Source: Tetramitus jugosus (lineage: Eukaryota > Protista > Heterolobosea). Taken from it: DNA of 64,000 nt. The stretch is from assembly GCA_937625935.1 (NCBI GenBank), contig OW569376.1:1-64000 (forward strand), in the 5' to 3' direction. The notes beneath the pieces were generated by a model, which saw only the letters and a list, made by a program, of their open reading frames with translations, was not told the DNA's origin and did not search any database. This document shows, in pieces, positions 1 to 64,000 of the stretch. Position numbers and translations under genes: made by a program. The stretch's first letter is position 1. Each line of letters begins with the position of its first letter.

Positions 1-684
1 CCCAAACCCAAACCCAAACCCAAACCCAAACCCAAACCCAAACCCAAACCCAAACCCAAACCCAAACCCAAACCCAAACCCAAACCCAAACCCAAACCCA
101 AACCCAAACCCAAACCCAAACCCAAACCCAAACCCAAACCCAAACCCAAACCCAAACCCAAACCCAAACCCAAACCCAAACCCAAACCCAAACCCAAACC
201 CAAACCCAAACCCAAACCCAAACCCAAACCCAAACCCAAACCCAAACCCAAACCCAAACCCAAACCCAAACCCAAACCCAAACCCAAACCCAAACCCAAA
301 CCCAAACCCAAACCCAAACCCAAACCCAAACCCAAACCCAAACCCAAACCCAAACCCAAACCCAAACCCAAACCCAAACCCAAACCCAAACCCAAACCCA
401 AACCCAAACCCAAACCCAAACCCAAACCCAAACCCAAACCCAAACCCAAACCCAAACCCAAACCCAAACCCAAACCCAAACCCAAACCCAAACCCAAACC
501 CAAACCCAAACCCAAACCCAAACCCAAACCCAAACCCAAACCCAAACCCAAACCCAAACCCAAACCCAAACCCAAACCCAAACCCAAACCCAAACCCAAA
601 CCCAAACCCAAACCCAAACCCAAACCCAAACCCAAACCCAAACCCAAACCCAAACCCAAACCCAAACCCAAACCCAAACCCAAA
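1..684 (+). repeat. Telomeric array (CCCAAA)n / (TTTGGG)n, 114 perfect copies
   Basis: Uninterrupted hexamer from base 1 to 684, C-rich strand on + as expected for a left chromosome end; abrupt junction to unique sequence TCGACT at 685. Confidence 0.98.
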
Positions 685-1674
685 TCGACTTCTTTCCCAA
701 AAATCAAATATTTCATCCAAATTCAAAACAGAATCGATCTATCATCTAAAATCTGTTCAAACAACATGAATGGAAGATAAAATTGCTCAGTCCATTTCTC
801 TCTATCCTTTGACATTCACTCCTTAGTTTTTGTTGAAAACAGAAATCTTCTCATTAAATGCTTAGCATCTGGAAGAATTTGAGGCAAGCTAGGGAGTCAA
901 TATACGTTTTATGAGTAATCATTTCTATTTCTCTTCAGTTATGACGGGTTGGGTATTCAACTCTGCACTCAACAAAACAAAATTGGAAATCTCATTCTAT
1001 CAGAGTTAATATCTCTCAGAAGAAGAATTATTTCCAAGATTTTCAGTCTATTACATTCATAAAACTGATTAGTCATTCACAAACGCTAGTACTCTGAATT
1101 TTTGACGGGTTGAGTCAGACATTTCAACTATAAACTTGATTCAAATTGGAAACTTCACTATTTCACTGTTTTACAGAATTTTAAAACGAAAAGTCTCAAT
1201 AATAGATAAAATATATGATTCTACAGTGATTATTTGATAAAAACTGTCGATTCTATCCAGAAAAACACTAAATCAAGTCTGTCAAAATTTCTGAAAAATC
1301 AGGTACTCAGAAACTGAGGCAAAAAATATAGTTGGAAGATAATCATGTTAAAAATGATCAAATAATGTCCCAATACTGTCTCAATCCCCTGATCCAAAAC
1401 AAAGAAACCATGTTTCACTCGAATGTCTTAACTCCAGTACAGGATCAAAATCGACTGGAATCTGTTGCCGTTTTAACACTGTTGCCGTTAAAAATCTGTT
1501 ACATACAGCATATATGTCTCCTTTATGAGCTGATAAAGCTCAAATTGAGTTGAAAATCACGCCAAACTCTTCAACTCAATCAGTTGAAGCTTTTAGAGCA
1601 ATAAAAAAATCTCAAAAAACAACCTGCCTAAAAAGGAAACGTCTAAAAAAGCAGGTTATTTAAATACTGCGTAC

Positions 1675-1690
1675 CCCAAACCCAAACCCA
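1675..1690 (+). repeat. Interstitial telomere-like tract CCCAAACCCAAACCCA
   Basis: About 2.7 copies of the telomere unit, same orientation as the terminal array, about 1 kb inside it. Confidence 0.8.
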
Positions 1691-1935
1691 CCCCATTAAA
1701 AACAGATATACAAATCACCAATAAAAAAATATATGAATTCTTTAGTAAAAAGACCATTTCATCGAATTTTTTTGTTCATGTAAAGAGATTTATTGCAAAG
1801 TATTCTGATATCTATTGGGCAAAGCAGGCAAAAATTGCTCACTCATTCCCTATGGATGCCATTTGAGAAACTGTCACCTTGTTGTTGTAGGCTTGAGGAG
1901 GAGTTCACCCATACGAACGTCCTTTAGGAAGCCTT

Positions 1936-2195
1936 TCACCTTAGTGCCTTGAGGTTCTCTTCCTTTCTCATTGCATACCTCATTTTGGTGAACGATGAGA
2001 TAAGCATTCGGAGGGTTTCGAACTCCTGATCGGACATTCGAACCAGGTCTCCGATCTCAGTCACCTCCTCAACCACAAGCATCTCAGTAGCTCTGGTGAG
2101 AGCCTTTGCCAACCAATCTAGCCTCTCTCTGGTCTTTGGTTTGAGTTCGCTGTTCAATGTATTATTTCAGGAAACTTTGCACTCAAACGAGACAT
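1936..2195 (-). pseudogene. Degraded subtelomeric ORF, unknown helical protein
   Basis: 73-codon protein-like frame (NSELKPKTRERLDWLAK...) has no ATG of its own; an upstream ATG at 2195 (MSRLSAKFPEII) is out of frame, suggesting an indel. Confidence 0.4.
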
Positions 2196-2371
2196 GGGTG
2201 AGAGACCGGTATTTTGCATGATTGGTCAAGAATTCGATCCAATCACTTTACTGCTATTAATCACTTTCAATGGTTGTTGTGGTTTCTTTGGCTACTGACA
2301 AGGGCTACTTCTGTGGCAATGAACTCTCTTAAAGTTCTCTTGCAAATATACATACAACAGATATTCAAAAA

Positions 2372-2975
2372 ATGAATCGCTTGATTTAAACCGATCTTAA
2401 ATCTAAGAAATGGTTTCCTCTGGTCAGAGGACTCAGTCCTCCAAAAGAAAATGAAACAACATATCAGGTTATCAAATCAACAATTAGACAAATCAATGAC
2501 CAAGATCTCATTAGGGGCTTTTTTGAAGAATACTGGTAATGTTTTCTCAGAAGTATGGACAACGATGATAAGAAACAATCGATTCCGAGTTGAAGCTAAG
2601 TTTCAAGAAGACCCTCAGTATTAGGATTTGGTCACTCAAAGGCAAGGTGAGAAGAACAGCAAGCTGAAAAAGACTCTTTATGAGAGAATCAGAACTATAG
2701 AGGAAGCATATACCACTCACTTTGTTGAGAGATACTATGAGGAAAAGATGAAAACATTATTGTCACTCCCAAAGTCTGAAAAAGAAAGAAAAAAGGTTGC
2801 TAGAGACAAAACTAACCTATCCTACGGCAATTTTAAACTAATGTATAACAACTTGAAGAGAAAACTAGAAGTCCAAATTCAGAGAGCAGAAGAAAAACAC
2901 AGCAAGGAAAACGAAAGGTTCAAGACAAAGTTCGCTCATCTACAATATGAATCAGACAGTGATGAAGATATTTGA
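2372..2975 (+). pseudogene. Subtelomeric pseudogene of a ~200-aa charged/coiled-coil protein
   Basis: A continuous reading MNRLI*TDLKSKKWFPLVRG...IRGFLKNTGNVFSEVWTTMIRNNRF...QY*DLVTQRQ...ESDSDEDI is restored by ignoring TAA 2387 and TAG 2622 and removing one T from the T6 run at 2519-2524. Confidence 0.6.
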
Positions 2976-4004
2976 TACTAATAAACAATGAAAAAATTGC
3001 AATCAAGCCAAAAGTTACGATTTTTTCTTTCGGTTCAGCACTGATATCTAAACAGTCCGAAATTATCTCAATCAATTGAATTCACCGTTACCCTCCATCA
3101 GGAGGGCCGATATCAACTGTACAATTAGTATCTAGTTCGATTTGTAGATCTGTTGCTGCCTAGACCCAACTCTGTATCTCTGGGAGTTCTGAATTCTCAT
3201 TTAAAAGATTTGATTGACCTTGGCCAAGTGTTTTTTCCCTTTTTTGTTTGTTGGTTGTTGAATGTACTTCCTGTCACTGTCGATCTTTGGAAGCCTTTTG
3301 GTGAGATTGAGACTGGACTGCCAGTTCTGACAACCCATTCTTACTCTTAGACACAAAGTGTTAATAAGAACAATTAAACAACAAAGAAAGAAACACATAC
3401 ACGGGTACGCACCCATTGATTGCAAACAGTAATACTGTCAAATGCATAGTCCAAGGTGACATGCGGATAAGGACCAGACTTGAGTGGTTTGAGGTCCCTT
3501 CTCATATGGCTTGTGCTGATCCTCTTGCATTCTTGGCAGTCCCATCCGCACTAGGCGCATACGTTTTCTATCTCGAACCACCTCTAGCGTTCTTGTTGTT
3601 CGACTGTTCAGTCCGAACTCGGCATGCTTACTTTTCATTAATCTCTTTCAGCTCCGGGCCTGAGCTGCAGTAGCAGCCGTCAATAACTCAATTTTTGTGC
3701 CATGACTTCTACCTTGCTGCTGAGATCCAAGAATGCTGTAATCAATTGGCTTGATTGATTGCTTGGTGACTTGCTTGAGAGTGATTTGATTGAAAATACC
3801 AGAAGCTCGATGGTCATAACTTGTTCTCCTGTCCTCGAGTCTTTCCCTGGCAATTGGGAACGATCCGCAACCATCAAGAACAATCCCCACTAGAAACCAA
3901 AAATATGGAACGAAGGGGAATGAACCATCAACTGATGTGCTTTGTTCTCTTTAAAATTCGACATCATTTCATTCGTAACAAAACACAAACCAACCACAAT
4001 CGAC

Positions 4005-4790
4005 ATGTCTTCAGATGAAAAGAAAAGAAAATTTGAGAAGTTCGCCAATTCAATACCCAAGAGAGAGTGTAATCTCTGTGGCGAGGATTACCCGGTTCAC
4101 CAACTCTATGCACATCTTCGAGAATGCTTACGAGATTGGGAGGTAATGAACAAATTACCACATCAATGTTATTGTAGAGCTGAACCAACTCCAACAACCA
4201 TTGAAGATCAGCCAAATCCATCTACTCATCTAAATAATTCAACTCCAGTCATGTCTCATGCTTCAGAAGACAGAATCTTCTCTGGACCCAAGCAAATCTC
4301 ATCCGGCCCGAGTGCACCATTTGATCAGTCTGCATATTGGCTCCAAACCAAAAACAAGGCACAAGAAAAGAGTAAGTTGCTTAACAACATTAGACTTTGT
4401 TCCATTAACGGAAAATTTTGTAAGACAACAAATGCTCCCAAACAATACTTTGTTATCGTCCACGTCGGTAACAAGAAATTGAACTTCTGCCGCGTCATGC
4501 ATTTCAGTTCGGTCAACACCACTTCATCCATTGTCAAGCTCATTGAGGAAAATAGAGGAGATCAAGATCCTAAGAAGTGGAATTGTGACAATCCACACAA
4601 GTGTTCGTTTCCACAATGCAAAAACACAAGCAATGGATTTTACTCTATTGGTGGTTACTATACGTCAAGAGAGCATTGTCAGATGTTTTGTCAGATTCAA
4701 TGCATCATGGACTTTCTTGAATGCAAGAGGGCAGGGGATTGGGAATCTTGGTGTCGTTCCAATTCTGATATCAACCGTGATACTCAATGA
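4005..4790 (+). CDS. Transposon-associated Cys-rich zinc-finger protein (261 aa)
   Basis: First ATG at 4005 (MSSDEKKRK, NLS-like); N-terminal CxxC-x12-HxxxC finger (CNLC...HLREC); two C-terminal units C..C...FCxxxH/C resembling MYM/TRASH-type fingers. Confidence 0.8.
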   Translation: MSSDEKKRKFEKFANSIPKRECNLCGEDYPVHQLYAHLRECLRDWEVMNKLPHQCYCRAEPTPTTIEDQPNPSTHLNNSTPVMSHASEDRIFSGPKQISSGPSAPFDQSAYWLQTKNKAQEKSKLLNNIRLCSINGKFCKTTNAPKQYFVIVHVGNKKLNFCRVMHFSSVNTTSSIVKLIEENRGDQDPKKWNCDNPHKCSFPQCKNTSNGFYSIGGYYTSREHCQMFCQIQCIMDFLECKRAGDWESWCRSNSDINRDTQ

Positions 4791-4812
4791 CAATTCGTAA
4801 AGTATAGGTTTT

Positions 4813-5745
4813 ATGGATACTTTGTTAGATGACAGTGTGCGACTGCAAACTCTTGTTGGTGTGACGTCGGTCCAATTTTATTACTTGTTCAGTTTGGTTG
4901 AGAATCTGTTAGAGAGAGTGAGCGTGAAGAACCCTGATGTATCCAAACTGAAGCAACGAAAGGCGACAAATCGAAGTTTCACAACACTGCAGCAGTTCTT
5001 GATGTTCATGATTTGGATCAGACAATATTTTGTGGATGATGTCTTGGCTTGGATCACTGGAGTAGATGCATCGCAAATATATCGATACAACTATTCTTCA
5101 CTTGTGGTTGTTTCACACGTGATGAAGCAATTCATTTGCATTCCCACACGTGATGTTAGAGATTCGCATGGAGTGCATTGGAGAGGAATTCAAATTAATA
5201 TCATTGGCGATGGAGTTGAACAGCGTGTGAGTAAATGCTCTGTCAAACTAATTGAACAAAGCTTATTTTCAGGTAAGAAATGTAGTCATACTTTTACAAA
5301 ACTTGCTTTCTGCAGTCCCAATGGATTTTTATACTACTTGTCTCCTAGCTACACTGGAAACAAAACTGATAGTCAATTGATGTCGTTTCCTGAAAATTTG
5401 ATTGGAGATAACCTCGATGATGATGAATTTATTTGCTTGGACAAGGGATTCAAGGGATATCAGGCGTACTGGAAGAGCACGATACTGCCATATATGTATA
5501 CAACAGAATCGCAGCTTCAGCCTGACGAACAACATTTCAACAATCAGTTTAAGTCAATTAGAATTGTTGTCGAGAATGTGTTTTGCTCCATTAAGAAGTT
5601 CAAGATTTGCTCAGAAAAACTTCGTGTAAAATCATTTGACCTGGAACATGCCAAACATGTTCATGATATGGCATGGTCCTCTTGCGGTGGTATCTTTAAT
5701 CTCCTTCGTGCTCCTTTGAAAGTTTTTCCTATGGAGCACTCATAA
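4813..5745 (+). CDS. DDE transposase, DDE_Tnp_4 (HARBI1/PIF/ISL2EU-like) with N-terminal HTH
   Basis: Motifs IIGDGVEQ, LFSGKKCSHT, SYTGNKTD, LDKGF, FNNQFKSIRIVVENVF...KKFKI; D-D-E triad intact. Confidence 0.92.
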   Translation: MDTLLDDSVRLQTLVGVTSVQFYYLFSLVENLLERVSVKNPDVSKLKQRKATNRSFTTLQQFLMFMIWIRQYFVDDVLAWITGVDASQIYRYNYSSLVVVSHVMKQFICIPTRDVRDSHGVHWRGIQINIIGDGVEQRVSKCSVKLIEQSLFSGKKCSHTFTKLAFCSPNGFLYYLSPSYTGNKTDSQLMSFPENLIGDNLDDDEFICLDKGFKGYQAYWKSTILPYMYTTESQLQPDEQHFNNQFKSIRIVVENVFCSIKKFKICSEKLRVKSFDLEHAKHVHDMAWSSCGGIFNLLRAPLKVFPMEHS

Positions 5746-6107
5746 TCCAAAGTTATTGCTTTTTGTTGCTCATTCATTGTTCGTTCATTCCTTTTCATTC
5801 CTCATTCCTTGCTCAGATTGCTGTGGATAGTTGTGAATCATGATCTTGCCTGATTCGAGGACAGGAAAACAACTGAGGCGTGGCTCCTCCCTTTGAAATA
5901 TTTGAGCTTGTAACCTTCTCGCGTGGGAAGTCAAATTCTTTGTGTTCGGCCTGTGGAGCGAGAAGGTGCAACGATGCTTGAACGGAGTTCATCTGTCAAT
6001 GGAACAAGATTTGACGGACAAATATTCGTGTGTAAGATTCTGCGGAGTATTTGTTGTTCACATTGTTGTGACAAACACCAACATGACACAACAAGACAAG
6101 AAACAAA

Positions 6108-7061
6108 ATGAAAACTCCCAATATTGTGGTCATCTTATTCTCAGCATGGATGCTAATCTGTGTGTTGTATGTGTCTGTCAATCATTTTGGTGTCACAACT
6201 ACTCCAACGACCACGATGACGACAAAAGACCGCACATCATCGCAAGAGCAAGGATCATCACTGCCACCCATGGTCTGCCCTTGCGACTTTAAAGCCGATC
6301 CACCTGCATCGGTGCCCAACTGTCCAAAGGTGGATTCATCACCGAAACCACCAAAACGAGAGCCACTTCCTCCTCTGTCCATCTCCATTCCAACAGATTG
6401 TGCAGCAAAGTACGGCCCGAGTGAAACACGAAGAGTGTATACCTATCATCAGATTTTAACTGGATTCAGAAACGATACAGAGTTGCTCCAGTTGTGGAAG
6501 TTGAGTTGGAGTTTAAACTGTTGGGAACCTATTATTCTTGATGAGAATCACGCGATGCTACACAATGACTATCAATCATTGGTGCAGAAATTGGAACAGC
6601 TTCCGACAGTAAATCCAAAGTTGTATGAGTTGTCCTGTTACATTCGATATGTGGCAATGTCAGCTGTCGGTGGAGGAATCATGGTTGACAACGATGTGAT
6701 CAACTTGAATTTTAAGCCCAATGAAATGACAAGTCCTTTGCCAGAAAGATTTACTTGTTATGATCGCGGTATACCATCAATGGTTTATGGAACAAGAGAA
6801 GAGTATGATCGTGTGATAAATTACATGGCCAATTATCAATTGAGACCAAATGATAAGTACAATGGTCGAAATCACACTTCTGACATGTATATTCTGGGTA
6901 AAATGTTGGATGAAAAGTTAGTAGACGGCGCTGCCGAGTCTCCTATAAAGCTAAAGAAGATTAAACACTTGAGTGCAAGTTGGACATCGAAAGTTAGGAA
7001 TTTAGTTGGAATCAATGTGGGCAAGACACATTTGGCTAGACTGTTGTTGCTTCTCTCATAA
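6108..7061 (+). CDS. Type II membrane glycosyltransferase-like protein (DxD, GT32/Gly_transf_sug-like)
   Basis: N-terminal TM helix, Thr/Pro-rich stem, motif IRYVAMSAVGGGIMVDNDV. Confidence 0.7.
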   Translation: MKTPNIVVILFSAWMLICVLYVSVNHFGVTTTPTTTMTTKDRTSSQEQGSSLPPMVCPCDFKADPPASVPNCPKVDSSPKPPKREPLPPLSISIPTDCAAKYGPSETRRVYTYHQILTGFRNDTELLQLWKLSWSLNCWEPIILDENHAMLHNDYQSLVQKLEQLPTVNPKLYELSCYIRYVAMSAVGGGIMVDNDVINLNFKPNEMTSPLPERFTCYDRGIPSMVYGTREEYDRVINYMANYQLRPNDKYNGRNHTSDMYILGKMLDEKLVDGAAESPIKLKKIKHLSASWTSKVRNLVGINVGKTHLARLLLLLS

Positions 7062-7076
7062 ATTGACCTTGTGTGC

Positions 7077-8432
7077 TCAATATCTCCGTAAAGCTTTCTG
7101 TAGAGGCTTATCATAGGCCTTCATTGCGTCGTCATAAACATCCCAGAAACCTCCTTTCTTGTTCCACTCGTCTGTCGATGAGTTTTCGATAGTAAAAAAT
7201 ATTCCCTTTTTCACACCGTCAGTAAACTCTTCCAGTGACTTTGTTTTGTAGTGATGTATCACGATGTCGCCCACATCCAGAAAGAATGTGTCCTTATTAT
7301 AGGCGTGAGGCAACCAAAGGTGTACATTTGTATACTGAAGTTTCCTATCGATATGATCAGTTCTCACAATAGAGTTCATAGCTAGAACTTTATCCCCACC
7401 CTTGACAAGAAACTCCCTAACGATTTGATCAGACCGCCAGAAGTAGCCTTGTGTTACGAGAGGAGATGCGTTGGTTAAACCACTATGACCAAAAGTTTTC
7501 CAGAAAACGAGAAACTGTTTAGCATCTTTAAAAATTGGTCGACTTTCGAGTTCTTTGATCTTGGCCTTCAGATTAAAGCTGGGCTGTCCCTTCATGTAAG
7601 GAATTAAGAAGCAATCAGCGTCCATATGGATCGCATATTTTGTTAACTTGCGATATCGATAATAAAAGTCCCGTTGATCACCTAGCACCTTGCGACAGGC
7701 ATTGTCGTGTGCAAATTTGAAGTCAGTCCAAGTAACAAATCCTTCGTCAACAAACGGCTTAATCACTTCAAGAGAATTATCAGTACTTCCATCATCATAA
7801 ATAAAAATGTGATCAATACCTATCATCTTGTGATACACCACCCATTCCTTCAAGTATCTATCAAAATTTCTCACCATTGTTACAATGCTCACTTGATATT
7901 TTTGCTTGTGATCCGTCTCCCAGAACAATGAGATGTTGCCAAGTATATTGAGATTGTTCCGATCCAACAAAAGAACATATGACTCTCTCTTTTTGAACAA
8001 AAACTTTCCGACATGATAGTCACAAGAGGGTAGAATCGTGTTCACATGACCATTATCGTAGTACTCCGCAGTTCGTTCTGCATAAGAGGAATTGTCATTA
8101 GTTGAAAGTAGATACTTGTCACCAGCGACTGATACTGCACAAACAAAGTCAACAGGTTTGTAAAACGCGTGACTTGAGAAATAGATGCGAATCATGTCAC
8201 TTTCCCTTGCCCAATATCCTCTCATGAAACCCATCTCGTTGCGTACTGGTTGAGTGCTCGGTGTTTGGACAGTTTTGATATGGTCCCATAACGATATCAA
8301 GTCAACCTCCTCATCTGATGTGGGTACTAGGTCTTGCTCTACGAGATTCCTCTTTACTTTGGCAAGAAAAGACGTCAGTATGAATACGACAGTCAAAAAC
8401 GCAATAAACTTGATTACTCTTGTTCCTCTCAT
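7077..8432 (-). CDS. Glycosyltransferase, GT92 / GT2-like
   Basis: N-terminal TM; motifs YLKEWVVYHKMIGIDHIFIYDDGSTD, HMDAD, HHYKTKSLEEF. Confidence 0.85.
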   Translation of the reverse strand: MRGTRVIKFIAFLTVVFILTSFLAKVKRNLVEQDLVPTSDEEVDLISLWDHIKTVQTPSTQPVRNEMGFMRGYWARESDMIRIYFSSHAFYKPVDFVCAVSVAGDKYLLSTNDNSSYAERTAEYYDNGHVNTILPSCDYHVGKFLFKKRESYVLLLDRNNLNILGNISLFWETDHKQKYQVSIVTMVRNFDRYLKEWVVYHKMIGIDHIFIYDDGSTDNSLEVIKPFVDEGFVTWTDFKFAHDNACRKVLGDQRDFYYRYRKLTKYAIHMDADCFLIPYMKGQPSFNLKAKIKELESRPIFKDAKQFLVFWKTFGHSGLTNASPLVTQGYFWRSDQIVREFLVKGGDKVLAMNSIVRTDHIDRKLQYTNVHLWLPHAYNKDTFFLDVGDIVIHHYKTKSLEEFTDGVKKGIFFTIENSSTDEWNKKGGFWDVYDDAMKAYDKPLQKALRRY

Positions 8433-8892
8433 ATTCTTTGTTTTTCGTCAGAGACTTTTCATAATACTTGTGGTGATACGATGATTGCCTTAACGTGTGC
8501 GTGGCTTTTGTGACAAGAGATCGGAAAGGAATTCAACTGACAGCGGACAAAAAGGTTCGGACATTCGCACCGAATTTGTAGTTATTGAGAAACCCTAGTA
8601 TATCCAATTGTTTGCGTTTCGGATGAACTCATTCGGGAACTCTTCCTCGAAGTCGTTGAACAAGTTGCTAAATAATTTACAACAAGACAGATTGACCTGT
8701 GTTGTTCAGTCCTAAATCAGACCAACATAATCTTTATTTACTTGGTACAGGTACGTGTTTGCCATCACTTGGTGTTGCGTTCAGAGGTAAAACAACCTTC
8801 ATGTTCATTCATTGTTGGTTGCAGAAGTGGTGCGAATCAGGTGTTTCTCTTCACCGCTACCCTTAAAGGACCTTATGATTCTGATATTAGTA

Positions 8893-10113
8893 TTACAAAG
8901 AGAGACCCTTGGTATCGCCGTTGGTCAAGGCACGAATCAAATTATCACCATTCTCTCCCGATATGACAATCTTACCATTGGCAGCCAAATTCTTCAACAT
9001 TTCCAATCTCTGCATCTGCAGCTCAAACTCTCTTCTATCCTTCAATTGAGAAGCAGCTCTTGCTTCGGCCTCTCCCTCCACTTCGATCGTCTTGGCAGCA
9101 TTTTCAGCACTGACAACCGTGGCTTCCGCACGAATCTTCTCAGTTTGAGCGTACTGATCAGCAGAAATCTTGCTGGCAGCTGCATCTCCCTCTGCTTTGA
9201 GTTGTGCAGTTTGGGCTTCTTTTTCTCCCTGAATCTTTGCATTAATGTACTCTGATTCTGCCTTGTATTTCAAAACAGCAGCCTCCTCCTCTGCCTTAAT
9301 AATAGCCAATTGCTTCTTTCTCTGGGCTTCAATCTCAGATTGTCCTTTTTGAATCAAGGCACGCTCCTTTCTGGCCAACTCGTCCTGTGCTAAACGATCA
9401 TTGTTGGCAATCAGTTTCTTCATGGACAACTCTGCATTGTCATTCAACACCTTGAGATTGTACAAGTGACCCTTTTGTTCTTCCTTTTGCTTCGAGTCAT
9501 AGGTTGTTTCCGTTTCCAGTGTCGATGCCAACTCTTGTGGCAATTGAACATTGGTAATGGTTGCATCACTAAACAAAATTCCAAATCTCTTAAACTTTTC
9601 ATTCAAATTCCCAATGAATTCACTGGCACGACTACCTCTCAGTTCATACACCTTGTCATGAGTCACACCACGCACCAATCCACGAATCGACTCTTCTGCC
9701 GCACTTCTCAACAATGAATTAAACTTGAGAGCACCCAATTTATAAACAAAATCATTGGCATCGGTGATACGGAACACGAGGGTCAAATCTACTTGAACCA
9801 TGACATTGTCCCTCGTTGGACAATTCATCACTGGTGCATTATAGGCACAACTTTGCTTGGAAACCAAGAAGGCAACCTTGTACCATGGTGGTAAGATGCG
9901 AAAACCGGGTATTTGAGGTCCCATGTCCTTACCGAATCGATGCATAATGACATGAACACCATCTGGAATGACCATGTACCAACTGCATGAGGTTCGATGA
10001 GGAACGAGAACGAGTGGCAGTTGACCCAGTTCGTCCTTTCGACCAAACATGCTCACTGCCTCTGACATGTCATCAATGTTCATTTGAACGAGTTGTGTTT
10101 GTTTGCAGGACAT
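8893..10113 (-). CDS. SPFH/band-7 domain protein with coiled-coil tail
   Basis: CPTRDNVMVQVDLTLVFRI, AEESIRGLVR, ITNVQLP and Ala/Glu-rich coiled coil; probable start MSCKQ at 10113 (upstream part of the track ORF is UTR-like). Confidence 0.9.
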   Translation of the reverse strand: MSCKQTQLVQMNIDDMSEAVSMFGRKDELGQLPLVLVPHRTSCSWYMVIPDGVHVIMHRFGKDMGPQIPGFRILPPWYKVAFLVSKQSCAYNAPVMNCPTRDNVMVQVDLTLVFRITDANDFVYKLGALKFNSLLRSAAEESIRGLVRGVTHDKVYELRGSRASEFIGNLNEKFKRFGILFSDATITNVQLPQELASTLETETTYDSKQKEEQKGHLYNLKVLNDNAELSMKKLIANNDRLAQDELARKERALIQKGQSEIEAQRKKQLAIIKAEEEAAVLKYKAESEYINAKIQGEKEAQTAQLKAEGDAAASKISADQYAQTEKIRAEATVVSAENAAKTIEVEGEAEARAASQLKDRREFELQMQRLEMLKNLAANGKIVISGENGDNLIRALTNGDTKGLSL

Positions 10114-10444
10114 GTTGATGATGTTAGCGATATATATATATCTATATCTGTCTGTGTGTCTTGGTTGGTGTGAGTTCTTTCTCTTTTTTGTGATTTTGTT
10201 GTGTCGGTTATCCCGATGTCTCACTGGAACTTCTGGTGTGCCCTTCAAATTGTGAGTTGGAATACTTTGCATCATCCGCTCCGATGTCGGAGTCAAATGT
10301 CACACACAGCGGTGCACTACAAATTTCAATTGTGTCACATTTGGGTACTACCCTTGATTTTTATTCCTTGGAGGCTTCATAACATAATATACCTCAGACT
10401 GAGTCCATTCAGTATCTTGGATGTGTAGTATTCGTCGTCCAATT

Positions 10445-11629
10445 CTAATAATCCTGCACTCCTCTCTCTTTGATGATATCAAGATGGTTGAAATAAGTGG
10501 TTTCATTTCGGAGACCCATCAGTGCCGAAACTGATGTTGTTGTTGCCACGAAATCTGAATGATATCTCTCTCTCAACGCAGCAATACTTCCCGACACTGA
10601 TGAATATCGATTGCCAACAAAGTACTTGGCCAACACACCTGTTGCCATCTCCAACACAACTCTCATGTTTCCATCCATTGGTTCATCTTTCGCAATCACT
10701 GATAACTCCCCGATAATTTCACTCACAGCAGTCCAGCCGTTGCGAGACAATAACTCTCGAGGAAGTTTCCCATTTGTCATCACAATCACATTCTCGACAT
10801 CAAACTTCTTTTGAACTTGGAGTAATAGAGCTTCCATTTCAGGCAATGGAACATAGCAATCATTGTGCAACAATCGTAAGTATTTACAATGACGGTCATA
10901 ATCTCCAAGACGAACGTGAACTACTATTGCTTGCTGCAGATTTATCTTGCGATGATCAAAAGCAGCGTTCACGAGCCGATAGACATGTTCAGAGAAATCA
11001 AAGACATTTTTGGTTCCCAAGTAAAACAGTCCTGAAGTGAAAAAGACATATGGACTACTGTTGGTCTTGTTCATACAATTCATTAATCCCTTCACTTGCT
11101 TCGCTTCAGGCACTCCCCCTCCCGAGCCACAGTAATTGATAGGTTGAGTGTAGTTCCACACAGGGTGAGACTCTGTCACCATCTCATACGGCACACCTTG
11201 ATTCACTCTGTACAGTTGTGGGAATGTAATATCGGTCCTGCAATTGAAATTCTTGATCAAGAGGTGATTGGTGGGGTCGTACTTGAATGAATGAGTGTTT
11301 GTGTGGTCATTGTGCACACATGGGTGAATCAATAGTATTCTGTTCGACAGTTTGGCAATCACTCCAGCATTGCTCATGTCCAATGCATAGTTGTTGAGTC
11401 CTCTAAGACCCAGAACGATGATGTACTGTTTTGAAGAACTGCCAGTTGCCGTGGAGCGAAATAGTTGTGTTTTGTTGATGTGGTAGGACCATGACCGCCG
11501 CAATAAACTATAGTCCATTGCTAGACCGAGCAATAGGAATCCCACTACAACAAAGAACAATAGCAACAATGAAGATCTGAATGTTCTCTTCTCACTGAAA
11601 GATGATGGTAAAAGGAATCGGCTTCTCAT
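10445..11629 (-). CDS. O-fucosyltransferase family protein (GT-B)
   Basis: N-terminal TM; GLNN, VHVRLGD and FVGNRYSSVS motifs typical of GDP-fucose O-fucosyltransferases. Confidence 0.8.
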   Translation of the reverse strand: MRSRFLLPSSFSEKRTFRSSLLLLFFVVVGFLLLGLAMDYSLLRRSWSYHINKTQLFRSTATGSSSKQYIIVLGLRGLNNYALDMSNAGVIAKLSNRILLIHPCVHNDHTNTHSFKYDPTNHLLIKNFNCRTDITFPQLYRVNQGVPYEMVTESHPVWNYTQPINYCGSGGGVPEAKQVKGLMNCMNKTNSSPYVFFTSGLFYLGTKNVFDFSEHVYRLVNAAFDHRKINLQQAIVVHVRLGDYDRHCKYLRLLHNDCYVPLPEMEALLLQVQKKFDVENVIVMTNGKLPRELLSRNGWTAVSEIIGELSVIAKDEPMDGNMRVVLEMATGVLAKYFVGNRYSSVSGSIAALRERYHSDFVATTTSVSALMGLRNETTYFNHLDIIKERGVQDY

Positions 11630-12247
11630 CTCAGTGTGCCTTTCTTTGTTTCAGAAGCTTGTTGTAGACTGGTGGTGTTTTGCTTTGGTACACACTGGAG
11701 GTCCTTTATGCAGTATGGAAGTTATGGGAAGGTGGTTGTGCAGAAATGAATCTAAGAAAGAAAAACAACTGTTAGATTAATTTAGAAAAAAAAGTGGCGT
11801 TGCTAACTTTCTATGGTATTCCCATCAACTGTCTGGAAAACTTCCTAAAAAAATTGTTACCGAAAGTCTGAAAATGTCATTGCGCAGAAACTACATGCGT
11901 TTCTTGTAAGGGCAGGAGTCTTGTTTTGGACGTCATTTGTTTCGCATCATTGCTCATTGTAGGTACACAACTTACACATAACAAACGTGCAACTCTCTCT
12001 TCCACCGTCTCACATGGGATGTGTTGAAACGTAGTTTTCCAATTCTTGTAGATTCACAGTCAGAAGCAGTCCCATGATGGTGAAACAATTGAATGACATA
12101 TATAGGTTCATGTGCAGTAAAACACACTTGGTTCGATCCCAACATGTGACTCACAGAACATGTGAGGAGATGAAGGTGGGACTTCGATTCTGTTCATCAT
12201 GCTAGGTAGGAGGCTCTTGTATGTGGCTCTAGCTTGGAGTGATGCTA

Positions 12248-15200
12248 CTATGATGTATGGTTCTTGTTGACAAAGGACAGCGTACGCAGTACTTCGGCCT
12301 TTTGGACTGGTTTCACTAAATAGTCTGTGAAACCGACGGCCATCGCTTTCTCCTCGTGCTCTTTTCGAGCATTTCCACTGACTCCAATGATGGGTATGGG
12401 AGAGCGATCTTTCCTTTGGGTTTCAATCTCTCGTATCTTTCTTGTGGCTTCTATTCCGTCCATGATTGGCATTACAACATCCATAAAAATGAAATCTAAT
12501 TGTTGCTTATCAAACATTTGAAGAGCCTCCACACCATTGTTCGCTATGAAGCACTCGTGACCTTCCTGACGCAACATTCTCACTAAAACTTTTTGATTGA
12601 TAACATTATCTTCAACAATCAAGATTTTTAGTTTTGATTTAAGTGTTTCTTGATCGATTAGTTGAGGCGTGGTCTGTGGTATTTGTTCACTAGTTACGGG
12701 AGCAGTATGTACTGGTGAATGGGATACTTGAGGTGGTTGTTGATTTTCACACATCGTGCACTTGATGGTAAAGCTAAACTTAGTAAATTGGTGCTTTTCT
12801 GATTCAACAGTGATCGCTCCACCCATTAGTTCCACAAGGTTCCTGGAAATGAACAACCCTAAACACACAAAGAGAGTATGGAGAAAATTGATCAGTTATG
12901 AGGGAATAAACGCAATAGAATATGAGAAATAATACCTACCGAGGCCCGCACCGCCATACTCTGAAGAAGATCGTTGAGTGGCTTGCTCAAATCGATTGAA
13001 GATATGTTTAGTTTCTCTCTGTGTCATACCGACGCCATTATCCATGATCGATATACGGATTACTACTTGATTCTCTTCTGTTGTATTCGCAGGAGATAGT
13101 GACACTGTAACATCAATTTCTCCTTTTTTGTCTTTAGATTGCGAGGCAAACTTGACAGCGTTACTGAACAGGTTAGTGATGACTTGAGTAATGCGACTCG
13201 AGTCTCCACATAGTGTCACATCGTTGTTGAGAAGGCTAGTGTTTAGCTTCAATTGCTTACTATTAATCTCTGAATCATACATGCGCAATGCAGATGTCAC
13301 TAATTCATTGAGGAGAAATGGTTGAATATTCAACTTCACCTGACTAGCTTCAAGTCTTGAAAGTGTCAGAACGTCATCTGTGATAATCTTTTGATGCTTG
13401 ACGCAGTTTTCAATCGAACCCAATATATCTACCATATCCTGCAATTGATTTCGCAATCCAGAGAGATCACTATCAGTCAAGTTCTCTAAACGACTTCGGA
13501 TTGTTTCAGTTGAAGAACTCAATAATTCCAGATTTCCGAATATGCCATTGAGAGGATTTCGGATCTCATGACATATTCTATCGATAAAGTCTTCTTGTTT
13601 TCTTCTGTAGCTCTCTGCTTCTTGAGCACGAGATCTCTGAATCTCTGCCACTTGAAGTTGAGCCAAAAAGAATTTAGAATTTTCGAGGGATATAGCCATT
13701 TGACTCGCTAGAATGTTAAGTACCTGTACTCGTTGCTCAGAGAAAGCATCTGTAGTCAGATTGTTTTCAACATAGATGATAGCTTTCAGTTCGTTTTGTT
13801 GAGTCACAGGCAGACAAAGTATCGACTTACAATGATGTACTGCAATGTAATCGTCTGATTCATACTGACTACATACAGCATTTTTCAGTACAACTGTTTC
13901 CTTGGTATCACCCACGTAGCTAACTATTGCTCGACAACCATTGTTCCATGCGCCGATCGGAATAGAGCACTGAGTGCGAATGTTTGCACTGTCGAACAAT
14001 AATCCAGAAGGTAGGTACTCTGCTTCAACACAATCATCTATAATAACTGCTCCCATTTGAGCGCCCGATGTTTCAATTGTAATTTTCATGATATTAAACA
14101 ACAACTGTCCCATATCTATGGTACTGGAGATGATGTGAGATGATATGATTACGTTTTCCAAATCAAGAGAATAATCCACAGGTTCAAATAATTGCTCAGA
14201 ATCTCTTCTACCTCTAGAGGTATCACTAGTCAAAGTTCTTTCACTCTGTGAAAGCGCAGAATTCGAGTCCATGACATCAGGATATTGAGATGCTATTGAA
14301 TCAGCTTTTCTAGTTGCTCCCCAATTAAGATAAGCCTTGTATGCTTTCGCTAGATATACTTTCCCGATGTGTTCCTTCTTCAAGCTGAGCCAGAAGTGGA
14401 AACTCAGTTCATTTGCTAGTGCATACTCGTGAAGAAAACCATTGTCGAGTGCTATTTGGATAGCTTGATCATATTTATCACAGATGTCATAGGGATCAAC
14501 CTCTCCAGAAACTCGATCTCGTTCTGCTACCAATAACCAATACTTGTGAACAACATTTGGTGAATCTAAACTCCAGGTGTGAATATGATCAATAGTATTA
14601 TTCAATTTGTCGAGTAACTCTTGAAATTTCTGAGGACGTTTTGTACGATCTAGCTTTCGAAGTGTTCCTACAGTCACCAAGGAATCAACAAAATAATACT
14701 GAACTCTATAAATCTGAGCTGGGCTATAAATCAAGCATTCTTCTGCCTCTTGTAAATATGGAAGAGCTTCCTCGTACTGATTGGGATCACATAGAAACAA
14801 TACCATGGCTTTGTTCACTGACCACAGGAATAATGTGGAGAAATTTTCTCTCTCTTTCATCTCATTCATATATTTGATCTCTTGTTCTCGGAGTTCCATA
14901 TTTTCATATCTCTTTCCAAGCAAGTACAGAAAAATGAACTGAAAACACATTGCAACGTCAGTAAGGAGCTGATGTTTGATATTCTTTCCAAAGGCTAAAC
15001 ATCGATGCAATTCAGGAATGATCGTATCAATCTTTTCTCCTCTGAGAAACATACTTGTGAGAATATGAATTTTCAGATAACCAGCAAACACCAGATCTCC
15101 AGCCTCTAATCCAGCTTTGAATCCCTCCCAGCATAATATTTCACCCTGAATAATGGGATGAAACCAATCGTTGATTAATGAGGCATATATTATTATTACT

Positions 15201-18200
15201 CTGCATTTGTTGACTCTATTTTCGGGCGTTTCTTTCTTTGAGAGCTCCAAGGATAAAAGGCCAAATTCTTTTGCTAATAGCTTTTTGCTTCTGTTTTCGC
15301 TCATTGATAAAGTGCTTGCAAACCAGGTGAAGAAACGAGGTGACGCTTCCGTTGTTCCATGTTTTAGAGATATGTTGGTCGCTAGAGCTCCAATAGTTTT
15401 GTACAGACAAGGATCTGCCAGATAACAGGGCACAATTGCAACTGACAATACTTTGGACAAAGAGCAGATGCGCTTATCTGTCGCAACGACTAAGTGCTCT
15501 AAAAGTAAACTAACAAATCCTTCTCGTTCATACTTTTCATGATTCGTCTGCTTTTGTCGTTCAATATATTGCTCAATCTCTTGCGCTTGGCGAATATATT
15601 CTGCTTCAGGATCAGCTAAAACCACTCCAAACTCTTTTAGTGCCAATTTCGATAGCTTTATGGCTTTTTTCACGTCATGGGATAGTGTTTTCTGAATAAT
15701 TCGTTGTGTATAGACGTCCACTCTCTCACAAGGTGATACAGCTCGTTGAAGAAGTGAGTTGGCTATCTTATCAGAGTGTCTCAGATCCCCTAGAAGATAC
15801 AGGACCTCAGAATATTCTAGAAAGAGTGAAAAGGCTATTTCATGGTGTTGAGTCCATAAATAATCAATGTCTGAACTGATATGATGGAAGCAATCAATCC
15901 CGCTAACATAGTAGTTGAGTGCTGATGTATACGCAATCGAATTATTCGCCTTTCTTCCCGCTATTTGATTATACCTGACGAGGTCAATGAGATGCGATGT
16001 CCTTTGTTGTGTGTCTTCCATATCGAACAATATTTGCCTCCCTTTGTTCATGTGATCGACAATCACGAACAAATATTCAGTATTATCATTCAGCTCTTCG
16101 TCTCCTTTCAATTTTCTGCCGATTTCTAGGCTAAAGTTTCTCCTTTCTTCATCAGTCAGCTCATAATTGATGGCTTCCAGTACCTTATCATGCCTAAAAT
16201 GAAAATAATCATCCATGATAAAAGCTAAGCCCAAAGAAAATACTGCGCGTAAATCCTCTATGATTTGATTTTCCGATCTCTCAGTTACCTTTCTTAGCAA
16301 AGTGAAGGGGAAGGAGCTGCCTAAACAACAAGCAATGTTTAACATTTGTCTAGCACTACCTGTCAATCGATTAATCTTACAAAGCACGAGTGACACGATA
16401 TCCAATTTTCTATCACAATTCTCCAACAATGTATTGAGATCATATTCCCAGGTATTGTTATTCCTAAAGATAAAATGTTGATCGTACAGAGTTTGTAATA
16501 CGATTTTTACAAAATAGGGATTCCCGTCTGTGCGATCATATATTAATCTAGCCAATTGAGCAGCGCTCTCTCCCTCTGAACTCAACGTCTCTTGAATCCA
16601 CTCAACAATATAGTCATATTTCAATGGGTGCAGTTCAATTTTCTGTATTGATACACCGAGATCGTCCATTTTTTCAAAGAATATCATTGCAGGATGACTG
16701 GAAGTGAGTCCCTTGTCTCGGTATGCACCCACAAACATTAGGTTCTTAATTTCAGGGTCGCGAAACAATGTTTCAATCAAACGTATACTTGCAACATCAA
16801 CCCATTGTAAATCATCCAAAAATAAGATTAGTGTTCGCTTCTCGAGAAACACCTTCACAAAGTTGCAAAACAACATCTCATATCGATTTCTTGTTTCCAG
16901 TGGTCCAACCATAGGAATCGGTGGCTGAGGCCCTATCAAATTCTCTAAATCAGGAATGAGATCAATCATTAGCTGACCATTCGAACCTAGAGCACTGAGA
17001 ATGCTACATTTCCACATGTTTAATATGTCTTGAGGTTCAGACAATATCATTCGAACTAACATACGAAAAGCCTCAGTAATTCCAGAATAGGCTATATTGT
17101 TACTCATTTGATCGTACTTGCCCCACATGAAATATTCGTTGCTCGTGTTGATTGAACTCTGAAACTCATTAATGAGAAAAGTCTTGCCTAACCCGCTTTT
17201 TCCTCTGACTGTAACAATCTCCGTACCTCCTTTCCTTACTTTGTCAAATGTTTTTGCCAATAAATCAAGTTCTTCTTCTCGATCGTACAGTCTCAATGGT
17301 ATGATGAACCGCTCAGGATAATCATGTGCAGCAATCAGAAAGTTTGCAATGGACCCTGTTTCATTGAGTTGGTTCTGGCATTGTTGCAAGTCTTCTAGTA
17401 TCCCTACAGAAGATTGATACCGATCCTCTGGCTTTTTACTGACCAACTTCATGATTATGTTGGACAATGTGATCGGTATGACACTTCGCAGCAAGTGTGG
17501 CGCTACAGGCACTTCTGTCAGTTGACTTTGAATCAATTCTCGAGTGTTGAGACCGGCAAAAGGAGTCTTTCCACACAATAATTCATACATGATCATCCCT
17601 AGTGCATAAAAGTCTGCTCTATAATCTGTTAAGCGACAATTCATTTTCCCAGTCTACTCCCCCGGTCAAATAATCGATTCAAATGAAAATAGACGTAATG
17701 ATTAAAATTCGTTTCATTTTCTGAAAAAACAAGTACATCTATTGAATAACTTACCTGTTCAGGTGCCATGTAGGATAAATAGGAGATGCTTCTACTACAT
17801 CCCTCGCAACGCGTATAAAATAAACAACCATTGTCCAGAGAAGCATATGAAAAGTCAATCAGTTTGATCTCGAACAAATGGGAGGTAGAAGAATCACCAC
17901 CAGGCACAACAACCGATATATTAGATGGCATCAATTGCTTGTAAAACACATTCTTTTGGTGAATTCCTTTCAGAGCTTTGACCAATTGTATAGAAATGTT
18001 CAAGAAGCAATCAAGTTGTCTGAGTGCAGTCGCCTGATGAGAAATGATATGATCCATGGAATCCGTGGGATTAAAATCGTCCATGACAATACACTCCACC
18101 CTTGTGCTTGCATTGTGCTTTGGGTTGTCAGTAGTAGTGCGATTGTGTCGTTCATCTCCTCAATCCAAACTCGTAACGCACGAGCAACATTGGGAGAGTC

Positions 18201-18731
18201 GCTCAAGTTTTCAACATTGAACTTTTGCACGTGTCGTGACATCTCCTCAACAGTCAACAACTTCAACGTCAAAAACTTTGTATAGTGAGCAATGTATGGC
18301 TGTATGAGAGATGAAGGAGAAGAATCGTCCAAGTGCCTTCCAATCTCATAGTCATGCAACAGAGAATTCACATGTGCATACTCACAGTGCACAGAGCTAC
18401 AATCAATAGACTCACATTTATTGTTTGGAGCGCTCCAAACAATTGTGTTGTTCTTTTGAGCTTGTGTTGTGAATTTGAGCAATAAACTCCGACCACGCTG
18501 CTGCTGTTCTTGCTGTGATGCTGGCGGTGGAAGAAGCGTGGCGCGATAGATTACAAAATGATTGGATTGGTGCACAAGATTAGAGAGTTCAAAGTGGCTC
18601 CACTGGTGAGTGGAGTCAGTCTCGTTGAACATTGCGACAACACATCTTGAATCGTTTGTTTTCGTGCTTGTAAGTGATGTTGTTGTTTGGTGGACGGTCG
18701 ACAAGTTGCTGTCAGAAGGGAAACGGTACAT
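12248..18731 (-). CDS. Hybrid histidine kinase: Ser/Thr kinase-like + AAA ATPase + helical region + GAF + HisKA + HATPase + REC (~2,100 aa)
   Basis: Introns 17654-17754 (restores YMAPEQ|TGKMN) and 12859-12939 (restores GGAGLG|LFISRNLVELMGG); Walker A GKSGLGKT, Walker B FLDDLQW, CHEIRNPLNGI, REC FMDVVMP. One unexplained frame change near 18100-18160. Confidence 0.9.
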
Positions 18732-18908
18732 GGTTCTTCACCTGGTAATTGCTGTGTCTTTTCGACCCTCTGCAGATCTATTCGCTCCGACCCAAATCAG
18801 GTTGAAAAGGTCTTGGGTTACAATCATTTTTTTTTAGATTTCAATCTCCGAATGGTTCCAAAAATAAAACGATAACAAGAATTCAACACCAATCAAACAC
18901 ACAAAACA

Positions 18909-19847
18909 ATGACAAGCATCAAACGATCGTTCACTTTTATCCAGGATCCCAACACCACCATCTCCTACACCTTCTCCAACTCGACACTACTGTGCAGTAT
19001 ACCCAGTGTGGGCAACGTGGGTCAATTAGCAGCTGATTTTTTGATTGCCAACATTGAGAACACACATCGCATCGGTTATATTCAATGTCCATTTATTCTT
19101 CCAGTGGTAGGTAATGATCCATTCAGCACTACTACTACTACTACTACTGCAACTACTCATAATAAGAATAAAAATGATGATCATGTTGCAAGTGGAGAGA
19201 TGCACTTGTCTGCTGAAGTGTACTATATGAGTGATTTTAAGACTACGTTGATTCATATACGATCACCCATTATGCAACATTCAGTGTTTGCCAAATGGTT
19301 TGCTTCATGGGTCAAAGAACAAGGATTCTCCAAGTGGTTGATACTCGCATCGGCCAATGCATCATGGAGAATGGACTCGTTGCTGTCGGAGGTTTATCAA
19401 CAACAAACACAGCAACAACAGAATATTAGCATTCGATGCAAGGCAACACAATTTTTGCCTCCACAAGAGGAAAATGTGTGGAATAAGAGTCACTTGATGC
19501 AAGTGGTGCCTCCCATGGGGCATTACATGTCTTCTATTGATGAACCAGTGTCACCGTTGACCAAATCTACTGTTGGAGTGGTCCACTCTGAAGAAGAAGA
19601 AAAGTTTTTAACTGGATTGAGAAAGGAGTTGATTGAACAGGCTCAGGAACAAGGTATTCATGCCTGTATTGTACTCGTATTGTGCAATGAGGGAGACAAT
19701 TTACCTCACGGTATCTTTTTGGCTCAAGTCGTTGCTTTGAATGTTCTGTTTGATGGAAATGCACAAAAGGAGAGAGAAGTGCAGTGGAAATTGCCTAGCA
19801 GTTGGAAATTTTTGTATGGTCCTCCACCTGCTTCCTCCCTCTACTAA
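18909..19847 (+). CDS. PSMG2: Proteasome assembly chaperone 2 (PAC2 family)
   Basis: PSVGNVGQLAADFLI, PVVGND, CNEGDN and C-terminal WKLPSSWKFLYG motifs. Confidence 0.9.
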   Translation: MTSIKRSFTFIQDPNTTISYTFSNSTLLCSIPSVGNVGQLAADFLIANIENTHRIGYIQCPFILPVVGNDPFSTTTTTTTATTHNKNKNDDHVASGEMHLSAEVYYMSDFKTTLIHIRSPIMQHSVFAKWFASWVKEQGFSKWLILASANASWRMDSLLSEVYQQQTQQQQNISIRCKATQFLPPQEENVWNKSHLMQVVPPMGHYMSSIDEPVSPLTKSTVGVVHSEEEEKFLTGLRKELIEQAQEQGIHACIVLVLCNEGDNLPHGIFLAQVVALNVLFDGNAQKEREVQWKLPSSWKFLYGPPPASSLY

Positions 19848-19980
19848 TCATAAATGTATTACCTTACTGCAATCTATCAAAATGAATCTGAGCGCTGAAA
19901 ATGTTTCAATCCACTCGAGTTATTGTCGAAGGAGGAAGAAAAAAACAGACACCGGGGATACAATTAATATTTTATCATTT

Positions 19981-21234
19981 TTATTTATGCTTATATTGAA
20001 CGTTTTCACTTGTCATCTTCTCTTCCTTCCTGTTCTGCTCTCTGAACGCCAACACTGATTCATAGGCACATCGTTTCAGGGCAGTGTCATCCGCGTTTAA
20101 GGCGTCCTCGAAATGAAAGTCGAAAATCTCTGAACAAGTCTTGACATCAGCCTCATCAAACAAATCCTTAAAGTAAGGATGTCTCAGAGCATCTCCCGTC
20201 GTAATTCTCTTCTCGTGATTGAACTCGAGCATTCGCTTCAACAGATCAATTCCCTCTGCGTTCACTTGCGGAAACATGTTTGAAAAGTTTTGAGGCCTCC
20301 TGTATGGATATTCTCGTACAAAGTTAACTCCTTCATCACTTCCCTTAATATCCTCCTCCAGAGGTGTACCTAGAATGTCAAGAATCTTGTGCATTTGATC
20401 AATGGGAGAGTTTCCTCTGAATAGAACCTTCTTGCCAAAGAGTTCACCCATGATACATCCAACACTCCACATATCTGTTTGTTTACTGACCTTTGTATTG
20501 TTCAAGAGTAGTTCTGGAGAGCGATACCATCGAGTCTGCACATAGGCCGTGCTCATGGTAGGATTAATCTCAAAGTCAACTCCGCGCGCCAATCCAAAAT
20601 CACAAATCTTGAGCTCACAATTCGCGTTGAGCAAAATGTTTTCTGGTTTGAGGTCTCTGTGTATGATGTTTGCTGATTGCCAATAATGAACAGCCAACAA
20701 TATTTGATACATAAAGTATTGAATGTGTTGATCGCTTAGTTCCTGCTGACTCTCCAGTATATCTCTCATGTCAGCCTCCATCAAATCCGTTACAAAGTAC
20801 ACATCACCAAACGCTTCATAGCTCGGTGGTTCCAACACGTCGTACAAGCTAATAATGTTGGGGTGATATCTCAAGTGAGACAAAATTTTCAACTCTCGAA
20901 GAATTCTTTTTTGAGAGAGCTTGGAACGGTGTTGGAGCTTTTGGGAGGACGACGAGAAGCCTCTTGGGGCTGGTGGAGCAATTGTTCTTGGGAATACATT
21001 CTTGTTCTTTTTGATGGCGACTTGTCGGTTGGTTTTCCTGTCTTTGGCACTTACGACAACACCATAGCTGCCATTGCCTCTCATTTCGAGAACTTTGAAC
21101 CGGACTGGCACTTCGAACACTTCTTTTTCAACTTGGACACAAGAGAGCTTTTCCCATTCGTCATCAGGTTTGTGTGATCGTTTGGCTCGCTTGGGCAGCA
21201 ATGTATTGAGAGCACTAGTGAAATTCGCGAACAT
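19981..21234 (-). CDS. Mitogen-activated protein kinase (CMGC)
   Basis: GxGSYG, VAIKK, LRELKIL, HRDLKPEN, CDFGLAR, TxYVxTRWYRSPE; activation loop reads T-A-Y. Confidence 0.95.
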   Translation of the reverse strand: MFANFTSALNTLLPKRAKRSHKPDDEWEKLSCVQVEKEVFEVPVRFKVLEMRGNGSYGVVVSAKDRKTNRQVAIKKNKNVFPRTIAPPAPRGFSSSSQKLQHRSKLSQKRILRELKILSHLRYHPNIISLYDVLEPPSYEAFGDVYFVTDLMEADMRDILESQQELSDQHIQYFMYQILLAVHYWQSANIIHRDLKPENILLNANCELKICDFGLARGVDFEINPTMSTAYVQTRWYRSPELLLNNTKVSKQTDMWSVGCIMGELFGKKVLFRGNSPIDQMHKILDILGTPLEEDIKGSDEGVNFVREYPYRRPQNFSNMFPQVNAEGIDLLKRMLEFNHEKRITTGDALRHPYFKDLFDEADVKTCSEIFDFHFEDALNADDTALKRCAYESVLAFREQNRKEEKMTSENVQYKHK

Positions 21235-22217
21235 GTTTTAAACTGATTCTGGATTGTTAGTTTTTGTTGGGGTAGAATATCAAATCTGTTTATATGGATT
21301 GTTGTTGCTTCTGTTGTTATGTGATGAAATTTGGTCAACCGTGCTGTGTGAAATTAGGTTTTTTTTGATCGGACAACGGGGAGTATTGTACGGAAATAGA
21401 TAGAGAGGTTGGATAGTTCTCAAATGAAACAATGGATATGAAGAAACAACTTCTTTAATTAAGAATTGTGTGGTGGGTGTGGTTGCTCTGTGAGTGTCCT
21501 TTGAGAGAGAGGTGGTATTATTGATTTTGTTTTTCGTTCTGAGCGAATCCCAGTCTTGTATTTGTGCAGCGAGACCAGTGAAATATCGACCACATATTTT
21601 TGACATTGAACACTGCTGGGCTGTCTCTTACGACCCAACAAGTATTTTTATCAAAGCGCTACGGGCGCGCTCATTCAAGCCACCCTGCACCATGAACATG
21701 AGGTAAGCAAAGTGATTCTGTTGACCATTCTCATTCAGAGTGTCAAGCAGAACGGAAGAGCAAATCAAAAGGGAGGAAACAAAATGGGTTATGATCGGGT
21801 TCCGTGTGCATAAAAGAAGAAAAGAAACCCCGTGGAGTTGCATTCGCTGATTCAGCAGGAAGATTCCTGCGGATATTCCTCAAGTGGATCACCATGTCAT
21901 ATCAGTCAACGGTTGAAAGCCACATCTCAAAGTTTATCGTAGCAGGAGAATTTATTGATTGGTATATCAATCCTTCTTGTGTAGGTATTGACGATTCACC
22001 AAAACAATAGAAAAGGACGAAATAAGGTATTCAACCGACTAACGATAACGACATTATCAGAAAACGAGTTGCCATAGCAAAAAGAAAAGTGGAAGTTTTT
22101 CGCAACATAATCAATCCTCAATCCTCGGCTTTGAACCATTCGGAGCGTTTAACCATTAGCCCACTCACTCACCAACAAGAAAAAGTTGAACTAAAAGAAC
22201 AACAACAATTGGTTGAA

Positions 22218-23759
22218 ATGCAGAACAGCAGCCACAGCAGAAGCAACAAGAACAATACGAGCAACATGAACAACAGTAACAATAACCAAAGGATCTGTGA
22301 GAACACAATGTGCAGAACAACTAGAACTCCATTGTGGCGAAAGGGATGGATTGCTGAAAGAGGAAGAAAAGTTCGATTGTGCAACGCTTGTGGGCTCCAC
22401 TTTCGCAAAGGTCACTTTTGTCGTTATTGCAACCAAGTGTACAGAGATACTTGTGAGGCAGAGATGATACAGGAGGGATGGATCATGTGTAGGAGATGTG
22501 AGCGCTGGGTTCACAAAAAGTGTGCAAAGAACAATCACGAGAGCTTATCGACTGCTGGAGCTCCCAGTGATGAAGAGCAACAACAATCGCCATCAAGTAG
22601 TACTGAATTCTCTTCCTTTAGTAACACGAGTTATCAGTGTTCTGATTGTACAACATCTATTCGCACATCACGTGCACAGTCTGCTCCCCTTTCACTTCCT
22701 CATTCCTTGCCTCGTCAAATCACCTCGGATTCTGCTGCCACGGTCTCTCCGATTCCATTGGAACCTACAGCCCAACATCAGCCACACCACGATAACAGAA
22801 CAGCATTGCACGAACCTCACTCGATTGAATCTCGTACGACCCAATATGTTCATCAGGAGATGAGTTCTCTGAGAGATGCACAATCATATCATCACTCAGC
22901 GCAGCAGCAGTTGCAGCAGAGAGAAGTCTCTCATTGGGGATCAACTTCAACCAATAGTTTTATTCCTTCTGCCAATAATAGTAACAGTAGCAGTGGCTTT
23001 AAAGATTTGGATTCTTTCAGCAATCATAATAACGTTTCTCCATACAAGGATAATCACACTCAACACAATAGATTCTATCCGACGACTCAATCCCTGCATG
23101 GACCTTCGACGTCGTCGCACTCACCATCCATTTCTCATTCTCCTAGACAATATAATAACTATGGGTCTCATCCTTATTCATCCTATCAGCACCAGGATGG
23201 ATTAAGTCATAATGGAGGTGGAGGTGAACGTCAATCTTCTCCACGGGGACAACACAATAATAATTTTCATCCCTACCTTCACTCTCAGCAACACCGCCAA
23301 CAACAAGCTCACGTGTATCCAACCCCTGGAGGATACAACCAGGAGATAGCAACAAGCACAAACAGAAAAAAGTCTCCTCCAGGAATGGTGCACCAAACAT
23401 CTCTATTGGGCAAGAGAAGCAATCATTTTGGTCCAGACATCCACCAGTCTTATTCACCAGAGTCAAGAGCTTATCACCAGCACAGCAACAGTATGAATAG
23501 TTATCGAACAGAGACTGAAGATTTCTCTCCTAGCTCTCCCCTCAAGAAATTGAAACTAAACGAAGGATTTAATGTTTCAGCAACTCCCTCAGAACGTCAA
23601 CTTCATCCACAAGTGAACGAAGCTCAAGTGCCACCATTTGGTTTCATTGCCCAACATCAACGAATCCAACAACAAACGATGCAACCTCTCGAGCACCGAC
23701 CAATCTTACCACCAATATCAGAGTTGTTTACAGAACCCCTCAAACGTCACTCTCTGTGA
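22218..23759 (+). CDS. GATA zinc-finger transcription factor with adjacent PHD-like finger
   Basis: CENTMC...TPLWRKGW...LCNACG; then FCRYC...WIMCRRCERWVHKKC...CSDC; long low-complexity tail ending LPPISEL; first ATG at 22218. Confidence 0.88.
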   Translation: MQNSSHSRSNKNNTSNMNNSNNNQRICENTMCRTTRTPLWRKGWIAERGRKVRLCNACGLHFRKGHFCRYCNQVYRDTCEAEMIQEGWIMCRRCERWVHKKCAKNNHESLSTAGAPSDEEQQQSPSSSTEFSSFSNTSYQCSDCTTSIRTSRAQSAPLSLPHSLPRQITSDSAATVSPIPLEPTAQHQPHHDNRTALHEPHSIESRTTQYVHQEMSSLRDAQSYHHSAQQQLQQREVSHWGSTSTNSFIPSANNSNSSSGFKDLDSFSNHNNVSPYKDNHTQHNRFYPTTQSLHGPSTSSHSPSISHSPRQYNNYGSHPYSSYQHQDGLSHNGGGGERQSSPRGQHNNNFHPYLHSQQHRQQQAHVYPTPGGYNQEIATSTNRKKSPPGMVHQTSLLGKRSNHFGPDIHQSYSPESRAYHQHSNSMNSYRTETEDFSPSSPLKKLKLNEGFNVSATPSERQLHPQVNEAQVPPFGFIAQHQRIQQQTMQPLEHRPILPPISELFTEPLKRHSL

Positions 23760-23792
23760 CGAATAAAGAAAATTAGCAAATTTATTCATTCA

Positions 23793-25040
23793 ATGTTCCT
23801 CAACAAAAGGGAACACAACAAAAAAAAGACGAAAAGAGAGAATGCTTTTGCCGAAGCCAATCAACAAGATAGTGAGCTTGCGCCGATCACAAAAGTGACC
23901 ATTCGCCCCATTCTCCTAAAAAAGAAACCTCACTATCAGATTACAAAGATTGTAAACAGACAAGCGTTTGATGAGAATGTACTGCCGAATCCAGATTTGG
24001 AGCAAAAGATTTTAGAGCTCGTTACCAAGTTTCAACAATCTGTCATTCACACAACAACTGCCGATGTGCATGTCAATGTAAAGAATGATAAGATTGTGTC
24101 TGTCAGTGCCAAGAAACCCACAAAGGCCACAACATCCGATAAGAAGGATGAATCGAATGCTTCAGTAGTGTCTGGGGGATTGTCTCACAACCGTGTGAAG
24201 AGCTATATTCTGGAAGAAGGCACAATTGTTCCATTCTTGGTCCATCTTGGAGTCATGAATGAACAGGGAAAGGTATTGGCGAAGAAGTATGACAAGTTTA
24301 GACAAATTAACAAGTTTTTAGAGTTGGTTCAAGACGTAATTCCTGCACTGCCTCAAGTTGGTAACCGTCTGAAGATTGTTGATTTCGGGTGTGGTAAATC
24401 GTACTTGACGTTTGCACTGTATCACTACATTACAAGCGTTTTGAACAGGGAAGTAGAGATCGTCGGCTTAGATCTAAAGGAACAGGTGATTAGTGATTGT
24501 AACGCACTGGCAAAGAAACTAGAGTATCCACATTTGCATTTTCATCGGGGTGATATCAAGGATTTCTGGATGGATGGACATGTTGATATGGTTATCACTC
24601 TGCATGCGTGCAATACTGCCACTGACCAAGCTCTATGCAAGGCTGTAACCTGGAACTGTGCTACTATCTTATCTGTTCCTTGTTGTCATCAAGAACTGTT
24701 TCCTCAGATCGAAAGTGAGCCTCTCACAGCTCTATTGCGCCATGGTATCTTGAAGGAGAGATTCTCTTCGTTGGTGACAGATGCCCTTCGTGCTCAATTA
24801 CTGGAGATTCTAGGCTATAAGACTCAAATCATGGAGTTCATAGATATGGAGCACACGCCCAAGAACTTGCTGATCCGAGCTGAGAAGCGAAAGCACCAGA
24901 TGTCACCCCAAGACATCCAAAAGAAAGTAGACGAGTACTTGGCACTCAAAAATTCCTTAGCTGCTGATCCATGCCTCGAAAGATTGCTTCAATCACACCT
25001 AGAGCCAATACTTGCATCGCGGGATCTGAATCTCGCGTGA
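23793..25040 (+). CDS. SAM-dependent methyltransferase (Methyltransf_32-like), bacterial type
   Basis: KFRQINKFLE, IVDFGCGKSYLTF, LHACNTATD, SVPCCH, EFIDMEHTPKNLLIRA. Confidence 0.9.
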   Translation: MFLNKREHNKKKTKRENAFAEANQQDSELAPITKVTIRPILLKKKPHYQITKIVNRQAFDENVLPNPDLEQKILELVTKFQQSVIHTTTADVHVNVKNDKIVSVSAKKPTKATTSDKKDESNASVVSGGLSHNRVKSYILEEGTIVPFLVHLGVMNEQGKVLAKKYDKFRQINKFLELVQDVIPALPQVGNRLKIVDFGCGKSYLTFALYHYITSVLNREVEIVGLDLKEQVISDCNALAKKLEYPHLHFHRGDIKDFWMDGHVDMVITLHACNTATDQALCKAVTWNCATILSVPCCHQELFPQIESEPLTALLRHGILKERFSSLVTDALRAQLLEILGYKTQIMEFIDMEHTPKNLLIRAEKRKHQMSPQDIQKKVDEYLALKNSLAADPCLERLLQSHLEPILASRDLNLA

Positions 25041-25129
25041 GCTGAATAAAAGCAAGAATTGGACTCGTTCAGATCGTTCACACAAGAAAGCAAAAAAAAA
25101 ACAACACAGATAACACCAAAGTTTAGAGG

Positions 25130-26074
25130 ATGTCATTGTTGAATATCATCAAGGTTGGTGGCTCATCTCTGACCATTAAGGAATCCAAGCACACGTACAA
25201 TGAGGATTGTATCGATTGGACAAGCAACGTCTTCTCCCAACTGATGCTCCAAAACAATGCTGATCACAAAGTGTTGACTGTGTTGGTTCATGGAGCAGGA
25301 TCGTTTGGTCATTTTGAAGCCAAGGAGCATCAATTGACAAATCCGAATCGACCAGGAGGATTTCCATTGATTGGAATCTGTGACACGAGGAATGCTGTTC
25401 TCACTCTGAACCAGAACTTGGTGAACAAGTTGCGCCAGAAGGGGGTGCCAGCAGTGGGTGTCTCTCCTTTTCATTACTTTCGTTCGCTGACACTCAATGA
25501 GTCTGATTGTGAGACACTGGCAAAGTACATTGTCTATCTGCTTGGATTGGGATTTCTGCCAGTGTTGCACGGAGATGTAATCGTGGATTCGAACTCGGTT
25601 ACAGTGCTTTCTGGAGATACAATCGTGGAATTATTGGCAAAGTACTTACCTGCTGTGAGACAATCTCCGTTTGAGTCTTTGATATGTACCTTTGTGTCTG
25701 ATGTGTCTGGAGTGTATCTGAAGTGTCCAACACCATTGGACGAGGAGTTGGGTTCAGGTTTGATCAGTAAGGTGTTCGTTTGTCCGAATGAACGCAAAGT
25801 CACTCGCCTAGTCATGAAAGACAAGCAAAGCAATACACTGGAATCGACTCGAATTGAGACAGAGAACAAGCATGTGCATGACGTGACCGGTGGATTTGAA
25901 ACCAAGCTCCACAGTGCGATGCAGGTTCTGTACAATCACCATGAGTGTACAGGAGGTAATCAAGACGCGGAGGTCAGGTTTGTCAAAGCAGGAACAATTG
26001 ATGCCCAACTTGCCATTGTATCACCATGGACTGCCACTCTCACCCACAGCACTTGCATGCAATATCAAAAATAG
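25130..26074 (+). CDS. Isopentenyl phosphate kinase (amino-acid kinase family)
   Basis: [16 protein letters not shown] (IPK signature His), PVLHGD, LSGD, DVSGVY, DVTGG. Confidence 0.85.
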
Positions 26075-26141
26075 ATCTGGAGCTCTCACAGCTGAAACTC
26101 ATCGGAGAAAAGAGCGAATAAATAAAAGAGAAAAAAACGAA

Positions 26142-27494
26142 ATGAAATCAGCTGATTGTGCATGGATCTCGCATGACGTGAGAAATCGAAAGATCATATC
26201 CACCCAGTGGTGGAGAATCACACTTGCTGTTATGATCCTTTTCTTGCTTCTTTGTGTTACTCCGATTCGCGCCCAAAAACAAAAGAGCTTTTTCGCGCCC
26301 ACTACGTTTACAGCGGCAACGGAAATGGCGACCAATTTTTTCTTTGGTGAAGGTGCTGACAGCAGCAAGAGACATGCTCCATTGAGACCAACAGCTAACC
26401 TGAACAATCCCAGTTCAGCAACAGCTGTGCATCACCATCATGCTCATTCCAACAATTGGGCAGTCCTCGTGTGCACGAGTCGTTTCTGGTTCAATTATCG
26501 TCACATTGCCAACACCCTGAGCTTTTATCATATTGTGAAGGGACTGGGCCTTCCTGACTCCAACATTTTGCTCATGTTGGCAGACGATGTAGCTTGCAAT
26601 GCCAGAAACAGTTTCCCAGCCCAAGTGTTCAACAATCAGAACCAACAGTTGAACATTTATGGGGAGAATGTGGAAGTGGACTATCGTGGCTATGAAGTCA
26701 CTGTAGAAAACTTTATTCGTGTCTTGTTGAACCGACATGATGATCATGTGCCCAGAAACAAGAGACTCAATTCAGATGAACACTCCAATGTGCTCATCTA
26801 CATGGCTGGGCACGGTGGAGATGAATTTTTAAAGTTTCAAGACGCAGAGGAAATCAATTCCAATGACATTGCAGATGCAGTGGAGCAAATGTCACTCAAG
26901 AAACGGTACAATGAGATGTTGATCATGGTGGATACGTGTCAGGCAGGCACACTGTTCAATCATTTGTACTCTCCCAATGTGTTGGCTGTTGGCAGTAGTG
27001 CACAAGCTGAAAATTCATATTCGCATCACTCGGACTATGAGATTGGTGTCGCTGTGATTGATCGATTCACGTACTACACACTAGAGTTTTTTGAGAGAAA
27101 TGATGTCAAGAGAAAGAAGCCGTCATTGCACCAGCTCTTCTCCTACTATAATCCACAATTGTTGAGGTCGACACCAGTGTATAGAACAGATTTGTTTGCA
27201 AGACCCTTGTCCAGTGTGCCTATTACTGACTTTTTCGGATCTGATATCCCTATTCGTTTCTTGTCGCACCGGTACCCTCTATCGACCTCTATTGAACAAT
27301 CAAGTGATACCCAACTGAACAGCAATCATACAGAGAGCAATGAGAAGAAGAAAACAAGGAGTGAATCGAGTGAGAAACTAGATTCTGTCGTGGCACGTCC
27401 GGACTCAACACAGTATCCCTTGCAATTTAATTCCATGTTCTATGGTGCTTGTGGCCTCGGTGGATTAATTGCTCTTCTGGGATTGGTGTTGTAA
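26142..27494 (+). CDS. GPI8: GPI-anchor transamidase catalytic subunit (peptidase C13)
   Basis: [22 protein letters not shown] (catalytic His), DTCQA (catalytic Cys), N-terminal signal and C-terminal TM; first ATG at 26142. Confidence 0.95.
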
Positions 27495-27592
27495 AATAAT
27501 AAATTATTTGTTTTGAAAAGAGTAATCTTGTAGGCATATAATCTAATTCACAGAACTCATAGATACTCTCCAGTGCCAAGGAAGGCAGTAAT

Positions 27593-29332
27593 TTATCCGG
27601 TCAAGTGTAAAACAGCTCCAGGCGCTTTTGCTCGAACAAAACAATCGCAAGTCCTATAATCAGCAGGCCCAGGTGTAAAATCTCTCGATTGAGCTGCTCT
27701 TGACTGCTTACCAAACGATACAGGGCCTGAAGAATCTGGTGGTAGGCGAGGAGTGTAAGCATTCGGTGGAGGTGTGAATGACGTCTTGTATCGAAAACGT
27801 TGATCCTTTCCGATGGAGATTCCTCCTTGTTTGTTTGCCTTATCCGCATTATAGTGTGCAGGTCCTGGAGTACTCGACTGCTTCGATAGGTCTCTTTTGG
27901 CTGTACCGAAACCAACAGCATGAGATGTTTCTACTGCTTTCTTGAATGACTCTGATACGTTGTACTTTGGACCAGGACTCTTAGCTTGGGTACTCTGATT
28001 ATTGTTCGCTTTCGAAAAACTGTAGCCAGGGGCTCTTTGTCTGATCACCGAGTCGTTAGGATTGTACACTGGACCAGGTCCTTCTGTTTTTGGTTTGAGG
28101 TTCCTGGTTGATGAAGATCCGAACGAGAAGGCCGGAGTTCCTTCCTTAATCATGTCGATCCTTGGTGTGTAATAGGCAGATGATGGTGTATTGTTTCTTG
28201 GAGTATCTCCTCTCTTCTCCGTGCCAAACGCTACGCCACCACACTGTTCTTTTACAGTGTCGTAGTTTGGTCTGTACGAACCAGGTCCTGGGCTGACAGG
28301 TCGGACACCAAAGTCCGCTACTTTCTTTGACTTTCCAAAAGAAAATGCGGGTGTTTCTTTGTCGATTCTGGCTGAATATGTGCCCGGTCCTGGAACAGAA
28401 TTGATATTATATACAAGCTTCTTCTCATTTCCAAAAGCAACCACAGGAGCCCGAGCAGAGGTAGGGACTTCACCGTTATATTGACCAGGTCCAGGCGTAG
28501 CGTTTCTGAACTGTGAACTCCTTACTTCCTTCGGAAAAGATACGCCTTTGGAATTGGGTTCGATTTGCGAATACAATGGTTTGTAGCTAGGGCCAGGAGA
28601 TACATGTCGATTCGATTTTTCAAATCTGTCTGCTTTTCCAAAAGAATTTCTCCAACCAATTGGGTTATGGATATCATTCTTGATCTTTGGATCGTAAGAT
28701 GGTCCAGGGGTTTGATGTGGAGTCGTCGGTGGAGAAGAAAATCTTCGAGCAGTACTCCTCGCACTGGAAGGTGACTTTGAAAGCACAAATGAATAGTTTG
28801 GTGTATAATTACCAGGTCCGGGAGTGTTCGGACCCATCGGAATCCTGTGACTGTCATGGCTCCTGGAGTGCAAGTGTTAGTATGAAGTGATTAAACAACC
28901 TCCTTGTCCATTGTGTTTCTTCTTCTGTACATACTTTACTGCTTGAGGTACCCATCCATGAGGATGCATCGCACAATCACACGTTGATCGATGTGTTAGA
29001 TACGAGTGTGCGTCATCCACATTGTAGCTTCTTGCAGTTCTTCTGCCTGGACTCGGTGTGCGCCGAACTCTCGCAGTAGAAGGTCTCCGATCACTGAGAT
29101 CCATATATTTATTGGAACGGTTTTGAGGCCGAGCAGAACTAGGTCGAATATTGGAACGTGTTTGGTTCCTGTTGTTCTCATAGCTTCTCACCTGTTGCAT
29201 ATCTAAACGACCTACGAGATTCTTGTGTGACTTTGAGGCTGCGGTACCCCCATTGGGGCCCGAGTAGAATAAACCAACATATTCACTGGCCTCGTCATTC
29301 ACAGTGATATTATCTCGAACTGGCGGTTGCAT
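27593..29332 (-). CDS. SHIPPO / PGP-repeat (ODF3/STPG-like) flagellar microtubule-associated protein
   Basis: About a dozen (T/S)PGPGxY...FSFG repeats; two track ORFs joined in frame by intron 28863-28934 (GTATGT...CTAAC...CAG). Confidence 0.88.
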
Positions 29333-29572
29333 TTCTCTTTTTTTCAGAATGGTTGTTGACAGCCGTAAGTAACGGTTCCCGGTTTTTATCATTCAAGGCG
29401 GGAAGTTGCTGGATGGACTATGATGAACACTTGAGACATGGTGGGCAAAGAACGTTTCAGTACTACTTTATTGAAATCTCTTTCTAGATGGACTGAATCT
29501 TCTTCTGACGTCTTTCACTGAGTAGGAGAGCGTATTCCTCTTTGCTAGTGCATGGAGGGAGCATGGCCACTT

Positions 29573-29962
29573 TCATTTCTTGTTTAAGGGATATTTCCTT
29601 GGCTTGTCAGACATCAAATATCTGATTTTGTCATTGCCCTTGATTGGATAGTCAGGTGCTCTAATGTCACTCAACAAACCATAGAGACGATAAGCTTTGT
29701 CTCCCATGCACTCTGGAGTGAGGGCCATACATCGGATCTGGGTTGGGAATTTGATCATGACTTCACTCAAAGCATTGTGCTTTGCCATGAACAAGTCATA
29801 AGCTTCTCGACCCATGCAACCTGGGGTAATGGCCTTACATCTGAAGGTGAGCTTTGGAGGCATATCACTCATGACTGCATTGATCATGCGACGTGGAGGC
29901 AGTCTAGCATAGGAGAAAGCAACAAGGAGCAACAGAACAGCAAGAACCAAAGTAAATCTCAT
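29573..29962 (-). CDS. Small secreted protein (129 aa) with two CxAxTPxCMG repeats
   Basis: Signal peptide MRFTLVLAVLLLLVAFSYA; repeats FRCKAITPGCMGREAYDL and IRCMALTPECMGDKAYRL; TATA-like element near 30041-30050 and AATAAA near 29470 on the - strand. Confidence 0.8.
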   Translation of the reverse strand: MRFTLVLAVLLLLVAFSYARLPPRRMINAVMSDMPPKLTFRCKAITPGCMGREAYDLFMAKHNALSEVMIKFPTQIRCMALTPECMGDKAYRLYGLLSDIRAPDYPIKGNDKIRYLMSDKPRKYPLNKK

Positions 29963-30207
29963 TGTTTGGAGAAGATGGAGGTATGATATGTTTTTGTGGG
30001 ATGATGATGAGCAGCAGAAGCAGCGATATTGCACAAACCCTTATTATAAACAGCAAGATGTCACTTTGTAAAGCAACCAATCACTTTAGCATACCGTTTT
30101 CGAATGTTCACGCTCTTCTCCGATGATGGTTTGTCCGCTTTATTTTCTCCGAACAGGAGAATTCCGCTATTCCACATTCTCAACCAAAACAAAACAAAAA
30201 CACCAAC

Positions 30208-31710
30208 ATGTACACTCATTCCAATGAAGATGAAGCTTCGACACCCATTGTGACATACCACCACAGTAAATACACCACCATCAACGACCACCACCACCAC
30301 CACCTATTATCAGACAATGAAGAAGGAAGCTTTCGTTTTTTTGTTCCCTCTGGAGATGAAAATGACAACAACGGCAATAACAGCAAGAGTCGTTTGACGC
30401 GTAATTGTTGTTGTTGTTGTCCATGTTCATCCACCAATCAGTGGTGCTATCACTTGATGATTACATTGGTCATTGGATCCGTGTTGATTCTGTTTACAAC
30501 GATTGTCGCCTATGCCAGTGTGCATTTTTTGCATGCCAATTTACAGTGCTCTCACGTAGAGTTGGCCAATTCGGATTCCGAAACGATTCATTTTGCACAA
30601 TTTGCGTCCCGAGTCAAAAAATTAACGATACAGTCGAATGGTATTACGAAAACGTTTATGAAACGGTCGTCTTCAACAAATTCTTTATCCAAGAGAAATG
30701 GTAATAATAATAATATGAATGTTAAATCTATTGATGATGACGAAGATGATGATGAGCGCTTGTTGATTACTGTGAGCAGATATTCTCAGTCGAGTGATGG
30801 ATACAAACGGTTGAACACGTCGTTGATATTTAATGAAGAAACGGGACACTTGATTCTTGATTCACACGTGCCCAATGATTTATTGAAGAATGATTGTGTG
30901 TATGTGGAGAGAACAGTGTCGATACCAATGAATTTTCTATCGTCGTCATCGTCTTCGAATAATAATAATGGCGATGGCAGTGGTCCAAGGTTGGACATTG
31001 AGTTCCCTCCTGGGATTGGCGATGTAGAGTTTGTGAGATTGGAGGATGACGATGACAACAAGAAGAAGAAGGAGAGTGATGGAGCAGAGGATGATGACTA
31101 TACATTTTCGTTCAAGTCACTCACAATTGAACGACACAGTGGAGACATTATTATGGACTCTGTATATTGCTCTGATATTGTCAATGTATCGACTCATCAT
31201 GGCGATATTCACATGTACTCTGTTGCGGCACAAAAGAGAGGAATTGTGATGAATGTTGTTAGTATAGGAGATGTGCTGTATGAGGATTTGTTTGCACCAG
31301 TTGTGAATGCCTCTGTTCAAACAGGTGATATTAAGGGACAATTTATCTATGGGCTGCCCACTCTTCAGCAAGTGAACTTTTTGACGTCTACTGGCTCTCA
31401 ATCGCACTCGCGAATCGTCAACGTGAACTCAACACAGTCGTACGTCACGAACAATGGAAATATTAAAATGGTGATGAAGCCGTACGAGTTTGAAGGCAAC
31501 TTTGATATCACCTCGGGCAAGAGAGGATCCGTGGTAGTCAACCATTTCAACAAGGATCAGATCACCTACACGGTGAATAGCAAGAGTAGCAAGCAAGGAA
31601 CCATTCAATTCGGAACGAGTGCTCACCAACAGAACACCTCTCCAAAATTCTCATCATTGCAAATCGCTGTTCTCAAGACAGGAAATGTGAACGTCATGCT
31701 CGATGTGTAA
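30208..31710 (+). CDS. Single-pass membrane protein with DUF4097/adhesin-like beta-repeat ectodomain
   Basis: Cys cluster before one TM; repeated S/T-x-x-G-D-I strands (HSGDI, HHGDI, SIGDV, QTGDI, NNGNI). Confidence 0.7.
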   Translation: MYTHSNEDEASTPIVTYHHSKYTTINDHHHHHLLSDNEEGSFRFFVPSGDENDNNGNNSKSRLTRNCCCCCPCSSTNQWCYHLMITLVIGSVLILFTTIVAYASVHFLHANLQCSHVELANSDSETIHFAQFASRVKKLTIQSNGITKTFMKRSSSTNSLSKRNGNNNNMNVKSIDDDEDDDERLLITVSRYSQSSDGYKRLNTSLIFNEETGHLILDSHVPNDLLKNDCVYVERTVSIPMNFLSSSSSSNNNNGDGSGPRLDIEFPPGIGDVEFVRLEDDDDNKKKKESDGAEDDDYTFSFKSLTIERHSGDIIMDSVYCSDIVNVSTHHGDIHMYSVAAQKRGIVMNVVSIGDVLYEDLFAPVVNASVQTGDIKGQFIYGLPTLQQVNFLTSTGSQSHSRIVNVNSTQSYVTNNGNIKMVMKPYEFEGNFDITSGKRGSVVVNHFNKDQITYTVNSKSSKQGTIQFGTSAHQQNTSPKFSSLQIAVLKTGNVNVMLDV

Positions 31711-31927
31711 ATCGCTCGTTGAGACATTCTGTGTTTTGCGCACTTACGTCCATAACAGGAAATTGTAACGCCTTTTGTGGCCAACCGGTCCGCTTTACAA
31801 TAACGTTCGCAATTTTCAGAGCCAAAAATTTTCAGTTGTGAAAACAAGATCTTTTTTCAAATTATTATCAGTTATCCAACTACTAAAGTACATATAGTTA
31901 ACGTGAAAAACACGACAAAGGGGTATC

Positions 31928-34900
31928 ATGAGCTCAGGAGATAAATCAAAGAGGTCTTCTCTCACTACGCCTAGCAAGCAGCAGGACAAAGACTTTGCCA
32001 GCATGCTGAGCCCTGCTAACTCCAAGATGTACAGACTTTTGTCAGACAATTTTGCCACTCCCAACACTGTGGATTCAAGACAAGATGTTTCCTCCTCTTA
32101 TGAAGTCAAGGACTTTCAAAAGATTTTAGACACAAGCATCGAACCACTGAACGAAGAAGACTCCATGAAAATGCTCAAACAGCAGCTTGCACATGTACAA
32201 CAGATCAAGTTTGATAATCAGAGAAAACAACAAATGATCACTGAGCTTCATCATCAATTGGATGATCTCTTAAAGTACAAGGATGAAGCATTTCACTTTA
32301 AGAATGAGGTGGAAATCCTTCGAGAGAGACTGAAGATGAAGGAAGAAGAAATGAGAAGGATCAATGAGGAAGCTTCTGATAATGCTTTGGAGTATCAAAG
32401 AATTGAAAAGGAATTGCGCACTGAAATAGCTAAGCTAAACAGGCAATCCTTGGAGGACTCTGAGAAGAAAGAATCAAGAATAAGAGAGTTGAAAGAAAAA
32501 CTTGCCTCCGCTATTGCCAGTGCAGATGCTTCAGAAAAGGATAGGATCGAAGTGGAGAGACAACTGAGCAGCTTAACTGCCTCATTGAAGGAGCAACAGA
32601 CATTGTTGGAGCACAAATCAAACCAACAGAGAGAATTAACTAGGAAACTTCAAGAGCAAGTTGCCATCTTGACAGAAGCTAGGAATGAATTAAGCGCAAA
32701 GGTTGTTCAACTCGAAGCAGCAACTCGTAGTTTCAGCACAGAATCCGGTCAAAAGGATGCTGAGATTGATCGATTGAAGAAAGAGAATGACAAGCTCGAA
32801 GAATTGAAGAGATCCCATATTACTTCTATTCAAAATCTTGAAGGTACTCTTCTTTCTCTAAAAGAAAAGGTTTTGGAGTTGAATATTGAAGGAAATATCG
32901 TTGATGATTTGAGGAGGGAGCTCTCCATCATTCCTGAATTGAAAGATGAACTCACTAGAGTTGTGAATGCTCTTTCAATCACACAGGATGCCCTCGAAAA
33001 AGAACGCGTCGATCACAGAAACACAATTGAAGATAGAGATCGCTTCCAAGATCTGAATTCACATCTCGAAAGCCATAGCGAGAATTTAAGATCAGAAGTC
33101 AGTAAACTGAAAGAGGAGAACGAAGCTCTACAAGGCGTGGAACAAGAAGTTTTGTTTGTGAATAAGGAACTCGAGCACTCGAAGAAATTGAATTCTGATC
33201 TCGAACAAAAGTTAGCTAAGATGACAAAGCAGAAGGAGGAAAGAGAAGATCGTGTCAAGGTTTCAAGCCTCCGCATTGCCAACGAGCTAGGAAATTTCCA
33301 AACATGGATTGAATCTGCTCTTGCGGGTGAACTTGAGAATGTAGATGCTGATGAAGGAAATGATCTTCTAGAACAGGAGCTTGTAGGACTCGATGGAATG
33401 AAGTCTGTCATTATGGGTACTAAATCCAGAGTTGTTGATGCTATTTATGAAATTGTTCATTTGAGAGACAACTATAAGACTTTGACAAACGAATTAGATA
33501 GTAAGAATACTCTCTTCTCTAATCTGGATGTTGAAAAATCAGAACTCCAGAAAGAATTGCTCAGTCTACGTAAGCTAGCATCTGAGCAAGAGAAAGCCCT
33601 CCGTACACTTGACGAGCAAAAGGCGAATATGGAGAGAAATATTACAGAGCTTGAGGATATTGTGGAGGATCAACAGGAAGAGGAGAGAAGTAGATCTCGA
33701 TTTGTGCTCTCACTACTGAGACAACTAAAGAGTACAGTGACTGATAGAAATTATGATGGATCACCTGTCAAGGGTGGAAAGTCCTCCTCGATTGAAATGG
33801 AGAATATCACTTGGGAAACTGTTCAGGCGCAGTTTTCTGAACAAATATCAAAGCATATCATCGAACGTGATGCATTGAAGAAGGAGAGAATCAATCTTGA
33901 GGCACAAGTCGCCGAGCTCGAAGATAGCTACATGAGACAAACGAATGCACTCAGAGAGGCTCAAGAGCAATACGAAGAGGACAGAAAAGAAAATGACCTA
34001 CTTAAGCAGAAGGAAATTGATGAGATGCGACGAAAATATGAGGATGAGCTGGACTCCTTGTTAGCAGAGTACAAACTAAAGATTAAGGACTTTGTGGACA
34101 AAGATTCAGAGCAACAGGCCTTCATCAATGAATTGAATATTAAGTACAAGAAGGCTTCGTTGACGGTTGATGTGTTGAAGAGTGATATTGAGAGCCTTCA
34201 TATTGAGAAGGAGAAACTCCAAGGTTGCTTGAGATTGATGGCAAGAGGAGTTAGACCAATGAAGAATAAGATATCTGACTTGAAGGATCATAAGAAGATT
34301 TTAGCTTTGCAAGTGCGATACTTGGAAAGACTTCAAAAGAATATCCACGACTCAGTAAAGCAACTCTCTGGCGAATTCCAGTTGGAGGACGAGTTTGGAG
34401 TGGCAGATGTTGTTTCCAAGCCAAAGGCCTCTTTCCGCTCTGCTGCAATTGCTGTAATTGCATTTATTAAGTTGAATAAGCTGAGAAACAAGGAGAAGAA
34501 GATTCAAGTGTACAACGTTGGTGACGACAAGGTTCAATTGTTACCTGAGGAAGAAATACCTCATATCGACACGACTAAACTTCCATTTGGTGCTGATATT
34601 GACAAATCAAACGTGCAGTCATTCCTCCAACTATGTTCTTACTTGGACCCAAAGGTTGACGAGAAGCGAGCAAGTAAGGATATGTGGTTGATTATGGCTC
34701 TCCAAGATGGACTTGACGGTCTTCTCTCGAAGAGATTGAACTCTAGCTTGAACACTTCAATGCAAACACCAAGCAAGCGAAAGGTATCTTTCATTGAGAA
34801 CTCTATTGCTCATCAGAGTCCTGCTAAGAGAACCATTGAGAGAGTCCAAAAAACAACTGTTGGAGTTACCAAGATCTTGAGGGACCTTGCCAAGGAAAGA

Positions 34901-35881
34901 AACTCTTTGCAGAAGGAATTGTACGAGTTTAATGAGAGAATGTCTCGCTTGCAAAAGACTGTGACTGAAGCTGAGGAAAATGCCAGAAAGAAACAAGAGT
35001 TGGTATCATTCATGGAAACGAGAATCGAAGAATTACAAAGCGAAAATATGGAACTCATCCAACCTGAAAAGTACAACTTGCTGCAGAGGGAGATTGAAAA
35101 ATTGAGAGACAACTATGCTCACATTCAGTACGAAAAGGAACAATTCAAACAAGAGTTTGAAAATCAAATGACAGCCTTGGACAATTACCGAAAGGATGTT
35201 CAAGAGTTACAAGATAAACTGCGTGAACGAACATCTCGCCTGGAGGTTGCCCAAAAGGAGTTGCAATCAAAGAGAGTTGAAACTGAAAGTTTACAATCAA
35301 TTATCAACAAGCACACTGAAATGTTGCGCGACCTGGAGACAGAGAAGAACAAGTACGAGACTCTTGTGACTGACTTGAGAGAGAAGTTGTACAAGCGTCA
35401 AGCAGATAATGCTGTATCTGCAAGATTTGCTGAACTTTCAAGCACTCCAGTCTCTCCAGCGCGACCTGAAGGATCTGTTCCTTCATCCAGCAGTCTTTCT
35501 CCTTCGTTCTCTAATTTGAGAAAGCGTGTGGAACGTGATCTCAATGAGAGCCAAATTATGATGAAGCAATTGACCGAGTCCACTGCAAAGACGAACAGAG
35601 AAGTGTACGAGCTGGATAGAGAACTAAAGCACGCCAGAAAGCACTTGGCAGAGTTGCAACAGAATTTGAGTGGCGGATTCAGTCCTAACGGTATCTCTCC
35701 ATCGAGTCCAATCACTCACCTCTCAGCCGAGAAGAAACAGAATCCAGCAAGCGCTGTCAAGAGAAGAGACTACTCTCTCGATGACAGTACACAGGACTTG
35801 GATGTACAAGATGACTTGTTCTCTCTGACACGCCCACCAAGCAGAAGAAGCAAAAGACCCAACAGCAGTCATGAACTGTAA
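31928..35881 (+). CDS. Long coiled-coil protein, CCDC171-like
   Basis: 1317-aa heptad-rich ORF with the PACT-like motif FRSAAIAVIAFIKL seen in CCDC171-type proteins. Confidence 0.65.
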   Translation: MSSGDKSKRSSLTTPSKQQDKDFASMLSPANSKMYRLLSDNFATPNTVDSRQDVSSSYEVKDFQKILDTSIEPLNEEDSMKMLKQQLAHVQQIKFDNQRKQQMITELHHQLDDLLKYKDEAFHFKNEVEILRERLKMKEEEMRRINEEASDNALEYQRIEKELRTEIAKLNRQSLEDSEKKESRIRELKEKLASAIASADASEKDRIEVERQLSSLTASLKEQQTLLEHKSNQQRELTRKLQEQVAILTEARNELSAKVVQLEAATRSFSTESGQKDAEIDRLKKENDKLEELKRSHITSIQNLEGTLLSLKEKVLELNIEGNIVDDLRRELSIIPELKDELTRVVNALSITQDALEKERVDHRNTIEDRDRFQDLNSHLESHSENLRSEVSKLKEENEALQGVEQEVLFVNKELEHSKKLNSDLEQKLAKMTKQKEEREDRVKVSSLRIANELGNFQTWIESALAGELENVDADEGNDLLEQELVGLDGMKSVIMGTKSRVVDAIYEIVHLRDNYKTLTNELDSKNTLFSNLDVEKSELQKELLSLRKLASEQEKALRTLDEQKANMERNITELEDIVEDQQEEERSRSRFVLSLLRQLKSTVTDRNYDGSPVKGGKSSSIEMENITWETVQAQFSEQISKHIIERDALKKERINLEAQVAELEDSYMRQTNALREAQEQYEEDRKENDLLKQKEIDEMRRKYEDELDSLLAEYKLKIKDFVDKDSEQQAFINELNIKYKKASLTVDVLKSDIESLHIEKEKLQGCLRLMARGVRPMKNKISDLKDHKKILALQVRYLERLQKNIHDSVKQLSGEFQLEDEFGVADVVSKPKASFRSAAIAVIAFIKLNKLRNKEKKIQVYNVGDDKVQLLPEEEIPHIDTTKLPFGADIDKSNVQSFLQLCSYLDPKVDEKRASKDMWLIMALQDGLDGLLSKRLNSSLNTSMQTPSKRKVSFIENSIAHQSPAKRTIERVQKTTVGVTKILRDLAKERNSLQKELYEFNERMSRLQKTVTEAEENARKKQELVSFMETRIEELQSENMELIQPEKYNLLQREIEKLRDNYAHIQYEKEQFKQEFENQMTALDNYRKDVQELQDKLRERTSRLEVAQKELQSKRVETESLQSIINKHTEMLRDLETEKNKYETLVTDLREKLYKRQADNAVSARFAELSSTPVSPARPEGSVPSSSSLSPSFSNLRKRVERDLNESQIMMKQLTESTAKTNREVYELDRELKHARKHLAELQQNLSGGFSPNGISPSSPITHLSAEKKQNPASAVKRRDYSLDDSTQDLDVQDDLFSLTRPPSRRSKRPNSSHEL

Positions 35882-35920
35882 CTTTTGGAGTGTATATCAT
35901 AAAAGTCTGTACAAAATACT

Positions 35921-37003
35921 TTATTTTTGTTCCTTGTATCCATGAGGATTGCTCTTGTGCCAATTCCATGCAGTAGCAACAATCTTTTCAATATCATCAT
36001 ACTGTCTTACCCAGTTGAGTTCTCTCTCGGCCACATCTGAGGATGCGACGAGACATGCAGGATCTCCTTCTCTTCTCGGAGCTTCTTCAACAGGTATGGC
36101 GTGCCCAGTCACTCTTTTACATGCCTCAATCACTTGCTTCACCGAGTATCCCTTGCCCGATCCTAGATTGCACTTTAGTGACTGATGAGTGTCCAAGTAG
36201 CGCAATGCACTAATGTGTGCGGATGCAAGATCGTTGACATGGACATAATCTCTGACACATGTTCCATCCTCTGTGGGCCAATCAGCTCCAAACATCTTGA
36301 TGGATGATCTCTGACCCAGTGCCACTTGAAGAATCACTGGAATGAGATGAGTCTCTGGTTCATGAGCCTCACCAATCAATCCACTGTCATCTGCACCACA
36401 TGCATTAAAATAGCGCAAACAGACATACTTGAATTGAGGATTGGCACCAGTGAGCCAATGCAACATCTTCTCCACAGCCAACTTTGTTTCACCATATGGA
36501 TTGACAGGGTCACGAGGGGCATCCGATGAAACTGGACTGTCCTCTGATTTGACATCACCAAACACGGCTGCCGTAGAGGAGAAAATGAGCTTGTGGCAAT
36601 GATACTTTTGCATGACTTGGAGAAGCTTTAGAGTCGCACAAAAATTGTTATCATAGTAGCTCAGAGGATCAGTTACACTCTCAGCTACTGAAATCAGTGC
36701 ACAAAAGTGCATGACTGCTTCAATGACATTGTCATTGTTGCTGCTTTGATACTTTTCAAAGACCAATGAGAGCTTTTCAGTGTCGCTGAGCTCACCTTGC
36801 TCGACGAACAATCGCTGCGCAAACTCACCATTGTTCATGCGCTGGATGCGATCTACGGCGGAGCGGAAACCTGTGATAAAATTATCATAGACAACCACGG
36901 AGTAATTGGTGGTGCGGAGGAGGCGGAGAACAGTGTGACTGCCAATGTAGCCAGCACCGCCACACACGAGAATGTACTTGTTGATGATGGGAGAAGATGT
37001 CAT
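35921..37003 (-). CDS. galE: UDP-glucose 4-epimerase
   Basis: GGAGYIGSH, FSSTAAVFG, YGETK, LRYFN, GEAHEPETHLIP, DGTCVRDYVHV. Confidence 0.95.
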   Translation of the reverse strand: MTSSPIINKYILVCGGAGYIGSHTVLRLLRTTNYSVVVYDNFITGFRSAVDRIQRMNNGEFAQRLFVEQGELSDTEKLSLVFEKYQSSNNDNVIEAVMHFCALISVAESVTDPLSYYDNNFCATLKLLQVMQKYHCHKLIFSSTAAVFGDVKSEDSPVSSDAPRDPVNPYGETKLAVEKMLHWLTGANPQFKYVCLRYFNACGADDSGLIGEAHEPETHLIPVILQVALGQRSSIKMFGADWPTEDGTCVRDYVHVNDLASAHISALRYLDTHQSLKCNLGSGKGYSVKQVIEACKRVTGHAIPVEEAPRREGDPACLVASSDVAERELNWVRQYDDIEKIVATAWNWHKSNPHGYKEQK

Positions 37004-37238
37004 GATGACGATTTTGTTGGTTTGTTTGTGGTTTGTGATGATCGAACTTTGCTTTTTCTTCCAATCCAGATTCTGTTCGTTGCTTGTGTGGGTCCTTCTT
37101 CACCATTCCATCGTTTTTTTGGACCACCGACTCTTCCAACCAGGAACAGAATTAACTCCTCATGCAACGGGTCTTGGCGCTCTTTTTTTGTCATCTACGT
37201 TTTTCCTGCTTGTACTTTGATGACTTGAGTTGATAAAA

Positions 37239-38468
37239 ATGTTGGGTTCAGCGACAGATAGCAATGGCCCAATGAATGCTCTCGAGGCTCAGAGAGAAAT
37301 TGAGAACTTGAAATGCCTTGACCTTGAGGATGTGGGCTCTCCCAGGTGGATGAAACAGAGAGAAACGATTGAAAGACTCAATGTTCAAGCTCACCACAAT
37401 GCAATGAGCAACCAAGATGAATTTATTGTTGAATCATTCATATCCTTTGGTATGATACCTACTCTGGTGCATGAGTTGATTGTGATTGAAACATGGAAAC
37501 TCAAGGTGGCTCCTCTGTTGGAAGATGAACTGTTGAAGAACCAGAGGCAATCCATGAAACCTTACTTTCTCCACTATCACGAAGCTACGATTGTGAATCT
37601 TCTAGAGTGCATGTTTTATCACAAGGATGCCGTCTTGGGATGTGACAACATGATGATTGAACTCGTTGATTATTGTCAGCGAAAAGTCAACTATTTGCTC
37701 TTGACCCACACACCTGAGATGCAAGTGAAATCATCCAAGGAAGTGGGCACAATGAGCGAAAGGGAAATATTTGATGAGCAGAGAAGAGACATGCAGTACA
37801 ACATCTGCATGTGCACTCTTACTGTATTGAGATACATTACGGACCATGCTGCCGCTCTTGCTCCATCGATTCTGAACAGGATATTGGATACTCTGGACTT
37901 TACCGTAGCTCTCATCTACTTGATTGAGAAGGCTCCATGGAAGAAGAGAGCCAAGGGGAAAACTTTCAAGTACCTGAGCGGTCGATGGGTCGAAGTAAAC
38001 AGCGCAGATACCCTCAAGTTGACTCAACACGAGGCTCAAGTATGGTTAGCTGTGAACAATCTGGTGGTTGACCCCGAGTGCAGGAGAAAGTATGAATACA
38101 ACAGTTTCAGAAAGGACACCATGTTGAAATTGAAAAGGTACATGAATGAAGTGTTGATTGACCAGATTCATGTGCTGACCGACTTGCAAAGAGCGGTGGA
38201 AGAACTTCAAATTATGAACCCTCCAGAAGCAGCCAATGTGTCCATGCTCCTCATCGAACAAGTACCAGAGCTCAGAGAATCACTGATGAGAAAAGATTTC
38301 GAAGAGATTGCACAATCACAAGCAGTCACCCTGTTTGATGAAGACGAGAACGAAAAGAGGGAAGAAATGATCAGAATGGCCAAGCTATTCTCAGAGATGG
38401 TTGACTTGTCGGGACACTCTGACCCCACAACCAACGAACAGGAAGAGTTTCAGTTTGTCAAAATCTGA
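37239..38468 (+). CDS. ZMYND10: ZMYND10/BLU homolog (axonemal dynein assembly), without the MYND finger
   Basis: VGSPRW...IERLNVQAH, YHEATIVNLLE, ELVDYC, EAQVWLA, VLIDQ motifs; ORF ends where the MYND finger normally begins. Confidence 0.85.
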   Translation: MLGSATDSNGPMNALEAQREIENLKCLDLEDVGSPRWMKQRETIERLNVQAHHNAMSNQDEFIVESFISFGMIPTLVHELIVIETWKLKVAPLLEDELLKNQRQSMKPYFLHYHEATIVNLLECMFYHKDAVLGCDNMMIELVDYCQRKVNYLLLTHTPEMQVKSSKEVGTMSEREIFDEQRRDMQYNICMCTLTVLRYITDHAAALAPSILNRILDTLDFTVALIYLIEKAPWKKRAKGKTFKYLSGRWVEVNSADTLKLTQHEAQVWLAVNNLVVDPECRRKYEYNSFRKDTMLKLKRYMNEVLIDQIHVLTDLQRAVEELQIMNPPEAANVSMLLIEQVPELRESLMRKDFEEIAQSQAVTLFDEDENEKREEMIRMAKLFSEMVDLSGHSDPTTNEQEEFQFVKI

Positions 38469-38637
38469 GTTCGCGAAAACACTGGAACAAAAAAATTCTG
38501 CGACTCCGTCCATAAAAAACTAGCCGTTATCCAAAATTGCTTTGCACTTTTTGGCTTTGGAAATGAATCATCTCAACAACAAACAGATTCAGAACATCCA
38601 CACGTACTTGTACATCCAAACAACCTTTTCACTTACA

Positions 38638-39633
38638 ATGATTGCCACACTTCCAAGCACTCCTATCGTATCACGCAAGAATCTCATCCGTAAGAAGCGT
38701 AACCCCTGTACAGTGACACCATCCAAACAAACAACTCTTGCCCATTTTGTAAACAGGTCAACCAAAGATGAAGACGAAACATTCTCTCCCATTGTCCTTC
38801 CTTTCCAATCTAACAACAAAATTACAAAGTCACACAAAATGAAAGGTAAGTCCCATACGACCTCTTGTCCCTTAAAACTAACTCAAATGATATTAGATGC
38901 TGGTCAATCGGATCTCAAGTACATGACATGTCCAACGTGTCAAATGGTTTATTGCAAGGGACAGGAAGACGATGAAAGATTGCATGCAAAAGTATGCAAG
39001 AGATTTGCCCATCATCAATCCAAGTCTGAAGAACCCATCAAATACAAACCGTGCAAACAAGAGCGGCTGATTGAGAGAATTGGTCTCAACTGCAAGATTA
39101 TATCAATTCAATCATCAGACACGACAAAGTACCTGACAAAGAAGGCAGAAGAAGTGCGGACAATGGTGGAATCTGAACTTGGTTGTGCTCCCTTGACACC
39201 ACAACAACAACAACAGCAAACAGTGTACTTTTATGTGGAAGGCGATGAAATTATTGGTTGCCTTATTGCTCAAAGAATTCAATATGCTCATCGCATCATT
39301 GTTTCAATGTTGGAGCTCCAACAACACAACAACAAACAGTCGAAACAAGAGCCAACAGTCATGGAAGATGAACAAATTGCTGAAGAGGCAATGAATTCAT
39401 GTGATATGACAAGTCAAGTACCAGCTGTTTGTGGTGTGAGTCGCATATGGATTCACAAGAGTCATCGAAGAAAGAAAATTGCTCATAAGCTCTTGGAATC
39501 CGTGCGCAAATCTCTCGTCTACAGCTATCACATTCCTCTGGAACAAGTTGCTTTCTCTCAACCAACAACAGAGGGAAAACTATTTGCCATGAGATACACG
39601 GGTACCAAACAATTCCTCGTGTTCTCAGAGTAG
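38638..39633 (+). CDS. ECO1: Cohesin acetyltransferase Eco1/ESCO
   Basis: PIP-box-like QTTLAHF, QMILDAGQ, CPTCQMVY...DERLH zinc finger, GVSRIW...RRKKIA, AFSQPTTEG. Confidence 0.92.
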   Translation: MIATLPSTPIVSRKNLIRKKRNPCTVTPSKQTTLAHFVNRSTKDEDETFSPIVLPFQSNNKITKSHKMKGKSHTTSCPLKLTQMILDAGQSDLKYMTCPTCQMVYCKGQEDDERLHAKVCKRFAHHQSKSEEPIKYKPCKQERLIERIGLNCKIISIQSSDTTKYLTKKAEEVRTMVESELGCAPLTPQQQQQQTVYFYVEGDEIIGCLIAQRIQYAHRIIVSMLELQQHNNKQSKQEPTVMEDEQIAEEAMNSCDMTSQVPAVCGVSRIWIHKSHRRKKIAHKLLESVRKSLVYSYHIPLEQVAFSQPTTEGKLFAMRYTGTKQFLVFSE

Positions 39634-39813
39634 ATGGTGTGTTTTTGTGCAGCCAACCAAACAAAATTATTGTAAATACACACGTTCCACTCGCAAAAAC
39701 TTTTTGCAGTGGATCCAAAAACACGAGTTCCTCTCTTTCTGTGATCTCTCCCCAGAAAAAGATCTCAAAAACAAACAGCAGAAAACCAAGATCCTGAGAA
39801 GCAAAAAATCAAC

Positions 39814-40368
39814 ATGTTTCGCAGAGTCATTCGATTGGCATTCATTGGTGCAGCTGCCACCGGTGGATACACCTTGGCCAACAACTTGAAAAAACAATCC
39901 CCAGTCAGCACCTTTGCTCCCCCTCGTACTCTCTACACCTCCTCCGTTCATCTTTCTCCGACAATTTCTCCGAACGGTTACCACGGTCAACTTACGATTG
40001 AGCAGCACATTGATCAGAACAGCACTCTGATTCATGGTGAGCTTCAAAAAAAGACGAGCATTGTGAACAACAATAACAACGACAAGACCAATCACAAGAC
40101 CAAGCTCCAAACAGTAGCTCCATCTGCTCACCATCATACTTATCCATCTGCTGTGCGGCTCCTGGTTCTACCCACTGAACAATCTCCAGAATCATCTGCA
40201 ACCATCAATCAATTGGTGGGTGTGAGTGCAGAGGGAAAAATTGTTCATCGAATGCAAGGTGTCTCCGATGTCAATGGTAGAGTCATGTTGGTGAAGAATG
40301 AGAAGGATCAAGTGTTGGCACAGGGAATTGTGGAAGAAGTGTTGAAACCTGGGCAAAGACTTGTGTAA
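39814..40368 (+). CDS. Hypothetical protein, probably mitochondrial; possible degenerate Cu/Zn-SOD-like fold
   Basis: Arg-rich N-terminus followed by hydrophobic AFIGAAATGGY; strands GQLTIEQ...TLIHGEL and VNGRVMLV...LAQGIV. Confidence 0.6.
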   Translation: MFRRVIRLAFIGAAATGGYTLANNLKKQSPVSTFAPPRTLYTSSVHLSPTISPNGYHGQLTIEQHIDQNSTLIHGELQKKTSIVNNNNNDKTNHKTKLQTVAPSAHHHTYPSAVRLLVLPTEQSPESSATINQLVGVSAEGKIVHRMQGVSDVNGRVMLVKNEKDQVLAQGIVEEVLKPGQRLV

Positions 40369-40505
40369 ATTGAAGTTCATTGTTGGTTGAGCTGTTTTTT
40401 GTTGTTGTAAGTAGTTCTTAAATAAATATATGTATTTTGGGGTGTTTCTTTGTTTGATGGTCATTTGTTGTAATTTAAGCTGTTATTTCGTTGTTGGAAG
40501 TGTCA

Positions 40506-42963
40506 TCAATAGATTGTGGTCCACTTGAATGTTGTCAGCTGCTCCTTGAAACTGCCACGTTCTCGAATCATCACAGTTCTGAGATTCTTTCGAGGTGACT
40601 CGACAAGTTTGCTGATAGCAAAGGAACTGATCGATAGATAGACGATGAAAAATCGAACATTGGGACAATGATCTACAACTGTGAGGAATAAGTCATCGTG
40701 AGTTCCATTGATGTTGGACGCTTCGCACATCAGATTCACAAGGTTCTGCCCTGCCTTTTTCACTACACTGATTGCACTTGCAATATCCGTTTCATGTTCC
40801 ATCTCAAAAGCGATTCCTTCCAAATCAATACACTGCTTGTCTGAAACTAGTTCTGCCAGATGGTTGATCAAGCTAGTGGGAGATAGACATGACAGAGTTC
40901 GTATTCGATGTGCATTCTCCGCTGTTACTAAGCCAGAGAGTAATGTCTCAGATACGCTAATTCGTTTGTCAACACAGAGGTGTCTCAACTTGTTGACTCT
41001 GTTGCAGAGTAAGCGAAGCCAAAACCCTGTTGTTCCCCCAATGTGAACACTCTCCAAATTGCTCTTCATCTCTGGAAGAGATTGAAAGTCAACATCATCC
41101 AAGGCTTTAGTATTCTCCAAAATAATGTTGGAGAGTAGAAGGACTCTAAGCTGTGGAAACACTATCGGGAAGTCCCAAAGAAAAAGTTCTTGAGCTTTAG
41201 TTGCTCTCAGCTTCATATCCACCAGATGAAGCTCTTCCAAGTTCGGACAATACTGCATGATCATTTGTGAGATCATATTGCCAAAATCAGTTGAGAGATT
41301 GGGATTAAAACCTTCAAATTTAAGAGCGAGAACCTTCAGTTGTTTCCCGTACCGGGAGAAGAACAACTTACAGTGCTCTGCATGAGCACTTTCATACTCT
41401 GGTTTAGACATGTCAAGAGCGAGAACATTCAATTGAGAAGGAAGCCTCACTCTCTCAAAGAATTCAATGTTTGTTCCGAAACAAGAAAGGACCTCGAGTT
41501 CCGTATGCAGATCTATAAATGTTGCTAACTCATCTGGTGAGAGATCATGATTCTCAAAAATTCGTAGACCTGGATAGAATTGCACAAAGTCAGATAGAGA
41601 TAAATCAGCACTGAGGTATCCAGAAGTTCGCAACTCCTTTAGAGTATTGTTGTTTTTCGCAGCTGCAATCATTCTGGACGACACAGCCGCTGTGAGTATT
41701 TCTCCAAGTGGAAAGTCCTGACTACCGTCTGTGATCGTTACAGATTCCAGATGTGGAAACATGAATGTCAGAATATGTATGCCTGATCCCAACAGCAAGT
41801 ATGTAGAGATATTGAGCTGTTTTAGAGTGTGACAGAAATGAGAAAGCTTCGTAGGATTAAATGGCTCAGTGTAAAGTAGCGCATTCGATCGCAACTTCAC
41901 CTCATCATAGTGCTTTTCCTTGTTTTGAGCAGCATAGTCACTGTATAGTTCGTCCGATAATTGCTCAAGAAACTGGGCAAAGAAATCAAACTCTCCCCTA
42001 GGATCCAAATTGAGATGCGAAAGCTTTACAAAAGGTCTGAGTGGTTCCACCGTATTAACAGTCACAAAAGATACTCCCACACATTCAGTCATATCAAAAT
42101 TCTCCAAATTTTGTTGCATGAGTGGACTGGAGATCACATGTGTTAGAGCTTGCTCAGTAATTCTGCAACAGCCTTTGAGTATCAGAGATTTTAAGGCAGT
42201 GCATCTCTCAGATATAATGGCAACAACATTATCAGTCACAGCGTCACAATCATGCAGATGAAGAGTCTGAATGAATGGAGCAAATTCACAAATAATATTA
42301 ATGAGTGCTTCCTCTGTGATACGAACATGAGCAGTTCTCGCAAATTGATCATCTGTATGCACTCGCTTGTCACCAAACGAGTACGGATTCATCCAACGTT
42401 CATACGGTTCTTCAATATAGGAACCCGATGTGCATCCCAACCTTCTTGCATAGTTCCAATCTGCGATATAGAACTCTCTCGATCTCCACACTTGTGCAAA
42501 GTAGTCTGGATTGGCAAAATCCACATGCCTGAACAACAAGGACTGATACGTGTGCAACTGATCTTCAGAGATGACTCTCGTGTAAGGACTAGCTCTCTTC
42601 TTCTGCTTCTTCTTGGTGCTCCACAATTGCAACGAGATTGGAACTCGAGACGTGTTCGTGCCTCGCGTTCGTCAACAGGAAATGAAAGAATCGACATGTG
42701 AATCTCAAGCGAATCATGGTCGCTGTGGCCAGATAGGAGAAGATGTGAACCCAGAGATCATTGGGAAAATGAAAGATGATTTCATCACAATTGGACAGTG
42801 CTTCCCAGTACAATGCATTAGTCAAGTCCTGTCTCTTCTTTTGTGTCTTCTTCTCTCTTCGTTCGTTGCATTTCTTCTTTGACGATTGGCTTTTGGTTGT
42901 CATGCTTCTCAGTTGACGATTGGCTTTTGGTCTTTGCTTCTGTGCCAATAATGTTCTGTTCAT
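40506..42963 (-). CDS. F-box / leucine-rich-repeat protein interrupted by a frameshift near 42630-42670
   Basis: F-box FPNDLWVHIFSYL...TCRFF in ORF 42589-42963; Cys-containing LRRs (LHLHDCDAVTD, LILKGCCRIT) in the overlapping ORF 40506-42632; no convincing intron at the junction. Confidence 0.75.
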
Positions 42964-42981
42964 GAACTTTCAAAAGGGTTT

Positions 42982-43054
42982 CTCCTCCAGTTGGGCTCGA
43001 ACCAACGACCTGCAGGTTAACAGCCTGACGCTCTACCAACTGAGCCATGGAGGA
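42982..43054 (-). tRNA. tRNA-Asn (GTT)
   Basis: 73-nt cloverleaf TCCTCCATGGCTCAGTTGGTAGAGCG...CTGTTAA...GGTTCGAGCC...TGGAGGAG; perfect acceptor stem; no encoded CCA; T4 tract just downstream. Confidence 0.97.
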
Positions 43055-43575
43055 TCTTACGACACAATAAATTCACCATTTCAGCCAAAAATAATATTTG
43101 CGAATCCCTGAAGAAGGGATCAAAACAACATTCCAAGAAGAGAATGAATCCTGTTGCGTAGGCCTGCCACTCCACTGGGCAAGCACCACATCATGTTAGA
43201 CAATTGAGAGCAGGCAAGCCTGCTCTCACGCAAAAGAAAAATAAAAGTTCGTGCACCATTTGTTGTATTAAAAAAAAAAAAAAACAAAAATAATATTTGA
43301 CGGAGTATTCGGTGGCGATACGGAAATAGAAGGGATGCCCTATTTCCCGACTCAAATTAGCCACCAAACAACAGACGACAAAAGAGTTCCTGCAGCAAGC
43401 AAACTTACTTGAAAGCAATATTGTGTTGTTGCTCTGTGCCACAAACAAAAAGGACTTGCTGCAACAAAAGTATATATATAATTCGTGTGTTCTCAGATCT
43501 TTGAAAACAACAACAACAAGCCGAACCAATCCAACACAAAAATATTTAGCTATTGTAAAAATCAGTAAAGTGACA

Positions 43576-44568
43576 ATGGAAGAAGCAACAAGAACCCAAC
43601 AACAAGAGCAAGACCGACCTGTAGCCCATGATACCATTCTTCTCAAGGTTTATTTTTTCCCAGGCGGAGTTGTTCGTCGGGCTAGAGTCCAGTCAACCAT
43701 AAAATTCTCCGAATTGAGTCAATCGATTAGGGAGATGGTGGAGAAGCAGGAGGGCACCATGTGGACCAAGGGCACAAATACAAGAATTTCATGCTGTGTC
43801 TGTGGTGACAATCAAGAAACTGAATGGTTCAATCTGTCCAATGAAGAACAATGGCAAAATGTAGTTGCTGTGACACGATTGTTGAATGAGACTAGAGAGC
43901 CCAATGATCACACAGAAAGGTTTCTAAGGCTGAGAGCAGTCGGGCTATTGACATTTGTTCCATTGAGCACAACATTCTTCTCGCCCATGATGAGCAACTG
44001 GGAACGGAGGAAGAGTCTCGTGAAGGATCACCTATCCTCACAATGGCAACAACTGCTGTCCACTGGAGGTAACTTGCTTTCACAAACCAATTCCAGTAGT
44101 TTATCAAGAGGGGAAGGTATTGGAACAAACAACAACAACAACACATCAGGTATTGATGAAGATAATTTTGTGTTGTTGGAGGATTTGGATCCATCGTTCT
44201 TGATCCCAGAGATCGAAACACTGAATGAAATTTATCAACAATTGGATACAATGCGACACCATGACACACAAATGAATGGTGACAATGATAAAGTTGAATC
44301 TTTCGATATGGAAGATGAAGAAGCAGAGGAGTTTGATGATGAATACACTGTCAGTTCACCTTCGTCTCTATCGTGCTCTCCATGCACACCATGCACACCT
44401 TCTTGTAGTGATGAGTTGACAAATGAAGAAGAAGAACCATTTAAGTATGAACAAGAGTTGGAATTGTTGCGACAGATGGGATTGGACGATTCTGAACGAG
44501 TCAGAGACCTGTTGAATCAATTTAATGGTGATATGCCAAAGGTTGTCTCTGGATATCTTTACCTATAA
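43576..44568 (+). CDS. p62/NBR1-like protein: PB1-like N-terminus, LIR motif, C-terminal UBA
   Basis: LLKVYF...VRR (PB1-like), DEDNFVLL (acidic FxxL LIR), YEQELELLRQMGL...LLNQFNGDMPKVV (UBA); first ATG at 43576. Confidence 0.75.
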   Translation: MEEATRTQQQEQDRPVAHDTILLKVYFFPGGVVRRARVQSTIKFSELSQSIREMVEKQEGTMWTKGTNTRISCCVCGDNQETEWFNLSNEEQWQNVVAVTRLLNETREPNDHTERFLRLRAVGLLTFVPLSTTFFSPMMSNWERRKSLVKDHLSSQWQQLLSTGGNLLSQTNSSSLSRGEGIGTNNNNNTSGIDEDNFVLLEDLDPSFLIPEIETLNEIYQQLDTMRHHDTQMNGDNDKVESFDMEDEEAEEFDDEYTVSSPSSLSCSPCTPCTPSCSDELTNEEEEPFKYEQELELLRQMGLDDSERVRDLLNQFNGDMPKVVSGYLYL

Positions 44569-44769
44569 TATTCTTACTATTATGAATTCTTATTGTACAT
44601 ATATATGAAGCGAAATGTAGGTTGCTTACTCTGTGTTGTATTTATCACAATAAAAACCTGATACTCTATTGTTTTATTCTTATCGTACAGTTTATTGTTT
44701 CAAGGGTAGTTTACACTTGTCATGTGCTGCTGTTGTTGACTTGATCATACATTTGAGTCAAAACAACAA

Positions 44770-45984
44770 TTATGATGAACTACCAATCCGATTTTCAACC
44801 GTTGTTGATCGGATCTCCTTCAATTCCTCTTCGATGTGTATCGATTTTTTCTTCTTCCTCATATGGTTATTGTTTGTTTCTTTGGTTTCCGAAGTGCTAT
44901 GTCTACAAATCATCAATTTCTGAGTGTATTTCACCAAGTCAGGCATTGCCCTTGTCCACTCATAAATATCTTCGTGTGTCATTCCCTGAAGTCTTCCATC
45001 AGTGTAACCCCACTTGTACACATCCGTGAGATATTGCGCTCGTGAAACAAGTGGTCCATTGCATATCTTACTCTCTCCGTTCGATCCAATTCCGGTGACC
45101 AATGACGCAGCTTGAGCGACGACACATGAATCTCCTACAGTTCGCTCACATGTTGTTGTTTGATTGGACTGTGTTTCAACTGATGGAGAAGCATCCGTGG
45201 CAGAAGGAGAAGAGTTTGACGAATGAGAAGGAATTTCCTTTTGTTCAGTTCGGAGTCTCTCTGATAATTCTTCAATGACCCAATCGGGAACACAAGTGCT
45301 TCTTTCGTCGGGATACACAAAGCCGAACATGACAACATGACTAAAGAGAACACGCCAATGATTATCAAAGTGTTTGATGACTCGTTTCCAGTCCATATGA
45401 GGTCCGTGGCACCGAATGAGATGATTCACGTCTCCTCCGTCATATCGTTCCTTCTCCATAATGTACGCCTTGGAGAAAATCATTTCTTCGACGGGGATTA
45501 ATTTGACAGGCAGTCCGTACACGGTGCTCGGGTGAGCATGTTGAAACCAGCCTGATGTCACGGGACATGTTCCGTTTGCAGAGCTAAAAATGATATCAAT
45601 AAAATTGTCTCCTTGATACACTTTGGCCAACCAGTGGGGAAATGTCATTTCAGTTTTGTAACCCTTCTTCTCCAAAAAGTGTGTGATGAGGTCCAAATCT
45701 TCTCTCCGAGCAAAAATGTCCAAATCTTTTGTGTCACGTCTCACGCCAGTGTATCGTTCGTACGCTTGAGTACCTCCGAGTAAAAAAGGCATGTTTCCAT
45801 CGATTAACAACCTCAAGATGTCTTTGTAAAAATCGAAAGCTGCTTGTTGTTTCTCTTCATTCAAGGAAGGTGAATCAATGGGAGACGCGTCCGAGGGTGA
45901 AGGAGGAGACGCTGCCAAGTGCAGAGGAATATCAGTTTTCGAGAATCGCGAGGATTTGATTTGTTCTTGTGATGTTTGTTTCAT
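44770..45984 (-). CDS. Bacterial-type nucleotidyltransferase family protein (pol-beta fold)
   Basis: FLLGG...RDTKDLDIF, WLAKV...IDIIFSSANG, PVEEMIFSKAYIMEKERYDGGDV, SRAQYLTDVYKWGY; first ATG at 45984. Confidence 0.85.
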   Translation of the reverse strand: MKQTSQEQIKSSRFSKTDIPLHLAASPPSPSDASPIDSPSLNEEKQQAAFDFYKDILRLLIDGNMPFLLGGTQAYERYTGVRRDTKDLDIFARREDLDLITHFLEKKGYKTEMTFPHWLAKVYQGDNFIDIIFSSANGTCPVTSGWFQHAHPSTVYGLPVKLIPVEEMIFSKAYIMEKERYDGGDVNHLIRCHGPHMDWKRVIKHFDNHWRVLFSHVVMFGFVYPDERSTCVPDWVIEELSERLRTEQKEIPSHSSNSSPSATDASPSVETQSNQTTTCERTVGDSCVVAQAASLVTGIGSNGESKICNGPLVSRAQYLTDVYKWGYTDGRLQGMTHEDIYEWTRAMPDLVKYTQKLMICRHSTSETKETNNNHMRKKKKSIHIEEELKEIRSTTVENRIGSSS

Positions 45985-46264
45985 TCTCTTGTTTGATCTC
46001 TCTTTTGTTGTTCTTACAATTTTCTTTCTTGTTATCTCTGACACTTTGGTTTGTACAATTTGTGTTGTTATTATTGGTACAAATATTGATTGTATAAACG
46101 CGATTTGTGTGAGTAGTTTTTTTCTAGAAATGAACTAAGGATTACCTTTAATTCAATTTGTAAGGGAGATTTTTTATAGGTTTTTGGTTGACCTATTCCC
46201 TATTTTTGTTCCTTATCCAAAGATTCGCAGGGTTTTTATACCACGGAGAAATAGAGCCAAGAAT

Positions 46265-49200
46265 CTAAACTCTTTGGTCAATGGTAGAGATATGGGATGA
46301 TATGTCGTATTGGGGTAGTTCCTCTGTTTCCTCATTCTCTGCACTATGATTGTTCAACAGTTTCTCCTGAAGAGTCGGGGAGAGAGCAGATACAAGTTCT
46401 TCGGGAGAAAACTTGTGATTGTTCTTGTCCTCTCCTGACCATCGTCTATAAGTTTTACATTGGCAAATCATAGCAGGTCCAATCCATAGGAAATGAACTG
46501 TACCTGAGTAGATGGCATAGAATATCGGTAGGAATGTATGGAGGCGTATGTTCTGAGGTACATAGAACTCACACATCGTATAAATAATCAAGCAGAGTAC
46601 TGAGCATGAGACCGATCCCAGAATCATCATAATCCATGAATATATTCTCCACAACCACTGAACCTTGGTGCTCTTCAAAAACACTACCGAAGATCCCATG
46701 ACCTCTAAACCCTGGAATGCAATGACGGATGAGAAAATCATCAGGTAATAAAAGTGCCTGTTGAGGAGCCATCCAACGAGCACCTGAACGAAACCTCGGA
46801 GGTAATAGAATTGGTCATAGTATGAATCCGCAAATCTGGATTGAATATTGACTGATTCTCGACAAAATAAGTAGAGAGTTGTCAATACTAAGCATGATAC
46901 TACGAAATGAACTATTCCAGAGAACAACATAGAACTCTTCAAGAATACTTGTCTCCGAGAACTTTCTCTACCCTCTTTGATCCACATCATTATGATTGAA
47001 ACAAAGGAATATATGAAGACTCGGACATAACACCCTGCGATCAGTCCAATGCGAACATAATAAAATTGTTCATAACCGTAAATGTATGTCAAAGGTACAC
47101 TAACAAACTGGATCACCACACACAGAGTAGTGATGAAACAATTGAAGGAGTTGTATCTTGAGTATGAGTTCTTCATCACATCTAGCATTGTGTACCTGAA
47201 TCGCAAACTTACTACCATTTTGAATTCTGAACAGAGCGACACAGACAAAAGAGATACAACGATGGTGTTGTAAATCGTAAATTGGGCTTTAACAAACAGA
47301 GGCATGAACTTCGACGACCAGACCCCTTTCATTTCCAATATAGAAAATGCTAAGACTGCTGAAAACAACAGGGCATGAATGGAGAGGAAGAAAACATCTA
47401 TCAAATTGGTCACTATGTTCTTTCCTTTCACTTGTTTGGCTTTTCCATCATAAAATACAGTGTTCTCCCGAAATTTTAAGGTAACAGAAATCTTACCGTC
47501 TGGTCCCGTGTCTGGAATACTAAATTTTTTGGATTCTAATGGATTCACACCTAAGGGAGATAACGCCTTAATCGGTTGAAGTAGGAGAGCAGATTTCTTT
47601 TTAGATAGTTGTGGATGATCCAGTATCGGGATTTCTGACACGGGAGGATCAAGTGGTAAAGGACACTCTTCATGAGGAAACAGTGCCTGAGGGTCCTCAC
47701 TGTGAAGAGAAGGATAAATTGGTTGGAGAGGCATGCAAGCATCCGACACTGGTGACAGTAAAGGCTGATGTACTCTTTTAGAAGAAAACGAGGGAGATTG
47801 GGGAGTTTTCATCTCACCTTGTGAATTATCGACACAGGGTTCACCATCAACATAGAACATCGTGTTAATGTGTGATGGTTGTAACATTGGAGAAGCAGAT
47901 TCATTTGTGAAGTCGTCAGTTATTGTAGAAGCATGTACAATGGGGTCATCAAAGTATCTCCTATACCAGTCTTTCCCTAAATCCTGCTCTATTGCTGTTC
48001 TGAAAGCTAACTCTTTGAATTGACTCTCCATATCGTTCTTTCTTTCCTTAATATTGACTTCCAGAATTCGAGAACATTGTAAATTAGAACTAGTGTATTT
48101 TTCATCCAGCAGTTGATTGATGATGAACTCCCTAGTATTTTCATCGACAGGAGCATACTTTTCTCCTGAACTTAAAAACTCCCAGTACCTGATTAGCTTT
48201 GAGGGATTCATCTCGACCCACTCTAGCCACCTTAAAGGATCTTTCTCGGATATTCTCAATTTCCTCTCAATAACATCTACTATTCCCTTGCCCGTGGTAT
48301 CAATTATTGTTTGATTCAGAATATCGAAGTAAAGACAATTGATTGTAAAATCTTGATGAATCACTTCGTGCTGAAGGTTACATCCGTATCCCTCAATAGA
48401 AGCAGTCCGAGTATGTTTACTCTTGATGGGTCTTCCTTTGATATGAATTGGTTTGAAATCGCTTCCTATCTGAATGTCACCAGACTTTAGTAGTTTCAGT
48501 TTGGGCGTTTCTACAGCGTTATCAACTTCTTGACTGGAACTCCCGAACACAATATCGATCTTTTCAATTGCTTTGGGAACGCTACTCCTGTTCTTTTTAG
48601 ATATTGCTTCGTTGATGGCATCCTGATTGATGTGTGATTAATTATTAGAGATAATTACTACTAGGTCGGAAAAGACAATACTTCAGAAAACATACGCGAA
48701 CTGCTCCACCAACAATAAAAACTGGTACATTAGAATTCACAATATTCTGTAGTATGGAGCGAATGGTTATTCCATCCGAGTGCTGCGATTCCTGGGAGAG
48801 TAAGCAGTCCATTAACTCCGTAACTTTGTCATTCTTGTAAACTATCACTCCATGATGATCCCAAGGTTGATCAAATTGAACATAGTTATCCAAAATCTTG
48901 ATATTTGATTCCACATAACTTTCATTAATCGTTTCTGTGACAGCTCTATGGGTCAGAAATACTCTTCCGGTTGTATTCTTCAAATCATTTGGATCAATTT
49001 GATGGCCCTCGAACGTCCATGTCCGATTATCCTTTGGAAACAATATCTTGGTATTAGCTGACCGTTTCCAATCAAGAGACAAGGGTTTCAATCTCTTCTT
49101 ATCCACTCTGACGAAGCCGTAACAATTTAGTACTGGATAAGAACCAAGTGGATGAATAAGCATTGTCTCAAAGGATTAATCGAATGTTCAAAATCTACTT

Positions 49201-49629
49201 ACATTCATCATTGGGATTATTGATCAACAATTGTCCATGGTAAAACAAGTCGCGATGAACTCCTGTTGTTATGTCATTGGAGAGACATTCGACCTCTTTT
49301 TCGCAGGGATGGTGAAACTGAACAATGTGATTTTCATCAGATTGGTGAGGACAGTACAGTCCGTGAGTGCATGAATGAACTACTACTCTCGTATGAGAGG
49401 AATCATTGACGAGAGAACACTCGGACCCATATTTACAATAATGCAAGTAGTTTCTTGCGTGGCCACTGTGACCGATAAGAGGACACTCATTCCCTTGAGG
49501 GCACATGTGAAGAAATTGATGGGCATGGGCTTCATCACTAATCAACAAACACTCTGTTCCATGTTGACACAAGTGCTTGCTTGGACATGACTCATTTTGG
49601 CACGTCAATGGATGAGAGCAAAAGTCCAT
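46265..49629 (-). CDS. Three-exon fusion (1073 aa): five PBZ-like CCHH zinc fingers + CCA/poly(A)-polymerase-type nucleotidyltransferase head + multi-pass membrane domain
   Basis: Exons 49629-49203, 49132-48696, 48622-46265; introns GTAAGT...CAG (70 nt) and GTATGT...CAG (73 nt) join in frame and restore VFIVGGAVR|D; also DFTINCLYFD and IIDTTGKGIVD; roughly 9-10 hydrophobic helices at the C-terminus. Confidence 0.85.
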
Positions 49630-49878
49630 GATTCAATCTTTTCCTAAATTTTTCTGTTCGTTTCTCTCGCAAGCTACCGTTCACACGACCAAAAACATCC
49701 GAGTTCTTTCCAATCTGCTGTAATGAGCTACGTCGCTTTCTTCACCGATCGTAGAAAACCGTTCGAAGGTTCCACTCAAAAATCGCGAGAGTGCTTGGCG
49801 CCCTTTTTCCAGCTTGGCGCCAAACACAAAAATCACGACATACACAAAAACAAAAAACAAAAACAAAAACCGAAAAAC

Positions 49879-51576
49879 ATGCCACAACTGCTTCGAACTT
49901 TGCATCTCATGGAGCAGCAACAACAATTGTTCTCCTCCCTTGATACTTCCTCCTCCAATCATACCAACAATAATGACAAACATCACCATCATCGTCATCA
50001 ACAATCAGAGAATGAATCATCATCTTTGCATCATGACACTATCGTGGACAACAAGGAACTTTTAACAAATTCCACTTCACCTCGTTCCTCTTTAACAAAC
50101 ACGACCCAACAAAAAAACAAGAGTAGTCATCACAAGAGTCATCATCACCATCATCATCATCATAGTCATAGTCATGGTCATGGTCATCATCATAAACACA
50201 AGAGTGGATCATTGAAACGTGTATCTTCATCCAATCATGTACCCATCACAGGTCATAGTGAACTTGGGGGAGAGGGTATTGCACCAACATCGCCAACATC
50301 GCCAACTTCACCTTCACATCATCATCATGCATCATCATTTTCACATCATCTAGAGTCATCATCATCATCATCTTCTCCTCTTCCTCCAATGAGAAAACGT
50401 GCCATGACAGCGACTAGTATGCTGTTGGATAGGACGAGTCAATCTACAAGTCTCACATTCCTTATTCTGTTGATCACTCATGCAGTGTTCATTTCTCTAT
50501 CGTGCATCATTGGTGTTTCACTGTTTCGACATTCTAGAGGACAGGAAGGTGATGTCATTCTGTTTCACTTTTACAATTTTAATGAACTGTTTTCGTGGAG
50601 AAATTTTAATCCACTCATGTATCAGAGTGTTCACTTTGATATGGATCGAGTGTTGAACAGTGGAGTCGATGGAAGTTTTGAGATTCGAACATTGAAGAAC
50701 AATCCGACAGTGAATCAGAATGCGAGACACTTGTACGCGTTAAACTATTCAGAGTGCAATCAGTTGAATCGGGGTCAAGATTTACAGTATTGGGCATTTT
50801 TCTTGATGCCTGGTTCGGAGTTGAAATTGAATTATGAGTTGTATTTTGCAGAGTTTGGATCGGAGATGAGATTGGCGATATTGGAGGGAACAAGAGGGTT
50901 TGACTGTTGGATGAAACAGGCGTCATTCTCTGGAAAACAACGATGTGCTCAAGTAGACACATTCCTGTTAACTGGAAGACCTGATATAATCACAGTGTCT
51001 GTCATAGGTGATGGAACTGACAACAATAATGATGATGATGACGACGACGACGATAATGGGGATTATGCAAACAAGGTGCATCTATCGAACAAGTCGTCTG
51101 ATTTGCGTGAAGATGATCGCAATTTTCTAGTGACGACTCAAGGCTATGGACGACCATTGTTCTTCATTGTCTATTTTGCAAGCAAGGAACACAACTATAT
51201 CGCTTCTTGTTCCCTATCGTTTAAGTTTAATATGACCACTTTTGATGAACCGGATCCGAGTAATATCAAGGACACATGCCTCGTTACTACTTCATCAAGC
51301 TGTGACGTGTCTCGGTCTCAAACTGTCATGATTACCGCTAGGACTGCATCTGGTGAACAGGCTGATAAGAGAGGACAGATTGTATCTTATTCGTTCAATA
51401 GGAATTCTCTCAATCTATTTGCTCTCTCCTCGATACCGTTGGTCGTTCTGTTACTGATCGATACTTTGGTTGGTATTGTATGGGCTGTTCGATTCTGTAG
51501 GTCAAGGTCATCATTCAAGAAAAGTTCAATTATCACGATCAATGCAGAAGAATCAAGCGCACTCTTACAAAGTTAG
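49879..51576 (+). CDS. Two-TM membrane protein with APD1-4-like luminal domain and His-rich N-terminus
   Basis: Poly-His/Ser N-terminus, two TM helices, motif QYWAFFLMPGSELKLNY; no C-terminal RING. Confidence 0.6.
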   Translation: MPQLLRTLHLMEQQQQLFSSLDTSSSNHTNNNDKHHHHRHQQSENESSSLHHDTIVDNKELLTNSTSPRSSLTNTTQQKNKSSHHKSHHHHHHHHSHSHGHGHHHKHKSGSLKRVSSSNHVPITGHSELGGEGIAPTSPTSPTSPSHHHHASSFSHHLESSSSSSSPLPPMRKRAMTATSMLLDRTSQSTSLTFLILLITHAVFISLSCIIGVSLFRHSRGQEGDVILFHFYNFNELFSWRNFNPLMYQSVHFDMDRVLNSGVDGSFEIRTLKNNPTVNQNARHLYALNYSECNQLNRGQDLQYWAFFLMPGSELKLNYELYFAEFGSEMRLAILEGTRGFDCWMKQASFSGKQRCAQVDTFLLTGRPDIITVSVIGDGTDNNNDDDDDDDDNGDYANKVHLSNKSSDLREDDRNFLVTTQGYGRPLFFIVYFASKEHNYIASCSLSFKFNMTTFDEPDPSNIKDTCLVTTSSSCDVSRSQTVMITARTASGEQADKRGQIVSYSFNRNSLNLFALSSIPLVVLLLIDTLVGIVWAVRFCRSRSSFKKSSIITINAEESSALLQS

Positions 51577-51687
51577 GCTGCTTTGAAATACAACGATTTT
51601 TTCTGTCGGATAATTATTGTTTCGCGCTGAAACACAACTCGTGGTTCATTTACGAAAATAACATTACTCATCTCTTTTGTTTGGAAA

Positions 51688-54600
51688 ATGAGCTCTACAT
51701 CAGAAGATTTACAACTTTCGAGTGATGGAGTGGAGGATGAGAAGAGAGAGCTTCCAAAGGGAGTAGTTGAGAAATTCTCTGGCTTTGTTTGTTCTGTTTG
51801 CTCGCTGCTTATTGAAGCAGACGCTCTTGAGCTACACATGTTGTTTCACGACAAGTATAGCCCTGAGATCAAATCATTCCTGACACAAGCAAAGTTGCCT
51901 ATTTTGTTTGTTCAGAAAATTCAATCACCGACACCATCCATCGATGAACAATATGCTACCTCTGAAACAGTAGAAGGTAAGGGAATTTGTTTATGAATTT
52001 TTACTCATGGATTCTTCCTGAACAGAACTTATCATTCGATTTTACAGATATCAACATGCCTTCATACAGTGTCGATTTGGCAATGGATTTCAAGGAAGGT
52101 GCTTATGGCGTTGTTTTCGCCAAGAGAGACCCAAAGTTGTTCTTCGACAAATTAGACAGTTCTCAGAGCTTTAGTTCTCTGCTTCAAACGGTTGAGATCA
52201 GTAATAATGTGAATCCTTTTGAATTCTTAAGAAATTTTATCTCCACGACATTTGAGCCATACTTTGATTCAATCGAAAAAAAGAGGTTTAAGGAGAAGAA
52301 CGGAATTTCTGCTGTCACTGAAAGCATGGAGTCCCTAAAGCTAGCTTTAGAGCAGTGTCAAAATAAGTTTAAAATTCCTGAAATTAATATCCTGGGATAT
52401 GTTCATCCCAAGGTGAAAGATATTATCCGAGACAATAGCAATCTCAATGATATTGAGGATTTGATCAAGGGTGAATCTAAAATTCTCAATGAGATGGGCA
52501 AGAGTTTGCAAGAATGTGCACTCGAGATCAACAAGTTAATTTCGCCCAGTGAGACCACATTTCATAGTGTTGTGCAGGAAATTAACTATTGGGAAAGTAT
52601 GGAGAAAGCTCTGAACAATCTCGATATTCATAGACAACACACCCAAATATTGTACACCCTCAAAGTGCTAAAGGAATACAACCGAAAGATTCCTGTTAAT
52701 GTATGGTTGTCATTACCGATTGAGGATGCATTGAAAAACGCGAGGAATTGCTACTCTCTGCTTAAAGATATTCCTATTAATGATATGTTAACGGCAAAAG
52801 AAATTGATAAGGTAGTTACTGCCGTGGAGGATACATTTAAGCAATTGTCCAAGATCAAAAATAATGAAGTAGGAAACATTTCAAATGTAGGGAATTCGTA
52901 TCCGGCAAGAGGAGCTCTTTTGGTGGAAGCAATTTCTCATCATGTACAAGACAAAGCATTAGACTTACTTCGACCGATGCAATTAATGAAAATGGATTTT
53001 GAAAACTTTGAGAAGGTTATAGGACAAATCAACGAGTTATTTACAAGTCTTAAACATGGAGTTCAAAACTTTGAGAAGATATGTATTGTTATTGCGAAGA
53101 AGATGAATATCACATTACCGTCCTTCACAGACAAACTAGAATATGTATCACTCAAGAGGAGATTAGATGAAATGAGGAATACTCGCGCTGCTCATGAACA
53201 ATTAAGATCAGTGAGTTCAAGAGCAATATCCAGTAAGGATGGAACTAGTTCTGTTGATATTTTGAATCAAGTCGACAAGGCTTTTGAAGATCTTCGAAAT
53301 TTGAACAATAAGGTTCTAGATCTTGGTGCAGGTGAGTGATGATTGATTCACTATTTTGATTTTGTTTATCAGGGAGGTTTCTAACACATTTTTGAAGAGG
53401 GTGCTCAATTGTGGAGAACATCGTTGAAGTCGTATTATGAAAAAATTGATAGCGTCGAAAGTAAAATCGTTCATATTTTAAAAGAGAAATTGAGCAGTGC
53501 AAAGAGTGCTAGTGAAATGTTTCGAGTCTTCTCAAAGTTTAATCCTTTGTTTTACATGCCAAAGGTTAGAAGCGCAATTAGCCAATTTCAAGATCGGTTA
53601 GTCGACAAAGTACGAGAAGATATTACAAGCCTTGAATTAAAGTTTAAAAAACACTACACAGCATCCGAGGCAGAGCGGATGAGTCAACTTCGTGATCTGC
53701 CCAATGTGTCTGGAGCGATCATCTGGGCTAGGCAAATTGAAAAACAACTCGATCTATACATGGGAAGAATAGATAGTGTTTTTGGCAATGGATGGGATAG
53801 ATTGCGAGATATGCGACAGTTCAATCATTTCTGGCTCCTGAATGACAAGTTATCTGACTTTATGGGGATACCAATATTTAAATTAGAGCATAAAATGTCT
53901 TTAAACTCTGTTTTAAAGTCAGATGTAAAACCAGAGTTGAAGGGCACTGCGCTCGCATTAGCATTCCTTGAACTTGTTTATCCAGATACAGAGAGTCATT
54001 GGAAGATTATGTACAACGAGAGTATGGATGCACTGCAAAAGGAACAACGGAAATTGAACATTAACATCAGCTTGCACAGCGCTGCTTTGGACATGCTCCG
54101 AGAGGAGCAAAATCTTGGGCTCAGACACATGGAAGAGCTGAAACTCAGACAAAAGGCCGAAAAACTTCGCTCTAAACTTCAGTTCAATATCAATGAGCTA
54201 CTCAGCAAGTGGAATGTTGACATCTTGAACAAGATTCCAAAATGGAAGATATTTGAAATGTCGAAGGATGAAGTTAGTGTAAGGGGATTTGTGTTCGATG
54301 TAGTGAAAAATAAGAACGATCTTTGGGAGCTTCGCGTGAATTTTCATAGGGATATTGGCAATTTGATTAAAGAGGTTCGTACACTCACGAGTCTCGATAT
54401 GGACAGAATGATTGATGTTAATATACGAGGAATTATTCTCGAGGCATGTGATATCTACCCGTTAGCAGTTTCGTTAATCGAAAGCGTCAAGACATATAAT
54501 CGTGTTCTGGCTTCCCTGGATGATTTTGTTCAACCTTTGGCTGCTCGTGAGATCAAAACAATTCAGACCAAACTCTCTGAAGGATTCAACTGGCCGTGGA

Positions 54601-57600
54601 AAGCAGCAAACTTAGAGAGTTATTGTAAGGAGTTGTATGAAGCCGTGTCTAAATTTCAGACAACAGTTTCAAATCTTATTATGACTAACACCAAGATCCA
54701 AATGTATTTGGATGAGTTGAAAACATGCAAAACGAACAGAAAGGCTTTATTCCAAGGAATAGATAATATTCAAAAATTGGTTGATGATATTGCGTTAGAA
54801 GAGGCATACTCAAACAGCAAGTATTGGGTCAGAGATTTGAATAGATATGTCGAATCGATTCTATTGACTCGACTTCAGGATATTTTGGCAACATGGATTG
54901 CTGAGTACTCAAATCTGTCTTCAGAATCTCGAGATGATGGTAGATCTTATCTATTCACTGATATTGCGGCCTCTCCATTTGTTGTTGAGATAAAGGTGAT
55001 TAATCGTCTGATGAGAGAGATTCCAGCAATTCAAAAGGCAAGAGCTTTTTGGATCTCCAGACTTAGCATTTGCTTATCATGGATTATTGATCTACCAAAG
55101 ATTCGAGGCGATAACTTTGAGAATGCGTTTGCTTCCATGAATAGATCAAATGCTTTCAAAGAATTACACACCTTCCGCTACCTATTAACAATGATTTCAC
55201 AGGATTTACTTCAAAAGTCATTTTCCGTCATTGAATCAAGCATACAAGAGGCTCAAATATATATTCAACAATGGCTTCAATATCAAGCATTGTGGGACAT
55301 AGATATGAGTATGGTTGTGAATCAGCTCGGGAGTGATCTCGCTCAATGGATGAGGTTGCTTGATGATGTAAGTCAAGCCCAATCCTTTATGAAAACAACT
55401 GATAAACACAAAGATATGGGATCAATTATCGTAAATTTTGGTGAGGTTTATGACCAAGTATCTATGAAATACGGCGATACTCTTAAAGAATTGTTGATTA
55501 AATTTAGGAGCGAACTCGAAGCAAGCATGAAGATGATGTATTCGAAGATATCTGAAAAGAGAAATCAAATCGAGAGTATGACATTGAAGGACAATGATTC
55601 CATTGTTCGTTTCCTGAAAGCCTCCCAGGAAGTAAAACGAAATTTCAAAATTTTGGAAGAATACGTAGTTATTTTCAAAAAGGGTGAGCAACAATTACTA
55701 CGGAATAGTATGAAACTTCCTCCAGGGTGGAAATTTGCGGGCAATATAGAGAGCGAATGGATAGCCTTAAATGAGATTGTGAAAAGAAAGGATGAAGCGA
55801 TTAAATCATCAAAAGAACATATAGTGCGTGATATTTTGTCCAAGGATGCTGAATTAGATCAAAGAATTGCCGCGTACATTGAGAAACACAAGAAAGAAAA
55901 ACCTCTAAATGGAAATCTTCTCCCTTCAGATGCGTTGAGAGCAGTGGATGCCCTCGAATCACGATTAAAAACTTTGCAAATAGAACTCAACAATATATGT
56001 GAGGCTAGAGAAGCGCTAGACTTGGAACCAGGTGACGCCCAAAAACTCGACATATTTGCTGATGAGATTAATAATTTGAAATCAGTATGGCAGTCCTTAC
56101 ACAGTGTTTGGGATGAATTACAAGAAGTAGGAGAAACGGCATTCAATAGTATAATGTGGAGAAAGGTTCGACGCCAACTCGAAAATATGTTGGATACCAT
56201 TAGAAAATTGAGTCCTTGGATGCTTTCATATGATGCTGTGGATCATTTGCAATCAACGATAAAACTTCATATTCAAGAGCTAAATATAGTGAAAGAATTG
56301 AGAGAAGAATCAATGAAAGATCGACATTGGCAAGAATTGAGGAAGGTGCTGAACCAGAAGTGGATACTATCAGAATTAACTCTCGCTCATATTTGGGAAG
56401 CGAAAGTACTGAACAACGAAGCAGCAATAAGAGAGGTGTTGCGCAAGGCTCAGGGAGAAGTGAGCTTGGAGAACTTCATCAAGAGAGTTAAAGAAACATG
56501 GACGATCTATCAGTTTGAACTGATCAACTACAATAACAAATGTATTCTCATTAAGGGTTGGGATGATTTATTTAAGCAGCTATCAGATGACTTGGAAGGT
56601 TTGTCTGCGATGAAATCATCGCAGTTCTTTAAAACCTTTGAGGATGAAACTAATTCTCTGGACAAAAAACTGAACAAAATTAGGATTACATGTGATATTT
56701 GGATTGATGTACAGCGAGTATGGATATATCTTGAGGGTATCTTCTCGGGAAATGCAGATATTAGATACCAATTACCAAGGGAAACTCAGAAATTCCAGAC
56801 CATTAATTCTGACTTTAAGCAATTAATGAGGAAAGTACAGGCCAATCCAATTGTGTTAGATGTTTTAACTATCCCACAAGTCGGAGATAGATTGGAAAAG
56901 CTCAATCAGTCCTTAATCAAAGTGCAAAAATCATTAGGCGAGTACTTGGAAAAACAACGAGCAGCATTTCCGAGATTTTACTTTATTGGCGATGAAGATT
57001 TACTTGAGATTCTTGGCAACAGTGGAGATGCAATTAAAGTGCAAAAACACTTGAAAAAAATGTTTGCCGGCATATCATCCCTTCAACTTGAGAATTCCAA
57101 CATTGTTACAGGAATTTCTTCGAAGGAAGGAGAGATCATACCGTTTAAAACCCCTGTTACCATATGTGAGAACCAGTCAGTGCATGAGTGGTTGAACAAC
57201 CTTGAAATAGAATTGAAAGACACTCTCTCCCATTTAACCGGTCAAGCGATTCAAGAATTATCAGTGCTGTATGAGAAAGATATTGTGAATGATGAATTTA
57301 CTTGTTGGATGGCAAAATATCCTGCGCAGGTAGTTGTTCTGAGCAGTCAAGTCGTATGGACTTCAAACACAGAAAAAACCATCTCTAAAACGACTCTTCC
57401 AACCACGGTAGCCAAGGTGAAGAACATACTAGAGATTCTGGCAAATCATGTTCTCAACATTGCGGATGGATTATCAAGGAAGAAGTATGAACATTTAATT
57501 ACTGAGTATGTCTATCAGAGAGATGTTCTCATTGCGCTTCAAAATGAAAGCATCTCATCGATCAAAGATTTTAGTTGGTTGTACCATATGCGATATTACT

Positions 57601-60600
57601 GGGATGAAACCAAGCCTACAATGGAACGTCTGACTGTTGCCATTGCCAATGCTCTGTTTGTGTACGGCTTTGAATACCAAGGTGTAATCGAAAAATTGGT
57701 TCAAACACCATTAACTAGTCGATGCTATCTTGCTCTCACTCAAGCACTGAACTCTCGGCTTGGAGGTAGTCCCTTCGGACCGGCAGGTACAGGCAAAACA
57801 GAGACAGTCAAAGCACTGGGAGTTCAACTGGGCAGATATGTCCTTGTATTTAATTGTGATGAGAGTTTCGACTACAAAGCCATGGAAAGAATCCTTGTCG
57901 GTCTATGTCAATGTGGCGCTTGGGGCTGTTTTGATGAATTTAACAGATTAGAAGAGAACATTTTGTCAGCAGTTTCTCAACACATTCAAAAAATTCAGAT
58001 TGCTCTGCGGGATCGAAAGCCTAATATTGAACTCCTTGATCGAACACTGGCAGTCAAGGAAGATACAGGAATTTTTATTACAATGAATCCTGGATATGCA
58101 GGTCGATCTAACTTACCAGACAATTTAAAACAATTATTCAGAGATATTGCAATGGTTAAACCTGACAAAGAACTGATTGCTCAAGTGATACTATACTCAC
58201 AAGGTTTTACTCAAGCACAGGAGTTGGCGAAAAAGATTGTTCTATTCTTTGGGTTGTGTGTAGACGAATTGTCAGCCCAAACTCACTATGATTTTGGACT
58301 CAGGGGACTAAAGAGCGTTTTAGTAAACGCAGGATACTTGAAGAGACAATTGATAGAATCAAAGGTTACCAAGCTTGAAGCGAGTATCGTAATCCAGAGC
58401 ATCGAAGAATCAATGATACCTAAACTTGTTGGAGATGATGTCTCTTTGCTTAAAGATCTCATAAAGGATCTATTTCCTGGGTGTGATTCTTCCTCACCAC
58501 CTCTCGTCGAGTTACGCTCACACATTCAAGATCTATGTAAGGAAAATCATTTTGTGTATGATGACGCATGGGTGGAAAAGATGATTCAATTGTACAAAAT
58601 TCAAAACTTGCAACATGGAATCATGTTGGTAGGCCCACCCGCTTGTGGAAAAACTTCTTGTTTTAAGATTCTTTTGCAAGCGATGGAAAGGTTAGATCAG
58701 GTGAAAGGTAACGCTTACTTTATCGATCCAAAAGCACTTACAAAAGAAGAACTCTATGGCTCATTGGATCCCACAACACGTGAATGGACGGATGGAGTAT
58801 TCACGTTTGTGCTAAGAAAAATTATCGACAATTTAAGAGGAGAAAGCTCTCAACGTCACTGGATCGTCTTTGATGGTGATGTTGATCCAGAGTGGGTCGA
58901 AAATTTGAACAGCGTGTTGGATGACAACAAATTATTTACGCTTCCAAACGGAGAACGTCTGGCTCTGCCACCCAACGTTAAAATAATGTTCGAAGTTCAA
59001 AATCTAAAATACGCAACACTAGCAACTGTGAGTCGATGTGGAATGATATGGTTCAGCCATGATATCGTGTCGTTGCAAATGATAGTACATAATTTTGTTC
59101 AACGGTTGAAAAATATTTCACTCGAAGAAGACGAACGATCGCTTAAAATCAATACTGAAACCCCACTACTTCGCCTCCAAAGAAACGTTGCCAATACCAT
59201 CGAACCTTACTTTGAGCAGCAAGGGTTCGTCCTTCAATGTCTTGGACGAGCGCAATTGTTACCACACATCATGACCTTTAGCGTGGTGCGTGCTCTCTCC
59301 ACACTTTTTTCGTTAGTGAATAGGACAATATTGAGAATCCACGAATACAACCTGTTAAACACAGATATTCCTCTCGAAGTATCATCAGTGCAAAATTATG
59401 CTTCGAAGAGACTTATCTATTCTGTAATTTGGGGTTTTGGAAGCTCAATGAATATGGTAGATAGAACAAGCTTTGCTCAATTTGTTTGTTCTGTATCTCC
59501 AATAGCCTTACCAGAAGACGAAGGCAATCTTCTCGATTATGAGGTATCAATAGACGATGGTCGATGGGTGTCATGGTCTGATAAGGTGCCAGAAATTGCG
59601 ATTGAAACGCACAGAGTTGTTTCAGCTGATTCTATGATACCAACAATGGACACTGTGAGACATGAAGATCTACTAGGATCCTGGGTATCAGATTGTAGAT
59701 CTGTCATTCTCTGTGGCCCACCCGGATCTGGAAAGGTTTGTTTTATTTCAACTGTTTTTTCTCTGCTCTCTAAGTATCCTCTAACTCTTATTGATTGAAA
59801 GACCATGATTTTAACAGCAGTATTACGCTCCCTATCGAGTTACGATGCCTGTTTCCTAAACTTCTCGAGCGCAACACAACCTGAACTCGTCTTGAAAACA
59901 TTTGATCAATATTGCACTGTGTCCAACACTCCTGATGGTTTAGTTTTGCAACCAAGTCAACCTGATCGCTGGTTGGTCGTATTTTGTGATGAAATCAACT
60001 TACCTGCAAATGATAAATATGGTACACAACGAATCATCACCTTTATGAGACAAATGATAGAACAAGGTGGATATTGGAGAGCATCAGATTTACAATGGAT
60101 AAAGCTGAGACGAATTATGTTTGTTGGTGCTTGCAATCCTCCGACCGATGCAGGAAGAGTGCCAATGACAGAAAGATTTTTGCGCCACTGTCCAATCTTA
60201 TTTGTCGATTTCCCCTCACCTTCTTCTCTCAGGCAGATCTATGGAACTTTCAACAAAGCTCTCTTAAAATTAGTACCAAGCTTAGTGAGTTATACCGAAG
60301 CCACAACACGTACCATGGTGGACTTTTTCATGGCGTCACAACAACATTTCACACCAGATAATCAACCTCATTATATTTACTCTCCAAGAGAATTGAGTAG
60401 ATGGATTCGTGCAATGTATGAAGCGATGCATACATTGGATTTGATGGACTTGGATGTTTTTGTTCGATTATTAGTACATGAGGGCATAAGAATTTTCGCA
60501 GATAGATTGGTGCTTACCTTGGAGAAAAAGTGGACAGATGACACAATAGATCAAATAGTCATTCAACATTTTGCGAATATTGATTTAAGTTGTGTATCGC

Positions 60601-63600
60601 GACCTATTTTATTCAGTAATTGGATGAATAAGGATTACATTAGCGTTGGAGCAGAGGAGCTAAGAGGTCATCTTGCAGAGAGATTAAGAACATTTTCAGA
60701 AGAAGAATTAGAAGTGAAACTTGTTCTATTTGATTCTGTCCTGGAACACATTCTCCGAATCGACCGTGTATTAAAACAACCACTCGGTCATCTTCTGCTA
60801 GTGGGAGTCAGTGGCTCTGGTAAAAAAGTTCTCTCTCGCTTTGCTGCATGGATGAATGGTTATTCTGTATTCCAAATCAAAGCCCACCGAAAATACACCC
60901 TGAAGGATTTTGAAGATGACTTGAGAAAGATAATGCGCAGAGCTGGTGTGAAGGGGGAAAAGTTGGTGTTTATTTTTGATGAATCCAATGTGTTAACACC
61001 GAGTTTTTTGGAATACATGAACGCACTTTTAGCAAGTGGAGAAGTTCCAGGCCTCTTTGAAGGTGAAGAGTATATGAATCTGCAGAATCAATGTCGTGAT
61101 GCCACGAATATATTAGGCTTAGTTGGGATTGATGATGATGAACTCTACCCATGGTTCATTAAACAAGTCCAGAAAAATTTGCACATTGTCTTTACAATTA
61201 ATCCAGCCAACACAGACTTTAAGAACCGGTCAGCTACTTCCCCAGCTCTTTTCAATCGTTGTGTGATTGACTGGTTTGGGGACTGGTCTCAGGAAGCCTT
61301 GTATCAAGTCGGAGAAGCTTTCACAAGAGATATTCATCTAGGCGCACAAGAAATGACTGAGAATCATCAAAATTTTGTGAATTGTATTGTCAGAAACCAT
61401 AACATTGTGGTAGATGCCAGCACTAAACTCGAGAAAGCTACTGGACGAAAGAATTTTATCACACCCAGACATTATCTTGACTACATTAATCAATTTAGAA
61501 ACCTATTCTTCGAGAAGAGACAAGAAGTGCAAGATCAACAACTTCACATGAATATTGGTCTAAAGAACTTGACCGAAACAGAACAAGAAGTCAGTCGTTT
61601 GCAAATCGAATTGAGAGAGAAAGAAGTCGTACTTACCGAGAAGAAGAAACAAGCAAAGGAGAAACTAGACGAGATGGTCGAAAATCAAAAAGATGCCGAA
61701 AACACAAAGAAAATAGCTGAAGTTCTGTCGAAGCAACTGGATGAGGAAACAGCAGTAATTGAGAAGAAAAAACAGGACAGCGAAGCTGAATTGTCCGAGG
61801 TTATACCGAAGTTAGAGAGAGCGAAATCCCAAATCAGAGATGTTCCTAGAAACACTTGGACAACATTGAGAAACTACATCACTCCTCCAAAGCCTGTTCA
61901 AAAAACGTTAGAACTGGTGATTTTCATTTTATTCCAAAAAGATTGCAAAGATAATTGGAGTGAGGTCAAAACATATGTCAGCAAATCAGATTTCATCCAG
62001 AAGATTCTAACATTCAAACCTGAAGATATCACAAGTAAGATGAGAACGAAACTTGTGCAAAAGCTAGATGAACTCGATCCTCAGACCGTCAATAACGCTT
62101 CTCAAGTTTGCTTCACCATGTTTGAATGGATGAAGGCAATGATCGAATTCTCTCACATACAACAAGCAGCCGAGCCACTTCGTATTGAAGTTGACTCTCT
62201 TCGTACTAGATGCGATAAAATGAAACAAGAACATACTGATCTTATGACTAAGATTGATGAGATGGAAAACAAAATTAAAGTGTATGAGGAAGAATACAAA
62301 GCACTCTATCAAGAGACAAATTCAATCGAGATTCAAATTCTATCGGTCAAATCAAAAGTTGAGAGATCAACCTCACTTATCAAGAGCCTCTCGTCCGAGA
62401 CAGTCAGATGGAAAGAACAGAGTGGAAGTTTTGAGCAACAAATTCAAACACTAGTGGGAGATGTTTTACTCTCAGCTACTAGCCTCACCTATTCAGGCTA
62501 TTTTGACGAGTATTACAGAAATTATCTTCACCAACAATGGATATCTTCTCTCCAAAGTCATGCTATTCCGTTCAAAGAAAATCTCTCAGAGGTTGAATAT
62601 CTGTCTACTCCTGACGAAAGACTTTTGTGGGAATCAAACAAGCTTCCGAATGATAACATCTCTGTCCAAAATGCTATTATTCTTAACCGATTTAATCGCT
62701 ATCCGCTCGTCATTGATCCAACAGGCCAAGCTACCGAGTTCATTTTAAATCAACACGCTAGAGCTAATATATGTAAAACTAGCTTCTCTGATGCCTCCTT
62801 TTTGAAGGTTCTGGAGAGCTCCATTCGTTTTGGAACACCCATTCTCATTCAAGATGCAGAAACCTTTGATCCTATTGTGAATCCCATCCTGAATCGTGAA
62901 GTTCGCAAGGTAGGAGGTCGATCACTAGTCACCCTTGGTAATCAAGACATAGATTTATCGCCTACATTCACAATGATTTTAGTGACTCGAGATCCTACTC
63001 ACCAATTCGGTCCAGATGTATCGAGTAAAGTAACCTTTGTTAACTTTACGGTTACACCATCCAGCTTGTACAGTCAATGCTTGAATATCATTCTACAATC
63101 TGAGAAGCCAGATATTGACAAACAACGATCAGAACAACTGAAACTTCAGGGTGAATACAAAGTTACCTTGCGTAACTTGGAACAGAAACTTCTAGACTCT
63201 TTAAGTGAGGCGAAGGGCAACATTTTAGAGAATGAAACCCTCATCAAAACACTCGAAAATTTGAAGAATAGCTCCCTGGAAATTTCAGAAAAAGTAAGGG
63301 AGTCTGATATTGTGATGGCCAATATGTCAACTGTTAGTGAACAGTACAACCCTCTAGCCTCATTTTGCAGCAATATTTACTTTACTATGGCTCAAATGAG
63401 TGATTTACATTTCCTCTATCATTTCTCTCTCGATCTCTTCTTCAATATTTTGAACTACATTTTGAAGGAAGCAAGATCAGAAGTTGAAACAAACTCAAGA
63501 GTAGATGTGCTCATTGAAAACTTATTCTTAGTCACATATAAATGGGTATCAAGAAGTTTGATGCATGAAGATAAGTTACCATTTGCATTGCGATTGGCTG

Positions 63601-64000
63601 ATATAAGGCACAGTACCACGCAAAACTCAGTTACCCGTACCGAAAAGGAATTCCTCTTCAAGAAAGGTCATATAACGCTTCACCATCAGAATAATGAAGC
63701 AAAGGGCATCCATCTATCTGAGACACAAGAACAACTTGTACAGCTTCTTAACTTGACAGAAACATACAAGGACATCCGCAACAGCTTATGCACCCATGAG
63801 GAAGAATGGAAGTATTATATGTTAGATGAAACAAATCAAATTGAATGTCCTGTCTTCTGGACAAAGACACAAAATAACGCACGTGAAGTGTTTAGACAGT
63901 TAATGATGGTTAAAGCTTTCAAACCAGAATTTCTCTTGACTGAGATACCGAAATTTGTTTCAGCTGTATTGGGAGACAAGTTTTTGAAGGTACCAGAACA
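51688..64000 (+). CDS. Cytoplasmic dynein-1-type heavy chain, divergent, 3' end outside the window
   Basis: Introns 51977-52047, 53332-53397, 59736-59801 join in frame; EMFRVFSKFNPLF, SGAIIWARQI, WLQYQALWD; P-loops GPAGTGKT, GPPACGKT, GPPGSGK|T, GVSGSGKK; stalk and AAA5 follow. Confidence 0.95.

Follow-up and report, generated by a model that had tools for sequence, protein, structure and literature searches.

The window analyzed here, a stretch of 64,000 nucleotides from the amoeba Tetramitus jugosus (contig OW569376.1), contains on its minus strand, between 46265 and 49629, one gene of three exons and 1073 codons whose product joins zinc fingers, a class II nucleotidyltransferase (NTase) and a multi-pass membrane domain. 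Sequence comparison establishes the gene model, places the protein in a protist family, and shows that conserved residues for catalysis and binding have been lost and that the sequence has remained under constraint. The best explanation of the whole, to which a probability of roughly 60% is assigned, is that a dead finger-NTase module has been repurposed as a scaffold on the membrane domain.

According to this explanation, the locus is one heterolobosean gene of the expressed type, whose three exons encode a multi-pass membrane protein of 1073 residues. Its first ~660 residues, which hold six zinc-binding modules and have no signal peptide, would be cytosolic. They descend from a protist family that combines PBZ-type fingers, a middle domain of ~120 aa and a class II NTase with the signature GNPxKLLRYWKF. 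In a small heterolobosean subclade, this finger-NTase module would have been fused via a disordered linker to a membrane domain of 8-9 helices. The protein P0002 would represent an early-branching member, with intact enzyme motifs and basic fingers. In the lineage of the window gene and its orthologue L001, the catalytic residues have been replaced and the fingers have shifted from net basic to net acidic, with every zinc ligand kept. The dead module, stabilised by zinc, would then serve in the cytosol as a scaffold that is regulatory or binds partners, perhaps with a nucleotide still bound, and the membrane domain, as a transporter, channel or receptor, would be the main functional part.

Exon 1 (49203-49629) encodes the zinc-finger array; as judged from the open reading frame (ORF) and the sequence, it starts with the ATG at 49627-49629 and contributes 142 codons and 1 nt. 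Intron 1 (49133-49202; 70 nt, GTAAGT..CCAG, phase 1) is followed by exon 2 (48696-49132), with the middle domain and the start of the NTase head. Intron 2 (48623-48695; 73 nt, GTATGT..TCAG, phase 0) splits the motif GGAVR|D, and exon 3 (46265-48622) encodes the rest of the NTase, the linker, the membrane domain and the tail, up to the stop codon at 46265-46267. The codons sum to 142 + 1 + 145 + 785 = 1073. These coordinates and junctions agree with the original prediction, in which two canonical introns joined three ORFs into 1073 aa, and that model is borne out by the introns of the orthologue, the uninterrupted ORF of P0002 and the order of the homologous parts in the Naegleria lovaniensis protein P0009.

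Neither intron length is divisible by three, and retention of either intron leads to a stop codon shortly past the 5′ splice site (ORFs 49195-49629 and 48645-49163). Removal of intron 2 rebuilds the canonical GGxVRD motif. In the orthologue L001, 51-53% identical, the two introns agree in position and phase with those of the window gene, and intron 2 carries a TACTAAC-type branch site; the first exons of the two genes are 53% identical. P0002 (JGI 3300062347, contig Ga0606064_0073), an unannotated protein, is a single uninterrupted ORF of 973 aa that reads through the point of intron 1. The three exons align with it in order: exon 1 with residues 1-133 (42% identity, e-value 8e-40), exon 2 with residues 153-292 (36% identity, e-value 6e-30) and exon 3 with the e-value 9e-99. 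The same order of matches to the exons is found in P0009. The N-terminus M-x-x-C-x-x-P-L-[ST]-C is common to the window protein, L001 and P0002. The three ORFs are thus parts of one spliced gene, the support for splicing being comparative (L001, P0002 and P0009). All searches and structure predictions described here were run exon by exon.

The C-terminal half predicted as a Pro-rich linker leading to a multi-pass membrane domain was recovered by translation and hydropathy. The linker (47423-47917; exon 3 residues about 236-400) is of low complexity, Pro/Ser-rich and not conserved; among the proteins with transmembrane helices it is unalignable, being Arg-rich in L001 and Ser/Thr/Pro-rich in P0002. 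The membrane domain (46448-47422; exon 3 residues about 401-725) has 8-9 helices by hydropathy, and its AF2 model contains 9 long helices with a mean pLDDT of 53, so that the count falls slightly below the ~9-10 helices proposed originally. The C-terminal tail (46265-46447), which ends at the stop codon, has the motif W-S-G-E..H-K-F-S-P-E-E-L..L-S-P-x-L-Q, conserved between the window protein and L001. The tail is missing in P0002, whose ORF stops just past the last helix.

The membrane domain occurs in four sequences, and an exhaustive HMMER search showed no further one among the best 150 of 229 matches. The identity is 63% to L001, 35% to P0002 and 37% to the fragment P0006. No match was found in Pfam or NCBIfam. 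The Atlas feature search returned scores of at most 0.82, with hypothetical proteins and TMEM117 (0.78) as weak leads; the TM-scores of the Atlas shape search (at most 0.36, normalized by the query) were judged meaningless. A channel- or receptor-like nature, as first suggested, is not supported; the domain has no match in sequence or fold. In Foldseek against the PDB, the best e-value is 0.12, and GPCR structures, matched at e-values above 0.1 with TM-scores of ~0.2, were judged meaningless. An internal repeat was rejected; hhalign of the two halves gave a 20-residue similarity between helices 1 and 7 with a probability of 6.6%, which is not significant. The model is of low confidence, and the lack of a fold match therefore does not indicate a new fold.

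Because the model of the membrane domain is poor, a role beyond anchoring is something we infer, from the size of the domain, from the polar residues that it keeps and from its higher degree of conservation. The strongest of the alternatives, though unlikely, is that the domain is a mere anchor, and that the dead NTase and fingers are displayed as a scaffold on the surface of an organelle, like MiD49/MiD51, where they recruit a partner. A pseudoenzyme with preserved fold and zinc ligands would suit such a role, and the analogy of MiD51 provides a precedent. However, 8-9 helices are rarely needed for anchoring, and the membrane domain is the best conserved part between the window gene and L001 (63% against 51-53% in the soluble parts). 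Moreover, polar residues are kept in the predicted helices of membrane domains which are only 35% identical, with examples such as N-L-I-D, Y-N, I-Q..V-S-x-P, I-M-M-W-I-K, H, R-G-F-V-Q, Q-G, and G-S-x-S. These features favor the repurposed scaffold on a membrane domain with its own function.

The NTase part of exon 3 has 229 HMMER matches (database clusters) with e-values of 1e-3 or lower. The closest relatives have the NTase module at their C-terminus, and the N-termini ahead of it are variable. All nine close relatives scanned pass the PF01743 cut-off, with the match at or near full length. Finger arrays are present in at least 10 members of the family, and one member has a WWE domain (e-value 3.7e-11). 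In the window protein, the clade signature GNPxKLLRYWKF takes the form N-P-S-K-L-I-R-Y-W, and the order of finger array, middle domain and NTase is colinear with P0009. The NTase of the window protein hence belongs, by its sequence, to a distinct and uncharacterised class II clade that is often associated with PBZ-like fingers. Word-indexed searches with the membrane and NTase regions of P0002 added only the Willaertia protein P0160.

The original prediction knew no described protein of this architecture. The combination of fingers, middle domain and NTase is in fact recurrent in the databases (Naegleria lovaniensis, Willaertia magna and Gefionella okellyi), and fingers with NTase are already catalogued as hypothetical proteins; only the fusion to the membrane domain is rare, and it is unannotated. 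A literature search for a fusion of PBZ and class II NTase found none, with an earlier mention possible outside its reach. The window gene is the sole family member in the 26.35 Mb genome. The neighboring gene at 44770-46044, similar to NTP_transf_5/DUF2204, is syntenic in L001 (59% identity). A tandem module of the two genes was considered and rejected; the neighbor is absent next to P0002, and a functional pair is thus not supported.

The zinc-finger region begins with a CCCH-like knuckle, C-x5-C-x4-C-x3-H (49573-49620; residues 4-19), which was missed by the original prediction and matches nothing in Pfam. Its residues C4, C10, C15, and H19 are invariant in the window protein, L001 and P0002. 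It is followed by five tandem PBZ-type C2H2 fingers (49237-49569; residues 21-41, 43-63, 65-85, 87-107, and 109-131) with a period of 22 aa. The five units, predicted as a tandem array with a degenerate fifth repeat, are indeed of the form C-x2-G-x2-C-x7-H-x5-H, and the fifth has an x9 spacer and E in place of G. C-x5-C and H-x5-H are present in all five, the x7 spacer in four and the x9 spacer in one. Gly follows the first Cys in four of the five, and an aromatic residue precedes the second His in the same proportion. All 20 finger ligands are invariant in L001; including the knuckle, 24 of 24 zinc ligands are kept. The spacing is that of the published PBZ consensus (PMC4756826).

The likeness to PBZ proposed earlier holds for the family and is not visible in the fingers of the window protein on their own. 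A family profile of 46 finger units, which include those of the window protein and were chosen by the Cys/His spacing pattern, has APLF (2kqb/2kuo) as its top PDB match with the e-value 3.2e-7, and both PBZ fingers of APLF are matched over the full length. The Pfam model PF10283 is matched by 12 of the 46 units (best e-value 4.5e-5), and finger 3 of P0002, the positional orthologue of finger 3 of the window protein, scores 22.2 bits against a cut-off of 22.7. The five units of the window protein showed no match to PF10283 at e-values up to 1 or up to 10. Neither a phmmer search of exon 1 against the PDB nor a 10-unit profile matched APLF or CHFR. The AF2 model of exon 1, based on a 2-sequence alignment, has a pLDDT of 30, at which no fold search is possible. 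The fingers of the window protein are PBZ-type in the sense of profile homology through the family.

The array has changed in charge and in its contacting residues. Its net charge is -9 in the window protein and +3 to +7 in relatives. The PAR-contacting [FY] before Gly remains in one of the five fingers, and the basic pair after the second Cys in none. From these residues we infer that the window protein does not bind poly(ADP-ribose) any more, and the sensing of ADP-ribose or PAR envisaged in the original prediction finds no support, given the loss of the contacting aromatic and basic positions, the charge of -9, and the failure of the fingers to match the Pfam PBZ model.

Another reading gives the family a larger role: the window protein could derive, by inactivation and fusion to a membrane domain, from a eukaryotic signalling system not yet described, and act as a ligand-gated or decoy regulator with its nucleotide pocket kept and catalysis lost. 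In such a system, PAR readers (PBZ arrays and WWE) would recruit class II NTases, which would have ADP-ribose polymers as their substrate or a nucleotide signal as their product, and in some amoebae the enzyme would have been coupled directly to a membrane transporter or channel of a new type. This is a doubtful proposal, a little behind the anchor in probability.

The middle domain (48774-49132) is a family-specific region of ~120 aa with the pattern W-x-R-S ... G-x-x ... T-G-x-V ... Q-P-W. It is 52% identical to L001 and matches residues 268-408 of P0009 with the e-value 2.9e-10; searches of Pfam, NCBIfam and Atlas gave no assignment. The class II NTase head starts downstream of it, where PF01743 begins at the equivalent point in relatives, and the part up to motif A, GGAVR, is encoded by 48696-48773. 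The remainder of the head and a family-specific neck (47918-48622; exon 3 residues 1-235) match PF01743, TIGR01942 and 9ns2. PF01743 (PolyA_pol head) is matched at model positions 75-126 with 26.1 bits against a cut-off of 23 (e-value 1.2e-5), a score of the exon 3 part alone, as the remainder of the head is encoded by exon 2. The e-values are 2.8e-7 for TIGR01942 (pcnB) and 4.9e-6 for the PDB entry 9ns2 (tRNA nucleotidyltransferase cca1).

The class II motifs with altered key residues noticed in the original prediction are confirmed by the PF01743 match and the family alignment: GGAVR|D, KID, HQD, DFTIN, and IIDTTGKGIVD are present. Motif A, GGxVRD, is kept, with GGAVR closing exon 2 and D opening exon 3, and it is split in the same way in L001. 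Exon 3 has EKID for KDID, KGR for EGK, HQD for [YC]RD, and MNPSK for GNPxK. The catalytic DxD is K-I-D in the window protein and N-V-D in L001; among 19 aligned relatives it is D-[IV]-D in 18 and D-L-D in one. Motif B, RRD ([YC]RD in the clade), is H-Q-D in the window protein and L001, and motif D, EDxxR, corresponds to M-N-P-S-K in the window protein and to G-N-P-x-K throughout the clade. In the alignment of 19 relatives, KDID, EGK, NxD, RDFTxN, and GNPxK are at least 85% conserved, and they are kept in P0002. Five family-invariant positions are changed together: the first Asp of DxD, Glu in EGK, Asp in NxD, Arg in RD, and Gly in GNP. The residues of KDID, EGK, NxD, and RD are all four replaced in both the window protein and L001.

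The first metal-binding Asp is needed for two-metal catalysis in the Pol-beta superfamily. Because the conserved motifs are replaced in the window gene and its orthologue, the NTase is probably a pseudoenzyme that has lost nucleotide transfer; what was first raised as a possibility can be regarded as very probable with the alignment of 19 relatives. Structural motifs are retained, namely GGAVRD, the second Asp of DxD, DFTIN, IID..G..D, LRI, and NPSKLIRYW. Since the second Asp and most of the fold are kept, nucleotide binding or unusual chemistry is possible.

It is improbable that the protein is a still-active NTase or nucleotide-signal synthase on the membrane, working with non-canonical catalytic residues while its fingers read ADP-ribose or nucleic acid. 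This would be the enzymatic form of the sensor with an effector suggested in the original prediction. The retained fold with its many structural motifs speaks for such an enzyme, and so do P0002, which has the same membrane domain and looks active from its sequence, and the bona fide WWE domain of one relative, which ties the family to PAR biology. Against it, the five invariant positions, the first metal-binding Asp among them, are replaced together, and the acidic fingers do not have the residues that contact PAR. At the position of the first Asp, the window protein has K and L001 has N, which indicates that no new catalytic residue has been fixed there.

In the phylogenetic tree, the window protein groups with P0002, and the three proteins with transmembrane helices are placed together with moderate support (89/77). 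The stem leading to the window gene and L001 is long (1.67 substitutions per site), and the tips beyond it are short (0.47 and 0.69). A long stem, together with the loss of catalytic and binding residues and the lack of documented spliced RNA, could indicate a decaying gene on its way to a pseudogene after the loss of enzymatic function. This is very improbable, as the reading frame is open through all three exons in both species, which have diverged to about 52% identity; none of the 24 zinc ligands has been lost, the structural NTase motifs persist, the tips beyond the stem are short, and both species have intact splice sites. Such retention is consistent with a dead module that is maintained as a scaffold.

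The junctions at 49133-49202 and 48623-48695 had been left for confirmation by RNA-seq. No splice junction was found at intron 1 or intron 2 in any read set or contig searched, and contigs from two soil metatranscriptomes, of a strain 95-99% identical and with a depth of 2-4, are unspliced across intron 2 (48581-48801) and into intron 1 (49173-49323). These contigs from RNA libraries could be DNA carry-over or pre-mRNA. Two other sequencing runs look like DNA from the source organism, because one of their contigs is uninterrupted through intron 1. The idea that the locus does not encode one protein, with exon 1 standing alone as a small zinc-finger protein and exons 2 and 3 read as a separate gene from the ATG at 49163, or with retained introns and only truncated products, draws on these unspliced contigs and on the position of that ATG inside intron 1, but it is scarcely credible, because the contigs are shallow and may be DNA or pre-mRNA, the conservation with L001 begins exactly at the predicted 3′ splice site with the preceding sequence not conserved, intron 2 splits GGxVRD in both species, P0002 and P0009 carry the parts in one polypeptide in the same order, and the gap between two such genes would be about 30 nt.

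Beyond this locus, the result draws attention to a large, unstudied family with 229 database clusters. Among the close relatives in protists, an NTase of the CCA-enzyme type is combined repeatedly with PBZ-type fingers, and in one case with a WWE domain; this suggests that ADP-ribose signalling and nucleotidyl transfer are connected in protists. With the same membrane-fused architecture, P0002 looks active and the window gene inactivated, and this natural pair is convenient for studying the role of the module at the membrane and the origin of pseudoenzymes. For the source amoeba alone, the result is a lineage-specific protein, for which the role of a sensor is not supported.

The closest known proteins share the soluble part of the window protein. 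P0009 (XP_044550069) of Naegleria lovaniensis has the fingers, the middle domain and the NTase, and the same three parts occur in the same order in P0160 (ABK040_005091) of Willaertia magna and P0028 (EP00698_P001435) of Gefionella okellyi. P0004 (KAL9647971) of Willaertia magna has the last two of these parts, also in the same order, and in all four proteins the class II NTase carries the NPxK..RYW signature. The three heterolobosean proteins, P0009, P0160 and P0004, are uncharacterised and named "Poly A polymerase head domain-containing protein". Unlike the window protein, these four proteins end after the NTase, with neither linker nor membrane domain, and they keep KDID, EGK, [YC]RD, and GNP, the finger arrays being basic. 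P0002 has the architecture of the window protein and differs in its intact catalytic motifs, basic fingers and lack of the C-terminal tail. With class II tRNA nucleotidyltransferases and poly(A) polymerases (PF01743, 9ns2 and PcnB), the window protein shares the head signature GGxVRD ... DFTxN ... D..G..D. In contrast to CCA enzymes, it does not keep DxD, RRD and EDxxR, lacks the tRNA-binding body and tail domains, and has added finger, middle and membrane domains.

The fingers share with the PBZ fingers of APLF and CHFR (PF10283) the C-x5-C-x7-H-x5-H spacing, a Gly that follows the first Cys and an aromatic residue at the second position ahead of the last His, and differ from them in the [FY] before Gly (1/5), the basic pair after the second Cys (0/5) and the acidic array. 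In the PBZ of SNM1A, residues critical for PAR binding are missing, and it might not bind PAR (PMC4756826). The fingers of the window protein resemble it in missing such residues. MiD51 is a membrane-anchored, catalytically dead adaptor of NTase fold that has retained ADP binding. MiD49 and MiD51 (MIEF) belong to a different NTase subfamily (cGAS/OAS-like); they are anchored by one N-terminal helix and have no zinc fingers. Their likeness to the window protein would be one of principle only: a dead NTase fold that is tethered to a membrane and works as an adaptor or binds a ligand.

The ORF track contains three minus-strand ORFs arranged head to tail (49629-49195, 49163-48645, and 48550-46265), and two introns joining them can be predicted from the DNA sequence. 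Removal of intron 1 (49202-49133, minus strand, 70 nt, GTAAGT..CCAG) and intron 2 (48695-48623, minus strand, 73 nt, GTATGT..TCAG) joins the frames in phase 1 and phase 0, respectively. With intron 2 removed, GGAVR|D is formed, which is the opening half of motif A in the class II nucleotidyltransferases (NTases). The ORF ends place a stop shortly past the 5' splice site if either intron is kept. The spliced product sums to 142 + 1 + 145 + 785 codons, which agrees with the 1073 aa of the original prediction. All searches and folds were run exon by exon, on the unjoined exons. Between two long ORFs of the neighbouring dynein heavy-chain gene, a gap of ~70 nt (53335-53405, plus strand, GTGAGT...TCTAAC...AG) looks like a candidate short intron of the same class as introns 1 and 2.

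The comparisons show a joint loss of the catalytic and presumed polyanion-binding residues, with the zinc ligands and fold motifs preserved and the membrane domain conserved. The favoured explanation, with a probability of roughly 0.6, is a dead-enzyme scaffold serving the membrane domain. The cytosolic half would be a dead enzyme, stabilised by zinc, that functions as a scaffold for regulation or partner binding, and its dead module may perhaps still bind a nucleotide. The main function would be carried by the membrane domain, served by this scaffold.

The membrane domain, encoded in exon 3 (48622-46265), is the best-conserved part of the protein, with 63% identity to the orthologue on the Logan contig L001, 35% to the unannotated JGI protein P0002, and 37% to the fragment P0006. 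Hydropathy and the AF2 secondary structure indicate 8-9 helices, and the predicted helices retain polar residues. The domain is probably more than an anchor; an anchor-only adaptor, analogous to MiD51, appears rather unlikely. Lys/Arg-rich segments are located before helix 1, after helices 2 and 4, and after the last helix, which fits a cytosolic N-terminal half by the positive-inside rule. Residues 607-650 of exon 3 may be one helix or two, so the C-terminus may lie on either side of the membrane. The preceding linker of ~165 residues is Pro/Ser-rich in the window, Arg-rich in L001, and Ser/Thr/Pro-rich in P0002, and is not alignable among the three.

The membrane domain has no Pfam or NCBIfam match, and an exhaustive HMMER search returned no relatives besides the L001 protein P0001, P0002, and P0006 among the 150 matches listed. 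Word-indexed searches found no further relative, and the Atlas feature search yielded nothing usable. Foldseek against the PDB, the check originally proposed, and the Atlas shape search returned only noise with the AF2 model (pLDDT 53, pTM 0.47). The domain is without an assignable fold in this low-confidence model, so novelty of the fold does not follow. A test for an internal repeat was not significant. Helix 1 (AVLAFSILEMKG, 47320-47380) and helix 7 (SVIAFQGLEVMG, 46700-46760) show a weak local similarity (40% identity over 20 residues, hhalign probability 6.6%), which may be coincidental or a remnant of an internal duplication.

The NTase part of exon 3 matches the Pfam PolyA_pol head with 26.1 bits, above the cut-off, over the C-terminal half of the model, and NCBIfam pcnB with an E-value of 2.8e-7. 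Among solved structures, the best sequence match is PDB entry 9ns2, "tRNA nucleotidyltransferase cca1" (E 4.9e-6). A profile of exon 3 and its orthologue retrieved 229 proteins at E<=1e-3 from 1.84 billion representatives. Among the best 35 of the 229, ~30 proteins or fragments carry a ~210-residue module (profile positions ~11-225) at or near the C-terminus; their N-termini are variable, and in those relatives that were inspected or aligned, the upstream region is similar to exon 2. Named members come from Willaertia magna, Naegleria lovaniensis, and Gefionella okellyi. PF01743 is passed by all nine close relatives scanned, and fingers are present in at least 10 family members. Different reader domains precede the shared middle domain and NTase in two members: a clear WWE domain (E 3.7e-11) with a single PBZ-like finger in P0011 (592 aa, Logan contig), and a weak IBR-like half-RING (E 1e-3) in P0007 (473 aa, JGI). 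These domains hint at a link of the NTase clade to poly(ADP-ribose) (PAR) or ubiquitin signalling. In P0095 (1094 aa, Logan), a more distant relative, an InPase pyrophosphatase domain (E 7e-36) is joined to the PolyA_pol head, and three stretches of P0031, a giant myxobacterial protein (Sorangium sp. So ce375, WP_437280983.1, 7704 aa), match the NTase profile. Thus, the clade extends into bacteria with quite different partners. In P0028 from the malawimonad G. okellyi (850 aa), at least 14 PBZ-like fingers stand in a row before the NTase (residues ~1-465), a series of unusual length for fingers of this type.

An alignment of 19 relatives defined the clade-invariant positions as K-D-I-D, E-G-K, N-x-D, [YC]-R-D-F-T-x-N, Y-D..N....D, G..D, L-R-I, and W..G-N-P-x-K..R-Y. 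K-D-I-D is replaced by E-K-I-D in the window and V-N-V-D in L001, E-G-K by K-G-R and Q-G-R, and G-N-P by M-N-P and N-N-P, respectively; N-x-D is replaced in both, and R-D is Q-D in both. All these positions are intact in P0002, which has the same membrane domain. The original prediction of altered key residues and a possible pseudoenzyme is thereby upheld. All Pol-beta-type transferases use the first Asp of DxD to bind a metal. Here this residue is Lys in one orthologue and Asn in the other, and therefore nothing new is fixed at the site. Catalysis has very likely been lost, and a still-active enzyme is improbable. No other family member was found in the 26.35 Mb genome, and the organism therefore appears to be without an active paralogue.

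The module tree places the three membrane-bearing proteins in one group (89/77). The stem of the window and L001 is 1.67 substitutions per site vs 0.24 for the P0002 tip, and their own tips are short (0.47 and 0.69). The long stem with short tips is the pattern of rapid change that gave way to renewed constraint, which a repurposed pseudoenzyme would be expected to show. The structural positions of the clade are kept in both proteins, and a decaying gene is highly improbable.

The claim that the three ORFs form one gene was borne out by comparison. Among 5.8 billion clustered proteins, P0001 is the sole close homologue (51% identity); its 7.7 kb contig L001 has the same three coding blocks (53%, 52%, and 53% identical), separated by introns (GTATGT..TTCAG and GTAAGT..TACTAAC..ACTAG) that match those of the window precisely in position and phase. 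Conservation starts right at the predicted 3' splice site. P0002 (973 aa) is a single ORF without interruption on a eukaryote-like contig of 72.5 kb, and keeps the exon order: exon 1 matches residues 1-133 (E 8e-40), exon 2 153-292 (E 6e-30), and exon 3 307-971 (E 9e-99). All three exons also match the annotated N. lovaniensis protein XP_044550069 in order. The start M-x-x-C-x-x-P-L-[ST]-C is common to all three membrane-bearing proteins, which fixes the start codon. This comparative evidence argues strongly for one gene, and separate genes are extremely improbable.

The RNA evidence consists of assembled contigs from two "organism A" runs and two soil metatranscriptomes. No splice joint at intron 1 or intron 2 was reported among the contigs of the four runs, and the junctions at 49133-49202 and 48623-48695 thus did not receive the RNA-seq confirmation originally sought. 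The two "organism A" runs resemble source DNA, and one contig spans intron 1 uninterrupted. The soil runs X1 and X2 gave exonic contigs 95-99% identical to the locus (46200-49700) at depth 2-4; the two libraries come from different studies, and their contigs show that soils harbour a close strain. Soil contigs also cross intron 2 (48581-48801) and run into intron 1 (49173-49323), and may represent carried-over DNA, pre-mRNA, or true intron retention. In the linker, one soil contig lacks 6 bases at 47681.

The downstream neighbour (44770-46044, minus strand, 424 aa) shows weak NTP_transf_5 and DUF2204 matches, all below Pfam cut-offs. In L001 the neighbour is syntenic (4182-5387) with 59% identity, and no homologue is present beside P0002 on contig L004. 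A tandem NTase pair was considered and rejected; conserved only in the close relative, the arrangement looks like plain synteny. On the other side, ~93 bp (49630-49722) separate the start codon from a divergent gene for a His-rich membrane protein (49723-51576, plus strand), and the two genes must therefore share a very compact bidirectional promoter region.

No published fusion of PBZ fingers and a class II NTase was found in the literature searched, with one relevant review outside the coverage. The original prediction knew no described protein with this architecture. This stands for the membrane fusion, known from four unannotated sequences; it does not stand for the finger-NTase part, which is already catalogued in public proteomes, only as hypothetical proteins.

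Exon 1 (49629-49203) encodes an N-terminal knuckle missing from the original prediction (residues 4-19, C-x5-C-x4-C-x3-H), followed by five 22-residue units with the consensus C-x-x-G-x-E-C-x-L-x-x-D-x-x-H-x-x-x-F-x-H; unit 5 has a spacer of 9 residues. All 24 zinc ligands are invariant in L001. The spacing equals that of the published PBZ consensus, [K/R]-x-x-C-x-[F/Y]-G-x-x-C-x-[K/R]-[K/R]-x-x-x-x-H-x-x-x-[F/Y]-x-H (PMC4756826). The window's own fingers have no Pfam match, no PBZ appears among their PDB sequence matches or those of a 10-unit profile, and their AF2 model has a pLDDT of 30. A family profile (A6) was built from 46 units chosen by Cys/His spacing, the window's five and 41 from relatives found with the exhaustive HMMER search. 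Its best PDB match is the APLF tandem PBZ (2kqb, 2kuo; E 3.2e-7), both fingers at full length, followed by CCCH fingers (E ~1e-3) over the Cys knuckle only. Individually, 12 of the 46 units match PF10283 (PBZ; best E 4.5e-5), and every other family matches at most two. P0002 finger 3, orthologous by position to window finger 3, reaches 22.2 bits with the PBZ model (cut-off 22.7). Because of these three results the fingers are assigned as PBZ-type by descent, for units preselected by spacing, and the predicted PBZ likeness holds at the family level.

The aromatic residue before Gly is kept in one of five units in the window and none of five in L001, and no unit in either has a basic residue within three positions after Cys2. 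The array has a net charge of -9, vs +3 to +7 in relatives, which have the basic residues. Because of these losses and this charge, the fingers are unlikely to bind a polyanion such as PAR here. The ADP-ribose sensor originally proposed is weakened: the window copy is the degenerate member of its family, having lost the catalytic and putative PAR-binding residues. The broader finger-NTase family is a more interesting lead than the window copy. The PBZ of human SNM1A likewise lacks critical PAR-binding residues (PMC4756826), and the window fingers are much alike in that respect.
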